From: a virus
DNA: 64,000 nt
Reading direction: 5' to 3' (one strand)
IMG/VR virus record: IMGVR_UViG_3300035034_000989
Location: 39,983-103,982 of that record
This document shows, one piece after another, positions 1-64,000 of the stretch. The position numbers and the translations under genes were made by a program. The notes beneath the pieces were generated by a model, which was not told the DNA's origin, ran no database searches, and was given only the letters and a program-made list of their open reading frames with translations. Every line of letters starts with the position of its first letter. Position 1 is the stretch's first letter.

Positions 1-1
1 A

Positions 2-844
2 TGGGTTGATAGTGGTGCAATTCCGCATTTACTTTTCTCTGGTGTACAGGGAGCCGGCAAAACAACTCTTGCCAAGTTGTTGCTCAACGAACTAAAGGCA
101 CACGCATACGATGTTAAGATGATTAACGCATCTTCTAACAACGGTGTTGACTACATACGCGATACAGTCGAAGCATTTGCTACTGTGATGGGGTTTGGCG
201 ATTTCAAATATATTATACTGGATGAGGCTGATTACTTGTCTCCGAACGCACAAGCGGCATTGCGTGGTGTAATGGAAAAGTACTCCAACTCGTTGCGCTT
301 TATACTTACATGCAATTATCCTAACAAAGTGATTCCTGCTATCCATTCACGCTGTCAGGGTTTCCACATTGCAAATCTTGACAAAACAGAATACACAGCA
401 CGCATGGCAGAAATACTTATCACCGAAGGTGTTGAGTTCGATTTAGAGACATTGGATACGTTTGTGAAGACAACTTACCCAGACATGCGTAAGTGTATTA
501 ACTTGTGTCAGCAAAATGTTAAGAACGGTAGCTTACAAGCACCAAACGCAGACGACGGCGCTGGTGAAAGCGATTACCAACTGATGATGGTTGCATTGTT
601 CAAAGAAAAGCGTTACAAAGAAGCACGCGACTTGGTGTGCAAGCAAGTCGCGCCGGAAGAATACGAAGACTTGTTCCGCTTCATGTATCAGAACTTAGAG
701 TTCTGGGCAGACGGCGATGAAAACAAAGAAGATCAGTGCATACTGGTTATTCGTAACGGACTTGTAAAACATGTTTCCTGCGCCGATTCAGAGATAAACG
801 TGTCGGCAACCATGATCGAACTAGAACAAGTAGCAAGGAGCTAA
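2..844 (+). CDS. DNA polymerase clamp loader small subunit (RFC/gp44-like), 5' partial
   Basis: Frame open from base 2: PHLLFSGVQGAGKTT (Walker A), IILDEAD (Walker B), SRC motif. Confidence 0.95.
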   Translation, partial: WVDSGAIPHLLFSGVQGAGKTTLAKLLLNELKAHAYDVKMINASSNNGVDYIRDTVEAFATVMGFGDFKYIILDEADYLSPNAQAALRGVMEKYSNSLRFILTCNYPNKVIPAIHSRCQGFHIANLDKTEYTARMAEILITEGVEFDLETLDTFVKTTYPDMRKCINLCQQNVKNGSLQAPNADDGAGESDYQLMMVALFKEKRYKEARDLVCKQVAPEEYEDLFRFMYQNLEFWADGDENKEDQCILVIRNGLVKHVSCADSEINVSATMIELEQVARS

Positions 845-845
845 T

Positions 846-1145
846 ATGGGAAAGCGAGTAAGAGACACCTTTGTGGTATTGACACACAGTTTTATACCAT
901 CGAGAAAAGACAGAAGTAAGTGGGAAGTTCACGAAGTGTGTAACCTAGTAGATAAAGTCAAAGACAGCTTGACAATCAGCGCAACCTGTATTATAAATAT
1001 AACACAGAAGACAGTTGTTAAGAATCGTGCAGGCGGCAAAGGCGATACAGAATATCATGACTTGGTTGACTACCTAGTTAAAACTTACCCGGATCAATTC
1101 AAGGCAATAGGATATGGCGACGAGACTGGAGATTCACAACAGTAA
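846..1145 (+). CDS. hypothetical protein
   Basis: ORF directly after the clamp loader, AGGAG RBS. Confidence 0.7.
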   Translation: MGKRVRDTFVVLTHSFIPSRKDRSKWEVHEVCNLVDKVKDSLTISATCIINITQKTVVKNRAGGKGDTEYHDLVDYLVKTYPDQFKAIGYGDETGDSQQ

Positions 1146-1599
1146 AGAATACAAGATCATAGCTGACTTTTATGGACATGGTCGTGCTGAACGATCGCAG
1201 ATTCCACTGCTACATCACATAGATGAAGGACTCGAATTCTTAGCAGAACAGCAAGCAAGCAAAAATACCATGCTTGCGTTTTGCTTACACCCGATTGTAC
1301 AAAACAATGAACTTATTGATGTGTTCTGGAGCGATGGCAATTTGCTAGCTTTAGAATACAGTCAGCGTGCTAACTCTTATTTGTGCAAGCCCGAAACTGA
1401 TTATGTAAGAACACTGGACGACATACAAGAACTGGTCGGACCAATGACACACGATTGCTTGCTCATGCTATTAGCAGACAAACGCCAAAATCAAAAAGAC
1501 TTTATTGAGTATCACAGAGGAACACACGATCGTTCCCAAGAGCTAGATAGATATTTTAATTTATGGCTTGCTTACATACACCTGGAGTTAACAAAATGA
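1114..1599 (+). CDS. hypothetical phage protein, possibly HD-like
   Basis: LLHHIDEG, FCLHP and LADKRQN resemble a degenerate HD fold. Confidence 0.6.
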   Translation: MATRLEIHNSKEYKIIADFYGHGRAERSQIPLLHHIDEGLEFLAEQQASKNTMLAFCLHPIVQNNELIDVFWSDGNLLALEYSQRANSYLCKPETDYVRTLDDIQELVGPMTHDCLLMLLADKRQNQKDFIEYHRGTHDRSQELDRYFNLWLAYIHLELTK

Positions 1600-2198
1600 A
1601 AGAAAAACTTATACTCACCGATTGCGATGGTGTCTTGCTCAACTGGAGACAAGGCTTCCTTGATTGGCTGCCCGACCACATTTCTAGTACAGCTTGTCCT
1701 ATCAAACTCAAGCAGTACGACTTCAGCGATGCGTTTGACTTAGATGCAGATGCCCTGCAACAGCTTGCACACGATTTTAATGCGTCACTTGACATAGTGC
1801 GTTTAAGCCCTTGGGTCGATGCCATAAAGTATGTCAGGCTGTTAGGTGAGCAAGGTTTTAGATTTCGTGTGTTCTCTGCAATGGGCGACAAGCCTATCAG
1901 TCAAGTGCTAAGACGTCAGAACTTGCAAATACTGTTTGGTGACTTGTTTGATGAAGTAACATGCATACCTGTAGGAGCAAGCAAGTACAGCTTGTTGAGC
2001 AAGTACGAAGGCACTGGCTTATTTTGGCTGGAAGATCATGTTAGCCATGCAGGTGATGGGCACGACTTGGGCTTGCAATCCATACTGGTGTCGGACATTA
2101 CCAATTTGCACTACACAGATATTCCGTTTAAAAGAGTGTCAGTGAATAGCCCTTGGAAAGAAATATACCAGATTGTCATGCAGGATTATAACAGCTAG
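1596..2198 (+). CDS. HAD-family phosphatase / 5'-nucleotidase-like
   Basis: ILTDCDGVL motif I, WLED motif IV; GGAG RBS before ATG 1596. Confidence 0.85.
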   Translation: MKEKLILTDCDGVLLNWRQGFLDWLPDHISSTACPIKLKQYDFSDAFDLDADALQQLAHDFNASLDIVRLSPWVDAIKYVRLLGEQGFRFRVFSAMGDKPISQVLRRQNLQILFGDLFDEVTCIPVGASKYSLLSKYEGTGLFWLEDHVSHAGDGHDLGLQSILVSDITNLHYTDIPFKRVSVNSPWKEIYQIVMQDYNS

Positions 2199-2211
2199 AA
2201 ACTACACCCAC

Positions 2212-2240
2212 AAAAAAGCACGCCTCGGCGTGCTTTTTTT
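2212..2240. terminator. bidirectional intrinsic terminator
   Basis: AAAAAAGCACGCC-TC-GGCGTGCTTTTTTT between convergent genes. Confidence 0.9.
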
Positions 2241-2251
2241 ATGACTAGCGT

Positions 2252-3007
2252 TTACTCGGCGCCTTCGCCGTATATTTCAAGTACAGCTTGTACAATAGGA
2301 TCACGTTCGATGTCGCCACGTGCAAACATGGTAACGCCCATGCCATGCGCACCACCTTGTGCTTCTAACCGTTCGACAAAATCTTTTAATCCGTTTTCTT
2401 CAAAACCTCTATCATGTTGATTCAAATCACCAGTAACAGAACAATATGAACCGTTGCCCATTCTAGTTAACAACATCTTAACTTGGTTCGGGGTAGCATT
2501 CTGTATTTCATCTGCAATGATGTAACAATCTTTAAACGTCCTTCCCCTCATGTAGGCAAGTGGAGATATTTCAATTATTCGGTCTTCAAGCATGGCCTTG
2601 ATATCGTCAGGGCTAAAATATTCTTCAAAGACATCCATGATAGGTCTGACCCATGGTTCCATTTTTTGATTCAAATCACCTGGTAGAAAACCGTGTTGCT
2701 CATCAACCGATACTGCCGGGCGTGTAATAACTATTCTTGATATTTCTTGATCTTTCAGAAGTCTAATCGCATTCATTACTGCAAGTAAAGTTTTACCAGT
2801 ACCAGCAGGTCCGAGCGCAAATGTAATACGAGTGCTAAAGTCTTGCAAATCGCATACATAATTTTCTTGAGCCAAGTTACGTGGTATCATTTCAACTTTG
2901 CGAAGTCTAACCTTAAATGGGGTTTTCTTCGAATCGTCAAAATCGTAAACTTGACTTTGGGCACCAACTGTTCTTTGTGCTTGACTAGTCTGCTTTTTCT
3001 TTCTCAA
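2252..3007 (-). CDS. phoH: PhoH-like ATPase
   Basis: GPAGTGKT, ITRPAV, GFLPG, YMRGRTF, DEIQN, GDLNQHD. Confidence 0.97.
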   Translation of the reverse strand: MRKKKQTSQAQRTVGAQSQVYDFDDSKKTPFKVRLRKVEMIPRNLAQENYVCDLQDFSTRITFALGPAGTGKTLLAVMNAIRLLKDQEISRIVITRPAVSVDEQHGFLPGDLNQKMEPWVRPIMDVFEEYFSPDDIKAMLEDRIIEISPLAYMRGRTFKDCYIIADEIQNATPNQVKMLLTRMGNGSYCSVTGDLNQHDRGFEENGLKDFVERLEAQGGAHGMGVTMFARGDIERDPIVQAVLEIYGEGAE

Positions 3008-3199
3008 TTTGTATCTCCTAGGGGTTTATTAATCAGAATACGAGGCGATGGGTTGTTACCCGTATTAAGAGCATGGAAGTAAAAGATGAAGTGAAGTGTT
3101 GTTTTTATGTTTATCATCTACATATACTTATCTTCTGAAGATTAATTTTGTCTAGTAAAAGAAGGTTTTTCTTAATATTTTAGCTGTGCATTAGTTATT

Positions 3200-3207
3200 G
3201 ATAAATA
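3200..3207 (+). promoter_or_regulatory. T4-like late promoter GATAAATA
   Basis: Octamer 26 nt upstream of ATG 3234; recurs before several genes. Confidence 0.65.
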
Positions 3208-3233
3208 CATAAAAATAACGTTTAGGAAGGTTC

Positions 3234-3788
3234 ATGGTTTACGGATTAGAAGACGTAAGAAACACTTTAGCAAGTATTACACAGCAAGACTACCTCATAG
3301 ACATGCTCTATGAGTATGAACGTACTCTTGATGAGGTAGGAATCAAAGCATATCGAAACTGGTATGCCGGCGAATTACTCGATGGTCCGAGGCTAACAAA
3401 ATACTGGATGACATGTAAATTTATGTATCCGGAAAAATTGATGCCTGATCCAGATGGTGCATTGAGACTTACCAAAATAGGTTGCGAAGTCAATTTTACA
3501 AAAGACATATTAAAGAAGCCGGTCAAGATTACTTCACCGCGCGATTGGAAAAACAATAACACCAAAGAGGCCAAGATCGAAGAGAAGCCAGTTTGGGTGG
3601 TAACAATTGCAATGCCAATCAAATACATCACTGATAACTTTGATCAAATCAACGCCTACCTAGAAAACGACGATGATCTCATGGACAATGAGCAGATCGC
3701 AGATGGGTACAGCGAAGATGAAGAACCTGCAAATGCAATGAGTTCAGATGATGAAATCATGGACACTGATTTCGACGAGGAAATATAA
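3234..3788 (+). CDS. conserved jumbo-phage hypothetical protein with acidic tail
   Basis: NWYAGELLDGP and MPDPDGALRL are typical of this phage group. Confidence 0.75.
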   Translation: MVYGLEDVRNTLASITQQDYLIDMLYEYERTLDEVGIKAYRNWYAGELLDGPRLTKYWMTCKFMYPEKLMPDPDGALRLTKIGCEVNFTKDILKKPVKITSPRDWKNNNTKEAKIEEKPVWVVTIAMPIKYITDNFDQINAYLENDDDLMDNEQIADGYSEDEEPANAMSSDDEIMDTDFDEEI

Positions 3789-3789
3789 C

Positions 3790-4482
3790 ATGAGAAATAG
3801 TCTTAAGGGCACCATCCTACCAAAGATTTCAATAGACGAGTTTACTCCTAAGTCGGGAGTAACAGAAGAAGTGGCAGTTGTTGCACTTTATGCAATTGAC
3901 GACGCCCCAGCACAAGACCTTAACAGCTATGTGCAACGTGGTTATGTCGATGTCATAGACGCAGAGGTTAGTCCTAATCCAGATGAAGAGGGTAATTACC
4001 TTATCTTTATTGAGATTGCACGTGACAAGAACTTTCTTGATGTACTGCTTATGCTCATAAAGGATATCGAGAACGTGACCGGACCGATGGATTGGAATGT
4101 TGCACCGTTCAGCGCAGAGCATTCGTATGCAATAGACGATCCGGGACTTGTTCAGCATCTCACGTTCGGTAGTGTTACAGAAAGCATCAAGCGTTTTCTT
4201 AAACCAAGTGATTTGCCTAATGTGATATTCGAGAATGATATTATTAACTTTGGTTCTGTACAAGGCAAACTAAGAGACTTTGGCCAAGTTGATCGCATAC
4301 TCAAGAACTACACTCTTAACGAGTCGCTGATTGACTTGGACTCATATGAAGCTTCGTCACTAGAAAGCATGCTAGGGTCAGAATATCAAGTTGCCAAATA
4401 TGGTAGTAATGTGTTCATTGGTCATGTCACAAACGAAAATGCCGTTGTACTGAGCAATTTAATTTTTACTCACTCTCGCTAA
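3790..4482 (+). CDS. hypothetical protein
   Basis: Long ORF coupled to the previous stop, GAGG RBS. Confidence 0.75.
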   Translation: MRNSLKGTILPKISIDEFTPKSGVTEEVAVVALYAIDDAPAQDLNSYVQRGYVDVIDAEVSPNPDEEGNYLIFIEIARDKNFLDVLLMLIKDIENVTGPMDWNVAPFSAEHSYAIDDPGLVQHLTFGSVTESIKRFLKPSDLPNVIFENDIINFGSVQGKLRDFGQVDRILKNYTLNESLIDLDSYEASSLESMLGSEYQVAKYGSNVFIGHVTNENAVVLSNLIFTHSR

Positions 4483-4539
4483 ATGAAACAAAGTATGCAA
4501 TAATAGAGTTATACAACCATTGCGGCTCTATTATTGCTT

Positions 4540-5298
4540 ATGACACACTACAAAACACTTGACGTCGAACAAGACGCAGACATAAAGACCATCAAGCAAG
4601 CATACAAGCGCAAAGCGTTTAAATTGCACCCCGATAGAAATCCTAGCGATACCGCAAAGAAAGAATACACCGCAGTTCAGGACGCATACGATACGCTGTC
4701 TAACAAACAGTCTCGAGCACGTTACGACCTAAGTCTGCGTGGTGGGTCAAGTCACAGCACTTACTCGGATGAAGCATACAGCAATTATCACGACATAGAC
4801 GAACTGTTACGCAGAGCAAAGTATAACGCATGGAAGCCACATGAGTCAACAGTGTTAACAGCCAAGATAACACTCGAAGAAGCATTCAGCGGTTGTAAAC
4901 GAGACCACAATGGTCAGGTCATTAACATACCTGCAGGTGTCATAGATGGCACACGTCTAAAAGTGTCCGATTTAACAATCATGATTACCATACTACCGCA
5001 CAAAACATATCGTGTTGACAAGGTAGACTTGCATGCGAACGTTTACATAGATGCAATACAAGCAATGGTGGGCATAGACTTAATTGTTAACCACCCTAAC
5101 GGCACCAAGCTTAAAACTAAAATGATTCCACCTATCCAAGAAGGTCAGCGACTAAGGCTCACTGGCAAAGGTTTAGACAGCGCCACAAGCGGCCTAGGAG
5201 ACCTGTTTATCTTTTGTCACATTGTTGTTCCTGAGTTGACAAGCACTGAAAGAGCTAGTATAGTCAGCTTACTTAATAGCACGTCAACAGAAATTTAA
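4540..5298 (+). CDS. dnaJ: DnaJ/CbpA-like co-chaperone
   Basis: J-domain with HPD; C-terminal ITLEEAFSG...GKG...GDL; no Zn finger. Confidence 0.92.
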   Translation: MTHYKTLDVEQDADIKTIKQAYKRKAFKLHPDRNPSDTAKKEYTAVQDAYDTLSNKQSRARYDLSLRGGSSHSTYSDEAYSNYHDIDELLRRAKYNAWKPHESTVLTAKITLEEAFSGCKRDHNGQVINIPAGVIDGTRLKVSDLTIMITILPHKTYRVDKVDLHANVYIDAIQAMVGIDLIVNHPNGTKLKTKMIPPIQEGQRLRLTGKGLDSATSGLGDLFIFCHIVVPELTSTERASIVSLLNSTSTEI

Positions 5299-5314
5299 CA
5301 CACCGGGAAAACAC

Positions 5315-5344
5315 ATGGCAACTAAACAAATGGCAACTAAACAA
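5315..5344 (+). repeat. 15-bp tandem duplication ATGGCAACTAAACAA x2
   Basis: Seen directly; a degenerate third copy begins ATAGCA. Confidence 0.95.
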
Positions 5345-5692
5345 ATAGCATGCTTTTCTGATGTCTTTGCATTTGCAGAAACGGCGCATGGCATCGATTG
5401 GAACACAGCAAATGATGTTTTCTTTAATAACGCATTTGAATACCAGCAAATGAGCGAAGCAGTATTAGGCTTACATGCACTTAGCTATATATCAGATGCC
5501 GATATCAAGAGAGCCGGTGTTCAAGACTATGAGGCGCGGTTACTTGTTGCAGAACAAGCCGGTAAAATCACAGGGCTGTTTACCAAGGAAGAAGTAGCGA
5601 ACATGACCTCCGCTGCCAAGTCATACATCATTACCGCTGAGTACCTCGAAAGCATCAACGCAACCGGTTCGGTGCTAGTTGAGTCGTATTAA
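5315..5692 (+). CDS. hypothetical protein
   Basis: ORF with duplicated N-terminus MATKQ-MATKQ. Confidence 0.7.
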   Translation: MATKQMATKQIACFSDVFAFAETAHGIDWNTANDVFFNNAFEYQQMSEAVLGLHALSYISDADIKRAGVQDYEARLLVAEQAGKITGLFTKEEVANMTSAAKSYIITAEYLESINATGSVLVESY

Positions 5693-5715
5693 AAGAAAAA
5701 ACTATCAAACTAGTG

Positions 5716-5744
5716 TTGACAGAAACAAAAATAGATAGTATTAT
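5716..5744 (+). promoter_or_regulatory. sigma70-like promoter for clpA
   Basis: TTGACA-N17-TATTAT. Confidence 0.8.
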
Positions 5745-5778
5745 ATAGTTCATCAGTACAATAAAAAGGGTTAATATT

Positions 5779-8031
5779 ATGTCATCAAGTTCACCACAAG
5801 AGTTGTTCCAACGCATACTGTCTAATAGCATGGACATACAAAGCAAGAAACAAGTTATTTACTTGTCTCCGGAAGTGTTTACACATGCATTAATGCGTGA
5901 GAAAACAGTTGCAGACATGATTGCAGAATTAGGTGGCGATCCTAAAATGGCAAAAGAAGAGTTAGAGAAAGCAATTGAAGCACAGCCTAAAGCAGGCTTT
6001 GGCGGCAACAGTGGCAAAATGTCTACTACCATAGACAACATTATTAAAAAGCAGACAGCAATGCTTGCAACTGCCGATGCTTCGGACGTCACTGAAAAAG
6101 ACGTATTGTTTGCACTGATACTTGATATCATTGATGCAGACCTTACAGATAATCCAGCCAAAGATATCTTAGCAAAGCATGGCGCAACACGCGATGCAGT
6201 CGACGACTACCGCATGCAAAACGGCGATGAAGCAGAGTCTATTCTAGACAAGTACTGTGTCAACCTTAACACAGAATCAGCTAACGGTCAAATCGATCCA
6301 GTTATTGGTCGCGAGCAAGAAGTTGCTGATACAATCGAAATACTAGCACGCCGCAAAAAGAACAACGTTGTTTATGTAGGCGAGCCAGGTGTAGGTAAAA
6401 CTGCAATTGCAGAAGGACTTGCACGTCAAATTGAAAAAGGCGATGTGCCAGAAGCAATAGCTGGCATGGTAGTTTACTCGCTAGACGTTGGCACACTTGT
6501 TGCAGGCACCAAGTTCCGCGGAGAACTTGAAGAACGCTTTAAGAAGATACTTAAAGAAGTCGAAGCCAAAGGCAACGTAATAATGTTTATCGATGAGATG
6601 CACATGATCATGGGCGCAGGCGCTACAAGCGGTGGCACCATGGACGTTAGTAACATGCTTAAACCTAGCTTGGCAAACGGCAAGATCAAACTTGTTGGTG
6701 CCACAACAGAAGATGAGTTCGTAGAGCATCTTGAGAAAGATCGTGCATTGATGCGTCGGGTGCAGAAGATTACAATTAACGAACCTAACGTGCCAGACAC
6801 CAAGCGCATAGTCCACGGCATTGTCAAGTACTACACTGAATTCCACGGTGTTGAATATGACGAAGGCGTAGTTGAAACAGCCGTTGATTTAGCAGATCGT
6901 TACATCACACAGCGATTCTTTCCAGACAAAGCAATTGACATCATAGATGCAACTGGTGCCACTGCTAAACTTGCAGGAATAAAGTCAGTAGACATTGCGC
7001 GGGTTATTAGCGCAGTGAGCAAGATGTCTAAAATTCCAGTTGAGATGATTGACGTTAAAGAAAACGATTTGATCAAAAGCATGCCAGCAAAAATGCGCAA
7101 TGAAGTGTTCGGGCAAGACCACGCAATTAAGGTTCTTGAAGATGCTATTATCATTGCGCAGTCAGGATTGCGTGATAGCAACAAGCCGATTGGTAACTTC
7201 TTATTTGTTGGGCCAACTGGCACTGGTAAGACACACATTTGTAAACGACTAGCGGCCAACATGGGAACCAAGATGGTACGCTTTGATATGTCGGAATACC
7301 AAGAACGTCATACAGTATCTAAGTTAATTGGTGCTCCTCCAGGTTATGTAGGACACGGTGACGGCAAGAACGGCGACGGTCAGTTAATTTACGAAGTATC
7401 TAACAATCCTAACTGTGTGCTACTGCTAGACGAGATTGAAAAAGCGGCTCCGGAAGTTGCACAGCTATTGCTACAGGTAATGGACGATGGTCGTTTAACA
7501 TCTGCAAGCGGTAAAACAGTTGACTTCAGTAACGTTATACTGATAATGACTTCTAACTTAGGAGCCGCAGATGCCGACAAGCAAGGTATTGGCTTTGGTG
7601 CAACCGACTTCAATGCAAGCGCAATAAACGAAGCAGTTAAGAAGTACTTTCCACCAGAGTTCCGAAATCGTGTAGATCACATCATACAGTTCAACAAGCT
7701 TGAGCAAGAGCAAGTTGAGACACTGGTTGATGTTGAAATGCAAAAAATGAATGCCGTGCTTATTAAGCAAGGCGTACAGGCTACCATGTCTTTAGAAGCT
7801 CGGGCATGGTTGGCTAAAGAAGGCTACCAGCCAGCACTAGGTGCGCGACCTTTGAGTCGTGTGTTTGAGAGCAATGTTAAGTTACCCGTATCTAGAGAGA
7901 TACTGTTTGGTAAACTAGCAGGCGGTGGCATTGTGCATATTGACTTTGATAACACCAAGCAGGTAATACTGATTGATGTTACAAACGAAGGTGCGATAGT
8001 TGAGCTACAAGCTGATGAACTAACTGCTTAA
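5779..8031 (+). CDS. clpA: ATP-dependent Clp protease ATPase subunit ClpA-like
   Basis: Two AAA+ modules (GEPGVGKT, GPTGTGKT), GYVG pore loop, IGF ClpP-docking loop, no ClpB middle domain. Confidence 0.95.
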   Translation: MSSSSPQELFQRILSNSMDIQSKKQVIYLSPEVFTHALMREKTVADMIAELGGDPKMAKEELEKAIEAQPKAGFGGNSGKMSTTIDNIIKKQTAMLATADASDVTEKDVLFALILDIIDADLTDNPAKDILAKHGATRDAVDDYRMQNGDEAESILDKYCVNLNTESANGQIDPVIGREQEVADTIEILARRKKNNVVYVGEPGVGKTAIAEGLARQIEKGDVPEAIAGMVVYSLDVGTLVAGTKFRGELEERFKKILKEVEAKGNVIMFIDEMHMIMGAGATSGGTMDVSNMLKPSLANGKIKLVGATTEDEFVEHLEKDRALMRRVQKITINEPNVPDTKRIVHGIVKYYTEFHGVEYDEGVVETAVDLADRYITQRFFPDKAIDIIDATGATAKLAGIKSVDIARVISAVSKMSKIPVEMIDVKENDLIKSMPAKMRNEVFGQDHAIKVLEDAIIIAQSGLRDSNKPIGNFLFVGPTGTGKTHICKRLAANMGTKMVRFDMSEYQERHTVSKLIGAPPGYVGHGDGKNGDGQLIYEVSNNPNCVLLLDEIEKAAPEVAQLLLQVMDDGRLTSASGKTVDFSNVILIMTSNLGAADADKQGIGFGATDFNASAINEAVKKYFPPEFRNRVDHIIQFNKLEQEQVETLVDVEMQKMNAVLIKQGVQATMSLEARAWLAKEGYQPALGARPLSRVFESNVKLPVSREILFGKLAGGGIVHIDFDNTKQVILIDVTNEGAIVELQADELTA

Positions 8032-8050
8032 TCCCTTTTGCAGTTGTTGG

Positions 8051-8085
8051 AACGGTGTGTCATTAAAGTGGCCCACCGTTTTTTT
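8051..8085 (+). terminator. intrinsic terminator
   Basis: AACGGTG...CACCGTT hairpin followed by a T-run. Confidence 0.75.
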
Positions 8086-8087
8086 CT

Positions 8088-8095
8088 GATAAATA
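8088..8095 (+). promoter_or_regulatory. late promoter GATAAATA
   Basis: Octamer 26 nt upstream of ATG 8122. Confidence 0.65.
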
Positions 8096-8121
8096 CATTA
8101 AAATTTACGAGGTAATAATTA

Positions 8122-8583
8122 ATGAGCGGATCACGCAAATCAGTCATCATACTAACAAGCACTCAGAAAGAATTAGAAGTAACTGGGCAGGCTGTTAAGG
8201 GTGACAGCTACTATGGATACACAGATGGCATCCATACAATACAGATTACTTATTTCAACTTCACAGGCGGATTCGGAATGCAAGGTACACTTGCACTTGA
8301 TCCACAGCCAGAGGATTGGTTCTGGATCAACCTAGACGGCATAGTAGACTTTGACGCAGTGCCTTACTTGATGTTTCCTAAAGACCCGTTGGCACCTACT
8401 GGCGCGGAGTCAATTGAAACAAGTATACTTGGTGATACCGGAACAGAAGCATTCACGTTCAAAGGTAACTTTACCTTCTTGAGAGCAATGGTAACTCGCG
8501 AATACATTGACCCTGCACCAGTACAGCCAACAGACGGTACATTCCACTTAGGATCAATTGACAAAGTTTTACTTTGCATATAG
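8122..8583 (+). CDS. conserved phage protein, beta-rich, possibly structural
   Basis: KGDSYYGYTDGIHT and FKGNFTFLRA; late promoter; GAGG RBS. Confidence 0.7.
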   Translation: MSGSRKSVIILTSTQKELEVTGQAVKGDSYYGYTDGIHTIQITYFNFTGGFGMQGTLALDPQPEDWFWINLDGIVDFDAVPYLMFPKDPLAPTGAESIETSILGDTGTEAFTFKGNFTFLRAMVTREYIDPAPVQPTDGTFHLGSIDKVLLCI

Positions 8584-8589
8584 AAATGA

Positions 8590-9285
8590 ATGACAGACAT
8601 TAACGGATATGCTATGCTACAACAAATAAACGAGAGTATTAAAATTATGGATAAACCTAATACAGTTGTTTTTTGTTTTGGCCGCATGCAACCCGTAACA
8701 AAAGGCCACGAGAAGTTAATCAATCGTGTTGTAGCTGAAACAAAGAAACACAAAGCAGATCACATGGTGTTTCTTTCACAGACTCACAGACTCCCTGATA
8801 ACCCATTGAACTGGGATTACAAGCGAAGCTTTGCTAGATTGTCTTTTCCAGGAATACACATTTCAGAAGATGTATCCATTAAGACACCTTACCAGGCATT
8901 AGAAAAACTTGCAGAAACTTACAAGAAAATTATCTTTGTGTGTGGTAGCGATCGTGTCGAGCAATTCTCGTCAATGGCAGGCTATGCCAAGGAATGGGGC
9001 GTTACATCGTTTGTTGCAGAGTCAGCAGGCACACGTAACAGCAACATAAACACAGTGGAAGGTGTTAGCGGGTCTGTTGCACGCGAGGCCGTTAATAACA
9101 ACGATTTTAGGTCGTTTTTTAACTGCATGCCTAGTCGTATAACTCAGAAGCAAGCTGTTGATTTGTTCCGCAAACTACAGACAGAATTAGGGTTAGAAGA
9201 AAGTCCTGAAGAACTAAACAAGGAAGCCGAAGCATATCGCAAAGGCTCATTAGCAGGCATATTTCATTATACAGGAGCAGGCTAA
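8590..9285 (+). CDS. cytidyltransferase-like (HxGH) nucleotidyltransferase
   Basis: FGRMQPVTKGHEKL, GSDR, SGSVAR. Confidence 0.88.
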   Translation: MTDINGYAMLQQINESIKIMDKPNTVVFCFGRMQPVTKGHEKLINRVVAETKKHKADHMVFLSQTHRLPDNPLNWDYKRSFARLSFPGIHISEDVSIKTPYQALEKLAETYKKIIFVCGSDRVEQFSSMAGYAKEWGVTSFVAESAGTRNSNINTVEGVSGSVAREAVNNNDFRSFFNCMPSRITQKQAVDLFRKLQTELGLEESPEELNKEAEAYRKGSLAGIFHYTGAG

Positions 9286-9286
9286 C

Positions 9287-9598
9287 ATGAGACTTCAGGA
9301 AATTACAGAATCACTAAGACAGAAACAAGTTGCCAATCTAAAGCATCTGTTCGACCAACCGATACCGCTTAACCAAGCAATACAAACACTAAGTCCTTAC
9401 TTGGTCGATCAAGACTTGACTGCAATCATCGACAACGAACTGCAACTCAAAGGAAACATTGACGCCAGAAATTTAATTACCGGATGGTTAAAGCAAAACA
9501 TGCCAGACTTATACAAACAGCCAGTTGAAATGTCACCTGGTTATATGTCTCCTATTTCTTCACACCCCGATATAAGGGGCGAAGGCGATTATCAATGA
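9287..9598 (+). CDS. hypothetical protein
   Basis: AGGAG RBS; MRLQEITES N-terminus typical of phage late proteins. Confidence 0.65.
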   Translation: MRLQEITESLRQKQVANLKHLFDQPIPLNQAIQTLSPYLVDQDLTAIIDNELQLKGNIDARNLITGWLKQNMPDLYKQPVEMSPGYMSPISSHPDIRGEGDYQ

Positions 9599-9987
9599 AA
9601 AAATATGTACTAGGCTTTTGCTTTAGTAAAGATCACTCTCATGTAGCAATCATGAAAAAGAACCGCCCAGACGCGCAGGCTGGATTGCATAACGGACTGG
9701 GCGGCAAAGTCGAAGAAGACGAAAAGCCCAAGCACACAATGGCGCGTGAGTTCGAAGAGGAATCAGGTGTTCACATCATGGCCAACAATTGGCAACAGGT
9801 AGACATAAAAACTGATAACGAAACATTTTATATTGATGTGTTCTACACTCGTAGCGATCTGGTATACCAATGTCGCACTATCGAAAACGAAGAAGTCATT
9901 GTTGCTGAACTTAGCAAGCTCAGTGAATACGAGTTCTACGATGGTGCAGATGAAATGATTATAAAATTCCACAAAAATTTCTATTGA
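9595..9987 (+). CDS. NUDIX hydrolase
   Basis: GGKVEEDEKPKHTMAREFEEESGV Nudix box. Confidence 0.92.
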   Translation: MKKYVLGFCFSKDHSHVAIMKKNRPDAQAGLHNGLGGKVEEDEKPKHTMAREFEEESGVHIMANNWQQVDIKTDNETFYIDVFYTRSDLVYQCRTIENEEVIVAELSKLSEYEFYDGADEMIIKFHKNFY

Positions 9988-10012
9988 CATTCTGTGTCCA
10001 ATCTGCTATAAT
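9984..10012 (+). promoter_or_regulatory. sigma70-like promoter
   Basis: TTGACA-N17-TATAAT with extended TG. Confidence 0.88.
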
Positions 10013-10068
10013 GCACATCACACAAAAATAAAAAACTAATTACATCTAACCAGCTATAAGGATATAAC

Positions 10069-10347
10069 ATGGCAGAAGAAAGCGTATACAACCGTAAAGG
10101 TTTCACAGGCGAAGATATCATTCGTCTCAAGCAATTGATAAGCGAAGGTTGCCAAGTCAATCAAGAAATTGATGATTTGAAAGAAGGCCTACGCGATACA
10201 ATCAAAGCAATTGCCGAAGAAATTGAAGTAAAGCCGAGTCAGCTTGCCAAAGCGATTCGTATCGCCCACAAAGAGTCAATGCAAGACGAACGTGATGCAC
10301 TTGACGAAATTGAAGACATCCTAGACGCAGCCGGCAAAAAAGGCTAG
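10069..10347 (+). CDS. small helical dsDNA-binding protein (T4 DsbA-like)
   Basis: LKEGLRDTIKAIAEEIEVKPSQLAKAIRIAHK pattern; sits upstream of the polymerase. Confidence 0.65.
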   Translation: MAEESVYNRKGFTGEDIIRLKQLISEGCQVNQEIDDLKEGLRDTIKAIAEEIEVKPSQLAKAIRIAHKESMQDERDALDEIEDILDAAGKKG

Positions 10348-10464
10348 CATCAGAACTTAGTGGGTAGTTTCGTACTGCCCGCTAAATAAAGCACACCCGA
10401 GAGTACACTTAGACATTCCGTCGACAGATACCTACCCTCGAATTTTAACATATCAGGACGATAA

Positions 10465-13386
10465 ATGTACGTTGATGCTCTACACATAAGAAAAGACGAA
10501 ATTGTTCGTATCGTCGAAAGAGTTAACGGAGAGCGCGTTATCAAGGAGTTCAAGCCAGACTGGCATTTCTTCATTGATGATCCACGCGGTACCCATCGAA
10601 CAATTTATGGCAAACCCTGCAAGAAGATTGATCCTTCGAACATGACTGAGCGTGCAAAAATGCTCAATCAGTTTCATGGCAAGAAGTATGAGTCAGACAT
10701 GAACGTTGTAATGCGATGCCTAGAACAAGAATACCCAGACTGCCCCAATCCAGACATGCATGTTGCGTTTTTCGATATCGAAGTCGACTTCGATCCAGTT
10801 AATGGTTATTCAGAACCTGCCGATGCACTTACACCTGTTACATCTATATCTATCTACTTACAGTGGTTAGGGCAGATGATATGTTTGGCTGTGCCTCCGA
10901 AAGGTGTTAAGCGTGCCGAAGCTGACAAGATTGCAGAGGAAGTAGGCGACACAATCATCTTTGATACCGAGAAAGAAATGCTCAAAGCATTCCTGGACGT
11001 AATTGAAGATGCAGATGTATTAAGCGGATGGAATTCAGAAGCATACGATATTCCGTATACTGTGAATCGAATTATCAAGAAGCTTGGCAAAACAGAAACA
11101 CGTAAAATGTGCCTGTGGAATGAATTGCCTAAGTTGCGCAAGTTTGAACGTGGCTCCAAAGAGCAACCAACATACGACTTGATAGGGCGAGTGCATTTGG
11201 ATTACATGCAATTGTACAAAAAGTATAACTATGAAGAACGACACAGTTATGCACTGAACGCAATTGCAGAAGCTGAGCTAGGTGAAAAGAAAGTTGATTA
11301 CAGCGGAACACTGGATCACCTTTATAACCACGACTTTAAAAAGTTCTTGGAATACAACATACAGGATACAATGCTATTGCACAGACTAGATGTCAAGTTG
11401 CAGTACATAGACTTGTGTAGTTCTATTGCACATGCCAACGGCGTATTGATTCCGACAACAATGGGCACAGTTGCAATGATTGACCAAGCGGCAACCATTG
11501 AAGCTCATCAACGTGGCTTTGTTGTTCCTAACAAACAAAGGCATGACGGCGAAGTGAGAGCGGCAGGTGGCTGGGTAGCAACTCCAAAGAAGGGTGCTCA
11601 GAAATGGGTAGGCTCTGCGGATTTAAACTCCTTGTACCCGGCTGTTATACGTGCGCTGAACATGAGTCCAGAGACCATCATAGGTCAACTGGACTTGTCA
11701 GGAACAACTCGAGCAATACACGAGTTTGAGTCAGCACGCAAAGCAAACACATTTGCAATGTGGTGGAACGATAGATTCAATCCACTTGAAATGGATTACT
11801 ATCACGAAAACGATAACTCACAAAAGCTCAAGCTAAGATTTGAAAATGGTGACGAGTATCATATCACAGGCGCCGAACTGCGAAAGATCATATTCGAAGG
11901 TGGCAATCCTTGGTCCATATCGGCCAACGGCACTATCTTTAAAAATGATACGCAAGGAATCATACCCGGCTTGTTAGCACGCTGGTACAGCGAACGTAAG
12001 TTTCTTAAAAGTTTTGGTGCCGCATACAACATGGTAAAGCTAAACGAAAAAGATGCAGGCTTCAATGTGCCGGCTTCGTTGTTTACCAATGCTGACATAG
12101 ACGACAGTGTTATCAAAGCTGATCCGTTTAACACTGCTGAAGCATTGCAGATCAAGGTATTCAAAAAGTTGATCGAAGAAGCGGATCGTGATAGCATTGT
12201 TGCATACATGAACAGGCAAAATCTCGAAGTTGATGAAAACGGCAAAGTACATTTGCGCGATCAGAAACTGGTGCATGCATTGTTAGCGTTCTGGGACAAG
12301 AGACAGTTGGTTAAAAAGATTAACTTGAACTCGGCGTATGGCGCACTGTTAAACGCAGGCTCAAGATTCTTTGACCAACGCATAGGACAGAGCACAACAC
12401 TAACAGGGCGTAACATCACAAAACACATGGCAGCCAAGACCAATGAAATGCTCACAGGCGTTTACGATCATTACGGCGAGTGTGCATTGTATGGTGATAC
12501 TGACAGCACGTACTACAGCGCATATCCTGCACTCAAGGATGATATCGACAGTGGAAAGATTCCGTGGAACAAAGACATTGCAATTGAAGTGTATGACACA
12601 ATCTCTGAACAGGTTAGTGATACATTCCCGCAATTCTTGTTAGACACCTTTAATATACCGTTTGAGAAATCAGTTGGTGTTATTGTGTCGTCACGTGAGA
12701 TAGTCGCAGAATCGGCCTTATTTATTAAGAAAAAACGCTATGCGGCACTGGTTTATGATGATGAAGGTCAGCGTAAAGACATTGGCGGTAGCATCGGCAA
12801 AGTGAAAGCAATGGGCCTTGACTTAAGACGTTCTGATACTCCACAGTTTGTACAGAAGTTCTTGTTAACAGTGTTAACAGACACACTGCTTTACAAAGGC
12901 GAAGAGCATGTTATATCTTACATCAAAGATTTTAAAGACAAGTTCGATGCCATGAAGCCGTGGGAAAAAGGTACACCCAAAGCAGTCAACGGTCTCACCA
13001 AGTACAAGGATCGTAGAGATGCGGCATTGCTTGCCAAGATGCAAGGGCAGAAAGTACAACTAACAATACCAGGTCATGTACAAGCAAGCATGAACTGGAA
13101 CCTGCTTAGAAGAATAAACAATGATCATCACACAGGACCAATAGGTGACGGACAGAAGATCATCGTTTGTAGATTAAGAGAAACAGCCGATAACGTCATG
13201 AAGTCAGTTGCTTACCCGATTGATGAATCACACTTGCCGGATTGGTTCTTGGAACTTCCGTTCGATGAAGAAGCAATGCGCGAAGCTATTGTGGATCAGA
13301 AGATCAGAAACTTATTAAGTGTGATGCCATGGGACTTAACAAAAGCTTCCAAACAGGCAGTACACTTCGATTCACTATTTGGATAA
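10465..13386 (+). CDS. family B DNA polymerase (gp43-like)
   Basis: ExoI FDIEVD, ExoII WNSEAYD, ExoIII YNIQD, DLNSLYP, KINLNSAYG, YGDTDS, KKRY. Confidence 0.98.
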   Translation: MYVDALHIRKDEIVRIVERVNGERVIKEFKPDWHFFIDDPRGTHRTIYGKPCKKIDPSNMTERAKMLNQFHGKKYESDMNVVMRCLEQEYPDCPNPDMHVAFFDIEVDFDPVNGYSEPADALTPVTSISIYLQWLGQMICLAVPPKGVKRAEADKIAEEVGDTIIFDTEKEMLKAFLDVIEDADVLSGWNSEAYDIPYTVNRIIKKLGKTETRKMCLWNELPKLRKFERGSKEQPTYDLIGRVHLDYMQLYKKYNYEERHSYALNAIAEAELGEKKVDYSGTLDHLYNHDFKKFLEYNIQDTMLLHRLDVKLQYIDLCSSIAHANGVLIPTTMGTVAMIDQAATIEAHQRGFVVPNKQRHDGEVRAAGGWVATPKKGAQKWVGSADLNSLYPAVIRALNMSPETIIGQLDLSGTTRAIHEFESARKANTFAMWWNDRFNPLEMDYYHENDNSQKLKLRFENGDEYHITGAELRKIIFEGGNPWSISANGTIFKNDTQGIIPGLLARWYSERKFLKSFGAAYNMVKLNEKDAGFNVPASLFTNADIDDSVIKADPFNTAEALQIKVFKKLIEEADRDSIVAYMNRQNLEVDENGKVHLRDQKLVHALLAFWDKRQLVKKINLNSAYGALLNAGSRFFDQRIGQSTTLTGRNITKHMAAKTNEMLTGVYDHYGECALYGDTDSTYYSAYPALKDDIDSGKIPWNKDIAIEVYDTISEQVSDTFPQFLLDTFNIPFEKSVGVIVSSREIVAESALFIKKKRYAALVYDDEGQRKDIGGSIGKVKAMGLDLRRSDTPQFVQKFLLTVLTDTLLYKGEEHVISYIKDFKDKFDAMKPWEKGTPKAVNGLTKYKDRRDAALLAKMQGQKVQLTIPGHVQASMNWNLLRRINNDHHTGPIGDGQKIIVCRLRETADNVMKSVAYPIDESHLPDWFLELPFDEEAMREAIVDQKIRNLLSVMPWDLTKASKQAVHFDSLFG

Positions 13387-13413
13387 TGAATCATCGGTTG
13401 TTAAATTTAGCAC

Positions 13414-13442
13414 TTGACAACCGAACACAAACTTGCTATAAT
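13414..13442 (+). promoter_or_regulatory. sigma70-like promoter for the clamp-dpdA operon
   Basis: TTGACA-N17-TATAAT. Confidence 0.88.
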
Positions 13443-13470
13443 ACGCGAAATCGTAAAAAGGAATTAACGA

Positions 13471-14217
13471 ATGGTTTTTAACATCCTATCAGACATAGTA
13501 AAACACACACATGGCTTGGGCTTTATCGAAGCAGTAAAAGTCACTGGCTCACCAGACTCAATTAAAATTGAAGCAATGGAAGAGAACCGTACAGTTGTTG
13601 TACAGGGCACCATCAATACATCAATTGATAACTTGCAGGGAACTGTTGGCTTATCAAGAATGGGCGTGCTTGCGGGCTACTTGAACTTCGATCGATTTAA
13701 TTCGAAAGACGCATCGGTAGTAATTGAAACACGCGATCGCAACGGCACTGAAACTCCATGTGAAGTAACATTTGACTCGGGCTCAGGCCACAGCGGTCAG
13801 TATCGCTTTATGGCGGCAGAAGTTGCAGAAGAGCAAATCCAGGTACCACCTTTCAAGGGCGCTGAGTGGATGGTCACTGTTGATCCAAGCACAACTGCAA
13901 TCAAAGATTTATCTACCATGGACAGCATCCTGGGTAGTTATGAAGATTCGTTTGTTGCACGCACAGTTAACGGCAACTTGGAGTTCCACATTGGCGCAGG
14001 CTCAACAGACCGTTCTAAGATTACATTTGCAAAGAATGTAAAAGGCACATTAAAGCATGCATGGCGTTTTCCAATTGGGCACTTTCTTGCAATCATGAAG
14101 TTGCACAGAACGTCTGAGACAACACACATCAGCTTCAGTGATATGGGCGCACTTAAAATTGAAGTGAACTCAGGCCTCGGTACGTACACTTACATCATCC
14201 CTGCGAGAGCTAGCTAG
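13471..14217 (+). CDS. DNA polymerase sliding clamp (gp45/PCNA-like)
   Basis: 248 aa alpha/beta protein after the polymerase; C-terminal YTYIIPA. Confidence 0.75.
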   Translation: MVFNILSDIVKHTHGLGFIEAVKVTGSPDSIKIEAMEENRTVVVQGTINTSIDNLQGTVGLSRMGVLAGYLNFDRFNSKDASVVIETRDRNGTETPCEVTFDSGSGHSGQYRFMAAEVAEEQIQVPPFKGAEWMVTVDPSTTAIKDLSTMDSILGSYEDSFVARTVNGNLEFHIGAGSTDRSKITFAKNVKGTLKHAWRFPIGHFLAIMKLHRTSETTHISFSDMGALKIEVNSGLGTYTYIIPARAS

Positions 14218-14247
14218 GCACCTGCCTAGCTTTACCAAGAGGTAATA

Positions 14248-15816
14248 ATGACAGAAAAATTCGATCCATTTAATTTAACTGATTCGCAAGAAGACCATTG
14301 GGCTGTGCATTTGCCAGCATTTAGTGGCTTCTACATTCAGCAAATGGCAAAACTAGACGACAACCCGGATCACTACGGTCCGGATCGGTTCGGACCCACA
14401 TTCGACAAAGGCCACCGTGGCCTAGATTTTTATAACGGCGGTGGATACTTTACTTATAAGTGGGGCTTGTATTCAGCAGGACACGCCAAGTTAGATATTG
14501 AAAAGTCTAAAGAAAGCGAACGCTTTGTGCAAAGTCGCAAGCGAGATGGTTCTACATTCCTTCTTGGTGACAGTGGCGGATTCCAGATTGCCAAGGGCGC
14601 TGGCCACTTCAAGAACGTTGATTGGAGTGATTTTGAAGGCGCTGGTGGCGACAAAATACGCGAAAAGGTATTGCGTTGGCTTGAAGAAACTTCTGACTTC
14701 TCTATGACACTGGACATTCCAGCGTTTGCGGCAGAGCCACCATTGAGTCTCAAAACTGGCTTGACATCATTTGGCGACACACTTGATTTAAGCTTGCTTA
14801 ACTTGTACTACTTTGTTAAGAATCGTGTGCCAGGCAAAACAAAGTTCTTGAATGTGTTGTCGGGTACCAACTTTGAAAACTCTAGTCGTTGGTACGAAGG
14901 TGTTAAAGCATTTAGTGACCCGATCGAAGTTGAGAAGATGGACTTTGAACGTGAGCGCACATTAGAAGGCTACGCCTTTGCTGGTATTAACATGAAGCAC
15001 ATGCCCAGTGTACTTGCACGCATGGCAGACTTGTTACGAGACGACCTGATCAAAGACAAAGAGTGGATACACTTCTTGGGCATTGGTCGACTAGACTGGG
15101 CTTGTTACTTGACATCAATACAACGTCAACTTAGGAACTACGAACCTAAGATAACAGTAAGCTTCGATTGCGCCAGCGCATTCCTGGCAGTGGCAAAAGG
15201 GCAGATGTATTCGAACCCTAGTTATACGCCTAAGCGATTTGGCTACAACATGAACAGTGCAATTGATGATCGCAATCTTAAAGAAAGCACATTGCAGATG
15301 CCGTTCCCAGGACCTATTGCAAGTCGCATGAACTTGGGTCATATGTGTCGCTTAGGCCCAGGTGAGCACAACAAGCAAGGCAAGCTTAACAACACAAGCT
15401 GGGACACTGCATCGTATTTGTTAGGTATGGCCAGCAACGTTTACATACACGTTAACGCTGTACAAGAAGCAAATCGCATGGCTGACATGGAGTACACCAA
15501 GTTTAACTTGAGTTACAAAGATTGGTCAAAGCAGAAGCGTGGTTCGCAAGTTAACGAAGTTAGTGACTTTGTTCCTGCAAACATATTGTTCTTTAACTCG
15601 TTTGTTGAGTCTTTCTTTGACAACAGCATGTCGCATGAAGACCGCATGAGCATGATTGAAGACAATCGACAGTTTCTTGAAGCCATCAGCTTTGGTGGAC
15701 AGAAAGGCAACGTGTTTGGCAATCTGTTTGATATGTCAGACATAACAACAACAGAAACCGAAGCAGTTGATGCAATTGCTTCATACGCCGATGTTGATGA
15801 CCTAGACGAGGATTAA
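14248..15816 (+). CDS. dpdA: DpdA-like DNA 7-deazaguanine transglycosylase (TGT fold)
   Basis: LGDSGGFQ, MTLDIP, HFLGIG, SFDCAS TGT motifs; clustered with queE. Confidence 0.85.
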   Translation: MTEKFDPFNLTDSQEDHWAVHLPAFSGFYIQQMAKLDDNPDHYGPDRFGPTFDKGHRGLDFYNGGGYFTYKWGLYSAGHAKLDIEKSKESERFVQSRKRDGSTFLLGDSGGFQIAKGAGHFKNVDWSDFEGAGGDKIREKVLRWLEETSDFSMTLDIPAFAAEPPLSLKTGLTSFGDTLDLSLLNLYYFVKNRVPGKTKFLNVLSGTNFENSSRWYEGVKAFSDPIEVEKMDFERERTLEGYAFAGINMKHMPSVLARMADLLRDDLIKDKEWIHFLGIGRLDWACYLTSIQRQLRNYEPKITVSFDCASAFLAVAKGQMYSNPSYTPKRFGYNMNSAIDDRNLKESTLQMPFPGPIASRMNLGHMCRLGPGEHNKQGKLNNTSWDTASYLLGMASNVYIHVNAVQEANRMADMEYTKFNLSYKDWSKQKRGSQVNEVSDFVPANILFFNSFVESFFDNSMSHEDRMSMIEDNRQFLEAISFGGQKGNVFGNLFDMSDITTTETEAVDAIASYADVDDLDED

Positions 15817-15817
15817 C

Positions 15818-15982
15818 ATGACCGAGCAAGAGGTAATAGACCTGATAACACAAAACCTATCTATAAATATAGATCAGGTAACCGAGTTCGGGCCAGTTGA
15901 AACAGTTGTAGTAAAGCTCGAACTATTTGGCAAAGTTATCTCCGAGCATAATTGTTATTTACCATCACCACACAAGGAATAA
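15818..15982 (+). CDS. small hypothetical protein (54 aa, not in ORF track)
   Basis: MTEQEVIDLITQNLSINIDQ...PSPHKE; GAGGA RBS; fills the gap between dpdA and the GT. Confidence 0.7.
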   Translation: MTEQEVIDLITQNLSINIDQVTEFGPVETVVVKLELFGKVISEHNCYLPSPHKE

Positions 15983-15984
15983 AA

Positions 15985-17178
15985 ATGAGAAAACTTTACT
16001 ACTGCGGCCTTGAACAGCTAGAATCCCGATACACTTTACAACTACAAAATTGGAACGAACGTGTGTTTGATAAACGCGAAATTAGCTATGTCTCTGTTCT
16101 TGGTAAAAACTTAGACGACAAGAAGCAAATCGTCACCGGCAGTGTGCTTGATGCACACGGCCGGACATACTACAGCATGACGCAAATGGCTGAGCTAGTC
16201 AAACTCATGCAACAGGGCGAAATAACAAACCAGGATGTTATTTTCTTTGAAGATATGTTTACACCTGGTATTGAGTCACTTGCGTATATCATGGACCAAG
16301 TTGAAGACTGTTACAAACCTAAAGTGTTTGTTCGTTGCTTGGCACAAACATTTGATCCAGATGACTTTGTTATACGCGAAGGCATGTTTAAATGGATGCG
16401 CAAGTTTGAAGAAATGACTGCGGCGTTTGTGGATGGTATTATTGTTGCTAACGAAGAATTCGTTGCACATTTGCGCATAGCTGGCATTGAATGTCCGATT
16501 TACGTAAGCGGGTTACCGTTCGGCAAGGAAGAAGTTGCAAGTCGCATGCCAACCAATCGCCCGTTAAAAGAACGAACCAAACGTGTCACGTTTGCGGCAC
16601 GCTGGGACGATGAGAAGCAACCACACTTCTTCATGGACTTAATTGAAGAGGTTTACAAGACGCATCCTGAAATTGAGTTTTGTGTATGTACAGGTGGACC
16701 ACGGCTCAAGGGCAACAACGAAGCGGCCATAGTTCGTGCCCGTGAGATGGAGTACAGTAAAAAAGCAAACTTTAAGATTTACCAGAATCTCAAGAAGGAT
16801 GATTACTATCGCATACTGGCTGACACCACTGTATTATTTAATTGTGCATTGCAAGACTGGACATCCAATACAGTAAGCGAAGCTGATACACTCGGTGCAT
16901 TGACATTGTATCCGGCATATCGTAGCTTTCCTGAAGTGTTTGCAAACAACCACAAGCATTTGTATGCACCGTGGAGCATCGATGATGCAATCGAAAAGCT
17001 GTGTGCCATGTTTTGTGATGTCGAATCTGACAATTTAGATAGTTACAGCATCGGCAAGATAAGCGATTGGCAAAACGGAACGATCGATCGCACACTAGAT
17101 ATCATGCTAGGAAATGGTGAACACTGGCGTCGAAACGGCAATGACTATCGCAAACATGTAGCAACACATAAGTTTTAA
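15985..17178 (+). CDS. GT-B (GT4-like) glycosyltransferase
   Basis: FAARWDDEKQPHFF, ALQDWTSNTVSEA, YPAYRSFPE. Confidence 0.85.
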   Translation: MRKLYYCGLEQLESRYTLQLQNWNERVFDKREISYVSVLGKNLDDKKQIVTGSVLDAHGRTYYSMTQMAELVKLMQQGEITNQDVIFFEDMFTPGIESLAYIMDQVEDCYKPKVFVRCLAQTFDPDDFVIREGMFKWMRKFEEMTAAFVDGIIVANEEFVAHLRIAGIECPIYVSGLPFGKEEVASRMPTNRPLKERTKRVTFAARWDDEKQPHFFMDLIEEVYKTHPEIEFCVCTGGPRLKGNNEAAIVRAREMEYSKKANFKIYQNLKKDDYYRILADTTVLFNCALQDWTSNTVSEADTLGALTLYPAYRSFPEVFANNHKHLYAPWSIDDAIEKLCAMFCDVESDNLDSYSIGKISDWQNGTIDRTLDIMLGNGEHWRRNGNDYRKHVATHKF

Positions 17179-17241
17179 TTGACCTTAGGCGTCTGTTGCG
17201 TTACAGTATTAATATAAACACATCAAATCAAAGGAAGAATA

Positions 17242-17802
17242 ATGGATAGAGACGGACATAACGATGCAGTGTTCTTTGTCGGCCCAGAAATAGAGCATAC
17301 CAAAGCATTTAGTATGAAAACTCTGTTTGTGGTAGGCTACAGAAACAAAGAACAAATACTCGACTTTGCATCTGACAACGGGTGCAAGCATGTTTACCTC
17401 GGAGCGAATAAGTCGTTCCAGAAAAACAAAAAGCTCATTGGTGTTGCAGAATTTTTAATAAGCAATCGCATAATGGTAACACTTGATTACCCACTTGACG
17501 CACACAAATGGATAATCGAAAACTGGCCAGCAAGTGTATTAAACAACAAAGACTTTATTGCAATGATCAGCGTTGAGCTTCCTAAAATTGAAACGTTCAG
17601 CAAAAATGCTTGTGTTAAAATTGATGACACAGGGCTCAGTCAGAACAATACAGGTGTGTGGACACTGCCAATACAAGAACTGTTGGACAGTAATCGCTTT
17701 ACACCATGGTCCGATTATGTACATGACGAAGTGGTGTGGACAGAAGAAGACAATAAAAAGTTCTGGAACGACAAGCGCAATAACGACTATCGGAAAAAGT
17801 AA
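17242..17802 (+). CDS. conserved protein of the phage dpdA cluster
   Basis: FFVGPEIEHT, KTLFVVG, HVYLGANKSF, KIDD, TGVW, FTPWSDY. Confidence 0.75.
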   Translation: MDRDGHNDAVFFVGPEIEHTKAFSMKTLFVVGYRNKEQILDFASDNGCKHVYLGANKSFQKNKKLIGVAEFLISNRIMVTLDYPLDAHKWIIENWPASVLNNKDFIAMISVELPKIETFSKNACVKIDDTGLSQNNTGVWTLPIQELLDSNRFTPWSDYVHDEVVWTEEDNKKFWNDKRNNDYRKK

Positions 17803-18327
17803 ATGATCATAACCAGGCACTCAAAAGCATTAACTGACATTACCGCCACGCTTCGCAACATAAACAACATGCTAACTTTAGCATCCTGGAGCAAGCATTT
17901 CGCGTGGAAAAAGAAGCTAATACAAGTGCCTGGAGTCGATAGTCAGTTTACTGAGAATTTTGTGTGGCTTGACTTTTACTACGAAAGAACCAGAATCGGG
18001 ATTAAAGATGTAACGGCGTCGGGCTTGAGATTTACCATGGGCGACGTTGTTAGAGTCAAGAACATGGACACTGTGTCGTATTATTCAATGCAAGGTATGC
18101 CAGAGAATGTTGACAATCGCAAAGATAAGAGACTTGACCGTTGCATCGACCTAATGCTCAGAACCACCGATCCTGTCCTGGCCTGTAATCAATACAATGA
18201 CGCATTAAGAACTCACTATCGACTATATCGCAACCTATATGAGCGAATCGAAGGCATCGACGAGTTAACAAAGGGTATATTGACTGCCGATGAATACGAT
18301 GCAAAAGTAAAGACAGGTGATTACTAA
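17803..18327 (+). CDS. hypothetical protein (W-x-x-x-F-x-W family)
   Basis: WSKHFAW and FVWL motifs shared with neighbours. Confidence 0.65.
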   Translation: MIITRHSKALTDITATLRNINNMLTLASWSKHFAWKKKLIQVPGVDSQFTENFVWLDFYYERTRIGIKDVTASGLRFTMGDVVRVKNMDTVSYYSMQGMPENVDNRKDKRLDRCIDLMLRTTDPVLACNQYNDALRTHYRLYRNLYERIEGIDELTKGILTADEYDAKVKTGDY

Positions 18328-18692
18328 TGATGTGGACATCAAAAAGCACCGAACGTAAACGGTACGATGATATCCAGTTCAGAGGAAATTGGCACAGGAA
18401 ATTCTTGTGGTTTCCCACTGTAATAAAAGAAGACGAAGGCATACAAACCGTGCTTTGGCTCACAACCGTGATGCGTAAAACGAGAGTTGACGAGCGTGAA
18501 GCGGACAACAGTTTTAAAGCTGGTGTAGAAACCTACACAACCAAAGAACAGTTATCGTTAGACATACTAGCAGGAAAGGATGAACAACTCATTCATTTTG
18601 GTACCTACGGTGCAGAAGCGAATTATCGCAGACTACTCGACAACTTAGGCATCGATATACCCGATAAAAAGAACTGGAGGGTATCGCTATGA
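18327..18692 (+). CDS. hypothetical protein, WHRKFxWxP family
   Basis: NWHRKFLWFPT. Confidence 0.7.
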   Translation: MMWTSKSTERKRYDDIQFRGNWHRKFLWFPTVIKEDEGIQTVLWLTTVMRKTRVDEREADNSFKAGVETYTTKEQLSLDILAGKDEQLIHFGTYGAEANYRRLLDNLGIDIPDKKNWRVSL

Positions 18693-19042
18693 AATGGCAA
18701 TCCAACAGCAAAGATCGCAGACATTACCTCAAAATACAGCACTATGCCAATTGGCATCGCAAGTTCGTTTGGCTACCCACTCAAATAAGCGGCGACTACG
18801 GCATTTGCAAATGGATATGGCTCGTGCATGTTATGCGTAAATATCGACTATCATCAAGTAGATTCCACCTGTTTACTTTTGTTAGGCCAATTTACAGACT
18901 GCCACATGACCACACTGTCGCTGTGCTTGAAGACAGCAAAGGAGTCATCGACCGAATAATGTTTGAAGATTATACATCAAGATCAAGATACAAAGAGTTA
19001 ATAGATAACTTAAATATAAAAGACAAGGTATTCCAAACATGA
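18689..19042 (+). CDS. hypothetical protein, WHRKFxWxP family
   Basis: NWHRKFVWLPT; paralog of the previous ORF. Confidence 0.7.
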   Translation: MKWQSNSKDRRHYLKIQHYANWHRKFVWLPTQISGDYGICKWIWLVHVMRKYRLSSSRFHLFTFVRPIYRLPHDHTVAVLEDSKGVIDRIMFEDYTSRSRYKELIDNLNIKDKVFQT

Positions 19043-19419
19043 TTAAACGTTTCATAGAAGTAAAATTTACAAAAGAGGGCGTTCATTGCTACCCGGCGGC
19101 GGCCACAGATCCTAAATTAAAAACAGGCGACTGGCTCGACGTATCATTTCTAGCTAACCCACATTTTCATTACTTCCACTTTGTTGTGGCCATCGAAGTA
19201 TTCCAAAACGATAGAGACATCGAGTTTATACAGTTCTCTCGTTGGTTACAGCGCATGTATGCAAGCGACACGTTACAGCTAAACTCCAAAAGCTGTGAGA
19301 TGCTTGCAGAGGATCTTATTAACGAAGTTGTTAAAACATACCCTGGCAGAGCAATGGTAGTAGAAGTTTCCGAAGATGGCATTAACGGTGCTCGTCTAGA
19401 ATTTACACCTAATGCCTGA
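19039..19419 (+). CDS. QueD-like T-fold protein (DpdL-like candidate)
   Basis: EGVHCYP, LANPHFHYF, DRDIEFI, SCEMLA, VEVSEDGING. Confidence 0.75.
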   Translation: MIKRFIEVKFTKEGVHCYPAAATDPKLKTGDWLDVSFLANPHFHYFHFVVAIEVFQNDRDIEFIQFSRWLQRMYASDTLQLNSKSCEMLAEDLINEVVKTYPGRAMVVEVSEDGINGARLEFTPNA

Positions 19420-19757
19420 TGTATATTAAAGTGAAAAGTCGTAGTCTCAAGCGGTTACAAAAGATAGAACGCAATTGCCGTTGGCATCGGTTCTTTGTTA
19501 TATGGCCACGCAAAATATCAACTGTGAGCGGGTACAATGAATTTGCTTTCTTGACTTTTGTTTATCGTAAAGCTAAACTGTGTGTAAGTAGACATTACGA
19601 GGACTATTCGCTGTCTATATATTTTAATTTTGTATATGCCAAGACCGAACAAGAAGCATCGATGAGTATATTGTCGGCAGGCGACGAAATCAAGTTCCGT
19701 GATGAAGAAACGCAGAACTATTACGAGCAATTAAAGGAACAAACTAATGAAGACTAA
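19419..19757 (+). CDS. hypothetical protein, WHRxF family
   Basis: RWHRFFVIWP. Confidence 0.65.
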   Translation: MYIKVKSRSLKRLQKIERNCRWHRFFVIWPRKISTVSGYNEFAFLTFVYRKAKLCVSRHYEDYSLSIYFNFVYAKTEQEASMSILSAGDEIKFRDEETQNYYEQLKEQTNED

Positions 19758-20217
19758 ACAATTAACATACGAGCAAATTACTGCACTCGTGCAACATCTA
19801 ATCGTTGAAATTGAAGCGAGCAACTGGGAACCAGAGATTATCGTGGGTGTGTCCCGTGGTGGGCTATTACCTGCCATACTGCTCAGCAATCATTTTGAAT
19901 GCCCGATGCAACCGTTGGTATGGTCTGCAAAAGATCCTAGTGGCAACGAGTGTAACTGCTGGTTACCAGAAGACGCGATTGCCGGCAAGCACACTCTTAT
20001 AGTGGAAGACATAATTGACACAGGCGAGACCATTAAACAAATTATGGAAGACTGGAATTCGTCAGTACACAAACACATTGACTGGGATTCAGTTGTAAAG
20101 GTTGCATGCTTGCACAAGCGTAACGCAACCGAGTTTGTGCCAGCTTATGTTGCTCACATATTAGATAACAATGATCATCAAGTTTACCCATGGGAGAATA
20201 CAAATGCCAACCAATAA
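19747..20217 (+). CDS. type I purine phosphoribosyltransferase (Gpt-like)
   Basis: GVSRGG, LIVEDIIDTGET PRPP motif, VYPWE. Confidence 0.92.
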   Translation: MKTKQLTYEQITALVQHLIVEIEASNWEPEIIVGVSRGGLLPAILLSNHFECPMQPLVWSAKDPSGNECNCWLPEDAIAGKHTLIVEDIIDTGETIKQIMEDWNSSVHKHIDWDSVVKVACLHKRNATEFVPAYVAHILDNNDHQVYPWENTNANQ

Positions 20218-20395
20218 AAGTAAAGAACTAGTCATTACAGACGCAGAACTTAAAGAAGTTGAAGATCCTGTAATGGCCGCCGCACTCATGTTAAAAGAGT
20301 TACGCAGAATGAATGACCGATTGGACACAATCGATTGGAAAACTTGGGAAATGATGAAAAAGATTTCCCCGGAGTCAAACAAACCAGGAAGATGA
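20204..20395 (+). CDS. hypothetical protein
   Basis: GGAG RBS; TIDWKTWEM. Confidence 0.6.
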   Translation: MPTNKSKELVITDAELKEVEDPVMAAALMLKELRRMNDRLDTIDWKTWEMMKKISPESNKPGR

Positions 20396-20742
20396 GTATG
20401 CGCAAATCACAAGACATTGAATTTGAATTCGCAATAGTCGAACCCGAGTACCATAACTTATTCACTTTGCATCACGGGTTCGGGTTAGGTGAGCTTAACG
20501 ACAACATAGAAGCAGGTTTGACCAACAACCTTCTCACAGTACAAATTAAAAAAGATATATATGCACGCGCTTGTATTGACGCTCTCAAAGATGAACAGTT
20601 TGTGCTCAGCATATCGGGAATAGGGTTTGAGTTAAAGTATAACACGCTTTCAATTTCTATTACTGATCACATGGACCTACGCATCGACATAGACATCACT
20701 GCCTGGCCTCCGCTTGCCAGAGGGATAAGTAATGTACTTTAA
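20392..20742 (+). CDS. hypothetical protein
   Basis: ATGA overlap with the previous gene. Confidence 0.6.
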   Translation: MSMRKSQDIEFEFAIVEPEYHNLFTLHHGFGLGELNDNIEAGLTNNLLTVQIKKDIYARACIDALKDEQFVLSISGIGFELKYNTLSISITDHMDLRIDIDITAWPPLARGISNVL

Positions 20743-21130
20743 AATGCCCGATGCACCCACCGAAGAAATAACCATGCTCATGCTGGATGGAAAAATGTTA
20801 TCCACAGAAGATGTAAGAGAGATGGCCACAGGCGGTAACATAAAGTGTCACGTCGAAGGCATGGTAATGTCCATGCTGGTAAGCAATGATTATAGCGAAC
20901 TCATGTACCATTTGCTGAACACCGGTCAATGCACAATGGGATTAGGTCAAACTGAAATTTACCGCATAGTTGGCCCCATCCAAGTCGAAGATACAGAAGG
21001 CAGAAAGTTTTATAGATTATTAGCCAACTTGGTACATATCGAACAGTCAGACGAAACGTGGGGTGGCATTGTTTATAACAAGGGCATAACCAAAATTAGA
21101 AATAAAGCGCAGGTTGACAAGAATGCCTAA
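20732..21130 (+). CDS. hypothetical protein
   Basis: ORF in operon. Confidence 0.6.
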   Translation: MYFKMPDAPTEEITMLMLDGKMLSTEDVREMATGGNIKCHVEGMVMSMLVSNDYSELMYHLLNTGQCTMGLGQTEIYRIVGPIQVEDTEGRKFYRLLANLVHIEQSDETWGGIVYNKGITKIRNKAQVDKNA

Positions 21131-21142
21131 ATGCTGTATAAT
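21114..21142 (+). promoter_or_regulatory. sigma70-like promoter for queE
   Basis: TTGACA-N17-TATAAT. Confidence 0.85.
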
Positions 21143-21168
21143 GCACTGATAACAAATTAAGGATACTC

Positions 21169-22080
21169 ATGGCAGACGAATATAGATACACAGAGCTTTT
21201 TCGTTCTTTCCAAGGCGAAGGAACACACACTGGTAAAAACACATTATGGCTACGCTGGTTCATGTGTAACTTGACTTGTAACGGATTCGGACAAGCAGAT
21301 CCTACTGATCCAAGCACGCATGTACTGCCATATGAAACGTTTGACATAATCGATGTAACAGATTTAGGACAACTTCCTGTTTTTGAATTCGGCTGTGACA
21401 GTTCTTACTCATGGGCTAAAAAATATAAACACTTGGCAAGCAATCACACAGCAGTTGAGATTGCAGATCGACTAGAAGAGAACCTGCGTTCTGTTTTTAA
21501 CCCGCATGGCAAGTTCTTGCATCCGTTAAGCGGCGCTGAAACTCATATGTGCTTTACAGGCGGTGAACCCATGATGCGTAACAGTCAGCGTGGCATAGAA
21601 GCAGTCATGCGCGAGTTGCACACCAGAGGCAACATGCCCAACAATGTAACAATAGAAACCAACGGCACACAGAGAATGACCAAAGAGTTTGGCGAGTTCT
21701 TGGTATGGTTCGAAAGAAATTCAGACAACGGCGAATGGTTCTGGAGTTTTAGTCCTAAGCTGTTTAACACAAGTGGCGAAACTGCACGCAAGGCAATTAA
21801 GCCAGCTGAAGTTGCACATTACCAAGAGTACTCACAAGCAGGGCACTTGAAGTTTGTTGTTAACGGAACGACAGCCACGTGGGAAGAGCTAGAAGCGGTT
21901 GTTAAAGAGTTTCGAGCAGAAGGCATTGAATTTCCAGTTTGGATTATGCCGGTCGGTGCAACCAAAGAAGCCCAGGAAACGGAGCAAGTAAAGATAATTG
22001 TTGCTGAAACCTTGAGCAGAGGTTATAATGTTAGTGGAAGACTCCACGCACACATGCTGGGCAACGAATTAGGAACATAA
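21169..22080 (+). CDS. queE: 7-carboxy-7-deazaguanine synthase (radical SAM)
   Basis: SFQGEG, CNLTC...CDS (long insert), FTGGEP, IETNGT, SPKL, RLH. Confidence 0.93.
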   Translation: MADEYRYTELFRSFQGEGTHTGKNTLWLRWFMCNLTCNGFGQADPTDPSTHVLPYETFDIIDVTDLGQLPVFEFGCDSSYSWAKKYKHLASNHTAVEIADRLEENLRSVFNPHGKFLHPLSGAETHMCFTGGEPMMRNSQRGIEAVMRELHTRGNMPNNVTIETNGTQRMTKEFGEFLVWFERNSDNGEWFWSFSPKLFNTSGETARKAIKPAEVAHYQEYSQAGHLKFVVNGTTATWEELEAVVKEFRAEGIEFPVWIMPVGATKEAQETEQVKIIVAETLSRGYNVSGRLHAHMLGNELGT

Positions 22081-22081
22081 C

Positions 22082-22282
22082 ATGGTTAACAGCTTTATTG
22101 AAGAACAAGTTAAAAAAGGCGCATCACTGATTGAGTTCGAATACGATAACAGTGTATCGGTTACAGAAGTAATCAACGACATTAACCGATCTCTCAAAGA
22201 GCTAGGAATAATCAAAAAATATAAACTATCGATACGCAAGACAATTGTGCGTGTTGAACTTATCAAGGATGACAATGAGTAA
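22082..22282 (+). CDS. hypothetical protein
   Basis: Short ORF in operon. Confidence 0.6.
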   Translation: MVNSFIEEQVKKGASLIEFEYDNSVSVTEVINDINRSLKELGIIKKYKLSIRKTIVRVELIKDDNE

Positions 22283-22895
22283 ACCAACTATACCATTTGG
22301 ATGGATGCCAGGACATTGGGGTCTAAAAGGCAAGACGCGAGATATTGCACAAGCCGAATACGAACTCGAAGGATACGATCTTGAACTTAAACTGCTAAGT
22401 CTAAACAGCAGTCACCTTGATAATCGTGCTGAAGTATTCGAACGCGGCAAGGTAGAGCTTGACTTTAAACACGGCTACATGTCTGAAAGAGATTACGAAT
22501 ACACCGTTGCAAAATACACCGAAGATGAAACCGAGCGCCAGTTAAAACTTCTTGATTTAGACTATCAGTACACTGACATGCGAGATCGAGATTACGACAA
22601 ATCGAAATCTACTATCAAAAAAGAATCTTGGGTAAACGTGATTGATCTTAACGTGCGTGAAGATACCGGTAACTTTGAACTCGATTGGAACGAATACTTT
22701 ATCACAGAACTTGAAGAAACTGGTTTCAAAGGCACAAGTGATGAAGACATTGTTAACAGTTGGTTCAGTCGTATTTGCAGAGACATAGCAATGTCTGAGT
22801 ATTCTGGAACTGGCGACTTTGACGAAAAACTAGCAGAAGTGGAAAGTGGCAGAGACGGTCCTACCGACAAAAACGGTCGGAGAATAATAAAATAA
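22275..22895 (+). CDS. conserved phage protein
   Basis: FELDWNEYFI...DEDIVNSWF...ICR. Confidence 0.75.
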   Translation: MSKPTIPFGWMPGHWGLKGKTRDIAQAEYELEGYDLELKLLSLNSSHLDNRAEVFERGKVELDFKHGYMSERDYEYTVAKYTEDETERQLKLLDLDYQYTDMRDRDYDKSKSTIKKESWVNVIDLNVREDTGNFELDWNEYFITELEETGFKGTSDEDIVNSWFSRICRDIAMSEYSGTGDFDEKLAEVESGRDGPTDKNGRRIIK

Positions 22896-23491
22896 ATATT
22901 TTAAACACCAGTATACCTGGTTGGACATCACCTGCTAAGTTAGAATGTCTTGCTGGATATGCGCGCCAAGTACCCGAGAACGGCTGGATTGTCGAAGTAG
23001 GCACCTTCTGCGGAAGATCAGCGTTTGTACTGGCTGCCAATTCGTTGCCTTCTGTTAAGGTGACATGTATTGATCCCTGGTGTTTTAATGACGGTGACAG
23101 GCTGGTTGCGAAACACTACCTTACCACATACGGCGACAGAGATTGCCACTATTCTCAACAGACGTGTGTTGAAAATCTTGCACAGTTTGGAGATCGGATA
23201 GAGCTTATAAAAACAACCAGTCCTTACTTTCACACTGACTTTGCTGAACGCAAGCCTAATTTGTTTTTTATAGATGGTGACCACAGCGGCGACGTTATTA
23301 AGCGAGAGCTAAAACTGTATTACAATCATTTGGCACCAGGTGGCACAATGTTAATAGACGATTATCAACATCCTGTACATAAAGATTTAAGTAGAGAAGT
23401 AAGAAGCTTTGTGCTACAATACAACTTAGATCTAGTTATAGTTAAAGAGAAAGATCCAAACTCACAATTCGCAATAATCGAGAAATTATGA
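22892..23491 (+). CDS. class I SAM-dependent methyltransferase (Methyltransf_24-like), apparent ATA start
   Basis: IPGW and IVEVGTFCGRS lie upstream of the track start; FIDGDHS, GGTMLIDDY. Confidence 0.85.
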   Translation: MNILNTSIPGWTSPAKLECLAGYARQVPENGWIVEVGTFCGRSAFVLAANSLPSVKVTCIDPWCFNDGDRLVAKHYLTTYGDRDCHYSQQTCVENLAQFGDRIELIKTTSPYFHTDFAERKPNLFFIDGDHSGDVIKRELKLYYNHLAPGGTMLIDDYQHPVHKDLSREVRSFVLQYNLDLVIVKEKDPNSQFAIIEKL

Positions 23492-24525
23492 AATACATAC
23501 ACATTGATAGCATGAACATATTCTTTAGAAGTGTTCACACTTTAAACCCGAACGCTGGCATTGATGCGATGAGCGGCATGGCGCTACACACAATCTTTAA
23601 CTCAGTTAGAAAGGTATGGCGCAAGTTTGGTGCAGACCATGCAGTGTTTCATACAGAAGGTCGTTCGTGGCGCAAGGACTTTTATCCACGCTACAAGCTT
23701 AACCGAAAAGTGGCACAACTGGGAAAAACCGAAACAGAACGCGAAACAGATGAAATACTATTTGAAGCGTATGCTGATATTATTGCCTTCCTCAAAGAGA
23801 AGACCAATACAACTGTGCTACGCTGTTCGACTGCTGAGGCAGATGATACAATTGCATTGTTCATACAGTCGCATCCGGACGATGAGCACATAATTATATC
23901 AACTGACTCGGATTTTATACAGTTGTTAAAGCACGATAACGTTACAATCTACAACGGCGTGTCTGATGTTACAATGACCAAAGCTGGACTAACAGATGAG
24001 AAAGGTCGTGTACTTGAGTTCACTGTTAAAAGTGATAGCAAGTTAAAAGTAGGCAAGCCGAACCCAACATTTAGTCCGGATCCTAGCTGGTACGAGTTTG
24101 CAATGTTTTTAAAAATGATACGTGGCGATAAGTCAGATAACGTTTTCTCTGCATTCCCTGGTGCTAGACTCAAAGGCACACGCAACAAAATTGGTATAAC
24201 AGAAGCGTTTGAAGACCGAGACACAATGGGATTTAACTGGAACAACTTTATGCTACAGCGTTGGGTAGATGAAGAAGGCGTTGAGCATTCTGTTAAAAGC
24301 AAGTATGAAGAAAACAAAAAGCTTATTGATTTAGAAATGCAGCCAGAGCCAGTTCGCGAAGCATGCTTGCTCAACATCAACGAGCAAACAACTGCCAAGA
24401 AAGTGCCACAGGTAGGAATACACTTCATGAAGTTCTGCGGACTTTACGATTTAAGAAAACTGTCTGATAGTGCAACGGAATTTGCATCTATCCTAAACGC
24501 TGGTTACACAGCAAAAGAAGTATAA
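23488..24525 (+). CDS. rnh: RNase H / 5'-3' exonuclease (T4 rnh-like)
   Basis: IDSMN, SWRKDFYPRYK, EADD, STDSDF, GDKSDNV. Confidence 0.93.
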   Translation: MKYIHIDSMNIFFRSVHTLNPNAGIDAMSGMALHTIFNSVRKVWRKFGADHAVFHTEGRSWRKDFYPRYKLNRKVAQLGKTETERETDEILFEAYADIIAFLKEKTNTTVLRCSTAEADDTIALFIQSHPDDEHIIISTDSDFIQLLKHDNVTIYNGVSDVTMTKAGLTDEKGRVLEFTVKSDSKLKVGKPNPTFSPDPSWYEFAMFLKMIRGDKSDNVFSAFPGARLKGTRNKIGITEAFEDRDTMGFNWNNFMLQRWVDEEGVEHSVKSKYEENKKLIDLEMQPEPVREACLLNINEQTTAKKVPQVGIHFMKFCGLYDLRKLSDSATEFASILNAGYTAKEV

Positions 24526-24539
24526 TAAAAGGAATTATC

Positions 24540-25037
24540 ATGGTCAAACTTAAAACGCTTACAAAATCTTCTTGGTTAGTTATCACCGAAGGTACTAACG
24601 AGAAGATCGGATTGTTGTCCGAGCAACGTGACAAGCTCAAGTTTATTGCCAAGGCGGCCAATGCTGAGTTCGATGGTAGACAGGACGTTACCGATTTCTT
24701 CAATCAGAAAGATTTGTTTAACACTGCCATGGAAGTCAAAGAACCCGATGTTGACAGTAAAGAATACTTTGTTAACGGGTTCCCTGTTAAAGCAGGTATT
24801 GCACACGAAATAAAAGACAAGTCAGTAAACACTGGCTTGCCTATATATTCCAAGAGCGAAAACAGCGACAGCTATTATGTAGCAGGTTACTTTTGTTTGA
24901 ACTTCGATGGAATCGGTTGGACGCATGCTTTTTGTCCGCGCTACAATACGTTGGATAAGTACGAACACAGTGGTCCGTACAAAACGGAAGATGAAATGAA
25001 AGCGATACTAAGGAAGCTAAAAAGCTCAGCACAATGA
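24540..25037 (+). CDS. conserved phage protein
   Basis: SYYVAGYFC...FCPR...GPYKTE. Confidence 0.75.
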   Translation: MVKLKTLTKSSWLVITEGTNEKIGLLSEQRDKLKFIAKAANAEFDGRQDVTDFFNQKDLFNTAMEVKEPDVDSKEYFVNGFPVKAGIAHEIKDKSVNTGLPIYSKSENSDSYYVAGYFCLNFDGIGWTHAFCPRYNTLDKYEHSGPYKTEDEMKAILRKLKSSAQ

Positions 25038-25315
25038 AACAACATAAACGTCTTGAAAATATGTTAATGTCAGCCAAGGTGAGAGGAAAGCACTCATTAG
25101 ACCTGAATCTTTCCGAAGCCGGTCAGCTTATCTATGAATATTCCGAATCAGAGAATAGCATAGAGGGATTGGTCAGCCAGATTGAGAATCTTAAACAGAA
25201 ACTAGATCTAGCACAGAAGGCTATGATTGCCCATGCACCTGCTATCAAAACAAATAAAACAAAAGAGTCGACAAAAGCTGAGTTTAATGGTATAATGGAC
25301 GGTGGTAGTTTTTAG
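25034..25315 (+). CDS. hypothetical coiled-coil protein
   Basis: C-terminal MDGGSF. Confidence 0.65.
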   Translation: MKQHKRLENMLMSAKVRGKHSLDLNLSEAGQLIYEYSESENSIEGLVSQIENLKQKLDLAQKAMIAHAPAIKTNKTKESTKAEFNGIMDGGSF

Positions 25316-25340
25316 AAAGGTCATAAAATTGGTAGTTAAC

Positions 25341-25348
25341 GATAAATA
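25341..25348 (+). promoter_or_regulatory. late promoter GATAAATA
   Basis: Upstream of ATG 25382. Confidence 0.6.
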
Positions 25349-25381
25349 TAAGTAGATATCATTAACAACATATGGAATTTT

Positions 25382-25675
25382 ATGGCCAGACCAAAACCAC
25401 AAGTACTAGCTGAATATGTTGATCCGCAGACTTATAAGGCAGAGCAGATACTCAAAGCTGATGCTATATTTGCAGTGTTTTACAAAGGTGAACCGATCAA
25501 CATACGAACATTAAACAAGCTAGTGAGTTACCCAGGACCTAAATACAAAAAGTCCAGTTTCTCAGCACCGGGTCATGCACTTAACTTAGCGGCAAGACTC
25601 AACGAACAATTTAAGTCAGATGATTTTAGTGTCAGGAGATTGATAGGTGGAGAAGAATACACAGGAACAGAATAA
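25382..25675 (+). CDS. conserved phage protein
   Basis: MARPKP, YPGPKYKKSSFS, GHALNLA. Confidence 0.8.
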   Translation: MARPKPQVLAEYVDPQTYKAEQILKADAIFAVFYKGEPINIRTLNKLVSYPGPKYKKSSFSAPGHALNLAARLNEQFKSDDFSVRRLIGGEEYTGTE

Positions 25676-25997
25676 ATCGCGTGAGCGGATTATGAAACTA
25701 CTGGCGGCCGAGTTCGACACCCCCGGGCACGAAATAGAAAAAGCATTTTTTAACTCTAAAAATACGATGGCTTTATCGGAAGTAGGCCATCGTATTATGT
25801 CTAAAGTTTTTAACTTCCACCAATTTAAAATCCAAGGCAAATTGCTAACCAAGCATATCCTAGGTCTTAAACATCTCGAATATCCCTACTACATAACTGA
25901 GCACTGGCTGGTACTTTACAACAGCGAAGATATGACCATGGCCGAATTATACGGCTCCGCTGACGAATTTCTTGACGCCTATGCAGATGACGTTTGA
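25647..25997 (+). CDS. hypothetical protein
   Basis: LEYPYYI...AELYGS. Confidence 0.65.
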   Translation: MEKNTQEQNKSRERIMKLLAAEFDTPGHEIEKAFFNSKNTMALSEVGHRIMSKVFNFHQFKIQGKLLTKHILGLKHLEYPYYITEHWLVLYNSEDMTMAELYGSADEFLDAYADDV

Positions 25998-26056
25998 CTA
26001 ACGGTACTTTCTGCTGTATAGTTACATCATACATTTAGATACCTACATGGTGTGCT

Positions 26057-26893
26057 GTGCCGCAAATAAAAGTCTGGAAACATCCGCGTAAAAAAGCGTA
26101 TACCGAAAACAAGTACGTACACCTTCGTCGGATAAAAGTGGATGCATTAAAAAATTATAGCAAGAAACGTGTCTCGCAGATAACAACAAAACTGCAAGAA
26201 CATGCAAAGACACATGGCCCGTTTACCACTTTGTTGCAGTATCTTAAATTCGTCAACACACATCACTCCCTGGTAGAAAAACTCGAAGCATTAAAATACG
26301 GCGAACACATTAACTCTCGCATGTCAATGTCACTTGGGCTAGCGTTGTTGCTTAACATAACCGAGATACAGATGGCTTATGACGACAATAATAAACTCAT
26401 TGATATTAGACTGATAACACAAGATTACACACGCTATCGCTCGCAGGGGTTGAGTACACTATGCAGTAATCATAAACACATATTTGGTACATCATTTCAA
26501 GCGATACCGCTGGGATCCTGGTTTCAATTTCCGTATTGCAGTGACTTTAGATTTGAAGATGTTGTTGCATTAGGTAAGAACGATCGCATGGCACAAGAAG
26601 CCGAAGTTATTGTCGATCGCCTCGACGGACAAAATATTATCCATCTACCCAAGCATCTTGGCATAAGTGGCGATGCACTGTATGAGTTTAGATGCAAGCT
26701 CATTGATGAACTGTTTGAAGACCGTGAGATAACATACGACACAATTGGAAAGAAAGTGATACTGCTAAAGGACGATTGTGTATATGCAGTTACATTGTTA
26801 TCATTCTCAGTAGACACGGTATATGTATCGCTAAGAGGGCTGGCACTTCCGATACCTAAAGACTGGGTTAAAAACATCATTGGGCATAACTAA
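26057..26893 (+). CDS. hypothetical protein (MPxxKxxxHPR family)
   Basis: GTG start; promoter TTGACT-N17-TATAGT upstream. Confidence 0.65.
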   Translation: MPQIKVWKHPRKKAYTENKYVHLRRIKVDALKNYSKKRVSQITTKLQEHAKTHGPFTTLLQYLKFVNTHHSLVEKLEALKYGEHINSRMSMSLGLALLLNITEIQMAYDDNNKLIDIRLITQDYTRYRSQGLSTLCSNHKHIFGTSFQAIPLGSWFQFPYCSDFRFEDVVALGKNDRMAQEAEVIVDRLDGQNIIHLPKHLGISGDALYEFRCKLIDELFEDREITYDTIGKKVILLKDDCVYAVTLLSFSVDTVYVSLRGLALPIPKDWVKNIIGHN

Positions 26894-27642
26894 TGCCAAT
26901 AGTTAAGTGTTACGTGCATCCTAGGTTTCACAGGCAATATTATACAATCGATGAAAAATCCGAGTATGTAAACGTCTTAAAGAAAGAAGCATACGAGAAC
27001 ATGAAAGACCAGTACTTCGGTGGCAGGTACGATTGGGTGCGAAAATTGTTTGCCGATGATGATTGCTCAGTACCTGCAATCATTTACACCATGAATCATT
27101 TTAGAAAAGACGTTATCAAATCGTTTTCGACTAAGCTTGAACTAGCAGAGTTTGCGCATGCATGGCGCAACAAGAAATTGAAACAACCGTTTGCGATCAG
27201 TAACAATGTGCGCGGCATGTCACGGTACTCAGACGGCACAGTAGACGTCGAAATTGATATTGTGGAGCGGGGCTTTCTTGATTCATTGTGTAAATTTTAT
27301 GACCATCCGCATGGGTTAGAATCATGCATATTTGAGTTGGCTTACGACACCACGCTGTCATTATATGATGGTATATTAACCATTAGAACAGAGGCACCGA
27401 GCATAGTCAATTGGGTCAACAGGCACATTGATCAAGTGAATGTATACCTCGGCATCGAGCACCGAGCCAGCTTCATTGACGATGACGATGACGATGCCGA
27501 TGACTACAATTACTACGATGATAACGTGCCGCATTACGTTAGTGTATTGCACTCGTGGGACATTGAAGATCACTTTGGTGAAATCGAACTCGAACATCAC
27601 ACATGCACAAAATTTGGAGAAAAGCAAAATGCCAATAGTTAA
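26893..27642 (+). CDS. hypothetical protein (MPIVKCY paralog 1)
   Basis: Tandem paralog with Asp-rich tract. Confidence 0.7.
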   Translation: MPIVKCYVHPRFHRQYYTIDEKSEYVNVLKKEAYENMKDQYFGGRYDWVRKLFADDDCSVPAIIYTMNHFRKDVIKSFSTKLELAEFAHAWRNKKLKQPFAISNNVRGMSRYSDGTVDVEIDIVERGFLDSLCKFYDHPHGLESCIFELAYDTTLSLYDGILTIRTEAPSIVNWVNRHIDQVNVYLGIEHRASFIDDDDDDADDYNYYDDNVPHYVSVLHSWDIEDHFGEIELEHHTCTKFGEKQNANS

Positions 27643-28282
27643 GTGTTACGAACATCCTAGGTTCAACCGTAAATATTATCCAGTAGAAGACAAAGCACTC
27701 TACATCGATGACCTCAAGCACGAAGCATTCGAGATAATGAAATCAAAATGGTTCGAGAGAGAGTTCCCCATTATACAGAGGTTGATAGGCAACAACTTCC
27801 GTAGCATGCACCACGTGTTCGATCACATGAACTATTTTAGAGAAGAAACAATGAAATCGTTTTGTTGGGACGTTAGTTTTGGTGAGTACAGTGCAATGTG
27901 GTCACGCAGACAATTCTATCGTCCGATTGTGGTGTCGGACCACGTGCATAGTATATGTGTATATGATCCCGAAGATAAGCCTCACCATTGTGTAATTGTA
28001 TTAAATGTTATTGACTGGGGATATTTAGAAGCAATGAGCCATGTTAATTTTCGTAAACTGACTTCAACTATACTTGGTAAGGATTATGACTCAGAAATTG
28101 ATATAGACTTCAAAGAAAATAGAATAACTTTTTACACACAGCAACCAGACTTGGTGAGTTGTTCCCGCATGTATGTTGACCAGGTGAATGCATATCGGTA
28201 TATAGAAGGTGCCAACAAAAGAATCGTCGGATTAGGAAGCGAAAACATAAATGACTACTTTGGAAAAATTAGACTTTATTAA
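27629..28282 (+). CDS. hypothetical protein (MPIVKCY paralog 2)
   Basis: First 22 nt identical to paralog 1; GGAG RBS. Confidence 0.7.
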   Translation: MPIVKCYEHPRFNRKYYPVEDKALYIDDLKHEAFEIMKSKWFEREFPIIQRLIGNNFRSMHHVFDHMNYFREETMKSFCWDVSFGEYSAMWSRRQFYRPIVVSDHVHSICVYDPEDKPHHCVIVLNVIDWGYLEAMSHVNFRKLTSTILGKDYDSEIDIDFKENRITFYTQQPDLVSCSRMYVDQVNAYRYIEGANKRIVGLGSENINDYFGKIRLY

Positions 28283-28487
28283 AGTTCTTAAGGGACTAAA
28301 AATAAACGTCATACTGAAAGAAACAACGGTTGACTGTTACCCTGGCAGAATGTATGCTTTAGACAGTGCCGGTCACTTGGTGGGTTATTGGTCAGAGCTA
28401 AATGGCTACGTGATGTTCGATGCACCCATGAAAAGGTTCTCAAAGTCACGCAGGCAGTTTCAGAAGATTAAACTTGAGGACTTATAA
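28251..28487 (+). CDS. hypothetical protein
   Basis: LKETT...FSKSRRQF pattern of small phage proteins. Confidence 0.65.
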   Translation: MTTLEKLDFIKVLKGLKINVILKETTVDCYPGRMYALDSAGHLVGYWSELNGYVMFDAPMKRFSKSRRQFQKIKLEDL

Positions 28488-29068
28488 TGTTACACGCCAA
28501 AGCGTCGCAAGAACATAAAAGAATACTTAAACAACATCAGAAAGAGTGTAACTATGTTACAGCACGTATTGCCGCGATAAAAGCCGACGACATGCGAATG
28601 GCTGAAGCCGACGACATATACAGCATGAGCATTGAGCAGTTTCTCAAATGGTTTGATACTAACTCACCTCGCTTGTTTCAGTCTGTTGCTTATAGTCGAA
28701 TTAAAAATAAGTCGATGTACAGCTTTCGGCATTATGTAGCAAGAAGAAGAAAGATACGCAATTGCGAACATAGAACCAGCGTGTCCCTTGTTCGTGCAAA
28801 CTCCAGGCTAAGAACTAGCTTTACTGTACACAACGGTCCTGCACGCCATTTTGGTAGCACCATGTTGTTTGCCGGTGCATTAACAATACAAGAACTGCCG
28901 TTTGCACAGGGCGATTTGCAATACTGCATACAGTTCAGTGGAAAGTTTCACGCGATAGTAGATCAGTTCCTAACAGAACTTAAACCAGATGCGGTCATGC
29001 GTGCATTACAGGATGTTAAATCTACTGCCATTTATCATATGCAGTCGAAAACTGTTTACTCATACTAA
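28487..29068 (+). CDS. hypothetical protein
   Basis: GAGG RBS. Confidence 0.6.
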   Translation: MLHAKASQEHKRILKQHQKECNYVTARIAAIKADDMRMAEADDIYSMSIEQFLKWFDTNSPRLFQSVAYSRIKNKSMYSFRHYVARRRKIRNCEHRTSVSLVRANSRLRTSFTVHNGPARHFGSTMLFAGALTIQELPFAQGDLQYCIQFSGKFHAIVDQFLTELKPDAVMRALQDVKSTAIYHMQSKTVYSY

Positions 29069-29087
29069 AATAAATTATATTAATTGG

Positions 29088-29196
29088 TTGACGTATGTTT
29101 ACACGATGCTATACTTACTGGACTTAGAAATAAGCAACTTAGTCGAAAGAAAGAAATACAAGTTTTAGTTGACACAAACAAATACTTTGCTATACT
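29088..29196 (+). promoter_or_regulatory. two tandem sigma70-like promoters
   Basis: TTGACG-N16-TATACT and TTGACA-N16-TATACT, both with extended TG. Confidence 0.8.
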
Positions 29197-29235
29197 AATA
29201 ACACATTAACTTAGTCACAACAATAGGAGAGACAC

Positions 29236-30510
29236 ATGTCTCAAGATTTAACAACAATTGGTGCAGACCGCGCCGCACGATTAATCCGCGTTTGCATGGC
29301 AAAGAAGCGTCCTGTATTCCTTTGGGGTCCTCCGGGCATTGGTAAGTCTGAGCTAGTTGAGCAAATTGGTGCTAAAGAAGATCGCCCAGTTATTGACATG
29401 CGTATGCTTTTGTTAGACCCAACTGATGTTAAAGGCATTCCATACTACAACGTCTCGAAGAACACAATGGAGTGGGCACCACCAGGTGAGCTACCCATGA
29501 TTACTACTGCCGCTGATGTTAAGCAAGCAGAAGTAGTGCTAGAAGACCTTAAAGGTCGAGTTGATCCAAGTTTACTAGAAGGCATGGCACCTAAAGAATT
29601 ACTTGCGTTAGAGCGTGCTGTTAGTAATGCAGAAGAAAACTTAAAACAGATACTTGGTGCAAGCGAAATGCAAAACGCTATATTGTTCTTAGATGAACTG
29701 GTAGCGGCACCACCGAGTGTACAGGCAGCGGCATATCAGCTAATACTTAACCGTCGCGTAGGTCAATACCACTTACCCAAAGGCATCGACATGATTGCCG
29801 CAGGTAACCGCGAAACAGATAAGGCAGTAAGCTATAAAATGCCTACTCCACTTGCTAACCGCTTTATTCACTTAGAGATGGAAGCAGACTTTGATTCTTG
29901 GCAGAAGTGGGCAATCCACAACAACGTGCATCCTGATGTTGTTGGTTACTTGTCCGACAAGAAGCAAGACTTGATGTCGTTTGATCCCAAAAACGTTGGT
30001 AAGGCCTTTGCTACTCCGCGTTCATGGGTGTTCGTAAGTGACTTGTTATATGCACAGCGTGAGTTCAACCTAGATGATTTCGATCTTGGTGTGCTTATCG
30101 AAGGTACTATCGGCCCAGGCACAAAAATTGAGTTCATGAATCACTTGAAATACAGTGCTCGCTTGCCACGTGTTGAAGACGTGTTGACAGGCAAGGTCAA
30201 GAAGCTTGATAAAGAAGTTGCTAGCGAAATCTCTGCACACTACGCCTTAACGGTTGGTATGTGCTATGAATTACAGCGCCACTTCAAGCTAGTGGACGAC
30301 AGCAACGATACTGAACATGATAGCAAATCTTTACACGAAGCGGCAGATTACTACTTCGAGTTTATCATGGAAAACTTCAAGCAAGAAATGTGTGTGCTAG
30401 GTGCCCAGACATTACTGCGTGAATATGGTGTTAAGTTTAAGCCGGGCAAGATGAAGAACTTTACTAAGTTCCACGCTAAGTTTGGTGAATACATTATCGA
30501 CAATGACTAA
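29236..30510 (+). CDS. MoxR-like AAA+ ATPase
   Basis: GPPGIGKS, LFLDEL, AAGNR, LANRF, TPRSW. Confidence 0.93.
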   Translation: MSQDLTTIGADRAARLIRVCMAKKRPVFLWGPPGIGKSELVEQIGAKEDRPVIDMRMLLLDPTDVKGIPYYNVSKNTMEWAPPGELPMITTAADVKQAEVVLEDLKGRVDPSLLEGMAPKELLALERAVSNAEENLKQILGASEMQNAILFLDELVAAPPSVQAAAYQLILNRRVGQYHLPKGIDMIAAGNRETDKAVSYKMPTPLANRFIHLEMEADFDSWQKWAIHNNVHPDVVGYLSDKKQDLMSFDPKNVGKAFATPRSWVFVSDLLYAQREFNLDDFDLGVLIEGTIGPGTKIEFMNHLKYSARLPRVEDVLTGKVKKLDKEVASEISAHYALTVGMCYELQRHFKLVDDSNDTEHDSKSLHEAADYYFEFIMENFKQEMCVLGAQTLLREYGVKFKPGKMKNFTKFHAKFGEYIIDND

Positions 30511-30525
30511 GTTGATGTGTTAAGG

Positions 30526-30551
30526 AAGGGGCACTACGGTGCCTTTTTTTT
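30526..30551 (+). terminator. intrinsic terminator
   Basis: AAGGGGCAC-TACG-GTGCCTTTTTTTT. Confidence 0.88.
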
Positions 30552-30560
30552 ATCTTTCGA

Positions 30561-30589
30561 TTGACATCAACCATAAAGTTTAGTATAAT
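30561..30589 (+). promoter_or_regulatory. sigma70-like promoter
   Basis: TTGACA-N17-TATAAT. Confidence 0.85.
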
Positions 30590-30623
30590 TACTTGAACTT
30601 AGAACATGCACCTAGGAGCAACT

Positions 30624-31877
30624 ATGTCTATTAACCAAGAAGCACTAAAAAAGTTACGCAAGGCAAGAACAAAGATGTTACTGCGTTTGCCCTTTTTCGG
30701 TAAATTGGCTACTCACCTCAAGTTAGTTGAAGCAGAGTGGTTACCCACAATTGGTACAGATTCCACACGTATCTATTACAATCCAGATTTTATTAACGCG
30801 CTAGCAAAAGACGAAATTGTGTTTGTGCTTGCGCATAATGTTATGCACTGCATTTACAATCACCACGGTAGACGTGCTGGTCGCGATAAAAAGACTTGGG
30901 ACTCTGCTTGTGACTACGTTACAAACAACGAGTTGATTGACTTGCGTGTAGGCAAGATGCCTAACTTGATTAAAATATTGCACGACAAAAAGTACGGCGA
31001 TATGACAGCAGAAGAAGTCTACAACGACTTGATGAAAAATCAGCCACCACAGCAACCCGGGCAAGGTCAATCTAGCGGCGATGGCGATGGGCAGGGCGAA
31101 GGTAGCGCCCCGGGATCGTTTGATGAACACTTCGAACCTAACAAAGGTGACAAGAACTCTAACGAGCAAGGCTCAGAAGAACAAGACGGTGCTAAGTCGG
31201 ATGGTCAGGTTATTATGACCGACCCAGAGTTTAACCAAGCACAAGATCAGTTCAAGCAAGCTGTGTTAGCCGCGGCAAAGTCTGCTAAAGATGCAGGCGA
31301 AGTGCCAGCAGGCATACGCAGAATGATCAAAGAGTTGACCAATCCTAAAATGGACTGGCGCGAACTACTAGCGGCACAAATTAAATCCTGTGTACCGAGT
31401 GACTTTACTTGGGCACGCGGTAACCGTAAGACACGCTCTATGGGCATATACATGCCAGACATGGAACGCCAAGATCGTGTCGAAGTGTGTGTTGCAATTG
31501 ATACATCCGGGTCGATAAGCGAAAGCATGTTACGTGACTTCTTAGGTGAGATCATGGGAATCATGGAACAGTTTACAGACTTCGAGATCCAAATATGGAC
31601 GTTTGATACCAAGGTGTACAACCGTCAAGTGTTTGGTCCCGAAAACATCGATGAGCTTACCGAGTACGATATACAAGGTGGCGGTGGCACTGATTTTGAT
31701 GTTAACTGGCAATTCATGAAGCAAGAAGAGATTGAGCCTAATCGGTTCATTTTAATGACCGACGGGTACCCGTGGAATAGTTGGGGCGATGAACAGTATT
31801 GCGACACTATCTTTTTGATACATGGCAACGATAGTATAATTGCGCCCTTTGGGATAACCTGCTATTATGAAGAATAG
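30624..31877 (+). CDS. DUF2201-type metallopeptidase-like + vWA protein (MoxR partner)
   Basis: AHNVMH (degenerate HExxH), DTSGS MIDAS, GGGGTDF, TDG. Confidence 0.9.
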   Translation: MSINQEALKKLRKARTKMLLRLPFFGKLATHLKLVEAEWLPTIGTDSTRIYYNPDFINALAKDEIVFVLAHNVMHCIYNHHGRRAGRDKKTWDSACDYVTNNELIDLRVGKMPNLIKILHDKKYGDMTAEEVYNDLMKNQPPQQPGQGQSSGDGDGQGEGSAPGSFDEHFEPNKGDKNSNEQGSEEQDGAKSDGQVIMTDPEFNQAQDQFKQAVLAAAKSAKDAGEVPAGIRRMIKELTNPKMDWRELLAAQIKSCVPSDFTWARGNRKTRSMGIYMPDMERQDRVEVCVAIDTSGSISESMLRDFLGEIMGIMEQFTDFEIQIWTFDTKVYNRQVFGPENIDELTEYDIQGGGGTDFDVNWQFMKQEEIEPNRFILMTDGYPWNSWGDEQYCDTIFLIHGNDSIIAPFGITCYYEE

Positions 31878-31890
31878 TTAGTAATTTCAG

Positions 31891-32628
31891 CTAGTTAATA
31901 GCATCCTCGTATAATGCTTCTAAAGTCTTGTGCGAGGATTTATTTTTGGCTAAATTTTCTGTGACGCTAATTAATCTCAAATTAGAAATATCCGATATAA
32001 TGTTAATCGGTACATCATGTATGAACCCGTCAGTTACTGAATAAATGTGATCTAAATGGTAATCTTTTGATCTTATTCCATTAGGATCTATTGTGTCTTT
32101 GTGACGTGCGTATTGTGTCTCTGCGTATTGCTGTACACGATGCCTGTATTGTGTGCGTGTAAGCCCAGTAGCCGTGAAATTTTTACCCTTGTATATGTCT
32201 GCCCAGTACTGAGTTTTATTTGCTGATATCGACTCTTTTACAGCAGGTATATGCGAAGCATTTTCGACGCCGTATCGAGTTAACATTGATTTCTTTCTTG
32301 CTTTCTTCATCTGAGTAGTATCCGACTTAGCACGGCATATCACCATGGAACACCTCGACGAACAGTAATCTAAATACTTTCGTTGACCAACGCGATAATT
32401 AACCTTATTAACACCGCATTGTTTGCATAATGGGTGTTTTGTAATACTATGTTTAAATGCCCATACTAAAGCATAAAACGGAGATTGATTTGTTAAGAAC
32501 GTGTTTGCTATAAGCCATTGATACTCATCGGGATATTCTTTACTATACAACCTTTTATAATTCTGCGGTGTAGTAGTCGTTTCAACCAAGAAGGTTAACA
32601 ACGTCTTGTAAATATGTTTTGTATTCAT
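31891..32628 (-). mobile_element. free-standing HNH-type homing endonuclease gene
   Basis: HLDHIYSV...NLRLISVTENLAK; CxxC..CSxxC; RYGVENASH; opposite strand to flanking genes. Confidence 0.75.
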
Positions 32629-32723
32629 GATTTAAAATAATCCTTGACATTCATGCAAATATTTAGTATACTTAACAAGTCGCAGTTAGTTAATTCGAAA
32701 TCACAAAACAGTCATTAACTACA

Positions 32724-33014
32724 ATGATAAATAATAGTAATATGTTAAAACAAGTTGCTATGAAAAATATTACAGTTGGTTATGGTTACGTCGAAGAGTC
32801 ACCAATACATTACATATCAGATTTAATTTTTCAAGATTGGCTTTACAGTAATTGCTCTGCACAGATAAACGAAATCGAGAGAGAGATTACATTAAGCGAA
32901 GAAGAATACACCTGGTTAATAATCGCATACCCATCTACATCTGTGTCGAAATATGTTACTATTAATTTTGACAATTACAAAAAAGAATATACGAATGGAC
33001 ACTCTAATACTTAA
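32724..33014 (+). CDS. hypothetical protein
   Basis: ORF after promoter TTGACA-N17-TATACT at ~32644; start uncertain. Confidence 0.55.
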   Translation: MINNSNMLKQVAMKNITVGYGYVEESPIHYISDLIFQDWLYSNCSAQINEIEREITLSEEEYTWLIIAYPSTSVSKYVTINFDNYKKEYTNGHSNT

Positions 33015-33585
33015 TACAGATGGCGCACCTCTTTCAATGTTACCTGTTTCTGTTGTAAGCTGGAAAGTTGCAATGAGATTGGTTACACTGGAAAAAGTTA
33101 TCATCCTTAAAGAACACGACGACTGGGCAGTACGCACACCTTCGCGTGAGTATCCCGTGCCTTCGATTGTTTTGACCACTGACTATGTGAAATGGAATAA
33201 GCAGGTCAAATATAACCGTAACAATGTCTTCCTGAGAGATAACTATACTTGTCAATATTGCTTAAAGGAAATGGGCAGAACCAACCTAACAATTGATCAT
33301 GTTTTGCCTAGAAGCTTTGGCGGTGGCACATCATGGGAAAACGTTACAACGTCTTGTGCCAAGTGTAATTCTAATAAAGGCAACAACAGAAAGATCGTTC
33401 CACGGAACAAGCCTCGTAAGCCAACCTATTACGACCTTATTGCCAAGGAACAGCAAAAAATCCTGACCATAAGAGATCAGGCGTGGCTCGACTATATTTC
33501 ATGGCCGAGTGAGAACGTTAAATATAAACCACACACTACAAAACGGAGTTTAGATGTCAAACGAAGAAAACAAAACAGCAACTGA
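32995..33585 (+). CDS. HNH endonuclease (McrA-like)
   Basis: RDNYTCQYC, TIDHVLPRSFGG, WENVTTSCAKCNSNK. Confidence 0.92.
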   Translation: MDTLILNTDGAPLSMLPVSVVSWKVAMRLVTLEKVIILKEHDDWAVRTPSREYPVPSIVLTTDYVKWNKQVKYNRNNVFLRDNYTCQYCLKEMGRTNLTIDHVLPRSFGGGTSWENVTTSCAKCNSNKGNNRKIVPRNKPRKPTYYDLIAKEQQKILTIRDQAWLDYISWPSENVKYKPHTTKRSLDVKRRKQNSN

Positions 33586-33826
33586 AGGTCAACAAATTGA
33601 AACCGGCATTGGCTATAACGATTTAGTTTTAGCACGCAATGTTATTCAGATTGCAAGTAAACGTGGCGCGTTCACAGACCCAAACGAGTATCGTGAGATT
33701 GGAGAGTTATTCCAAAAATTCGATCGTTTCGTTAAGTCGGTGGAAGCCCAAGTCGCAGAGCAAAAGGAAGACAAAGAAGCTTCTACCGCTGAAACCGAAG
33801 TAACAGCAGAAATAGCTGAAAAGTAA
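33554..33826 (+). CDS. hypothetical protein
   Basis: IASKRGAF...EIG motif common in large phages. Confidence 0.75.
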   Translation: MSNEENKTATEGQQIETGIGYNDLVLARNVIQIASKRGAFTDPNEYREIGELFQKFDRFVKSVEAQVAEQKEDKEASTAETEVTAEIAEK

Positions 33827-33837
33827 GGATAGCAAAT

Positions 33838-34536
33838 ATGAAGAAGCATTTAGGAGTAATGAAAAACACAGGCGTTCGCGTTGCAGTAGTTTTTCGTGAA
33901 ATGCCAGATGATGTCGACAATTGCTTGGTTGCAGAACTTGATCGTATGCCTGATAAGTATCACGATGCGATGTTTGAGTTTATTAATTCGCAAGCGGCAC
34001 AGCGAACTAACAACTTATACGAAGTACTGCACACTCGCAATTTCCCAGACGGAAACGGTGCATTAGCAGGGTTACATACCAATAACCTCATGCGCAAAGT
34101 ACCAGTCGATGATGTTGATATGACAGTACAGCCGCATGCAAAAGTGCCGCTGAGAATGATCAATGATCAGATACGTGCGGTGGAAGTAACCGGAACAACT
34201 GCACCCGAAGTAGCAGTGGCGCCGACGGTGACTGAGACGTCAGCTGATCAAGCTAGGCGTTTAATGGTCAAGGCAGAGTTTATACAACAAGAAGCCGAAG
34301 CGTTATTAGAGCAAGCCCGAGTGCTTGCTCCTGAACTGTTCACCAAAGAACGTGGTCGTCCTAAGAAGTCCGAATCCGAAAAGGCCAAGGCCAAGCTAGA
34401 CGAAAAAGACAAGCGCAAAGACCGAGACGAAAGCAAAAGAACTTCTGCAGAAGAAGTAGCACTTAACAAGCGCGTCGAAGAAAAAATGAAACGTGATTTA
34501 TCACCGGAAGTTAATAAGCCCAATACGCTTGCATAA
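33838..34536 (+). CDS. conserved phage protein with basic tail
   Basis: KHLG...VVFREMP; RGRPKK. Confidence 0.75.
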   Translation: MKKHLGVMKNTGVRVAVVFREMPDDVDNCLVAELDRMPDKYHDAMFEFINSQAAQRTNNLYEVLHTRNFPDGNGALAGLHTNNLMRKVPVDDVDMTVQPHAKVPLRMINDQIRAVEVTGTTAPEVAVAPTVTETSADQARRLMVKAEFIQQEAEALLEQARVLAPELFTKERGRPKKSESEKAKAKLDEKDKRKDRDESKRTSAEEVALNKRVEEKMKRDLSPEVNKPNTLA

Positions 34537-34551
34537 CGCTAAAAGTTAGTC

Positions 34552-34580
34552 AAAAAAAAGCACCTCACGGTGCTTTTTTT
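34552..34580. terminator. bidirectional terminator
   Basis: AAAAAAAAGCACC-TCAC-GGTGCTTTTTTT between convergent genes. Confidence 0.9.
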
Positions 34581-35035
34581 ATCTCTTTAATAGCTAGTAT
34601 ATTCGGACCAAACTCCATGCCCTCGTCGAACCAGTCTCCCATCAAAGCAAAGCCAGCATTAACATAAACATGCTCTGATCCTTTTCGGGGCAGTGTCCAC
34701 ACTCGCTCCATTCCTATTGCATCAGCACAAACAATAATATCCTCAAGTAATTGTTTAGCTAGCCCAACTCCTCTGTGAGCAGGGTCAACATACAGCCCTC
34801 TTGATCTAAAATCACATTCGCTTGTTTGATGTCCGCTGTTGACTGCTACTATCTCATCGTTGCAATATATTGCCCAGCACCAGGTGCGATAATCATCGTA
34901 GATACGCATGTTGTATCCTTCACCCATGGTCATGCTTGATTGAGGTTTAATAGGTGACACACGCCCTGGCCACAGCTTGTTGGTCCAAGTAGGAAGTATG
35001 GTCTCAAAATCCACCATTTTTAGTTGGTATTGCAT
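34565..35035 (-). CDS. GNAT acetyltransferase
   Basis: LYVDPAHRGVGLA acetyl-CoA motif, YVNAGF. Confidence 0.9.
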   Translation of the reverse strand: MQYQLKMVDFETILPTWTNKLWPGRVSPIKPQSSMTMGEGYNMRIYDDYRTWCWAIYCNDEIVAVNSGHQTSECDFRSRGLYVDPAHRGVGLAKQLLEDIIVCADAIGMERVWTLPRKGSEHVYVNAGFALMGDWFDEGMEFGPNILAIKEIKKAP

Positions 35036-35655
35036 AGTAGCATGAACCTTGCGTAGTTAGGCATCGCTAGTGTTTGCGTTGCTAAGATTGTTGTGTTGAT
35101 GCACTGTGCTTTGAATTCTGCTAGGTCATGCACACAGTTAACATGCTCGTCAAGATCAAAATAATTGTTTGTTTGTAACAGCACGCGCTTGTTACTCGGC
35201 AATGTAGATATCCAAGCAGGCAAGTCCGCTATGTGCTCACAGCTTGTATTGATGATTACATCAAAGTCGGTATAGTCTGTGCAATACATGTCTTGAGTGA
35301 CAGCATTGAATTCGCCTTTAAAGTAGTGCTCTGCATTGAAAGAATTTGCAAGAGCGGCACAGTTAGCGTCGATGTCGATAGAGGTAAAAATGTTACGTTT
35401 TTCGTGGTTTTTATGCAGTAGAATCGCAGGTAATAGTCCGTACCAGCCACCGCACACTGCTACACGGCTAGAAGTAACATGCTGATTGAATAGTTCGCTG
35501 GCCCACAGCTTAGATGCCAATTGTCCCTTAGAAACGAAATCGCGTATGTCAACTTCTGCTGGCATACGCGATAGGTTATTTAACAAGTTGGCATTAACAG
35601 TGAAGCCCGATACGTAGTTGCCTACGTCCTGCCATGTGTTAAGTTCGGTGTACAT
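35020..35655 (-). CDS. class I SAM-dependent methyltransferase-like
   Basis: VCGGWYG, SIDID, INTSCEH. Confidence 0.8.
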   Translation of the reverse strand: MYTELNTWQDVGNYVSGFTVNANLLNNLSRMPAEVDIRDFVSKGQLASKLWASELFNQHVTSSRVAVCGGWYGLLPAILLHKNHEKRNIFTSIDIDANCAALANSFNAEHYFKGEFNAVTQDMYCTDYTDFDVIINTSCEHIADLPAWISTLPSNKRVLLQTNNYFDLDEHVNCVHDLAEFKAQCINTTILATQTLAMPNYARFMLLCNTN

Positions 35656-36769
35656 ATCTCTCGAAGTATCCTTTGTATTCTGCCTTTGCTCGTTTGTGCC
35701 TGAAATCAGTAGGGTAGATCTCGTCGAACTCTCCTCGCAGATAATCGTAATCGTTAATTTTATTAAGCAGATTCACATGGTTCTTGTATGTCCTACCATG
35801 GTTGTTTCCGTGATGGGCACCTTCGATTGCATATGATCCAAACGCCTTGTAGAATCCTGTATTCATCCATGTTTCTAAACGGTGTGCGGTTTCGCTGTCT
35901 GCACGCTCTATAATCGATGACGATAGTTTGGTACATTCACGCACAGCACTTCTCCAAGTTTCAAATGCACTTGTGTTGAAGCGTGTAACATTGCTTATCT
36001 GTTTCATTGACTTGAGTCCTTCGCTGAACGATGTTGTGAAGTCTACACTCCAGAATTCACTAGCGCGTAACATTTTGGTCGGAAATAACTTTACCCCGCC
36101 GTATCCGTACTCTAATCCGTTAACCGGATTGATACTGCGCCATACGTGTGCAAAGCCTCTGTCACTTTCAGGTGGTACATAATCAAAATCGAAATCATCT
36201 TTGAGTTCTGCATCTGCATCCACAATGTACACCATGGAAGTATCTGTTATAGAGGAAGCCGCTTTGTGTGCGCTAAATATACCCTTGACACCATCGACGC
36301 GCTTGGCATTAGGAGCCTTGTCTAGCAGACGCTGGAAGTTACCATCGGCAAATGTTTCGCCGTAACTGAGGAACACCACATCGAACTGTAAGGCATGTTT
36401 CGTCGGATAGGAATGACTTTTAAAGTTTACCTTCCCTTTGTACATGGCTTCGTCTGTAAAGCTGTCAATGTCTGCCAGTACTCGTTCTCGATTAAACAAG
36501 CGTATGTTGGGGTCGTTGTTCCACGTATGCACAAATTCTTCTTCGCCATTTACAGGAGCATAATCGAAGTCAAAATTGGCTAACCTTTTGTTTGGATCAG
36601 TTATAACATAGAAGTATTTGGTTAGGGTCTTAGACAGTATTTCGGAAAGCTTTTCCCTGTCAATCTTTCGATCCGAAGTGCTAACAGGGAACGCTTTTGT
36701 TCTCGGAAATCTTTCTGTATAGTATTCTATTAAATCATGTTTCTGTGTGAGTAAAAAGATATCGTTCAT
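35639..36769 (-). CDS. GT-A-like glycosyltransferase-related protein
   Basis: DVVFLSYGE, IVDADA (DxD), NGLEYGYGGVKL, WRSAVRECTKL. Confidence 0.7.
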   Translation of the reverse strand: MNDIFLLTQKHDLIEYYTERFPRTKAFPVSTSDRKIDREKLSEILSKTLTKYFYVITDPNKRLANFDFDYAPVNGEEEFVHTWNNDPNIRLFNRERVLADIDSFTDEAMYKGKVNFKSHSYPTKHALQFDVVFLSYGETFADGNFQRLLDKAPNAKRVDGVKGIFSAHKAASSITDTSMVYIVDADAELKDDFDFDYVPPESDRGFAHVWRSINPVNGLEYGYGGVKLFPTKMLRASEFWSVDFTTSFSEGLKSMKQISNVTRFNTSAFETWRSAVRECTKLSSSIIERADSETAHRLETWMNTGFYKAFGSYAIEGAHHGNNHGRTYKNHVNLLNKINDYDYLRGEFDEIYPTDFRHKRAKAEYKGYFERYVHRT

Positions 36770-36776
36770 GTTTTCT

Positions 36777-38045
36777 CTATTTAATGAATATCGCAACGCC
36801 GCCCTGGAATTCTAAGTAGTTAGTAGTTGAACTAACGCCGGCGTCGTTTACTTCGGTGAAATATTCCTTGTCGGTTGGCAACTTGCCATTGGAATCTAAA
36901 ATATCAATATAAAAGTTTCTGTTAAATTTATTTTCTGCGTCCTTGGCAGAAAGAATAAACTGATATTTACCAGGCTCAACAGCGGCGTCACTATCGATAA
37001 TAAGCTTCTTGCCTTCGATGCGTACAAATGCAGGAGTATGAGCATAATTTTCTGATTCAACTATGTCAAGTGCCACATTTAAGTTAACTTCGTGTACGCC
37101 TGTGCTAGACTGAACTTCTGCTAATTGTCCTCGATCGGCCCAGACTTCGCGATAGTGCTTGTTCTCTTGATATGCCAATCTATTATTGTGTGCATTGTAC
37201 TTGGTTTCATCGACAAAATAAACAATGTCCGATATTGCCGAACTGTATAGCTTTTCGATGACCTCCGCTGATGTAAGTGTAGCATCATTACTGATAATGT
37301 TCAAGCAGATTCCCGCAACAATTGCAGAGCTTGCCGAAGTACTAGGACCTGTTATTGTAGTTACGAATCCGTTTATGTCTGCCGTGGTGATCTCACCGCC
37401 TGGGGCAAATATACTCACAGCTTGTCCGTGATTGCTTGCCATGTGAGATTTGGTCCACGGATGATCTGCATCATACGCTCTATCGAAGTGGTCAGTTGCA
37501 CCAACTGTAACTGTAAAATCTAATCCTGCAGGAGAATAGCCTGCAACATCATTGCCCTTCTGGCCCGCGGCACAGACAACTACTAAATTGTTTTCATATA
37601 GTTCTTTTACTTTTGCATCAATGATAGGATCAAGCGCAACAATCCACGGTAACAGTACTACTTTGGTGACATCGCTAGTTTTTAAGTGATCATCGAGCAC
37701 TGCATTTAACGCTTCTATAACACGAGACTGATCGACATCATTTTTCTCTGTTATCATATCAACAATCTTAATGGTCGCTCCTGGTGATATTCCAAGTTCT
37801 ACTGAGTTAACAAGAGATGCAATGGCGGTGCCGTGGCCGTGCTTGTCTTCAAATGCGCCATCGTGACTGTGTAACTGTTCGAACACGGATCCCGTTAACA
37901 TCACATGATCTATATTTACACCGCTGTCAACTAGATAACAAATTGCATTTGTGCCAGTGAAAAGCGGATCGTATTTATTTCTAAGTGGCAAGTTCTTTGT
38001 CACTGTTCTGTACTGGTGCCAGTTTCTGGTAACAGCTTTTGTCAT
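36777..38045 (-). CDS. subtilisin-like (S8) serine protease
   Basis: VDSGV, HGHGT, AAGQ, SPA, TVGA, APG, STSAS. Confidence 0.88.
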   Translation of the reverse strand: MTKAVTRNWHQYRTVTKNLPLRNKYDPLFTGTNAICYLVDSGVNIDHVMLTGSVFEQLHSHDGAFEDKHGHGTAIASLVNSVELGISPGATIKIVDMITEKNDVDQSRVIEALNAVLDDHLKTSDVTKVVLLPWIVALDPIIDAKVKELYENNLVVVCAAGQKGNDVAGYSPAGLDFTVTVGATDHFDRAYDADHPWTKSHMASNHGQAVSIFAPGGEITTADINGFVTTITGPSTSASSAIVAGICLNIISNDATLTSAEVIEKLYSSAISDIVYFVDETKYNAHNNRLAYQENKHYREVWADRGQLAEVQSSTGVHEVNLNVALDIVESENYAHTPAFVRIEGKKLIIDSDAAVEPGKYQFILSAKDAENKFNRNFYIDILDSNGKLPTDKEYFTEVNDAGVSSTTNYLEFQGGVAIFIK

Positions 38046-38968
38046 GTTATTTCTCCAAACTTCTTTAAAAGCTTTTTAATTTCATCTGTGACTAATGTTT
38101 TCATGTCAGCCGCATTGGGTAGTTGAATTATTGTGTGCAAGGGTTTACGGTAAAGTTCGTCGAACTTTCGTCTGGTCCCTACTTCGTTGTATTTATCAGA
38201 GTAGTAAGTCTTAATGGTTTCGAAACCGGTCATTTTATCTTGCTTAGGTGAAGAATTGAATCCTGCTTCTCGATATATGCGGCATTTCCATGGATAGTTA
38301 TGCTTCTGGAAGTTAACTGACTGATCATTCCACGATTCATGTAGGTAACCTTGTTGGGCTAGCCGATATTGTATTTCAAGAAACTTAATTACTAACGAAT
38401 AACTGGCGCTGGCCATATTGGGTATGCCACCGATCTCTGCAGTTAGGTTGTCATAGCATAAGTGCCCGAGGGACGTTGGCACAAACGTAGGATTAGACTC
38501 CTCGCGTATTTTGACCAACGACATTGCATCGCCGCCAAAAACCACATTACTGCCTATGTCCTTTGCGATTTTTAAATGACATGCCAGCTGTGGGCTAGTT
38601 GTTCTGTACTGTGTTGCATACTCTATGTAATCACCGCTGTCGAAGAACTTCACGAAATCAAGATAATGCATTTCTATTTCCGACGAGTATGCAATTGCAT
38701 TGTGATAGTCAACATTGTTGTAGATTTTATTATTATGCGTCATTGCAATAAAATGCAAGCGGTGAGGTATATCAAACCGCTTGCATGTTTCTGCTACAAT
38801 CTCGGAGTCAATCCCGCCACTGTACATTATATTCACTTCACAGTTCAGGTCACTGAGTATACTTGCATACTCTTCTAGAATAGTAACGTCTCGGTGGACG
38901 GTGTCCTCTACTAGTTTAAGTATGTTGTTGTTCTGAATTAAGAAATCATTGATACGATAACTGTTCAT
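38042..38968 (-). CDS. PP-loop ATP pyrophosphatase (asparagine-synthase-like)
   Basis: MYSGGIDSE, SPQL, KMTGFE. Confidence 0.75.
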   Translation of the reverse strand: MNSYRINDFLIQNNNILKLVEDTVHRDVTILEEYASILSDLNCEVNIMYSGGIDSEIVAETCKRFDIPHRLHFIAMTHNNKIYNNVDYHNAIAYSSEIEMHYLDFVKFFDSGDYIEYATQYRTTSPQLACHLKIAKDIGSNVVFGGDAMSLVKIREESNPTFVPTSLGHLCYDNLTAEIGGIPNMASASYSLVIKFLEIQYRLAQQGYLHESWNDQSVNFQKHNYPWKCRIYREAGFNSSPKQDKMTGFETIKTYYSDKYNEVGTRRKFDELYRKPLHTIIQLPNAADMKTLVTDEIKKLLKKFGEIT

Positions 38969-40425
38969 GAAATGACTTTCACACCATACCTGGTTTCAAA
39001 CGCATCAGCATCAGCTCGAGTGTTAACCATAGGATGACCCTTGATGTTCAAGCTGGTGTTAAGCAACATTGGGCATCCTGTACGCTCATGCATTAATGTT
39101 AGCGCATGGTGCAACCCCGGGTGATCCGATTTATTAACTGTCTGCACTCTGCTGGTATAATCAGCGTGTACTATAGCAGGAAACTTATCAGGGTACCTAC
39201 ACGGAAAGGTGTATTGCATATAAGGACTGGACGTTATCCGGCCCATATCGAAGTAATCGTTTGCATGCTCTTCTAATACAACAGGAGCAAACGGGCGAAA
39301 CTCTTGACGCTTTTTGATTTGATTAACACGATCTTTGATGTCCGTGCCACGCGGATCAGCAAACAGCGACCTGTTACCAAACGCTCTGGGGCCGAATTCT
39401 GCGCGTCCTGACGCTACTCCTACAATGGAGTTGGTCAGTATCTCATCCACTAGTCTTTGAGATGGGTACTCTCCACTGATGTCAGATCCGATGTAGGGGC
39501 CAGTCCATTTAACTTGCCTGTTATTAACACTGAGACAAGCGCCAAGACTACTGCCAGCATCGCCAGGATTAGGCATAATCCAAGTATTGCGATAATAATC
39601 AGGGATGCAACGATTAGCAGAACAATTGAGAGAAACACCACCCATATACACAAGATTATCCGACGGATAGACTCGCTTACTGTGTTGAAAAACTTCATGT
39701 AACTTCCTTTCTAATGTAACCTGTGCCGAAGCGGCAATATCGTATTCGTTGGCGCCTGGTAAATAATTCAGGCATCCCCGATGCAGGTTAACTTTTGTTT
39801 TTGCGAGCTTTCTTGTATAAAAGAAATCTTGCTCCATTTGGTCAGCATAGATAGGGTTACCATATGCCGCCATGCCCATAAGTATATACTCATCTTCGTT
39901 AGGTTTCAACCCCACTCGCTGAGTCATTGCAGTGTAAAACAAACCGAGGCTGTTAGGATAACGCTGTGTGAACAACTTAGTTAACTTGCCGTTATTGTAC
40001 TTCCACATGGTAAGACAATCCCATTCGCCTATCGCATCTGCAACAATAACACATGCATCGTCGTATCCGGATGTAAATGCTCCCGCCGCCGCATGAGACT
40101 CATGATGAGAAATACAACGTATCGGCACATCGTGGTAGCCAAACGCATCGCGTATTTTAGTTTCCACATGATCTTTTGCGAATGCTTTATCGTACTGCCC
40201 GCTATACACTTGTCTTACGCGCTTTAATAACGGCTTCTCGTAGAATGCAATGATATCCGGCTTGCCAAAGCTGTTGACTTCCTCTATCAGTCCTGGTGCA
40301 AGGTTCTTGTCGTTTTTGATTCTGGAGTACCTTTCCGAATGAGCGCCGAACATGATACAACCGTTATGTACAACTGATACAGAGGCGTCGTGTGAGAATG
40401 CCGACACACCAACAATATTAGTCAT
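38965..40425 (-). CDS. carbamoyltransferase (NodU/CmcH/TobZ family)
   Basis: HDAS, HHESH, DAIGE, GGVSLN, GRAEFGPRAFGNRS, RPFAP, LNTSLN. Confidence 0.96.
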   Translation of the reverse strand: MTNIVGVSAFSHDASVSVVHNGCIMFGAHSERYSRIKNDKNLAPGLIEEVNSFGKPDIIAFYEKPLLKRVRQVYSGQYDKAFAKDHVETKIRDAFGYHDVPIRCISHHESHAAAGAFTSGYDDACVIVADAIGEWDCLTMWKYNNGKLTKLFTQRYPNSLGLFYTAMTQRVGLKPNEDEYILMGMAAYGNPIYADQMEQDFFYTRKLAKTKVNLHRGCLNYLPGANEYDIAASAQVTLERKLHEVFQHSKRVYPSDNLVYMGGVSLNCSANRCIPDYYRNTWIMPNPGDAGSSLGACLSVNNRQVKWTGPYIGSDISGEYPSQRLVDEILTNSIVGVASGRAEFGPRAFGNRSLFADPRGTDIKDRVNQIKKRQEFRPFAPVVLEEHANDYFDMGRITSSPYMQYTFPCRYPDKFPAIVHADYTSRVQTVNKSDHPGLHHALTLMHERTGCPMLLNTSLNIKGHPMVNTRADADAFETRYGVKVIS

Positions 40426-40549
40426 AGTTGTATGGATCTCTCTTTTTTGCTTCTGCTATTTTCTTTTTAAAGTTTCTTTTCTTTTTCCACGTCTTGTACT
40501 TGGAAATAATCCATTCGATTACTTGCAATGTTTTAAACCACTCTAACAT
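40418..40549 (-). CDS. 43-aa basic peptide (not in ORF track)
   Basis: MLEWFKTLQVIEWIISKYKTWKKKRNFKKKIAEAKKRDPYNYD; overlaps the carbamoyltransferase start. Confidence 0.75.
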   Translation of the reverse strand: MLEWFKTLQVIEWIISKYKTWKKKRNFKKKIAEAKKRDPYNYD

Positions 40550-40582
40550 AGTCGGTGTCCTTAAATTAGTTAAATACATAGT

Positions 40583-40590
40583 TATTTATA
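40583..40590 (-). promoter_or_regulatory. T4-consensus late promoter TATAAATA driving the tailoring operon
   Basis: TATTTATA on the + strand, 33 nt from the peptide ATG. Confidence 0.7.
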
Positions 40591-40608
40591 TACTATAGGA
40601 AAAATATA

Positions 40609-41748
40609 ATGCTTAAACAGACACAGACTATTGTACCCAACATACCAAACACTGTCATTAGCATATCAAACGATTATTGCAGTCAGGGTGATTTGCTTGC
40701 TGTGCGAGCGCACAATAAAGTTACCAAACAAGATATGCTGTTGATATACACTAGGCTCAATGGAGAGTTTGAAATTACCGATTGCTATGCACCGGATTGG
40801 TGGACAAGTAACTGGCAGGTGGCCATACGAGGAATCAACGACAGCATATATTTTGTTGCTATAGATACTGTTCTGGGCATAGGGCATGTGGTGCGTTACA
40901 GATACCGCAAATTCGAAACGGTATTTACAGTTGACGATTGTGAATGTACGCTGGGCATGAATGACAAGTCTATTGCAATTAGTCAAGACGAGCAGTACAT
41001 TGCAGTGACCAACTTTCGTGTTCGACATAACAAAGAAGAAAGTACATTGCTATACTCTGCAGAGATAATACTGCACGACTGCAACACAAAACTCAGTACC
41101 TTGATGTCAACTGCTGACTCATCGGAATACAATCGCATATGGAGTTTTAGGAGTTTAGCAATTGCAAACAATCAGGTGATCGCCGGCTCACCTGATTTAA
41201 CATTCACTACAGAAACAACAGATACCATGCACAGAGAATACAACGGCAATGGTTCCAGGATCGATGTGTTCGACTTCGACGGCAATCATCTAACAAAAAT
41301 TACAGCACGCGATGCCTCCCCCGGAAATTTCTTTGGTACAGAACTGGAAGTATCGGGAGACGGACATACACTAATAGTCATGGCACCTGCACAAGATCAG
41401 AAGATAGGGTGCGCCTATCAATACAAGTTCATGGACAGTTCATGGGTACAAGCAGGAAAGTACTCTCCACGGGATATTGCTATACATACCGATATTAAAT
41501 ATTCTTTGTACGGTTGCTGTGTTAATCAAGATGGAAGTAAGTTTATGTTGTCTGATGGTCTATTCGGTGCATTATACGTGTACAATAACGATGAGCTTGT
41601 GCATACACATCACAAGAAAGGTAGCAAGGATTGGTTTGGGTTTGATATAAAAACAAACGACTCGTTTACACAAGTTGCTGTCATTGAAAGAGATACACCT
41701 CATGAAAATAATTCACTAGGAGCAGTGTACCTGTTTGAAATTAGTTAA
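40609..41748 (+). CDS. beta-propeller (FG-GAP-like) protein
   Basis: Repeated FG.s+.+s.DG..+ blades, C-terminal GAVYLF. Confidence 0.7.
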   Translation: MLKQTQTIVPNIPNTVISISNDYCSQGDLLAVRAHNKVTKQDMLLIYTRLNGEFEITDCYAPDWWTSNWQVAIRGINDSIYFVAIDTVLGIGHVVRYRYRKFETVFTVDDCECTLGMNDKSIAISQDEQYIAVTNFRVRHNKEESTLLYSAEIILHDCNTKLSTLMSTADSSEYNRIWSFRSLAIANNQVIAGSPDLTFTTETTDTMHREYNGNGSRIDVFDFDGNHLTKITARDASPGNFFGTELEVSGDGHTLIVMAPAQDQKIGCAYQYKFMDSSWVQAGKYSPRDIAIHTDIKYSLYGCCVNQDGSKFMLSDGLFGALYVYNNDELVHTHHKKGSKDWFGFDIKTNDSFTQVAVIERDTPHENNSLGAVYLFEIS

Positions 41749-42127
41749 CACCAGTCCACGGATCACCTGGGTTGTATCCTGATATGCCTAGCCACTTGTA
41801 ACCTTTTTTGGTTAGCGTGTCTTTTGTTTCTAGTTTCGTACTGCGGTTATCAAGCACATATCCTTCTACTTCTAATACCAAGTGCCCTTCGCCATCTTCT
41901 GTGTTGCAGGCTAGTAAGCGTGAGTTGTTGATTCCTGCTTTGCGTACTAACTGTCTGCACATCATTGCAAAGTCATCGCAGTCACCTTTAAATACCATGC
42001 GTTCTCTGAACTCAGGCGGCATCGACCATTTTTCTTCTTGGCCGTACTGCTTCTTGTCTGTTACGTATCTAAACGATTCGAACACCTTTTCATGAACACT
42101 TTCGAGAGTTTCTACCAACTTACTCAT
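41741..42127 (-). CDS. transglutaminase-like cysteine protease (BTLCP/LapG-like)
   Basis: YVTD..YG..EKW, GDCDDFA, GHLVL, VLDN catalytic triad. Confidence 0.88.
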   Translation of the reverse strand: MSKLVETLESVHEKVFESFRYVTDKKQYGQEEKWSMPPEFRERMVFKGDCDDFAMMCRQLVRKAGINNSRLLACNTEDGEGHLVLEVEGYVLDNRSTKLETKDTLTKKGYKWLGISGYNPGDPWTGVN

Positions 42128-42521
42128 CTAATATCTCCTTGTCTAATTTGATGTATACGCTTTCTTTAAATTTTTGGTATCCGCTAACAATTAGATGTTG
42201 AGCTAAATCAACTGGGTCACTGCCGTTTATACTGACATAGATCACAGCAACATACCGATACTTGCCACGTCGAACACTTTTTATTGTTACATATTTATTT
42301 TCTATTAGGTCACGTACCAGAGCCGTGGCGGCTTCACCGTGCTCGCGTTCGCTTTTGTACTTGGGTCTCCAAGTCTCAGGTGCATCAAAGTCAACAGTGT
42401 CAGCAGTAAGTCGGAAACGTATGTCCTGGCTTATATCAAATCCTAAGTCAACATTTATATCAAATGTGTCTGCATCTACTACTCGAGTTACTGTGCCTGC
42501 AAAAATCCAAGATCTATCCAT
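42120..42521 (-). CDS. thermonuclease (SNase-like)
   Basis: RVVDADT..VDLGF, RL..DAPE, GKYR. Confidence 0.85.
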   Translation of the reverse strand: MDRSWIFAGTVTRVVDADTFDINVDLGFDISQDIRFRLTADTVDFDAPETWRPKYKSEREHGEAATALVRDLIENKYVTIKSVRRGKYRYVAVIYVSINGSDPVDLAQHLIVSGYQKFKESVYIKLDKEILDE

Positions 42522-42712
42522 TAGCAGTCAGCAACCTTCTGGTCGGTAGGATGGGCTTTGTTGTGTTCTAATACTTCAAGTTTGAGTTCTTCGCATCCTA
42601 CTACCAGAACGCGCTTGTTGGTGGGAGTAAATTGAGATGGCTTGGCATCGGAAGTGTTAGAACAACCGGAAACGAGCAGTAGTGAAAATAAAGCAAAAAA
42701 TGTGGTTTTCAT
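42521..42712 (-). CDS. small lipoprotein
   Basis: Signal peptide with lipobox VSGC. Confidence 0.75.
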   Translation of the reverse strand: MKTTFFALFSLLLVSGCSNTSDAKPSQFTPTNKRVLVVGCEELKLEVLEHNKAHPTDQKVADC

Positions 42713-42729
42713 AAACTTCCTTTTTGCTT

Positions 42730-42737
42730 TATTTATC
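42730..42737 (-). promoter_or_regulatory. late promoter GATAAATA
   Basis: Upstream of the lipoprotein gene. Confidence 0.65.
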
Positions 42738-42745
42738 GCATGTTG

Positions 42746-43027
42746 TTAGCGTCTTACTTTTCTTACCAGTGCTTCAACCTTGCCCCATAGAGTAGGATCA
42801 ATGGTGTCTTTGTCAATGTCAATGCCGTACAAAGGATGTCCATTAACTTTGATTGTGTCTGGAAAGATTAACGATATGCACTCGTCTTTTAGGTTGCCTT
42901 CGACTTGTATCGTGCCGTGTTCAATAAAAGAAGAAAACATGGTCCACTGTTCAAATATCTGATCGCGTACATGATCTTCTTCTTCGTAATCTTCTGCTAT
43001 AAACATCTTAAACATATCTACTGACAT
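42746..43027 (-). CDS. hypothetical protein
   Basis: GAGG RBS. Confidence 0.65.
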   Translation of the reverse strand: MSVDMFKMFIAEDYEEEDHVRDQIFEQWTMFSSFIEHGTIQVEGNLKDECISLIFPDTIKVNGHPLYGIDIDKDTIDPTLWGKVEALVRKVRR

Positions 43028-43081
43028 GGTTGTTCCTCGTTAGTTGCTAGAGTTATAAGATAGCATCTTGTGTACCAAATG

Positions 43082-43456
43082 TCAACGAGTTGCTCGTATT
43101 AATAAGCGTGCCTCGGGATACGAGTAGCGAATGGATAACGCATCGATTACATGAGCTAGGTGTTCTTCGCTGTAACCTAATGTGTATGTAAATCTACCGG
43201 AATCGAATTGTTTTGGCAGACCAAGGCAAAACGGCAGATCAAATATAACAGTTACGTGCCCGTGTAAAAGCGGGTGCCCTGGTGGCTTAGTAACCATTGG
43301 TTTGATGTACGGTTTTATTAATGGGAAGTTTAGCACAAATAACCAGAATTCAAACTGCTCATTGTCTTTAAACTGTAGTATGTCACCGGCGAGATAAAGT
43401 AGAGATAGGTCCTCTGTGGTCATACGTTTGTTTATCATCTTGCGTGGGTCGATCAT
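43082..43456 (-). CDS. hypothetical protein (MIDPRKMI)
   Basis: AAGG RBS. Confidence 0.6.
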   Translation of the reverse strand: MIDPRKMINKRMTTEDLSLLYLAGDILQFKDNEQFEFWLFVLNFPLIKPYIKPMVTKPPGHPLLHGHVTVIFDLPFCLGLPKQFDSGRFTYTLGYSEEHLAHVIDALSIRYSYPEARLLIRATR

Positions 43457-43666
43457 GATTTTTTCCTTACGGTGTAGACGAGCATTATAACACACCTCAA
43501 GCAATAATTCAAATTTACTTGACCAGAACAGTAATTCTTGTTTAGGATCACGGTCTAGGTTTTGTGTGCGCTTTATGTATATGCGTGTGCGACTTGATAT
43601 ATGTCTTGCAATCTTGGTGCATCTATCGTATACTGCTAACCATTAAACCAATAACAAGATATAGAT

Positions 43667-44419
43667 ATGCTTAGTTTTTCAAAGGAATACAGTGCGATAT
43701 TTAAACGTACATTTGGATTCACAATTGCTAACATATTGTTCGTAAACTCAATTGTGCTTGCTGTTCGCTTGATATATGCAACAGTATCCTTAATAGCTGG
43801 TGGTGACTTCGTGTTTTATGTTGGCGCTACTATACTACCCCAGTTCGTTTTATTTGCAATTTCAATAGGAATACTTGGCACGGTACTGCACACTGCATTC
43901 CTATCAGAATCACTGCTAGGAGAGATCATTACAGACTGGATACGGCTAAAGGCAACGTGGCGAATGGGCGACCGCAAGAAGCTGGCCTTGCTTTTTCTTA
44001 ACTCGTACATTGTGCTGTACCACTTAATTTTTCCTGTTGTTATATACGCACTTATACGATACCGAAATGTGAAAACAATTGCTCTTAATCCTGACAAATT
44101 CGGATATCAGTTCAATCGAAGAATCACACCTGGCATGATCACATTCGACATGGTACTCGAAAACGAGAAGCCTGGGCGTATAAGCAGAACAGACTGCCAA
44201 GAACACACGATCAGAATAGGAGATCGACTTTACATTCGAAACGAGCAATCTGCGTTTTACTTACAGCTATCCTATTCGCCGATGGATCTGTTACATGCGT
44301 TTGGACAGGACCGAGATCAAATGATTTATTTCCTGGCAGAAACAATAACAGATGATCACGCAGGGTTGGACGAGGCATGGGCAACTCCTATTTTAAAATC
44401 ATCGTTTGTTATAGTGTAG
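43667..44419 (+). CDS. membrane protein (~3 TM) with soluble C-domain
   Basis: Hydrophobic segments; IYALIRYR shared with the next ORF. Confidence 0.7.
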   Translation: MLSFSKEYSAIFKRTFGFTIANILFVNSIVLAVRLIYATVSLIAGGDFVFYVGATILPQFVLFAISIGILGTVLHTAFLSESLLGEIITDWIRLKATWRMGDRKKLALLFLNSYIVLYHLIFPVVIYALIRYRNVKTIALNPDKFGYQFNRRITPGMITFDMVLENEKPGRISRTDCQEHTIRIGDRLYIRNEQSAFYLQLSYSPMDLLHAFGQDRDQMIYFLAETITDDHAGLDEAWATPILKSSFVIV

Positions 44420-44448
44420 ACAAGCAAAACATCGAACTGGAAACAATC

Positions 44449-45216
44449 ATGATCAACCCAAGCAAGATGATAGACAAAGATGAGCAACACGAAAAAAGGA
44501 AGGCCAGAGTGAAGAACGTGATATCATGGGCAATTATATTATTGATATCATGGGCCAATGTGTGGTCATCATATTTTTTAGTAGGGCTGATCGCGGAACT
44601 TGCTTGGCCACTACTGGGATATCTTAGCACAGATATATATGCTATGAGTTCATATGTTGTTGCTCTTGCGATCTGGCTAATAGGGTTTAAGGTATTGCCA
44701 AGAGTCAGCATTCCTGAGGCACTAGGCAAGACCAGGCGACTGCAAAACGCGAGAGTGTTGATGCACACACTTGCACTTACTGTAATGTTCTGGCCCATGC
44801 TTGCACAGGTGATATACAAGTCCATACGATATCGTAAAGTGAGAGGACTAGGAGCAACATTTGGTAGTGCGTATACTTCTAAATATTATACCGTTACACT
44901 CAACGCTGACAGGTTTCAAATACCAGTCAACGGAGTTGGCTTAACCAAGGCAGATCTCAATGAATACATGTTCTTGGACCACGGTGAGTACCTTATCAAA
45001 GACAGCGAAACGCTCACGTACTTGCTGGTCTCTCACAGCCCAATTGAAATAGCAAAAAGTTTCGGATACTTCGGCGGTCACAAAGACATATCGTCGGGTC
45101 TGTCATTGTTTGATTTTGTTAGGTGCCCGTTACGTGCTGAGGCCGCCAGATGTCTAATGCAAACATACGATGAAACCACTGAAGCTGTAGTAAGCAAGTA
45201 TCTACACTTTTTATAG
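44449..45216 (+). CDS. membrane protein, paralog of previous
   Basis: IYKSIRYRKV; SHSPIEI versus SYSPMDL. Confidence 0.7.
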   Translation: MINPSKMIDKDEQHEKRKARVKNVISWAIILLISWANVWSSYFLVGLIAELAWPLLGYLSTDIYAMSSYVVALAIWLIGFKVLPRVSIPEALGKTRRLQNARVLMHTLALTVMFWPMLAQVIYKSIRYRKVRGLGATFGSAYTSKYYTVTLNADRFQIPVNGVGLTKADLNEYMFLDHGEYLIKDSETLTYLLVSHSPIEIAKSFGYFGGHKDISSGLSLFDFVRCPLRAEAARCLMQTYDETTEAVVSKYLHFL

Positions 45217-45263
45217 ACCTAAAAGAACCTTTAAAATAAATTAAAAAAAGAACCAATTAGGTA

Positions 45264-45291
45264 TTGACTCCTAAGTGCATCACTGTATAAT
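45264..45291 (+). promoter_or_regulatory. sigma70-like promoter
   Basis: TTGACT-N16-TATAAT. Confidence 0.75.
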
Positions 45292-45341
45292 AGATAACAG
45301 TTAGATAAAGAGCACAACTTAAACAGTTTTAGGAGAGCACA

Positions 45342-46508
45342 ATGTACGTATATATAGTTAAAGGCATACACAGAAACGAAGAAGTAACTGGTATATTTCC
45401 GTTACTTAAACCTTTTCACCGCACTCCAAGTGGCGCTGGTCAGATCCAGATACGCACTAAAGTTGAGGCACCGTTTACAGTTGACAGCCCACGCATTAAA
45501 TTAGAGCAAGACAACTTCTTTTACTGCGATGAAGACGGTGAAGCACTTGAAGATCAAGCAATTGCAACGCCACAGCTTGCAAATGCAATGCCAATTGCGG
45601 GCAGTAACCCAATGGACTTGTTAGATTACGAGACTCGTGTATTACAAAGCGAGTCGGAGGAAGAAGCAATCGAGCGCATACGCCATACGTTTGCCATGTA
45701 CGAGCGTTCAGCACAATCGGTAATCGGTGGTGTGATGCGCGGACTTATTGTAAGTGGTCCTCCGGGCATTGGTAAGTCGCACAGCGTTATGCAAATGTTA
45801 AAGTATCCAATGCGTGATACAATGAGCGCACTAGGTGGCACAAGCTTTAATAAGTCGATTGATTATGAAATAATTAGTGGCTCGAGTTCAGCAGTTGGTC
45901 TATACATGAAGCTGTATGAGTTCCGCAAGTCTAGCTCAGTGTTAGTGTTCGATGATTGCGACGAGATATTTGCAAACGAAGAGAGCTTGAACTTGCTGAA
46001 GGCAGCATTGGACAGCGGCGACAAGCGCACCATTTCATGGAACAAGAAGTCTAAGACACTTGAAATGGAAGATGTACCTAACAGCTTTGAGTTCGAAGGC
46101 AGTGTTATTGTGCTTACGAACATCGACTTCGAGCGTGCTCGTGCTAGTTTACGCAAGCACTTGGATGCAATGATATCACGTTGTCACTATGTTAACCTTG
46201 AAGTTACTACCAATCGTGATAAGATATTGCGTGTTAAGCAAATTGTTAGAGATGGCATGCTCCAAAAGTATAACTTCGATAACGGTGAAGAAGCCAAGAT
46301 CATCCAGTACATGGAAGACAATGCAGAATACTTATACGACATATCGTTGCGTATGGTTACCAAGATTGCAGATCTTGTTGCAGAGTTTAGTGACTGGAGA
46401 GAGATGGTAGAAACCACTTGTATGAAACGCGAAGCACGCTTTAAGAGATTACACGAGCGTAGAGAAGCCAGCAAAGCAACTACCGAAGGCCAAGCTGTAG
46501 AAGCTTAG
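45342..46508 (+). CDS. AAA+ ATPase
   Basis: GPPGIGKS, VFDDCD, LKAALDS, SRC. Confidence 0.9.
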   Translation: MYVYIVKGIHRNEEVTGIFPLLKPFHRTPSGAGQIQIRTKVEAPFTVDSPRIKLEQDNFFYCDEDGEALEDQAIATPQLANAMPIAGSNPMDLLDYETRVLQSESEEEAIERIRHTFAMYERSAQSVIGGVMRGLIVSGPPGIGKSHSVMQMLKYPMRDTMSALGGTSFNKSIDYEIISGSSSAVGLYMKLYEFRKSSSVLVFDDCDEIFANEESLNLLKAALDSGDKRTISWNKKSKTLEMEDVPNSFEFEGSVIVLTNIDFERARASLRKHLDAMISRCHYVNLEVTTNRDKILRVKQIVRDGMLQKYNFDNGEEAKIIQYMEDNAEYLYDISLRMVTKIADLVAEFSDWREMVETTCMKREARFKRLHERREASKATTEGQAVEA

Positions 46509-46518
46509 TGGCAAAACC

Positions 46519-46545
46519 AAAAGACGCGCTTATGCGCGTTTTTTT
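46519..46545 (+). terminator. intrinsic terminator
   Basis: GACGCGC-TTAT-GCGCGTTTTTTT. Confidence 0.85.
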
Positions 46546-46718
46546 ATGACTGGGCATTGCATGTCTTTTATTTTTAAAGCTTGCACAGACGCATACAGTG
46601 CGTTGAAATAGTATTAAATAAAAGGTTGCAACTGTTTCAAATGATGCTATACTTTGCGGACTTAGACAAGCAAACTAAGTTACACAATTTATTACACAAC
46701 ACAAAAAGGAATTGACAA

Positions 46719-46919
46719 ATGTCAAACACAAATACGTCAAAGTTAGTTTTAAGTCGTCGCATCGGCGAAAGTATTATCATCGGCGACGGTGATAGCGCAG
46801 TAACGGTACACGTGGTTGGCTTCCAGAGTAACCAAGTTAAGCTGAGCTTCGAGGCACCTCGCAGTGTATCGATAGACCGTGAAGAAATACGCAAGCGCAA
46901 GACGCAATCTGTTTGCTAA
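46719..46919 (+). CDS. csrA: carbon storage regulator CsrA/RsmA
   Basis: LVLSRRIGESIIIG...V...QVKL...AP..V.IDREEI. Confidence 0.93.
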   Translation: MSNTNTSKLVLSRRIGESIIIGDGDSAVTVHVVGFQSNQVKLSFEAPRSVSIDREEIRKRKTQSVC

Positions 46920-46944
46920 TAACAGAGCACATCTCCTGAGGCAG

Positions 46945-46977
46945 AAGCGCATGTTTTTATAACATGCGTTTTTTTTT
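46945..46977 (+). terminator. intrinsic terminator
   Basis: GCGCATGTT-loop-AACATGCGT followed by a T-run. Confidence 0.85.
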
Positions 46978-47060
46978 GGGTTTTTGTAAAAAAAGTGTTG
47001 CAATCACAAAACAGTGTGCTATATTAAATACGAGGAATAAAAATATATCAGGAGATAATT

Positions 47061-47531
47061 ATGCCACGCTACGAACCTTTAAACCACGAAGAGCTAGATT
47101 TAGCTTATACCATAGCCAAACACAGCTTGCTCAATGACCACGAGCTACACAAGCAAGTACACGAGATGTCAGCAGTGTACACGCGCTCAGAACAAAGCTT
47201 ATACCTGCTTACAATACGCATGTTTTATGTTTTACACGGTAAAATGCCGTGTGGCATAGCCAGCTGTGATTGGTATAAAGCATCGCGTCCAGTTGCGCAA
47301 TATTTGTTGTTCCGGGGGCTAAGTATATCAGACGAATACAAAGAGCACATGGCCAAAGAGAAACCTGTTGTAAGCAACGAAGACGCTAGGAAACTAATGT
47401 CCGAGTATTACAAAGAGAACAAAACATGGTTGCCGGACACCATAAAGAACAAGCGCGAGCTGGTAATAGATTGCATTGAGCACGGCACCAGTCCTGCAGA
47501 GGCATTCAAGAAGGCAATAACATCCGTTTAG
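47061..47531 (+). CDS. hypothetical protein
   Basis: AGGAG RBS, own promoter. Confidence 0.7.
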   Translation: MPRYEPLNHEELDLAYTIAKHSLLNDHELHKQVHEMSAVYTRSEQSLYLLTIRMFYVLHGKMPCGIASCDWYKASRPVAQYLLFRGLSISDEYKEHMAKEKPVVSNEDARKLMSEYYKENKTWLPDTIKNKRELVIDCIEHGTSPAEAFKKAITSV

Positions 47532-47564
47532 AAAACCGGCTTTGTATTCTTGATAAATATACAT

Positions 47565-47900
47565 ATGAATACAAAGCCATTACATCCATTGACCCACGTC
47601 AAAGACGCACTTAACGCAATCAAAGAGAATCGTGTAACTCCTGTTACCAAGATTGGTGAATTCTATTATTACCTAAGTGGTGAGGATATCGAACTCGGTA
47701 ATCTAGTGTACACACAGTTTAATATGTTGCTCGAGCCAATTCAATCATTCCGAGTACGATACGGCACTCAGCATACCATACATCAGGCCATAGCAAATCC
47801 ATTGCCACGCAGTGAGATCTCAGAGTTGGTACATACCCAACTTCCGGGTAACCTGGATCTTGTAATGACAGTGGGACAAATCCTAAAAGGCTACACCTAG
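47565..47900 (+). CDS. hypothetical protein
   Basis: Preceded by GATAAATA (47552-47559). Confidence 0.6.
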   Translation: MNTKPLHPLTHVKDALNAIKENRVTPVTKIGEFYYYLSGEDIELGNLVYTQFNMLLEPIQSFRVRYGTQHTIHQAIANPLPRSEISELVHTQLPGNLDLVMTVGQILKGYT

Positions 47901-47968
47901 CTCTTGCATTGTTGTTTCTTTCGTGTATAATGCTGTTAACGGTTAAACACACACACAGGAACAACGAC

Positions 47969-48406
47969 ATGTCAGACATCAATACCGATCCAGTAAAGGC
48001 TCTTGCCACCTTACTCTCAAAATTTAAAACAAGTCATGTTCATCGCTGGATTTCCAAGACAGACACTTTTGCAAGTACGGAGACCAGGATAATAGGCATC
48101 GTCACAGTGCTGATCAACATGGTGCTGTTTGTTTGTATATTTTTTGGGTTTCAAAACATGTACTATACACTGGAACACATGAACAATATCATGCAAGGTG
48201 CCAGTGGACAGGATCTTGCATTCTCAGTATTATTCACCATTTTCTTTGCATACATGGCAGGAAAATCTCAAGTAGCATTGACAGTATTTAAAATTGACAA
48301 GATGTTCCGTGATCTAACCGACTCTGATGATGACAACGTTACTCAGAAGTATATTGCAGTTGCCGACGAATACATAAGGATGCAAAAAGATAGTGATGGC
48401 AAATAA
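47969..48406 (+). CDS. membrane protein (2 TM)
   Basis: Two hydrophobic helices. Confidence 0.65.
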   Translation: MSDINTDPVKALATLLSKFKTSHVHRWISKTDTFASTETRIIGIVTVLINMVLFVCIFFGFQNMYYTLEHMNNIMQGASGQDLAFSVLFTIFFAYMAGKSQVALTVFKIDKMFRDLTDSDDDNVTQKYIAVADEYIRMQKDSDGK

Positions 48407-48647
48407 TACCGTACAAGCAGAATGCCCATTCTGCAAGGACAACGAAACTAAGGTGAAGTCTCTCGAAAGACAATGTAACTGGAGGGTGCAACGTTTTCAA
48501 GTCTTTGTGGTGTGCAATAATTGCGGAGCATGTGGACCAGATGTTAACGTTGAAATCCCTAACCGTGTGTACTATTATGAAAATATAAACGAAAAGGATC
48601 AGGTATATGCGGACAGGGCATACTCACTATGGAACAACAGAGATTAA
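48396..48647 (+). CDS. Lar-family-like zinc-ribbon protein
   Basis: CPFC...VCNNCGACGP...A...WN.R. Confidence 0.7.
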   Translation: MANNTVQAECPFCKDNETKVKSLERQCNWRVQRFQVFVVCNNCGACGPDVNVEIPNRVYYYENINEKDQVYADRAYSLWNNRD

Positions 48648-48726
48648 TCTCTTTAAATAAAACATTGACATTTGATGCACCTTTGTTATAATTGTATCAA
48701 GTAAACAAAACAGGCAGGTACAAACT

Positions 48727-48936
48727 ATGGCAAGTTACAAATCGTGTGTTGAAAACTTTTGCAAGGAGTGCGTTTACGATCCTGTTGAGCCTGGTTCTTG
48801 GAGAAAGCAGGTAGAAGAATGCGGGCACTTTAATTGTCCACTGTGGGAAGTGCGCCCTAAAACAATGGGCACAATTGAAAAGGAGCGTGGCAAAGGCAAG
48901 AAAGCCGCGACCATTGAAATCAAGTCAGTTAATTAA
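48727..48936 (+). CDS. small Cys-rich protein
   Basis: CKEC...C...CPLWEVRP; promoter 48665-48692. Confidence 0.7.
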   Translation: MASYKSCVENFCKECVYDPVEPGSWRKQVEECGHFNCPLWEVRPKTMGTIEKERGKGKKAATIEIKSVN

Positions 48937-49033
48937 ACTTATTTAATAGGTTGACATTGTTTCAAACTTTGTTTAGTATATAGACACTGCATTAAGCGGT
49001 ATTAATTTTTAATCACACACAGAGGTATAGACA

Positions 49034-49444
49034 ATGTCTAAAGAAAATCCAGTAACTAAACCCGTAGCGAAGTCACCTGCTGAAACAGCACCAGTGACCA
49101 AGGCAGTTAAGAAAGATCGTAATACACTCATGTCGCAGGCACGCAAGTTATTTGATGCACAGTTAAAGCGTTGGGCAGATGACAAGTTCAAATCTGAAAA
49201 GCGTCCGTACGGCGCATTCCGTAGCACACTGATCGAAAAGTTTGAAACTGAGCTAGAAGTTTCTACTCCAAGTGCCGCAACCATGTTCAACAACTTGCGC
49301 AAAGCCGCACTAACTGCCAATCCTGATTTGGTATTACAACGAGATCCTAAGATTGTGCGCATCAAGTCCGACCGCAAGCCAGGTCGTCCTGTAGGCACAG
49401 CTAAGACAGATCAGCCAGCAGAAACTGCGAAAGAAACTGCTTAA
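49034..49444 (+). CDS. basic putative DNA-binding protein
   Basis: AATMFNN helix, PGRP AT-hook-like motif; GAGG RBS. Confidence 0.65.
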   Translation: MSKENPVTKPVAKSPAETAPVTKAVKKDRNTLMSQARKLFDAQLKRWADDKFKSEKRPYGAFRSTLIEKFETELEVSTPSAATMFNNLRKAALTANPDLVLQRDPKIVRIKSDRKPGRPVGTAKTDQPAETAKETA

Positions 49445-49461
49445 CTTAACAAGCAAGCTCA

Positions 49462-49491
49462 AAGAAAAAGGACCAGTTGGTCCTTTTTCTT
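49462..49491. terminator. intrinsic terminator
   Basis: AAGAAAAAGGACC-AGTT-GGTCCTTTTTCTT. Confidence 0.85.
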
Positions 49492-49569
49492 GTTTATCTG
49501 AAATAAAGGTAGACACAGAAGTGCTTCTCTAGTATTATTAACACATACACAAACACAGAGGAAAACGCT

Positions 49570-49872
49570 ATGGCAGACTGGATTAACAACATCGACTGGA
49601 ACATGACGATATGGGCTATTATATTTGTTATCTTTTGGTTAGCATTGGCAATTAGGCACCCAATAGCAACATTTGTTGCACTTGGTCTTGCTTGCATTTC
49701 TTTAGAAACACACTTCCAGGGTATTTGGTCATCTACAAATATTATATGGTCATACATCGGATGGAGCATGTTTGTTGCATTGTTTGTTACAAGACTAGGA
49801 CGAGTGTTCTTAATAGCGTTTGGTTTAGGATTTATTCTTAATTTCTTTATTGCCAATGGCGACCCCGACTAG
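49570..49872 (+). CDS. membrane protein
   Basis: Highly hydrophobic 100 aa. Confidence 0.7.
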   Translation: MADWINNIDWNMTIWAIIFVIFWLALAIRHPIATFVALGLACISLETHFQGIWSSTNIIWSYIGWSMFVALFVTRLGRVFLIAFGLGFILNFFIANGDPD

Positions 49873-49934
49873 AGATAACTAATAGTATAGGATGCATATT
49901 GTTGCATCACTGCATGCACAGAGGAACTGTCATA

Positions 49935-50375
49935 ATGAAATTTTTAACTCCGCTTATACTATTTGTTCTTACTTCAACAGCATCGGCAAATGCCTCTCAA
50001 ACGGATTTGGGCACAGCGCAACAAGAACCTCGTATAACAATAGAATTCCTAGCGCAGACATTTGCAATAGCAAACACTGCCTCGGTGTACTGCATTGAAA
50101 AATTTGATAAGGATGTGCCTGTACTACTAAGAGCAAAAAGTACACTCAGGCGCAGTCAAGAGATACGAAATATCTTCAATCGAACGAGTCGGTTTGAAAT
50201 TTCACCAAGTATAAAAATGCAAGTGGATCGAGATGCCAACCAATGGAGCAAGGGATATTTAGACGTTCTTGCCGTGAACCACGAAATAGAAAGTCAGATA
50301 TGTAATGAAAAGACATTCGTGTCTATTAATAGCAGTCTTGATTTAATATACCGAAGTATATTAAAGTCTGCATAG
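49935..50375 (+). CDS. secreted hypothetical protein
   Basis: MKFLTPLILFVLTSTASA signal peptide. Confidence 0.65.
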   Translation: MKFLTPLILFVLTSTASANASQTDLGTAQQEPRITIEFLAQTFAIANTASVYCIEKFDKDVPVLLRAKSTLRRSQEIRNIFNRTSRFEISPSIKMQVDRDANQWSKGYLDVLAVNHEIESQICNEKTFVSINSSLDLIYRSILKSA

Positions 50376-50424
50376 ACGCAACGTGCCGCGCTTGAAGCAC
50401 ACATAACACACAAGGAACACAAGA

Positions 50425-50670
50425 ATGGCGTACATACACAGCACAGCCTATCAGCAAGTAGAGAGCGCAATAGCAATGGCCAAAAATAGCACAAGTGATG
50501 ATCTCATGACTCTTGCAAAAAGATACGGAGTTAGCAACGTGGATATCACTGCTGTAATTGGACACGGAGTAATAATAGAAGGCAAGGAGGTTTTCCTTGA
50601 ACTCGAATACGAATACTTCACCCACGACGATCGATGTTTAATAACCACCTGCCAGGTAAAAATTATCTAA
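50425..50670 (+). CDS. hypothetical protein
   Basis: AAGGA RBS. Confidence 0.6.
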   Translation: MAYIHSTAYQQVESAIAMAKNSTSDDLMTLAKRYGVSNVDITAVIGHGVIIEGKEVFLELEYEYFTHDDRCLITTCQVKII

Positions 50671-50739
50671 AATACAGTTGACTTCTTGTGATGACACTGT
50701 ATAATTAATGTACAAGACACACAGCACAAGGATCACCAC

Positions 50740-51048
50740 ATGCAAGACGTTAAGCAATTCTATTACTACTCGGCAACAAGCAGAAGAACGGTGTTGCAAC
50801 AACAGAAAAACAATAAACCCGCATACAAGCTTGCGGTTGTTGAGGATTTAGAATCACTGCGCGATGAGCGGGGCAAGGAAAACATTCGCTTTGTTGTAAC
50901 TACTTCGTTTGGTCTAGCAAAAGAAAAACTTCAGTCTCGTCTACTACACTGTTGGACTGCTCTTTCCTGGCATGAGCATATTCAAGATGAAAACAAAAAC
51001 AAAACCGTAACACTATGGCAAGTAATTGCCATAGACGGGGAATCATAA
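50740..51048 (+). CDS. hypothetical protein
   Basis: Promoter 50678-50705, AAGGA RBS. Confidence 0.6.
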   Translation: MQDVKQFYYYSATSRRTVLQQQKNNKPAYKLAVVEDLESLRDERGKENIRFVVTTSFGLAKEKLQSRLLHCWTALSWHEHIQDENKNKTVTLWQVIAIDGES

Positions 51049-51350
51049 TGCAAGAAGTTCGAATTATCGACAAGCCATCTAGACTGTACAATATCATACA
51101 CCGTGCGTTTGATTACAACCAACAACAAACCGTATGGTTCTATTCTAAGAAAACCAAAGCTCGTTTAAAAAAGCATTCGGACTTGTGTTTTGATCATGCT
51201 CATCGCATGATCAAGAAACAAATGCAAGATAGCAACTGGGATCGTTATAGAATTGGATTGCATGGTCGGGTGAGCAATGGTGACTTTCGCTTTAAGATTG
51301 TAAATTTCCAGATCAAAAGAATCGATGACGAGATTACCAATGAAACATAA
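51048..51350 (+). CDS. hypothetical protein
   Basis: TAATG coupling. Confidence 0.6.
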   Translation: MQEVRIIDKPSRLYNIIHRAFDYNQQQTVWFYSKKTKARLKKHSDLCFDHAHRMIKKQMQDSNWDRYRIGLHGRVSNGDFRFKIVNFQIKRIDDEITNET

Positions 51351-51708
51351 AATGTACTGTGTGTTTGCTAAAGAGAGTGTCAAGAAGATGAACGGAGTGC
51401 GCGGAAAAATATGTACTCAAGCCGGTCACGCCTACCTGCATACCTTTCTTGACTCGTCAAAGTCATTCCCAGAACTCACAGACGCATACATCAACAGCGA
51501 CCACGCCTATAAAATTACGCTGGTAGTTGATACAGTTGACGAATTACATGTGCTTAGAGACGCATACCAAGGCGTGTGTGCCACCAATTTGATAACTGAC
51601 AAAGGGTTCACTGTGTTCAAAGAGCCCACTACCACATGCTTGGGAATTGGTCCCATCAGCGAAGATCTAATTGGTGATGATCTTGCTTCCATTAAAACCT
51701 TTTGTTAG
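51340..51708 (+). CDS. peptidyl-tRNA hydrolase, PTH2 type
   Basis: GKICTQAGHA, KITLVV, ITDKGFTVF..PTTTCLGIGP. Confidence 0.9.
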   Translation: MKHKMYCVFAKESVKKMNGVRGKICTQAGHAYLHTFLDSSKSFPELTDAYINSDHAYKITLVVDTVDELHVLRDAYQGVCATNLITDKGFTVFKEPTTTCLGIGPISEDLIGDDLASIKTFC

Positions 51709-51717
51709 AGAAATATC

Positions 51718-52050
51718 ATGATATGGACAATTTTATTAATTGTGGCGGTTGGTATGCTATTTTACCGAGCATACAAAAAGCAACAAGGATTCTGGTGCTG
51801 GGTTGTGACGATTCTTGTGATTGTCACAGGTTTGTTTATTGTAGTAACGTGGCAACCTGGCGGCGAATGCAACTGGTCAGTCACAGTAGAAAGCATTCAG
51901 GCAGTCGAAAACGGATCAGTTGTGTTCACTGATACCAACGGTATAAAACGATTAAGTGTAGACAGACTGTCTGTTGTAATCCCTGGGGAGGATGTTTGCT
52001 TAAGATACAATAGGATACCCATTTCTTGGATATGGCCAGGCTTCTTTTAG
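51718..52050 (+). CDS. membrane protein
   Basis: Two N-terminal TM helices. Confidence 0.65.
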   Translation: MIWTILLIVAVGMLFYRAYKKQQGFWCWVVTILVIVTGLFIVVTWQPGGECNWSVTVESIQAVENGSVVFTDTNGIKRLSVDRLSVVIPGEDVCLRYNRIPISWIWPGFF

Positions 52051-52158
52051 AGGTAACAAGTCCCGGGTCCAACTGGGAACGAAAGCCACTGATCGGTTAT
52101 ACAAATGCTGCCAGTGCGTTTGAAACTGTGGCAACATGGAACAAATTAAATAAAAGAG

Positions 52159-52187
52159 TTGACACACATAACGACCTAGTGTATTAT
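52159..52187 (+). promoter_or_regulatory. sigma70-like promoter for the tRNA-like RNAs
   Basis: TTGACA-N17-TATTAT. Confidence 0.75.
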
Positions 52188-52208
52188 GTGTGTAAGTTAA
52201 GTTTTTAA

Positions 52209-52422
52209 GGCCGTTTGCACAGTGTATTAAACTTATTTAGAGGGGTTGTGCAACCCTAGCGGAAGACAACTACGCGAATCTAATTAAGGCACGGGTGCGT
52301 TTGTATTAGTGAACTACTGTATGAAACAGAGGATTGATGCGTATTGCACACACGTATCGGCACTGCAGATTAAGTAAGGAACAAGTTATAAAGTGGGTTC
52401 GATTCCCTGACAACGGCCGCCA
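52209..52422 (+). ncRNA. 214-nt tRNA-like RNA
   Basis: Acceptor GGCCGTT/AACGGCC + G-CCA, T-loop GGGTTCGATTCCC, several internal hairpins. Confidence 0.65.
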
Positions 52423-52430
52423 CTTTCAAT

Positions 52431-52581
52431 GGTGGGATGAGTGCAAGGTCCGAGGTGTGTATTTGCAAGTACACACCTTATATGATCTTACCGCTGGGGT
52501 TGTTAGCAATAGCATGCACTCCCATTTTCGGATTTGCTAGCATGATGAAAATGTTGGGGGCTCGATTCCCCTGTTCCACCT
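52431..52581 (+). ncRNA. ~150-nt tRNA-like RNA
   Basis: GGTGGGA/TTCCACC acceptor, GGGGG-CTCGATT-CCCCT T-arm, nested stems; no encoded CCA. Confidence 0.6.
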
Positions 52582-52602
52582 CTCTATTTCAAGGCGTTGA
52601 TT

Positions 52603-52845
52603 ATGTTAAGTGCAGAATACTGGGAACCTTTTGAATTCGAGTTGCCAACAGGCACACTTGTATTTCGGATAGAAGACACTGACATTATTCGCCCAACTGA
52701 CTTTGTAAGAAGCGAACATCAACTAAGTAAATGGATACGCATGTCGGACCGATACACTGCATTGGTCAACCAAACACTCAGCAACATACACTGGCACTAC
52801 GGTCACGGATATATTATAACAGAAGTAATGAGGGAATATTTATAA
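52603..52845 (+). CDS. hypothetical protein
   Basis: ORF coupled to the next gene. Confidence 0.55.
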   Translation: MLSAEYWEPFEFELPTGTLVFRIEDTDIIRPTDFVRSEHQLSKWIRMSDRYTALVNQTLSNIHWHYGHGYIITEVMREYL

Positions 52846-53168
52846 TGTTTTGGAGAACACCTGTACTTTGGTTCAAAAGTTTTCAACAAGATTATAGCAA
52901 TCAGCCTGAGCCTGCGGCCAAGGCTGTTCAAGTCAAACTATACCCACACAACAAGTACCCTGGCTACTTCATAGACCCAGACAAACTCGTTGTATATTCA
53001 ATCAAATCCGGTACACTCAAGCCATTAAAGCTAGGCTCGTGGAGAGGCAAAGAAATATATACTCTTTCGCACCAGAACATCAAGCATTACTATCGTAGAC
53101 AATGGCTCAAGAAATGCATAAACAAGAATCCTATCGATAGTGTACTGCTGGAGGTTAAACGTGGATAA
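52845..53168 (+). CDS. hypothetical protein, NUMOD4-like
   Basis: YPGYFI...VYSIKSG.LK. Confidence 0.55.
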   Translation: MFWRTPVLWFKSFQQDYSNQPEPAAKAVQVKLYPHNKYPGYFIDPDKLVVYSIKSGTLKPLKLGSWRGKEIYTLSHQNIKHYYRRQWLKKCINKNPIDSVLLEVKRG

Positions 53169-53964
53169 TAAAAATTTGTTCTATTATAATCGCACAGATT
53201 CAATGAAGAAGTTAGTAAAGGAAAACCAGTTTCTGTTAAACACATCAGCTAACAGCACCGTGTGGAATGGAATGGACGAACAAACAAGATTTACAGCAAA
53301 TCTTAAAAAGAAAGATAGTAACTGGAAATACCGCACAGCACCGGTTCAGTACACATTAAACTCGCAGGGATATAGGACAGACGAATTCGAGGACATCAAT
53401 TGGCAAGAGTCAGTAGTTATATTTGGATGTTCAATGGCGTTTGGTATAGGAGTTACCGATTGCGAAACGGTATCCTCAATATTGTCGAAGATAATTGATA
53501 GGCCTGTAATTAATATGGCCATCTCAGCGTCATCAATTGACTATAATTTACATAATGCAATTGTACTTAGATCCGGATACCCAATGCCTAAAGCAGTAGT
53601 TGACGTATGGACTGGATACGATAGGACATTAATGTATAAAGAAACTCAGTTAATGTACCTAGGGCCGTGGTCCACTCAGGACCACCATGATCAGACAGGA
53701 CCTTATTGCGGCCTTGACTATATGCAAGAAAGGATGCAAGATACAACACACGCACAAGCACAGTCATTATTTAACACTAAACTAAGCAGACAACTGTGGA
53801 AAAACACAACCCACATCGAAGGAAGTTATTTTACGCATACGTCTAACCTGCTCGGGTGTTTTAAAATACCATTTTACGACCAGGCGAGAGACTTATACCA
53901 TCCCGGAATCGAAACAAATCAAACACTAGCAGAATATTTAGCAGAGGAGCTCAAGGGCATATGA
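53161..53964 (+). CDS. SGNH/GDSL-like hydrolase paralog 1
   Basis: NSQGYR, FGCSMAFG, IN, ARD..HPG. Confidence 0.75.
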   Translation: MDNKNLFYYNRTDSMKKLVKENQFLLNTSANSTVWNGMDEQTRFTANLKKKDSNWKYRTAPVQYTLNSQGYRTDEFEDINWQESVVIFGCSMAFGIGVTDCETVSSILSKIIDRPVINMAISASSIDYNLHNAIVLRSGYPMPKAVVDVWTGYDRTLMYKETQLMYLGPWSTQDHHDQTGPYCGLDYMQERMQDTTHAQAQSLFNTKLSRQLWKNTTHIEGSYFTHTSNLLGCFKIPFYDQARDLYHPGIETNQTLAEYLAEELKGI

Positions 53965-54752
53965 ATACGTATGATCACACCGGGTCCACAATAGACTTAA
54001 TTAACGCTAACGAATTCCAGTCACCGCCAAAGGAAACAGATTTCCTATTCAACGGTGGTGATTCTAAATCACTGTTCCGTAAGAATCTTAAAACACAACC
54101 ACATGACTGGAAATACCGCACAGCACCGGTTAGGTATACATTGAACTCACAAGGATACAGGACAGCTGAATTCAAAGATATAGTGTGGGAAGACTCAGTA
54201 GTTATATTCGGATGCTCTAACGTGTTTGGTGTGGGTGTTACCGACGACGACACACTGTCTTCGCAATTATCGAATATTATTGGGATGCCGGTTATTAATA
54301 TGGGATTTCCCGGATCTGGTACTACGCTAGCATTGCACCATGCCACAATACTTAGTGATAGGTACCCTACACCCAAGGCGGTAATTAACTTATGGGCTGG
54401 TGTAAATAGAACGTCGTACTACAGCCAGGACGCTATTCTCAATCACGGACCGTGGTCATTAGGAAAAGGAAAGTCTGGTAACGATTATATGACTCAATGG
54501 ATGAAGGATGAAACCCACGGTGAAGTACTAGCAATGCTTGCAAGCAGAGCAAGTAAAATACTCTGGGAAGATACCGTTTATCTAGAAACTACCTATGCGG
54601 AACCTACTGCAAATCTGTTAGAGTGCAGTCTTCAGCTTGCTACCGATAATGCACGAGACATCACCGAAACCGGAATCGCTCATCCCGGAAGAAAAAGCCA
54701 CTGTAACGTAGCAAAATATATTGCCGATACAATAACGTCACAGTTAACCTAA
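53961..54752 (+). CDS. SGNH/GDSL-like hydrolase paralog 2
   Basis: NSQGYR, FGCSNVFG, NMGFPGSG, ARD...HPG. Confidence 0.75.
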   Translation: MNTYDHTGSTIDLINANEFQSPPKETDFLFNGGDSKSLFRKNLKTQPHDWKYRTAPVRYTLNSQGYRTAEFKDIVWEDSVVIFGCSNVFGVGVTDDDTLSSQLSNIIGMPVINMGFPGSGTTLALHHATILSDRYPTPKAVINLWAGVNRTSYYSQDAILNHGPWSLGKGKSGNDYMTQWMKDETHGEVLAMLASRASKILWEDTVYLETTYAEPTANLLECSLQLATDNARDITETGIAHPGRKSHCNVAKYIADTITSQLT

Positions 54753-54853
54753 GGAGTTTTTACTTTGTAAGTCTTGCATGGCTACGTGCGAGCAGATAAG
54801 CCGGATAAGCGCGCCGTTCGTTTGAACTATAGTGGAGTACCGGCACTTTTATT

Positions 54854-55582
54854 ATGATATCGCATGACGAAGAATACCAAGCACTCATAAACACAATCCG
54901 TGATGAGAAAACGTGGAAACAACTGAGACCAGGTGTGTTTAGCAAACGTCGGTTCGTGTCGATTAATGTACAATCTTTTATTGTACTAGACTGCATGCCG
55001 GATAAACTGATATTATCACTGAATTGCCTCTTTCCGGAAATTGGGTTTAACCGAACTCGAGGTTGCGCAGAAGGTTTCTTAAATCCTTACAGTTATGAAA
55101 TGCATGTCAAGTACACACCCGAAGACGGACTAGTGTACACCAAGCTGTCATGCTCGGGAATAATGACCACCACCGGTAAGGTCGAACATGTATCGATTGA
55201 AATTCCTGATAACGCCCACATGACAATGGATGCCTACACAAAAAGAATAGAAGATGATATCAACGATGGATACAATTCGATGTCTGCACAAGAACAGTCT
55301 TTTTATATGTTGAGCGGTGGGGAGATGCGCGGGCGTGAAATACTGAAACAACTCCACAAACTGCATCATGAACTTGAGCTGACTTGTCGGCGTGCATGGA
55401 AACGCAAACGCAAGATGCGTATCTTTGAAATTGCAATAGGGCAATGGATAGACCAAACTCATTTTCCTCACAAGTACTCGAAGTGGGGCTTCGTTGGCGC
55501 CCACACGTTTAACTTTGTTGTAACCTATCACGTGGTACAAGTTTACCTGCAAACTTTGTTACTAGGAATATTCTTGCTATGA
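54854..55582 (+). CDS. hypothetical protein with C-terminal TM
   Basis: Long ORF. Confidence 0.6.
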   Translation: MISHDEEYQALINTIRDEKTWKQLRPGVFSKRRFVSINVQSFIVLDCMPDKLILSLNCLFPEIGFNRTRGCAEGFLNPYSYEMHVKYTPEDGLVYTKLSCSGIMTTTGKVEHVSIEIPDNAHMTMDAYTKRIEDDINDGYNSMSAQEQSFYMLSGGEMRGREILKQLHKLHHELELTCRRAWKRKRKMRIFEIAIGQWIDQTHFPHKYSKWGFVGAHTFNFVVTYHVVQVYLQTLLLGIFLL

Positions 55583-56439
55583 ATATATTATTAGACAGCT
55601 TGTTCACCAAAACCGGAATACAAAAAGATACATTTGTCAAGTCGGTGCGTGCAACAGGGCACAGCGTATATGTTTCCAAGTACCGTAGAAACATCACCGA
55701 TTTTGAAGTGGGCATACCACGCGACGAACCCTTGCTGGTGTACGGTTCAATACAGTTTGTAGAGGATGCGCTAAAGAACTTTAAATGCGCAGTTGCATTC
55801 TATAGCCAGCGAATTTTTAATTGTTCGTACTTCATGTCGCATTTGCCTATGACATTGTTTGTCAATTACGATGCAGAGTTTTGTCCAGTTGGTGTGTATC
55901 AGGAACAGCGAGCACGCCGAAAACATTACAACGAATGGAGTACTGCTGATGCTAAACACTACTTTGTGAGATCAGATAGTGGCCGCAAGCTGTTTGCAGG
56001 CAAGGTAATACCTACCGAACAAATGCATTGCTTCGCCACCGAAAGCCTCTCTAAGGACAGTATCGTATTGGTTGGTTGTGCCAAAGACATACGCGCTGAG
56101 CATCGGTACTTCATACACCGAAAAGAAATTGTGTCAAGGTGTATCACACATACAAATGGCAATGTATTCACAGTGCCGGATAAAAAAATAAGCCTGCAGG
56201 CGAACATTCCGTTGGACAAATTTGCTCTCATGGTTGCCGACATGGTCGATGAACTAGGTCACATGGACACCATGTATGTTCTTGATATTGCATCTTACAC
56301 AGAATATCAACATGGCAAGCCCAAGATTGGCATCATGGAGTTCAATGCCGCTAGCACATCAGACATGCACAATTGCAATGTAACTGCAATCTTTAGCGCA
56401 ATGGCAGAATGCATCGAAAAAGAAAATAGTTGTGATTAA
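55579..56439 (+). CDS. ATP-grasp-like protein (DUF4343/R2K type)
   Basis: YGSIQF, FVRSDSGRKLFAGKV, EHRYFI, VLDIA, IMEFN. Confidence 0.75.
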   Translation: MNILLDSLFTKTGIQKDTFVKSVRATGHSVYVSKYRRNITDFEVGIPRDEPLLVYGSIQFVEDALKNFKCAVAFYSQRIFNCSYFMSHLPMTLFVNYDAEFCPVGVYQEQRARRKHYNEWSTADAKHYFVRSDSGRKLFAGKVIPTEQMHCFATESLSKDSIVLVGCAKDIRAEHRYFIHRKEIVSRCITHTNGNVFTVPDKKISLQANIPLDKFALMVADMVDELGHMDTMYVLDIASYTEYQHGKPKIGIMEFNAASTSDMHNCNVTAIFSAMAECIEKENSCD

Positions 56440-56463
56440 ATCAAATATGTGTAATAATAAGAC

Positions 56464-56772
56464 ATGAAAAAATTAAAACCAGACACAGTTAAAAAAAGAT
56501 TGACATCAATTGCCAAAGAACTGCATATCGAAAGCGAACGACACGAAGTTACTAAACTAGACTTGCGTGCCAAGATGCTTGCAGTACAAGACAAGTGTCC
56601 ACATCAAGTCGAAGCACGGTGGCACGATACATGGGACGGCTGGGATGATCACATAGATCTCAAAGGACACCATGAATATTATTGTGTGCATTGTCACAAG
56701 ACGCTCAAAACCGATGTGGTTAGAACCGAGCATTATCGGTTATGGCCCGACTTTAAGAAACAATATGAATAA
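56464..56772 (+). CDS. hypothetical zinc-binding protein
   Basis: CPH...CVHC. Confidence 0.6.
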   Translation: MKKLKPDTVKKRLTSIAKELHIESERHEVTKLDLRAKMLAVQDKCPHQVEARWHDTWDGWDDHIDLKGHHEYYCVHCHKTLKTDVVRTEHYRLWPDFKKQYE

Positions 56773-56773
56773 A

Positions 56774-56843
56774 CTCTTCGGTAGGTTACAGATAGGGATT
56801 TTAAACCCCGCGTCTTGGAGTTCAATTCTCCACGTTGAGACCA
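56774..56843 (+). pseudogene. degenerate tRNA; best register gives anticodon TTA
   Basis: T-arm TGGAG-TTCAATT-CTCCA, A-CCA end, 5/7 acceptor pairs, truncated D-arm. Confidence 0.6.
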
Positions 56844-56847
56844 ATTA

Positions 56848-57285
56848 ATGGAGTGGTTCGAAGGCATGACATCTCACGCTGTGTTAAATGCATCATCGTT
56901 TCGTGTAATATATAAAAATACATTCAAGTTTGGTGTAAATTACAACGAAAAATTGTATCCAGTGATGCGCGTTATTAAGCTAAACTTCAAGTCTGCCGAT
57001 GCCTGGCACGCACGCAGATTCGATGGGCTTACTGTATCGTATAAAATGAGACCGCTAATAATATACCCGTGGGACGAATCAATACTCATGCTAGCGGGCG
57101 TTGATATACCGCACTACATTGACATGGTTGATCCCGACGCTGATTATATCAAACTTAATTACCCAGGACAATCAAAAATAACGCTAGCTATTCAACTCAC
57201 AATAGATGACCTACTCAACCATACCACAACCAGTAATGGTCGCATACTGAAAATTATGCCATGGCAGGTTCCATCCGGCACATAA
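56848..57285 (+). CDS. hypothetical protein
   Basis: ORF; start could be ATG 56866. Confidence 0.55.
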   Translation: MEWFEGMTSHAVLNASSFRVIYKNTFKFGVNYNEKLYPVMRVIKLNFKSADAWHARRFDGLTVSYKMRPLIIYPWDESILMLAGVDIPHYIDMVDPDADYIKLNYPGQSKITLAIQLTIDDLLNHTTTSNGRILKIMPWQVPSGT

Positions 57286-57298
57286 CAAAGGAAAGCAC

Positions 57299-58204
57299 AT
57301 GCTTAAAATATTCAATAAACTCTGGTACGTTAAGACACAATCAGCCAATCCAAACGATACCGACTTGTCTTACATGACGTACTACGAGGACAATGCGGCT
57401 TTCAAAAAGCGACAAGCAACTGGGTTAACATGGGCAGTACACGGCGCAAGCAAGACGGGCTTCATAGTAGACAACACACCTCAAGAAGGATTCAAAGTTG
57501 TGTCGGTTGAATCTCGATGGACCACCCAGAACAAGGTATTTAGAATACGTGACCCACGTGGTTTTGTTGTTGAGATTCCGGCAGGTAACCTAAACAAGAT
57601 ATTGGAGTGTGCCGTTGTAGACCACGGTGTTATACTGGGCGAATGTATTTGGGGTCGAGAAGTTGCTGACCACTTATTAATTCCTAAAAATTCCGTATTG
57701 TTTCAGGAAGCTACACTCAACATGGAAAAGCTAGATAGCAAGATCAAGATCAAAGATGTTGCAGTTGGTGAGATAATTGAACTAACTGGGCACAGCTCGT
57801 TAAACAAAGTCATATACCTAGGCAAGTTCAAGGGCAAGTACACCGGCGAAGCGACTGAATCCGGCAGTTGGGGATATAACCAGACACGTAACAGTATTTG
57901 CACATTTGATGAATATACAGATAAGAAATGGTGGTTATCATTTGTTAACGTATCGGCACTACGAACAATTGAAGGTGGTGGCGGTTTTGTAGGACATCAA
58001 AGTAGACGCACAGTCAAAGTAGTAGGACGATCAGGAGACAAAGTCGAAAGAGACATAGTGGACAAGCTACGCGCGATGATAAAGTACACCGATACAACCG
58101 AAGCATGCAAGCATTATCGAGCGGAGTTTAGACTAACGTCCAGGGGTCAACGAGATGACAGAGCCCGAATAACAGCATCGTTCCAAGGAGCAGAGTGGCA
58201 ATGA
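57299..58204 (+). CDS. conserved phage protein
   Basis: DNTPQEGF, DPRGFVVEI, ECIWGR. Confidence 0.75.
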   Translation: MLKIFNKLWYVKTQSANPNDTDLSYMTYYEDNAAFKKRQATGLTWAVHGASKTGFIVDNTPQEGFKVVSVESRWTTQNKVFRIRDPRGFVVEIPAGNLNKILECAVVDHGVILGECIWGREVADHLLIPKNSVLFQEATLNMEKLDSKIKIKDVAVGEIIELTGHSSLNKVIYLGKFKGKYTGEATESGSWGYNQTRNSICTFDEYTDKKWWLSFVNVSALRTIEGGGGFVGHQSRRTVKVVGRSGDKVERDIVDKLRAMIKYTDTTEACKHYRAEFRLTSRGQRDDRARITASFQGAEWQ

Positions 58205-58551
58205 GCAAGTATATAAAAACACAGATAGCATTAACAACAGCAATGATCATAAACGAACGCTTGTCGAAAGGTATTGTTACCATCGAATTTTACAAAGTCA
58301 GCAAAGGCAAAGCTACCACCGACACCGATCAAGAACCCGAATTGCGTGTTATGCGTGCAACAACTGATCCTAAGCTGTTACCTGCATCAACCGAAGAGCA
58401 CGACACTGTGGCGATTGATATGTCGCTGTGCAAGGTGTATGACGTTGAAGCACAGGGCTGGCGTTCGTTTAGACTGGACCGCTTAAAGACCATTGACAGC
58501 ATCGATGCTCAGGGCTTTGTGATCGAATGCTTTAAACAGGGCATGCAATGA
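58201..58551 (+). CDS. WYL-like / SH3-barrel protein (DUF2693-like)
   Basis: F.K....R.M.AT...VYDVEAQGWRSFRLD. Confidence 0.8.
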   Translation: MSKYIKTQIALTTAMIINERLSKGIVTIEFYKVSKGKATTDTDQEPELRVMRATTDPKLLPASTEEHDTVAIDMSLCKVYDVEAQGWRSFRLDRLKTIDSIDAQGFVIECFKQGMQ

Positions 58552-58919
58552 GTTGGGGTGAGTACGGTGATCGTGTGCCAACTTTTGCAACGGATTTATT
58601 GGCAGCCCTTGAATCGGAAAAGGATTCCGAAGAGGTAGTGTTTTTTTGCTTAACTCACATGAACCAGCCCGTTGAAATTAACAAGCTATTTGTTGTTAGA
58701 AATTGGGATTTGTTTCGAAAACATATTCCGCTAGAACACATCGAAATCAAGAACAAAGAATGCACCATAATACAAATTGCATTGCCAGCTTGGCTTGGCG
58801 ACATATATCACACATTTGAATTCTATCGTCCGAGTGAAAGCGAAGTTGTTATTGATTGCATAGACATGTACATGAAATATGATATACTAAAGCAAATATC
58901 GATACCGGTAACGCACTAG
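58548..58919 (+). CDS. hypothetical protein
   Basis: ATGA overlap. Confidence 0.6.
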   Translation: MSWGEYGDRVPTFATDLLAALESEKDSEEVVFFCLTHMNQPVEINKLFVVRNWDLFRKHIPLEHIEIKNKECTIIQIALPAWLGDIYHTFEFYRPSESEVVIDCIDMYMKYDILKQISIPVTH

Positions 58920-58939
58920 TGTATTTTAGAAGAAAGCAG

Positions 58940-58968
58940 TTGACAATGTACAATATCTAGCGCATTAT
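58940..58968 (+). promoter_or_regulatory. sigma70-like promoter
   Basis: TTGACA-N17-CATTAT. Confidence 0.6.
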
Positions 58969-58996
58969 GTACAAAATCAAGCAATAAGGAATAAAC

Positions 58997-60793
58997 ATGC
59001 CGTTAGTAGATCTATCACTCAAGCTATTTAATGTGGTACCAACAAGCCACAATCCTGTGCCAGCCAAAGCGCACGTTGATTTTAACAGTGGTATTATTAT
59101 TGCACAGGATGCATGCTGGGCAAGGCACGACATTCTTAACTTCCTTGATGCTAAACGTCTGTCAGGCGAAGACCTAAACAAAACATGGCACACCATATGG
59201 GCCAATGTAGACTCAACAAGCAAAGCATCTATCACTAGCACAATAATGGGCTACCTTAACGGGCTTGGTAATAAACTAAATAAAGAAATTCAGGTGCCAA
59301 GTGAAGTGATTGGCATTGAAGACTTGGGAATAAAGTTTGTAACCGTACAGGCCATACCCGAATCCGAACTGGGGCCACGTGCTCTAAACATGCTTCAAAG
59401 CGGCATTGCATTAAAAAGCCAAACCATTACTGACCTGTTCGATGTATTAAGCGCAGTCAAGTATCAGTGGACCGGTAAAGAAGATGTTCGCAACAAAGAA
59501 GCCATTGTTATTTTAGCAGACCGTCACAAAGTGTATCCCAAGGATCCAGTTGACGTGTTGCGTTACACTGTGTTTAAGGCAACCGGTAGCGCCATGCTTA
59601 TAAAAAGCGGTGGGGCCGTGCGACAGATTAAAGAATCAGCGTTCAGTCCAACTGATGCGTTTGAATCATGTGGCGAAGCACGAATGGCAGAAGTATTCAA
59701 TCGCTTTAAACCGTTGTTCCTTGCATACAAGTCCGGTGGCGACTCTGGTACCAAAAAGATGATAAATCGGATTGCCAAGCTGAGCAAGACCAAGCACAAG
59801 CCATTGCCAGTTAATGCACTAAATGAAGTTACATCGCGTTCACTCAAGCTCGAGGACTTACACTGGCTCAAGAATGCAACACCATTTGCCCTGTGTAAAG
59901 CATTGCAGGCGTGCTATACACGCATGAACAACAGCAGAACTATATTTGCGTACCATATACGAAATGGTAAGAGCTGGTACAAGGAAGCCGCTAACAAGAC
60001 AGACACAGTCGATATCAACTACAACTTTGATCTAATTGCAAACGAATTGAAATTGCGTGTTAACACAGAAGGTCACAAGATATTTATACCGGAAGGCATT
60101 GAGTATGCCCTACCGACTTCCGAAAAGATGATGATTGGCAATGTGCCTACTGGAACTAAATTCACTGCCAATCAAGTGGCCGCAGGTATTTACTGGGAAA
60201 ACTCTTGGGGTGCTCGTGACTTGGACTTGTCGTCCATTGACGTTGGCGGAAACAAAGTAGGATGGGACTCGCGTTACAGCGGGCAAGACTCTGCAATCAA
60301 ATACTCGGGTGATATCACCGACGCAAAAAACGGCGCGGTGGAATATATAAATGTAAGTTCCAAGCTCAAGAATGCCACAATGGTACTTAATAATGTGTAT
60401 AGCGGTGAACCTGATTGCAAGTACAAGATTATCGTTGGCAAAGGTGCCAACATAAGCGACAAGTACATGCAAGATCCGGGCAAGGTGTGGGTGGATGAAC
60501 ACACCCAGTCGGTCAAGCAAGAAAGCATTATCGGCTTATTCCTTCCTGAAGAAGGTGATAAGGTATCATTTGTCATGCTTAACACCGCATGCGGAACAGG
60601 CAGTGCGTCAAGCGGGCGCGAACATACCATACAGTTCAACAAGGCCATGGTAGAGCAGTACAGCAACCAGTTTACTCTAAATTTATTGCTAGAATACATA
60701 GGATTTGAGTTGACAGACACTGCGAATGATGCTACAATAGACTTATCGCTAGACAACTTAGAGCGTGACACGTTCGTTAAACTGTTTATCTAA
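58997..60793 (+). CDS. 598-aa protein: helical N-region + C-terminal TerD-like domain
   Basis: GIYW...DLDLS...YSGDITDA.NGAVE matches TerD-type motifs; FNRFKPLFL, PTSEK.M.GNVP.G. Confidence 0.75.
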   Translation: MPLVDLSLKLFNVVPTSHNPVPAKAHVDFNSGIIIAQDACWARHDILNFLDAKRLSGEDLNKTWHTIWANVDSTSKASITSTIMGYLNGLGNKLNKEIQVPSEVIGIEDLGIKFVTVQAIPESELGPRALNMLQSGIALKSQTITDLFDVLSAVKYQWTGKEDVRNKEAIVILADRHKVYPKDPVDVLRYTVFKATGSAMLIKSGGAVRQIKESAFSPTDAFESCGEARMAEVFNRFKPLFLAYKSGGDSGTKKMINRIAKLSKTKHKPLPVNALNEVTSRSLKLEDLHWLKNATPFALCKALQACYTRMNNSRTIFAYHIRNGKSWYKEAANKTDTVDINYNFDLIANELKLRVNTEGHKIFIPEGIEYALPTSEKMMIGNVPTGTKFTANQVAAGIYWENSWGARDLDLSSIDVGGNKVGWDSRYSGQDSAIKYSGDITDAKNGAVEYINVSSKLKNATMVLNNVYSGEPDCKYKIIVGKGANISDKYMQDPGKVWVDEHTQSVKQESIIGLFLPEEGDKVSFVMLNTACGTGSASSGREHTIQFNKAMVEQYSNQFTLNLLLEYIGFELTDTANDATIDLSLDNLERDTFVKLFI

Positions 60794-60801
60794 ACGTTCA
60801 A

Positions 60802-60880
60802 TGCGGTGAAAGCAACGGACCGATAACCCGGAGATGCTATGGGGAACATGTTCCTTGTGCTATTCGCACGCACCGCACCA
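60802..60880 (+). ncRNA. aberrant tRNA-like RNA with CCA end (CCGATAA, Ile-like loop)
   Basis: TGCGGTG/CACCGCA + CCA; three internal hairpins; non-canonical T-loop. Confidence 0.55.
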
Positions 60881-60893
60881 GTTGGAGTTAGAT

Positions 60894-61115
60894 ATGAGTA
60901 AGATACTCAAAGTAAAAATCAAAAATCGTGTAGAGTTTGAATGCGGTGTGTTTGGTGGAGAGGACTTGATTCAACACTTTCCTAACTTGCTCAGCACAGG
61001 TGCAGATGTAATATATCAAAGCGATATGTGGTACCTGTGCGATGTAGATAAAAACATAATGTCCGACTGTGCATTTTTTGCACCCGAAGAGATGCAGTAC
61101 TTAGAAATAATTTAA
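60894..61115 (+). CDS. hypothetical protein
   Basis: GGAG RBS. Confidence 0.65.
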   Translation: MSKILKVKIKNRVEFECGVFGGEDLIQHFPNLLSTGADVIYQSDMWYLCDVDKNIMSDCAFFAPEEMQYLEII

Positions 61116-61122
61116 CAGTTTC

Positions 61123-61325
61123 TGGGCAAAGGTAGTTCCTATAAAAAAATTATTGGAAATTATTACTACTCGCCCAACCCTACTTGACATAGAGTGTTCC
61201 TATAAACGCAGAAATCGGGTTTCAAAGCCCGAACAAAATACACTCCGTCAAATGCTTTAAAAATTTAGGCAAATAAGGTTCCTATAAACATGAATTATAC
61301 TCATACCAGAAATACCTTTCGCCTA
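61123..61325 (+). repeat. array of three structured repeats with invariant GTTCCTATAAA (61123-61176, 61184-61251, 61266-61325)
   Basis: Each unit: 5-bp stem, AWA/C internal loop, ~6-bp stem, TCCTATAAA; stems covary. Confidence 0.85.
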
Positions 61326-61386
61326 TTACCAATTCACTTGTGTAGCACACAACTCGTACAATCAAATAAATATCAAGTTACAATAC

Positions 61387-61626
61387 AAAGGCTGTCTCAA
61401 CTGTTTTCCTGGTTGATATGTGCCGGAACAAAATGTCAGTGCCGCTGTTTCGGTAATCGAATGCGTAATATCTGCAAAGCCGAATTAAGTTATGTAAGCA
61501 AGTGGAGTACCCGGGCTTACTGTCAATACTTAAAACTGCGAGGGGGATGGAAAACTGTATCATGGCTATGTTCCCTGCCAAGAATAGACGCTAGCACAGG
61601 CGCGATTCTATTCGGAGACAGCCTTT
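61387..61626 (+). ncRNA. ~240-nt structured RNA candidate
   Basis: 12-bp terminal helix AAAGGCTGTCTC/GAGACAGCCTTT; internal GTTTTCC/GGAAAAC. Confidence 0.55.
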
Positions 61627-61651
61627 TTATTTTAACTAACGGAGTAGAAAA

Positions 61652-61936
61652 ATGAGTTTACAACCATTGCATGATTATGTAATAGTACAAGCAAAACAAA
61701 AACAAGTATCCAAGTTGATACATGTTGCAGACCCAGCCGATGGTGACACAGGCATTGTTGTTGCAGTTGGTCCAGGTGAAATGTTAGCAAATGGCACACG
61801 TGGCGACATGTCGGTAACAGCAGGACAAGAAGTAATCTTTGCAAAAGATATACTGCGCAAAGACAAGCAGGATGATGGCACCGAGCATTACTGGATGCGC
61901 ATTGTTAATGTAATGGGAATACTGAGCGAAAAATAA
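61652..61936 (+). CDS. groES: co-chaperonin GroES
   Basis: LQPLHDYVIV, GIVVAVGPG, V.FAK. Confidence 0.9.
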   Translation: MSLQPLHDYVIVQAKQKQVSKLIHVADPADGDTGIVVAVGPGEMLANGTRGDMSVTAGQEVIFAKDILRKDKQDDGTEHYWMRIVNVMGILSEK

Positions 61937-62556
61937 TGACACATGACCTACGCGGCGAGCACAGAAAGTTATCAAAAATTGTAAAGTATTTACAGAAGAT
62001 AACGTGCAGTGAAATACAAGACTTCGAGCGGCGAGCGTATGGTCAGTTTATCCAAACCAAAACAACTCCAGCGCACCAAGATATATACAGTAATAATTCA
62101 TTGTCATTCTCGTTTGGTTTTAACGAATTCGGTCGCCCTGGTGTAGCTTTTGCCAATCATGCACTATCGGTCCAAATAGAAGAATGTCACAGTGAGAGTA
62201 GATCTTTCAAATGTGTATTGCATCTAGGGTGCTACAAGTTTACAGTGGTGTTCGGATTAGGCTACATGGAAGTAGATCAAATTTATATCACAATAGAGCA
62301 AAATCAACCCAACTATACTGTCATTGCAATTGGCAAAACGTGGGATATATGCACCGAAAAACACGCCGAATTTAACCTAGATAGCGAAAGCATCATGTAT
62401 GCAACTCTTTGTGGGCAGACGACTATACGAGGCGTTTCGCACGTTGTTAAGTGCTTTAGAGACATTGCTCACTTTACACACATTATTGTTGATTACGGAA
62501 TAGAACAAAGAACATACCACATGTCAGCCAACAAGCTCCACTTAATAAGTCGTTGA
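61936..62556 (+). CDS. hypothetical protein
   Basis: TAATG coupling. Confidence 0.6.
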   Translation: MTHDLRGEHRKLSKIVKYLQKITCSEIQDFERRAYGQFIQTKTTPAHQDIYSNNSLSFSFGFNEFGRPGVAFANHALSVQIEECHSESRSFKCVLHLGCYKFTVVFGLGYMEVDQIYITIEQNQPNYTVIAIGKTWDICTEKHAEFNLDSESIMYATLCGQTTIRGVSHVVKCFRDIAHFTHIIVDYGIEQRTYHMSANKLHLISR

Positions 62557-62606
62557 CAACAATTCTGTAAAGTGTTACTGTGCGCATACACAAGCAGAGG
62601 AATCAC

Positions 62607-62951
62607 ATGAAATCAATACTTCTTATAATATTAGCAACACTAATGATTGGATGTGCATCGGCAAATGGAACAGATTATCGATTCTGTCCTACCACTGTAC
62701 CGCCAGGTGTTAACCTTCCTGTAAACAAAGCTGAAGTCAACGACTGGGCAATTGTGAGACATACCTTTTCGGATAACGAAGAACATGAAGTAGAACAGTT
62801 CCTTAACCGATACCCGTCGGGTATATATCGAGCCCAAGCAGAGTGTCGCATCAAGCAATACCACCGCCATTTAGAAACACAGGGCATTAATCGGGCAACT
62901 TCGGATCCGGGAATGAAACTTATACTCAACAGCTTGGCGTGGTTGCTATGA
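62607..62951 (+). CDS. putative lipoprotein
   Basis: MKSILLIILATLMIGC lipobox; FLNRYPSG.Y...A helix motif. Confidence 0.7.
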   Translation: MKSILLIILATLMIGCASANGTDYRFCPTTVPPGVNLPVNKAEVNDWAIVRHTFSDNEEHEVEQFLNRYPSGIYRAQAECRIKQYHRHLETQGINRATSDPGMKLILNSLAWLL

Positions 62952-63346
62952 TACAATCGGCAAGTGATATAGAGTTGCCAATGGCACCGGAGGACATGAG
63001 CATGCGTGTGTTATTAGGTGAGGAGCAATCAGTTTACAGCTTAATTTTCCAAGCACTAATGGATTCATGCACGGATAGACTGGACCTCAAGAATGTCAAT
63101 CGTGTTGCAGATAGATTCTTTGTACACTGGCTGAATGCCAATCCTTGGTGTATATTACAAATTGTGATTCCACCCCAATGGTGTATATCAAAAATTGAGA
63201 TTCCACCTCATAATTTTTATCACCATAATATTATTGTAAATCAGTCATATAAAAAGATAACCACACGTGATCAACCATTTAAGGTGCCGCGTGATTATGC
63301 CCTTGAACGTATAATTAAAGACCTCAAGAAGAGAGAAAACTTATGA
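62948..63346 (+). CDS. hypothetical protein
   Basis: ATGA overlap. Confidence 0.55.
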   Translation: MIQSASDIELPMAPEDMSMRVLLGEEQSVYSLIFQALMDSCTDRLDLKNVNRVADRFFVHWLNANPWCILQIVIPPQWCISKIEIPPHNFYHHNIIVNQSYKKITTRDQPFKVPRDYALERIIKDLKKRENL

Positions 63347-63627
63347 GTGATCCAATTTGCAGAATTATCAAGCACCAATCGGCGTATGGAACTTCTTACA
63401 TACCGCAACGATGGATTTTTGTAAACCGCTGGTTTACAGAAAGTAAAATGGAATGGCAATCATTCTGCATTTACTCATCATATTACAACCAAAGGACGTT
63501 TGAAGAACTTTACGAACATGATTATGGAGGTAGCATTTTTAGTAATATCGATACTGCCAATTACTACTGCCAAGAATGGGCACGAGTATCAGCTGAGCCC
63601 GAGGAAATTAAAGTTTGGAGCAAGTAA
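63343..63627 (+). CDS. hypothetical protein
   Basis: ATGA overlap. Confidence 0.6.
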   Translation: MSDPICRIIKHQSAYGTSYIPQRWIFVNRWFTESKMEWQSFCIYSSYYNQRTFEELYEHDYGGSIFSNIDTANYYCQEWARVSAEPEEIKVWSK

Positions 63628-63856
63628 GTTGAAATCAATTAATAACGAACATGTAACACAGAAAATATCCGTGTGGCGATGTGCAATATTTGCATCGATA
63701 ATAACGTTACTGATGTTACTCGGTGTCATGCCCATATACTATTATTTTATTCCTATATGGGGTAGTTCAATTGCGTTCATGATTGGGCTTGCAATTTTAT
63801 TCGTTGCAATTCCGATCGGATGGCGCTTTGCATATTGGCTTGCAGGAAAACGATGA
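63500..63856 (+). CDS. small membrane protein; true start probably later
   Basis: Two TM helices in the 3' half. Confidence 0.45.
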   Translation: MKNFTNMIMEVAFLVISILPITTAKNGHEYQLSPRKLKFGASKLKSINNEHVTQKISVWRCAIFASIITLLMLLGVMPIYYYFIPIWGSSIAFMIGLAILFVAIPIGWRFAYWLAGKR

Positions 63857-64000
63857 GCATGAAATGGCTAGTTACAGAAGTGTGGAACGGACATTGCCGG
63901 TTAATAGGATTCAGCAAAATACATTATCGTATGTCGTGTCTCACACACGAAATTGACAAGCAGTGGACAAGAGTGTTCAAGGATGGAGATGATTGTCCTG
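63853..64000 (+). CDS. hypothetical protein, 3' partial
   Basis: Open frame MSMKWLVTEVW... to the window end. Confidence 0.5.
   Translation, partial: MSMKWLVTEVWNGHCRLIGFSKIHYRMSCLTHEIDKQWTRVFKDGDDCP

Follow-up and report, generated by a model that had tools for sequence, protein, structure and literature searches.

Bulged-handle RNAs encoded beside a TerD-fold protein gene in phages and flavobacteria: a probable Ro60/Y-RNA-like particle of non-homologous parts

Among bacterial particles that use small non-coding RNAs to adapt a protein to RNA surveillance, Ro60 with its Y RNAs is, to our knowledge, the only one that has been studied well so far. In Salmonella, Ro60 (Rsr), a protein with a TROVE and a vWA domain, is encoded with the Y RNAs YrlA and YrlB in the rsr-yrlBA-rtcBA operon (Chen et al. 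2014, PMC4201824; Hughes et al. 2020, PMC7790460). The word that Ro recognizes in the terminal helix of Y RNAs is GNCGAA(N)G / GGUCCGA (PMC4201824). In this work, we analyzed a 64,000-nt stretch of DNA from a giant phage of lake water (the window; positions 39,983 to 103,982 of the 104-kb record IMGVR_UViG_3300035034_000989), in which an array of three small RNAs, U1 to U3, lies downstream of the gene for a 598-aa protein, X (Table 1). The bulged helix common to these RNAs, which we call the handle, is found only beside X, in phages and in flavobacteria, where it is also located by RtcB; hence the pair probably represents an undescribed RNA-protein particle, similar to Ro60 with Y RNA in its layout and composed of non-homologous parts.

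Table 1. Features in and around the handle RNA array (window coordinates)
Feature	Position	Strand	Description
Gene X, 598-aa ORF	58997-60793	+	N-domain, residues 1-370; predicted TerD-fold beta-sandwich, ~385-550; then C-terminal helices
Sigma-70-like promoter match	60710-60738	+	Within the 3′ end of gene X; TTGACA, 17 nt, TACAAT, upstream TG
tRNA-shaped RNA	60802-60880	+	7-bp terminal stem, encoded CCA, non-canonical arms, no handle
73-aa ORF	60895-61115	+	phrog_25670 (function unknown); between tRNA-shaped RNA and array
U1 handle RNA	61123-61176	+	TGGGC-AAA-GGTAGT-TCCTATAAA...ACTACT-C-GCCCA; loop with UUGGAAA
U2 handle RNA	61184-61251	+	TTGAC-ATA-GAGTGT-...ACACTC-C-GTCAA; G+C-rich distal hairpin TCGGG/CCCGA (UCGGG/CCCGA as RNA)
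U3 handle RNA	61266-61325	+	TAGGC-AAA-TAAGGT-...ACCTTT-C-GCCTA; small distal hairpin ATGA/TCAT; T-T (U-U) at first pair of inner helix
~240-nt structured RNA	61387-61626	+	Closing helix of 9-12 bp, then T-run; directly before groES

The three units share a 5-bp helix, an A-W-A/C internal loop and a 6-bp helix closed by a G-C and a U-A pair, and their loops begin with UCCU and end with U. A preliminary description of this DNA had reported the three sequences, their pairing stems, the T-T mismatch of U3 and the distal hairpins of U2 and U3, and every one of these details is present in the sequence. The same is true of the gap of about 330 nt that it gave between the 598-aa gene and the array, since U1 starts 330 nt past the stop codon. 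The tRNA-shaped RNA (60802-60880) and the 73-aa ORF that occupy this gap had been omitted. That the units are structured was also claimed, and agrees with predicted folds of -15.4 kcal/mol for U1 (z -3.9 vs. shuffles), -18.4 kcal/mol for U2 (z -4.5) and a z of -2.7 for U3. The sequence TCCTATAAA, which had been called invariant, is indeed shared by the units of the window, but family-wide only GUUCCU is universal in the loop, and the bases downstream of it vary with the clade of the protein (UCCUAU, UCCUAA or UCCUUU). GTTCCTATAAA occurs three times in the window as against 0.05 expected copies, with no further copy outside the array in the 104-kb record. In the relative L156, the ortholog of U1 (5638-5690) shows A-U/G-U exchanges, U2 has identical handle stems and retains its distal hairpin, and its fourth unit possesses the inner helix of U3, U-U included; conservation of U1 and U2 exceeds that of the neighboring ORF.

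None of the three units contains a tRNA-like body, and they are not recognized as cloverleafs, with ARAGORN finding no tRNA in the window and RF00005 none in the record. In the window, Rfam yielded no family that attained its gathering score. With the cut-off relaxed to E ≤ 10, the only matches in the array region were c4-a1b1 and isrK, both below threshold. A nucleotide search of the phage collection gave no match. Other small phage RNAs invite comparison. T4 species 1 and 2 RNAs (rnaC, rnaD) and other tRNA-like RNAs of phage tRNA clusters are small and stable and are located among or beside the tRNA genes, some having tRNA-like ends. However, they lack a conserved handle, are not known to have a partner protein of their own, and had no sequence or model match to the handle RNAs.

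A covariance model (R1), seeded with 31 units, detected U1 with 62.8 bits (E 2e-14), U2 with 38.8 bits (E 2e-7) and U3 with 42.1 bits (E 2e-8). The phage loci (509 kb) yielded 101 matches and the bacterial loci (1.05 Mb) 233, and all significant matches (E ≤ 0.01) were on the strand of X. RNAalifold arrived de novo at the identical two helices, and double compensatory changes occur at 9 of 11 pairs. The covariation score of the units was 0.81; shuffles reached 0.28, and slid controls did not exceed 0.17. The structure was also apparent at sites chosen without pre-selection for pairing: among 365 plus-strand occurrences of GTTCCTAT in 1.74 Mb, 242 had a perfect 11/11 partner at fixed geometry, vs. 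4 of 377 when the downstream sequence was shuffled. The opposite strand held only 12 occurrences, vs. the 365 on the gene strand, and G-U pairs in the handle outnumbered A-C combinations by 20 to 2. From the strand bias and the G-U excess together, we conclude that the structure forms in single-stranded nucleic acid of the plus strand. On its 5′ side the handle reads G-R-C-A-W-A, the first A being invariant in 31 of 31 units. Three paralogous subtypes are conserved per locus, each with a loop of its own; the word UUGGAAA of U1, for example, recurs in its subtype at distant loci. Judging from these sequence data, U1 to U3 probably belong to a widespread family of non-coding RNAs that are small and stable, for which we use the name handle RNAs, and would be expressed as discrete molecules. 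The family has no match in Rfam 15.

The matches of the model, phage and bacterial alike, lie beside an X homolog, nearly all within 500 nt, and this linkage persists at 25-30% protein identity. Genome-wide, the model had 18 matches in five complete genomes, all of them directly upstream of X, and a sample of 121 Flavobacteriales genomes contains X and the RNA in the same five, with no discordant genome. The pairing of the RNAs with the gene of the 598-aa protein, which the preliminary description had suggested and had proposed to examine with a covariance model and co-occurrence, is thus supported. At L004, L017 and L060, phage loci whose flanks are intact, X is present but no unit was detectable within 5 kb.

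Location relative to X deserves consideration. In bacteria, every unit is found in the 5′ region of X (80/80 loci), the last one ending 15-30 nt before the start codon, and most phage loci likewise have their units 5′ of X on the same strand. Leaders bound by the product of their own gene are common, as exemplified by ribosomal protein leaders, and the units could be cis-acting elements of the X transcript, serving as an operator or leader by which X, or some other factor, controls translation or stability of the transcript, or as RNase processing sites. Several observations make this unlikely. The array of the window is 3′ of X and separated from it by a tRNA-shaped RNA and an ORF, and the four relatives closest to the window, with 4-6 units, keep this arrangement. 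Units also follow X at four other loci (L030, L031/S-CRM01, L032, L059), and one unit of S-CBWM1 resides 2.5 kb from X in a tRNA array, between tRNA genes. Moreover, units are fused to tRNA-like bodies in two permutations, and three paralogous subtypes per locus, each with its own loop, exceed the needs of an operator. The downstream array, the distant unit of S-CBWM1 and the tRNA-like fusions favor RNAs that probably act in trans.

The X family comprises 2494 clusters at 50% identity (E ≤ 1e-3), all without annotation, and X matched no family in Pfam (E ≤ 0.01), PHROG, NCBIfam or PADLOC. Homologs in viral and metagenome contigs were recovered by alignment-based scans, while single-protein scans came back empty; the closest are encoded on 320-335-kb contigs. 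Three probable distant members from other phages were found in BFVD, none with a function. A search of PDB sequences with the family profile gave matches at chance level only. In the AlphaFold model (pLDDT 79 overall), the N-domain (residues 1-370; pLDDT 84) is predicted to consist of an alpha/beta portion and helical repeats. No PDB fold scored above Z 6.3 against it, the top matches being short helical pieces (L29, ARM-like), and no recognized RNA-binding fold was among the 50 structural matches listed. Its invariant residues are mostly basic or polar (R236, K238, N257, H267, R322, N323, K377).

The C-domain had been described as TerD-like, and comparison of the predicted model confirmed a TerD-type beta-sandwich: VIA-align placed it on 2qz7 (2qz7_B) with Z 9.9 and an rmsd of 3.4 over 139 residues, and on 2kxt with Z 9.0, and Foldseek reported a probability of 1.00 to 3ibz, 2qng and 2kxt. 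X retains DLDLS-like and GD.T...G..E-like motifs. By sequence, Pfam TerD (PF02342) was detected in none of 37 family members at E ≤ 1, and in the ESM Atlas it is present in 22% of the members of one cluster near the X family. The TerD proteins of Ter clusters (PDB 2qz7, 2kxt, 3ibz) share the sandwich with X but lack its 370-aa N-domain, and the genomic partners of X differ as well, consisting of RNAs, RtcB and tRNA genes; homologs of terB, terC, terY, terZ or telA were not seen among its annotated neighbors. TerD domains are known as Ca2+ binders, not as RNA binders.

In its layout, the system resembles Ro60 with Y RNA in many respects. X is also a protein of ~550-600 aa with a helical N-terminal part and a C-terminal domain, and the metal-binding vWA domain of Ro60 has a counterpart of sorts in TerD, with its known affinity for Ca2+. 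One to several small RNA genes adjoin the gene of X; the RNA ends form a conserved bulged helix, while the distal module is variable; many bacterial loci have an RNA with a tRNA-like domain (T-arm, D-arm, acceptor), as in YrlA; rtcB is adjacent in bacteria; and both systems occur in bacteria and phages. The features that define Y RNAs as a functional class (bulged terminal helix, variable module, gene adjacency, tRNA-like domain) are present in the handle RNA family, the tRNA-like domain in some of its members. Even the 5′ strand G-R-C-A-W-A is reminiscent of GNCGAA, but the G of Y RNAs is replaced in it by an invariant A, and the handle adds an invariant GUUCCU loop word. The Ro-binding GNCGAA word itself is absent, and no Y RNA family was found by the Rfam search of the handle RNAs.

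Homology of the proteins is another matter, and here the preliminary description, which had proposed a Ro/Y-like system, fares less well: the layout agrees (bulged handle, variable module, gene adjacency, rtcB neighbor), but no relationship to Ro60/TROVE was detected in sequence, profile or fold. TROVE (PF05731) was found in none of the 37 X-family members at E ≤ 1, hhalign of the family profile with a Chryseobacterium TROVE protein gave a probability of 0.15%, and Ro60/TROVE was not among the 50 structural matches listed for the N-domain model, although such an absence is no proof of a different fold. As a positive control, the TROVE model recovered true Ro60 genes in X-bearing and control genomes. 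X also lacks a vWA domain with a MIDAS site, its C-domain being TerD. Canonical Ro60 is present alongside X in 2 of 5 Chryseobacterium genomes, indicating that X is no replacement for Ro60 there. In literature other than the survey of Burroughs and Aravind (2016, NAR 44:8525), we found no description of RtcB with TerD, of the handle loop word or of RtcB-linked RNA motifs in flavobacteria.

Beyond the handle, the RNAs diversify. Their distal part ranges from none through a hairpin to a tRNA-like body, which occurs at many bacterial and some phage loci and is joined in two circular permutations. At L022, the unit encloses a permuted tRNA-like body and has its two ends at the handle, whereas at L072 and L077 the two ends are at the acceptor stem. 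Some units are tRNAs in which the handle replaces the anticodon loop, as at L077, and at L038 a whole tRNA is enclosed within the unit. With the Rfam tRNA model, the handle-bearing tRNA of L077 reaches 50 bits. Of 80 bacterial loci, 75 include an rtcB-like gene within ±6 kb, in most cases immediately 5′ of the RNAs. RtcB ligates 2′,3′-cyclic-phosphate/3′-phosphate ends with 5′-OH ends (PMC7824862).

Taken together, the permutations, the helix-bulge-helix and the proximity of a ligase with this activity raise the question of whether the handle is a processing signal, with X cleaving the internal loop as an endonuclease and RtcB rejoining the ends, so that the RNAs are circularized or re-permuted. 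Permuted tRNA genes, as in Cyanidioschyzon merolae, mature through a circular intermediate, and archaeal splicing, in which RtcB performs the ligation, relies on endonucleases that read signals of the helix-bulge-helix (BHB) type. We find this quite improbable. X has no apparent nuclease fold or acidic catalytic residues, there are phage loci in which X and its RNAs have no RtcB beside them, U1 to U3 as simple hairpins would give only tiny circles, and RNAs that proteins simply bind are often circularly permuted too. Furthermore, the handle departs from BHB elements in its 3-nt vs. 1-nt bulge and its 5- and 6-bp helices in place of a 3-4-3 arrangement, and the loci contain no splicing endonuclease. 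Splicing of the L077 tRNA into a normal anticodon loop was rejected, since removal of the hairpin would leave a 16-nt loop.

Phage tRNA genes bring up a further possibility. Many phage copies are situated in tRNA arrays, and three or more tRNA genes lie within 5 kb at 16 of the 65 phage loci. Phage RNAs could thus be decoys or sponges for host nucleases that target tRNA, or for tRNA-binding defense proteins, X being just a chaperone or stabilizer. Some tRNA-like bodies without an anticodon loop, the sporadic, accessory occurrence of X in bacteria (5/121 genomes) and a defense-type helicase-nuclease that adjoins one bacterial locus would fit such a role. Against it, conservation peaks in the handle and not in the distal part, the units of the window have no tRNA-like body to offer, and the bacterial system is chromosomal and adjoins a repair ligase, which leaves decoys a rather doubtful explanation.

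It is very hard to believe that the repeats function at the DNA level, for instance as promoters, as sites of recombination or replication or as protein-binding palindromes, as might be suspected from the similarity of TATAAA to AT-rich promoter boxes and from the TTGACA that opens U2, given that the AAA following TCCTAT is not conserved family-wide, the TTGACA-TATAAA spacing is 11 nt and not 16-18, the motif is confined to the array within the record, and both G-U pairs and strand counts are those of an RNA. A T4-type late promoter and a sigma-70 promoter in U2 were rejected on the first and second of these grounds, respectively, and the strand bias (365 vs. 12), together with the absence of the motif elsewhere in 104 kb, speaks against a loop motif that acts merely as a promoter element, a caveat raised in the preliminary description. 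Among known RNA motifs, a kink-turn was excluded by the absence of tandem G-A pairs, a T-loop by the incompatibility of UUCCU with UUCRA, type III antitoxin or CRISPR repeats by units that differ in sequence and covary, and the known self-cleaving ribozymes by the lack of such a core in the units.

The explanation that we favor is a particle of X and handle RNA, acting in trans. The handle, including its single-stranded UCCU, is a putative docking site at which X would bind, and the variable distal part may be the working end that presents or recruits something else, as the modules of Y RNA do for Ro60. Its role is probably in RNA damage control or quality control, most likely on tRNA: in flavobacteria the particle may work jointly with the neighboring ligase RtcB, and in phages it may support the translation apparatus during infection. 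Neither RtcB nor a canonical tRNA gene was found in the 104-kb phage fragment, and the repair context is therefore borrowed here from relatives. A more far-reaching version is conceivable, which we put forward tentatively. X and the handle RNAs would be a second class of RNPs of the Ro/Y type that arose independently, built from a new RNA-binding fold plus TerD, with the handle as a portable tag that can be grafted onto tRNA bodies in either permutation, RtcB maturing or recycling the RNAs, and phages carrying the particle so that tRNAs stay functional when the host attacks them. If true, a second system of unrelated parts would make the combination of handle, variable or tRNA-like module and RtcB neighbor a convergent layout. 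Cultured carriers open to experiment include Chryseobacterium species and the Synechococcus phages S-CRM01 (g174) and S-CBWM1 (gp22). The handle family also accounts for much intergenic sequence in phage tRNA regions that had seemed "empty", and it reveals that at least one annotated ORF is probably false.

The surroundings of the array in the window hold additional features. The sigma-70-like match in the 3′ end of gene X agrees with 11 of 12 consensus positions in a consensus scan, which makes it a pattern match only, and could drive the downstream RNA cluster. The tRNA-shaped RNA, known from its predicted fold, received no tRNA call from ARAGORN or Rfam, and is syntenic in L156 by alignment. 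In the 73-aa ORF, the PHROG match (3e-17) spans residues 25-92 of a longer ORF call, and the ORF is kept in synteny in L156. Finally, the ~240-nt RNA, a syntenic neighbor of the handle array with no Rfam match, has a predicted fold of -75 kcal/mol (z -2.5); L156 has it as well, and its closing helix differs there by a compensatory change.

The small RNAs beside X, the gene for a 598-aa protein with phage and bacterial homologs, are built on a handle that consists of a 5-bp helix, an A-W-A/C internal loop, a 6-bp helix and a loop starting with UCCU. Homologs of X were collected from a protein database (1503 matches), IMG/VR (65 loci), metagenomes (80 loci) and GTDB species genomes (80 retained out of 204 stretches, from Chryseobacterium, Tenacibaculum, Winogradskyella, Soonwooa and one Chitinophagaceae bin). 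A simple word search found TTCCTATAAA directly 5′ of X in many phage loci. An alignment of 31 units close in length posed no difficulty; in it G-U-U-C-C-U-A-U, the 3′-side U-A-C and the internal loop's first A are invariant, and RNAalifold recovered the 5-bp and 6-bp helices de novo. Double compensatory changes were seen in 9 of the 11 pairs, the remaining two being the invariant closing pairs G-C and U-A; the covariation score was 0.81, whereas shuffling the partners gave 0.28 and sliding the 3′ partner gave 0.17 or less. Since the 31 units had been chosen with a pairing filter, a word-only test with GTTCCTAT was added. In 1.74 Mb of loci, 242 of 365 plus-strand sites had a partner no more than 160 nt away that pairs perfectly (11/11) in the fixed geometry, vs. 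4 of 377 sites when the downstream sequence was shuffled, and the opposite strand carried the word only 12 times. On this sequence evidence the handle RNA is a real, widespread family, of which no description was found in Rfam 15 or in the literature searched.

The preliminary description had tied the RNAs to X, and a covariance model built from the 31 units (R1; E ≤ 0.01 taken as significant) bears this out, as RNA and X co-occur in phage loci, bacterial loci and genomes. R1 gave 101 matches in 509 kb of phage loci plus the window and 233 in 1.05 Mb of the 80 bacterial loci; in both sets X and every match share a strand, and nearly all matches lie either in the ~500 nt upstream of the X start or just past the X stop. 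When five complete genomes of 4–5.6 Mb were searched, with scoring limited to the top candidates from a first look, all 18 matches (E ≤ 0.01) belonged to a single cluster directly upstream of X. When 121 genomes were sampled evenly across the order Flavobacteriales, X was present in five and the handle RNA in the same five, beside X each time, with no genome holding only one partner. The pairing is kept even where X is only 25–30% identical to that of the window; in those loci the universal core is reduced to GUUCCU, and the two bases that follow depend on the clade (UCCUAU, UCCUAA, UCCUUU, or UCCUCU). Exceptions are the phage loci L004, L017, and L060, whose flanks are complete but in which no unit was detectable within 5 kb of X. 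Across the loci and genomes surveyed, the RNA-X linkage is exclusive.

The window is the final 64 kb of a lake-water virus record in IMG/VR that is 104 kb long; CheckV puts the completeness of this record at 29%, which makes it probably part of a giant phage genome. The sequences of its three handle units (U1–U3), as first reported, agree exactly with the DNA, and folding of each gives the proposed hairpin of two helices (z-scores: U1 −3.9, U2 −4.5, and U3 −2.7). GTTCCTATAAA occurs three times in the window vs. 0.05 expected, and is absent from the rest of the 104 kb. ARAGORN found no tRNA in the window and Rfam no family at gathering score; the tRNA-shaped RNA just past X is not called as a tRNA by ARAGORN or by the Rfam model for tRNA, and the ~240-nt RNA has no Rfam match. 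RtcB and canonical tRNAs were both not found on the 104-kb fragment. The wider neighborhood, which includes a PTH2 peptidyl-tRNA hydrolase, tRNA-shaped RNAs and groES, is translation- and RNA-related.

Features around X in the window
Feature	Position	Strand	Remarks
PTH2-type peptidyl-tRNA hydrolase	51325–51708		few kb upstream of X
R2K-clade ATP-grasp protein	55579–56439		few kb upstream of X
X ORF, 598 aa	58997–60793	+	ORF listing
tRNA-shaped RNA	60802–60880		fold; 7-bp terminal stem, encoded CCA; begins 8 nt past X stop codon
73-aa ORF	60895–61115		PHROG 25670; between tRNA-shaped RNA and array
U1	61123–61176		handle unit
U2	61184–61251		handle unit
U3	61266–61325		handle unit
121-aa ORF	61290–61655		overlaps U3 and ~240-nt RNA; no family match; probably spurious
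~240-nt structured RNA	61387–61626		between array and groES; closed by GGCTGTCTC/GAGACAGCC, then T-run
groES	61652–61936		after ~240-nt structured RNA

Four metagenome relatives, with X 61–64% identical, carry 4–6 units downstream of X, on the same side as in the window. One of them, L156, which comes from a 319-kb contig, is fully syntenic with the window through X, the tRNA-shaped RNA, the small ORF, the array, the 240-nt RNA and groES. U1 and U2 are near-identical in the two phages, with G-U/A-U exchanges in U1, and the adjoining ORF has diverged. L156 carries one more unit, whose inner helix differs but is fully compensated, and U3, including its U-U mismatch, is the counterpart of the fourth L156 unit. 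The 240-nt RNA recurs in L156 at about 5943–6178, where its closing helix (GGTTGTCTC/GAGACAACC) shows a compensatory C-G to U-A change relative to the window; the L156 homolog of the tRNA-shaped RNA lacks an encoded CCA, and its middle arm is longer.

Distally, U1–U3 have a plain loop or a short hairpin; three other forms occur elsewhere. In L022 (4681–4798 and 4804–4923) the handle encloses a permuted tRNA-like body, running from T-arm through an acceptor helix with a tetraloop cap to D-arm, and in L038 it encloses a whole tRNA-Ile-like sequence. In a third form the tRNA ends are normal, and the handle, with a triloop closing its outer helix, replaces the anticodon loop; one example (L077, 5586–5692) reaches 50 bits against the Rfam tRNA model, and the design is also present in L005, L013, L018, L072, L074, L080, L128, L132, L136, and L139. 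As read from these predicted folds, the handle RNA exists in two circular permutations. Bacterial Y RNAs follow the same logic: in YrlA, a stem that binds Ro60 is joined to a tRNA-like domain (PMC4201824).

A typical bacterial locus runs from rtcB through a handle-bearing tRNA-like RNA and 2–3 plain handle hairpins of conserved subtypes to X. The gene preceding the RNAs in Chryseobacterium encodes an RtcB ligase (Pfam, 2e-33), and by tblastn 75 of the 80 bacterial loci (±6 kb) contain an RtcB-like gene, which mostly ends 300–600 nt ahead of X. Between 3 and 19 tRNA genes occur within 5–6 kb in 16 of 65 phage loci and in several Tenacibaculum and Winogradskyella loci. The cultured cyanophages S-CRM01 (g174) and S-CBWM1 (gp22) have X, annotated as hypothetical, within tRNA arrays and adjoined by unannotated handle RNAs, and S-CBWM1 has one more unit 2.5 kb off, between tRNA genes. 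In S-CRM01 (L233), the annotated 48-aa hypothetical ORF g173c (3288–3434, minus strand) overlaps two plus-strand handle-RNA matches (3245–3303 and 3313–3374) and is probably not a gene. Tenacibaculum loci also carry a PrfH-like release factor and an RNase T-family exonuclease; in L090 the former, an RF-1 domain protein, lies upstream of X (3531–4226) and the latter directly downstream (7718–8299), and both are kept in 4–5 Tenacibaculum and Winogradskyella loci. Beside rtcB in Chryseobacterium sp. S-02 (L072; 120–4121, minus strand) is a 1333-aa helicase and REase protein that matches the PADLOC candidate defense family PDC-S37 (1e-120) and Hhe, which suggests that this rtcB-RNA-X cluster sits in a defense-island-like region.

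X was modeled by AlphaFold with a pLDDT of 79 over its full length and 84 for residues 1–380. The TerD-like C-domain noted from sequence holds in this predicted model, whose C-terminal beta-sandwich has the TerD fold (Z of 9.9 and 9.0, Foldseek probability 1.00). The N-domain model combines helical repeats with a small alpha/beta part and with a beta-hairpin plus long helix; its PDB matches were unconvincing (the best, against short helical proteins, had Z 6.3), and Foldseek gave none at E ≤ 0.001. In BFVD it matched three phage proteins of 680–750 aa (A0A8S5LVH0, H6SUA9 of Campylobacter virus IBB35 and A0A291I9M6 of Lactobacillus phage LpeD; Foldseek probability 0.90–1.00), and thus the family, on model similarity, may extend to phages of Campylobacter and Lactobacillus. 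The X family comprises 2494 clusters at 50% identity (E ≤ 1e-3; 1184 at 1e-30) of uniform architecture, labeled hypothetical and mostly viral in the ESM Atlas. Basic or polar residues predominate among those invariant in 37 diverse members (R236, K238, N257, H267, R322, N323, and K377), a pattern that fits nucleic-acid binding but proves nothing. X matched no Pfam, PHROG, NCBIfam or PADLOC model. The Ro/Y-like system first proposed survives as a functional resemblance. On the features tested, membership of X in Ro60/TROVE was rejected, as X had no Pfam match, its C-domain is a TerD fold, and hhalign gave a probability of 0.15% against a TROVE protein of the same genus (Chryseobacterium). Membership of the handle RNAs in a Y RNA family was likewise rejected, since a permissive Rfam search of the array returned two sub-threshold matches only, neither to such a family.

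Because the linkage is exclusive, strand-specific and deeply conserved, the loop word drifts by clade, and the RNA is not tied to a fixed position relative to X and is fused to tRNA bodies in two permutations, a dedicated partnership of X and handle RNA, for which we infer binding and expression, is by far the simplest reading. The handle might instead be a processing signal that is cut and ligated, or the RNAs might act as free decoys. The units might also form a cis leader of X, but the downstream array of the window's clade argues against a pure 5′-leader role there. Sites acting at the level of DNA are disfavored by the pair exceptions in the 31-unit alignment, where G-U outnumbers A-C 20 to 2; the structure is therefore a property of the plus-strand transcript and not of duplex DNA. 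Under the preferred partnership, X and the handle RNAs would constitute an RNA-damage-control particle, with tRNA the most likely target, in which the handle would dock on X and the distal part would serve as adaptor. This proposal draws on the Ro60/Y RNA analogy and on RtcB and tRNA arrays as neighbors.

A canonical Ro60 occurs alongside X in two of five Chryseobacterium genomes. In one Chryseobacterium genome (G005), a Flavo-1 RNA (RF01705, 62 bits; L150, 2410–2497, minus strand) lies ~50 nt downstream of a canonical TROVE/Ro60 ORF (841–2361); a second TROVE locus examined (L149) had no Flavo-1 match. To our knowledge Flavo-1 has no assigned function, and the L150 copy might be the Y RNA of the adjoining Ro60.
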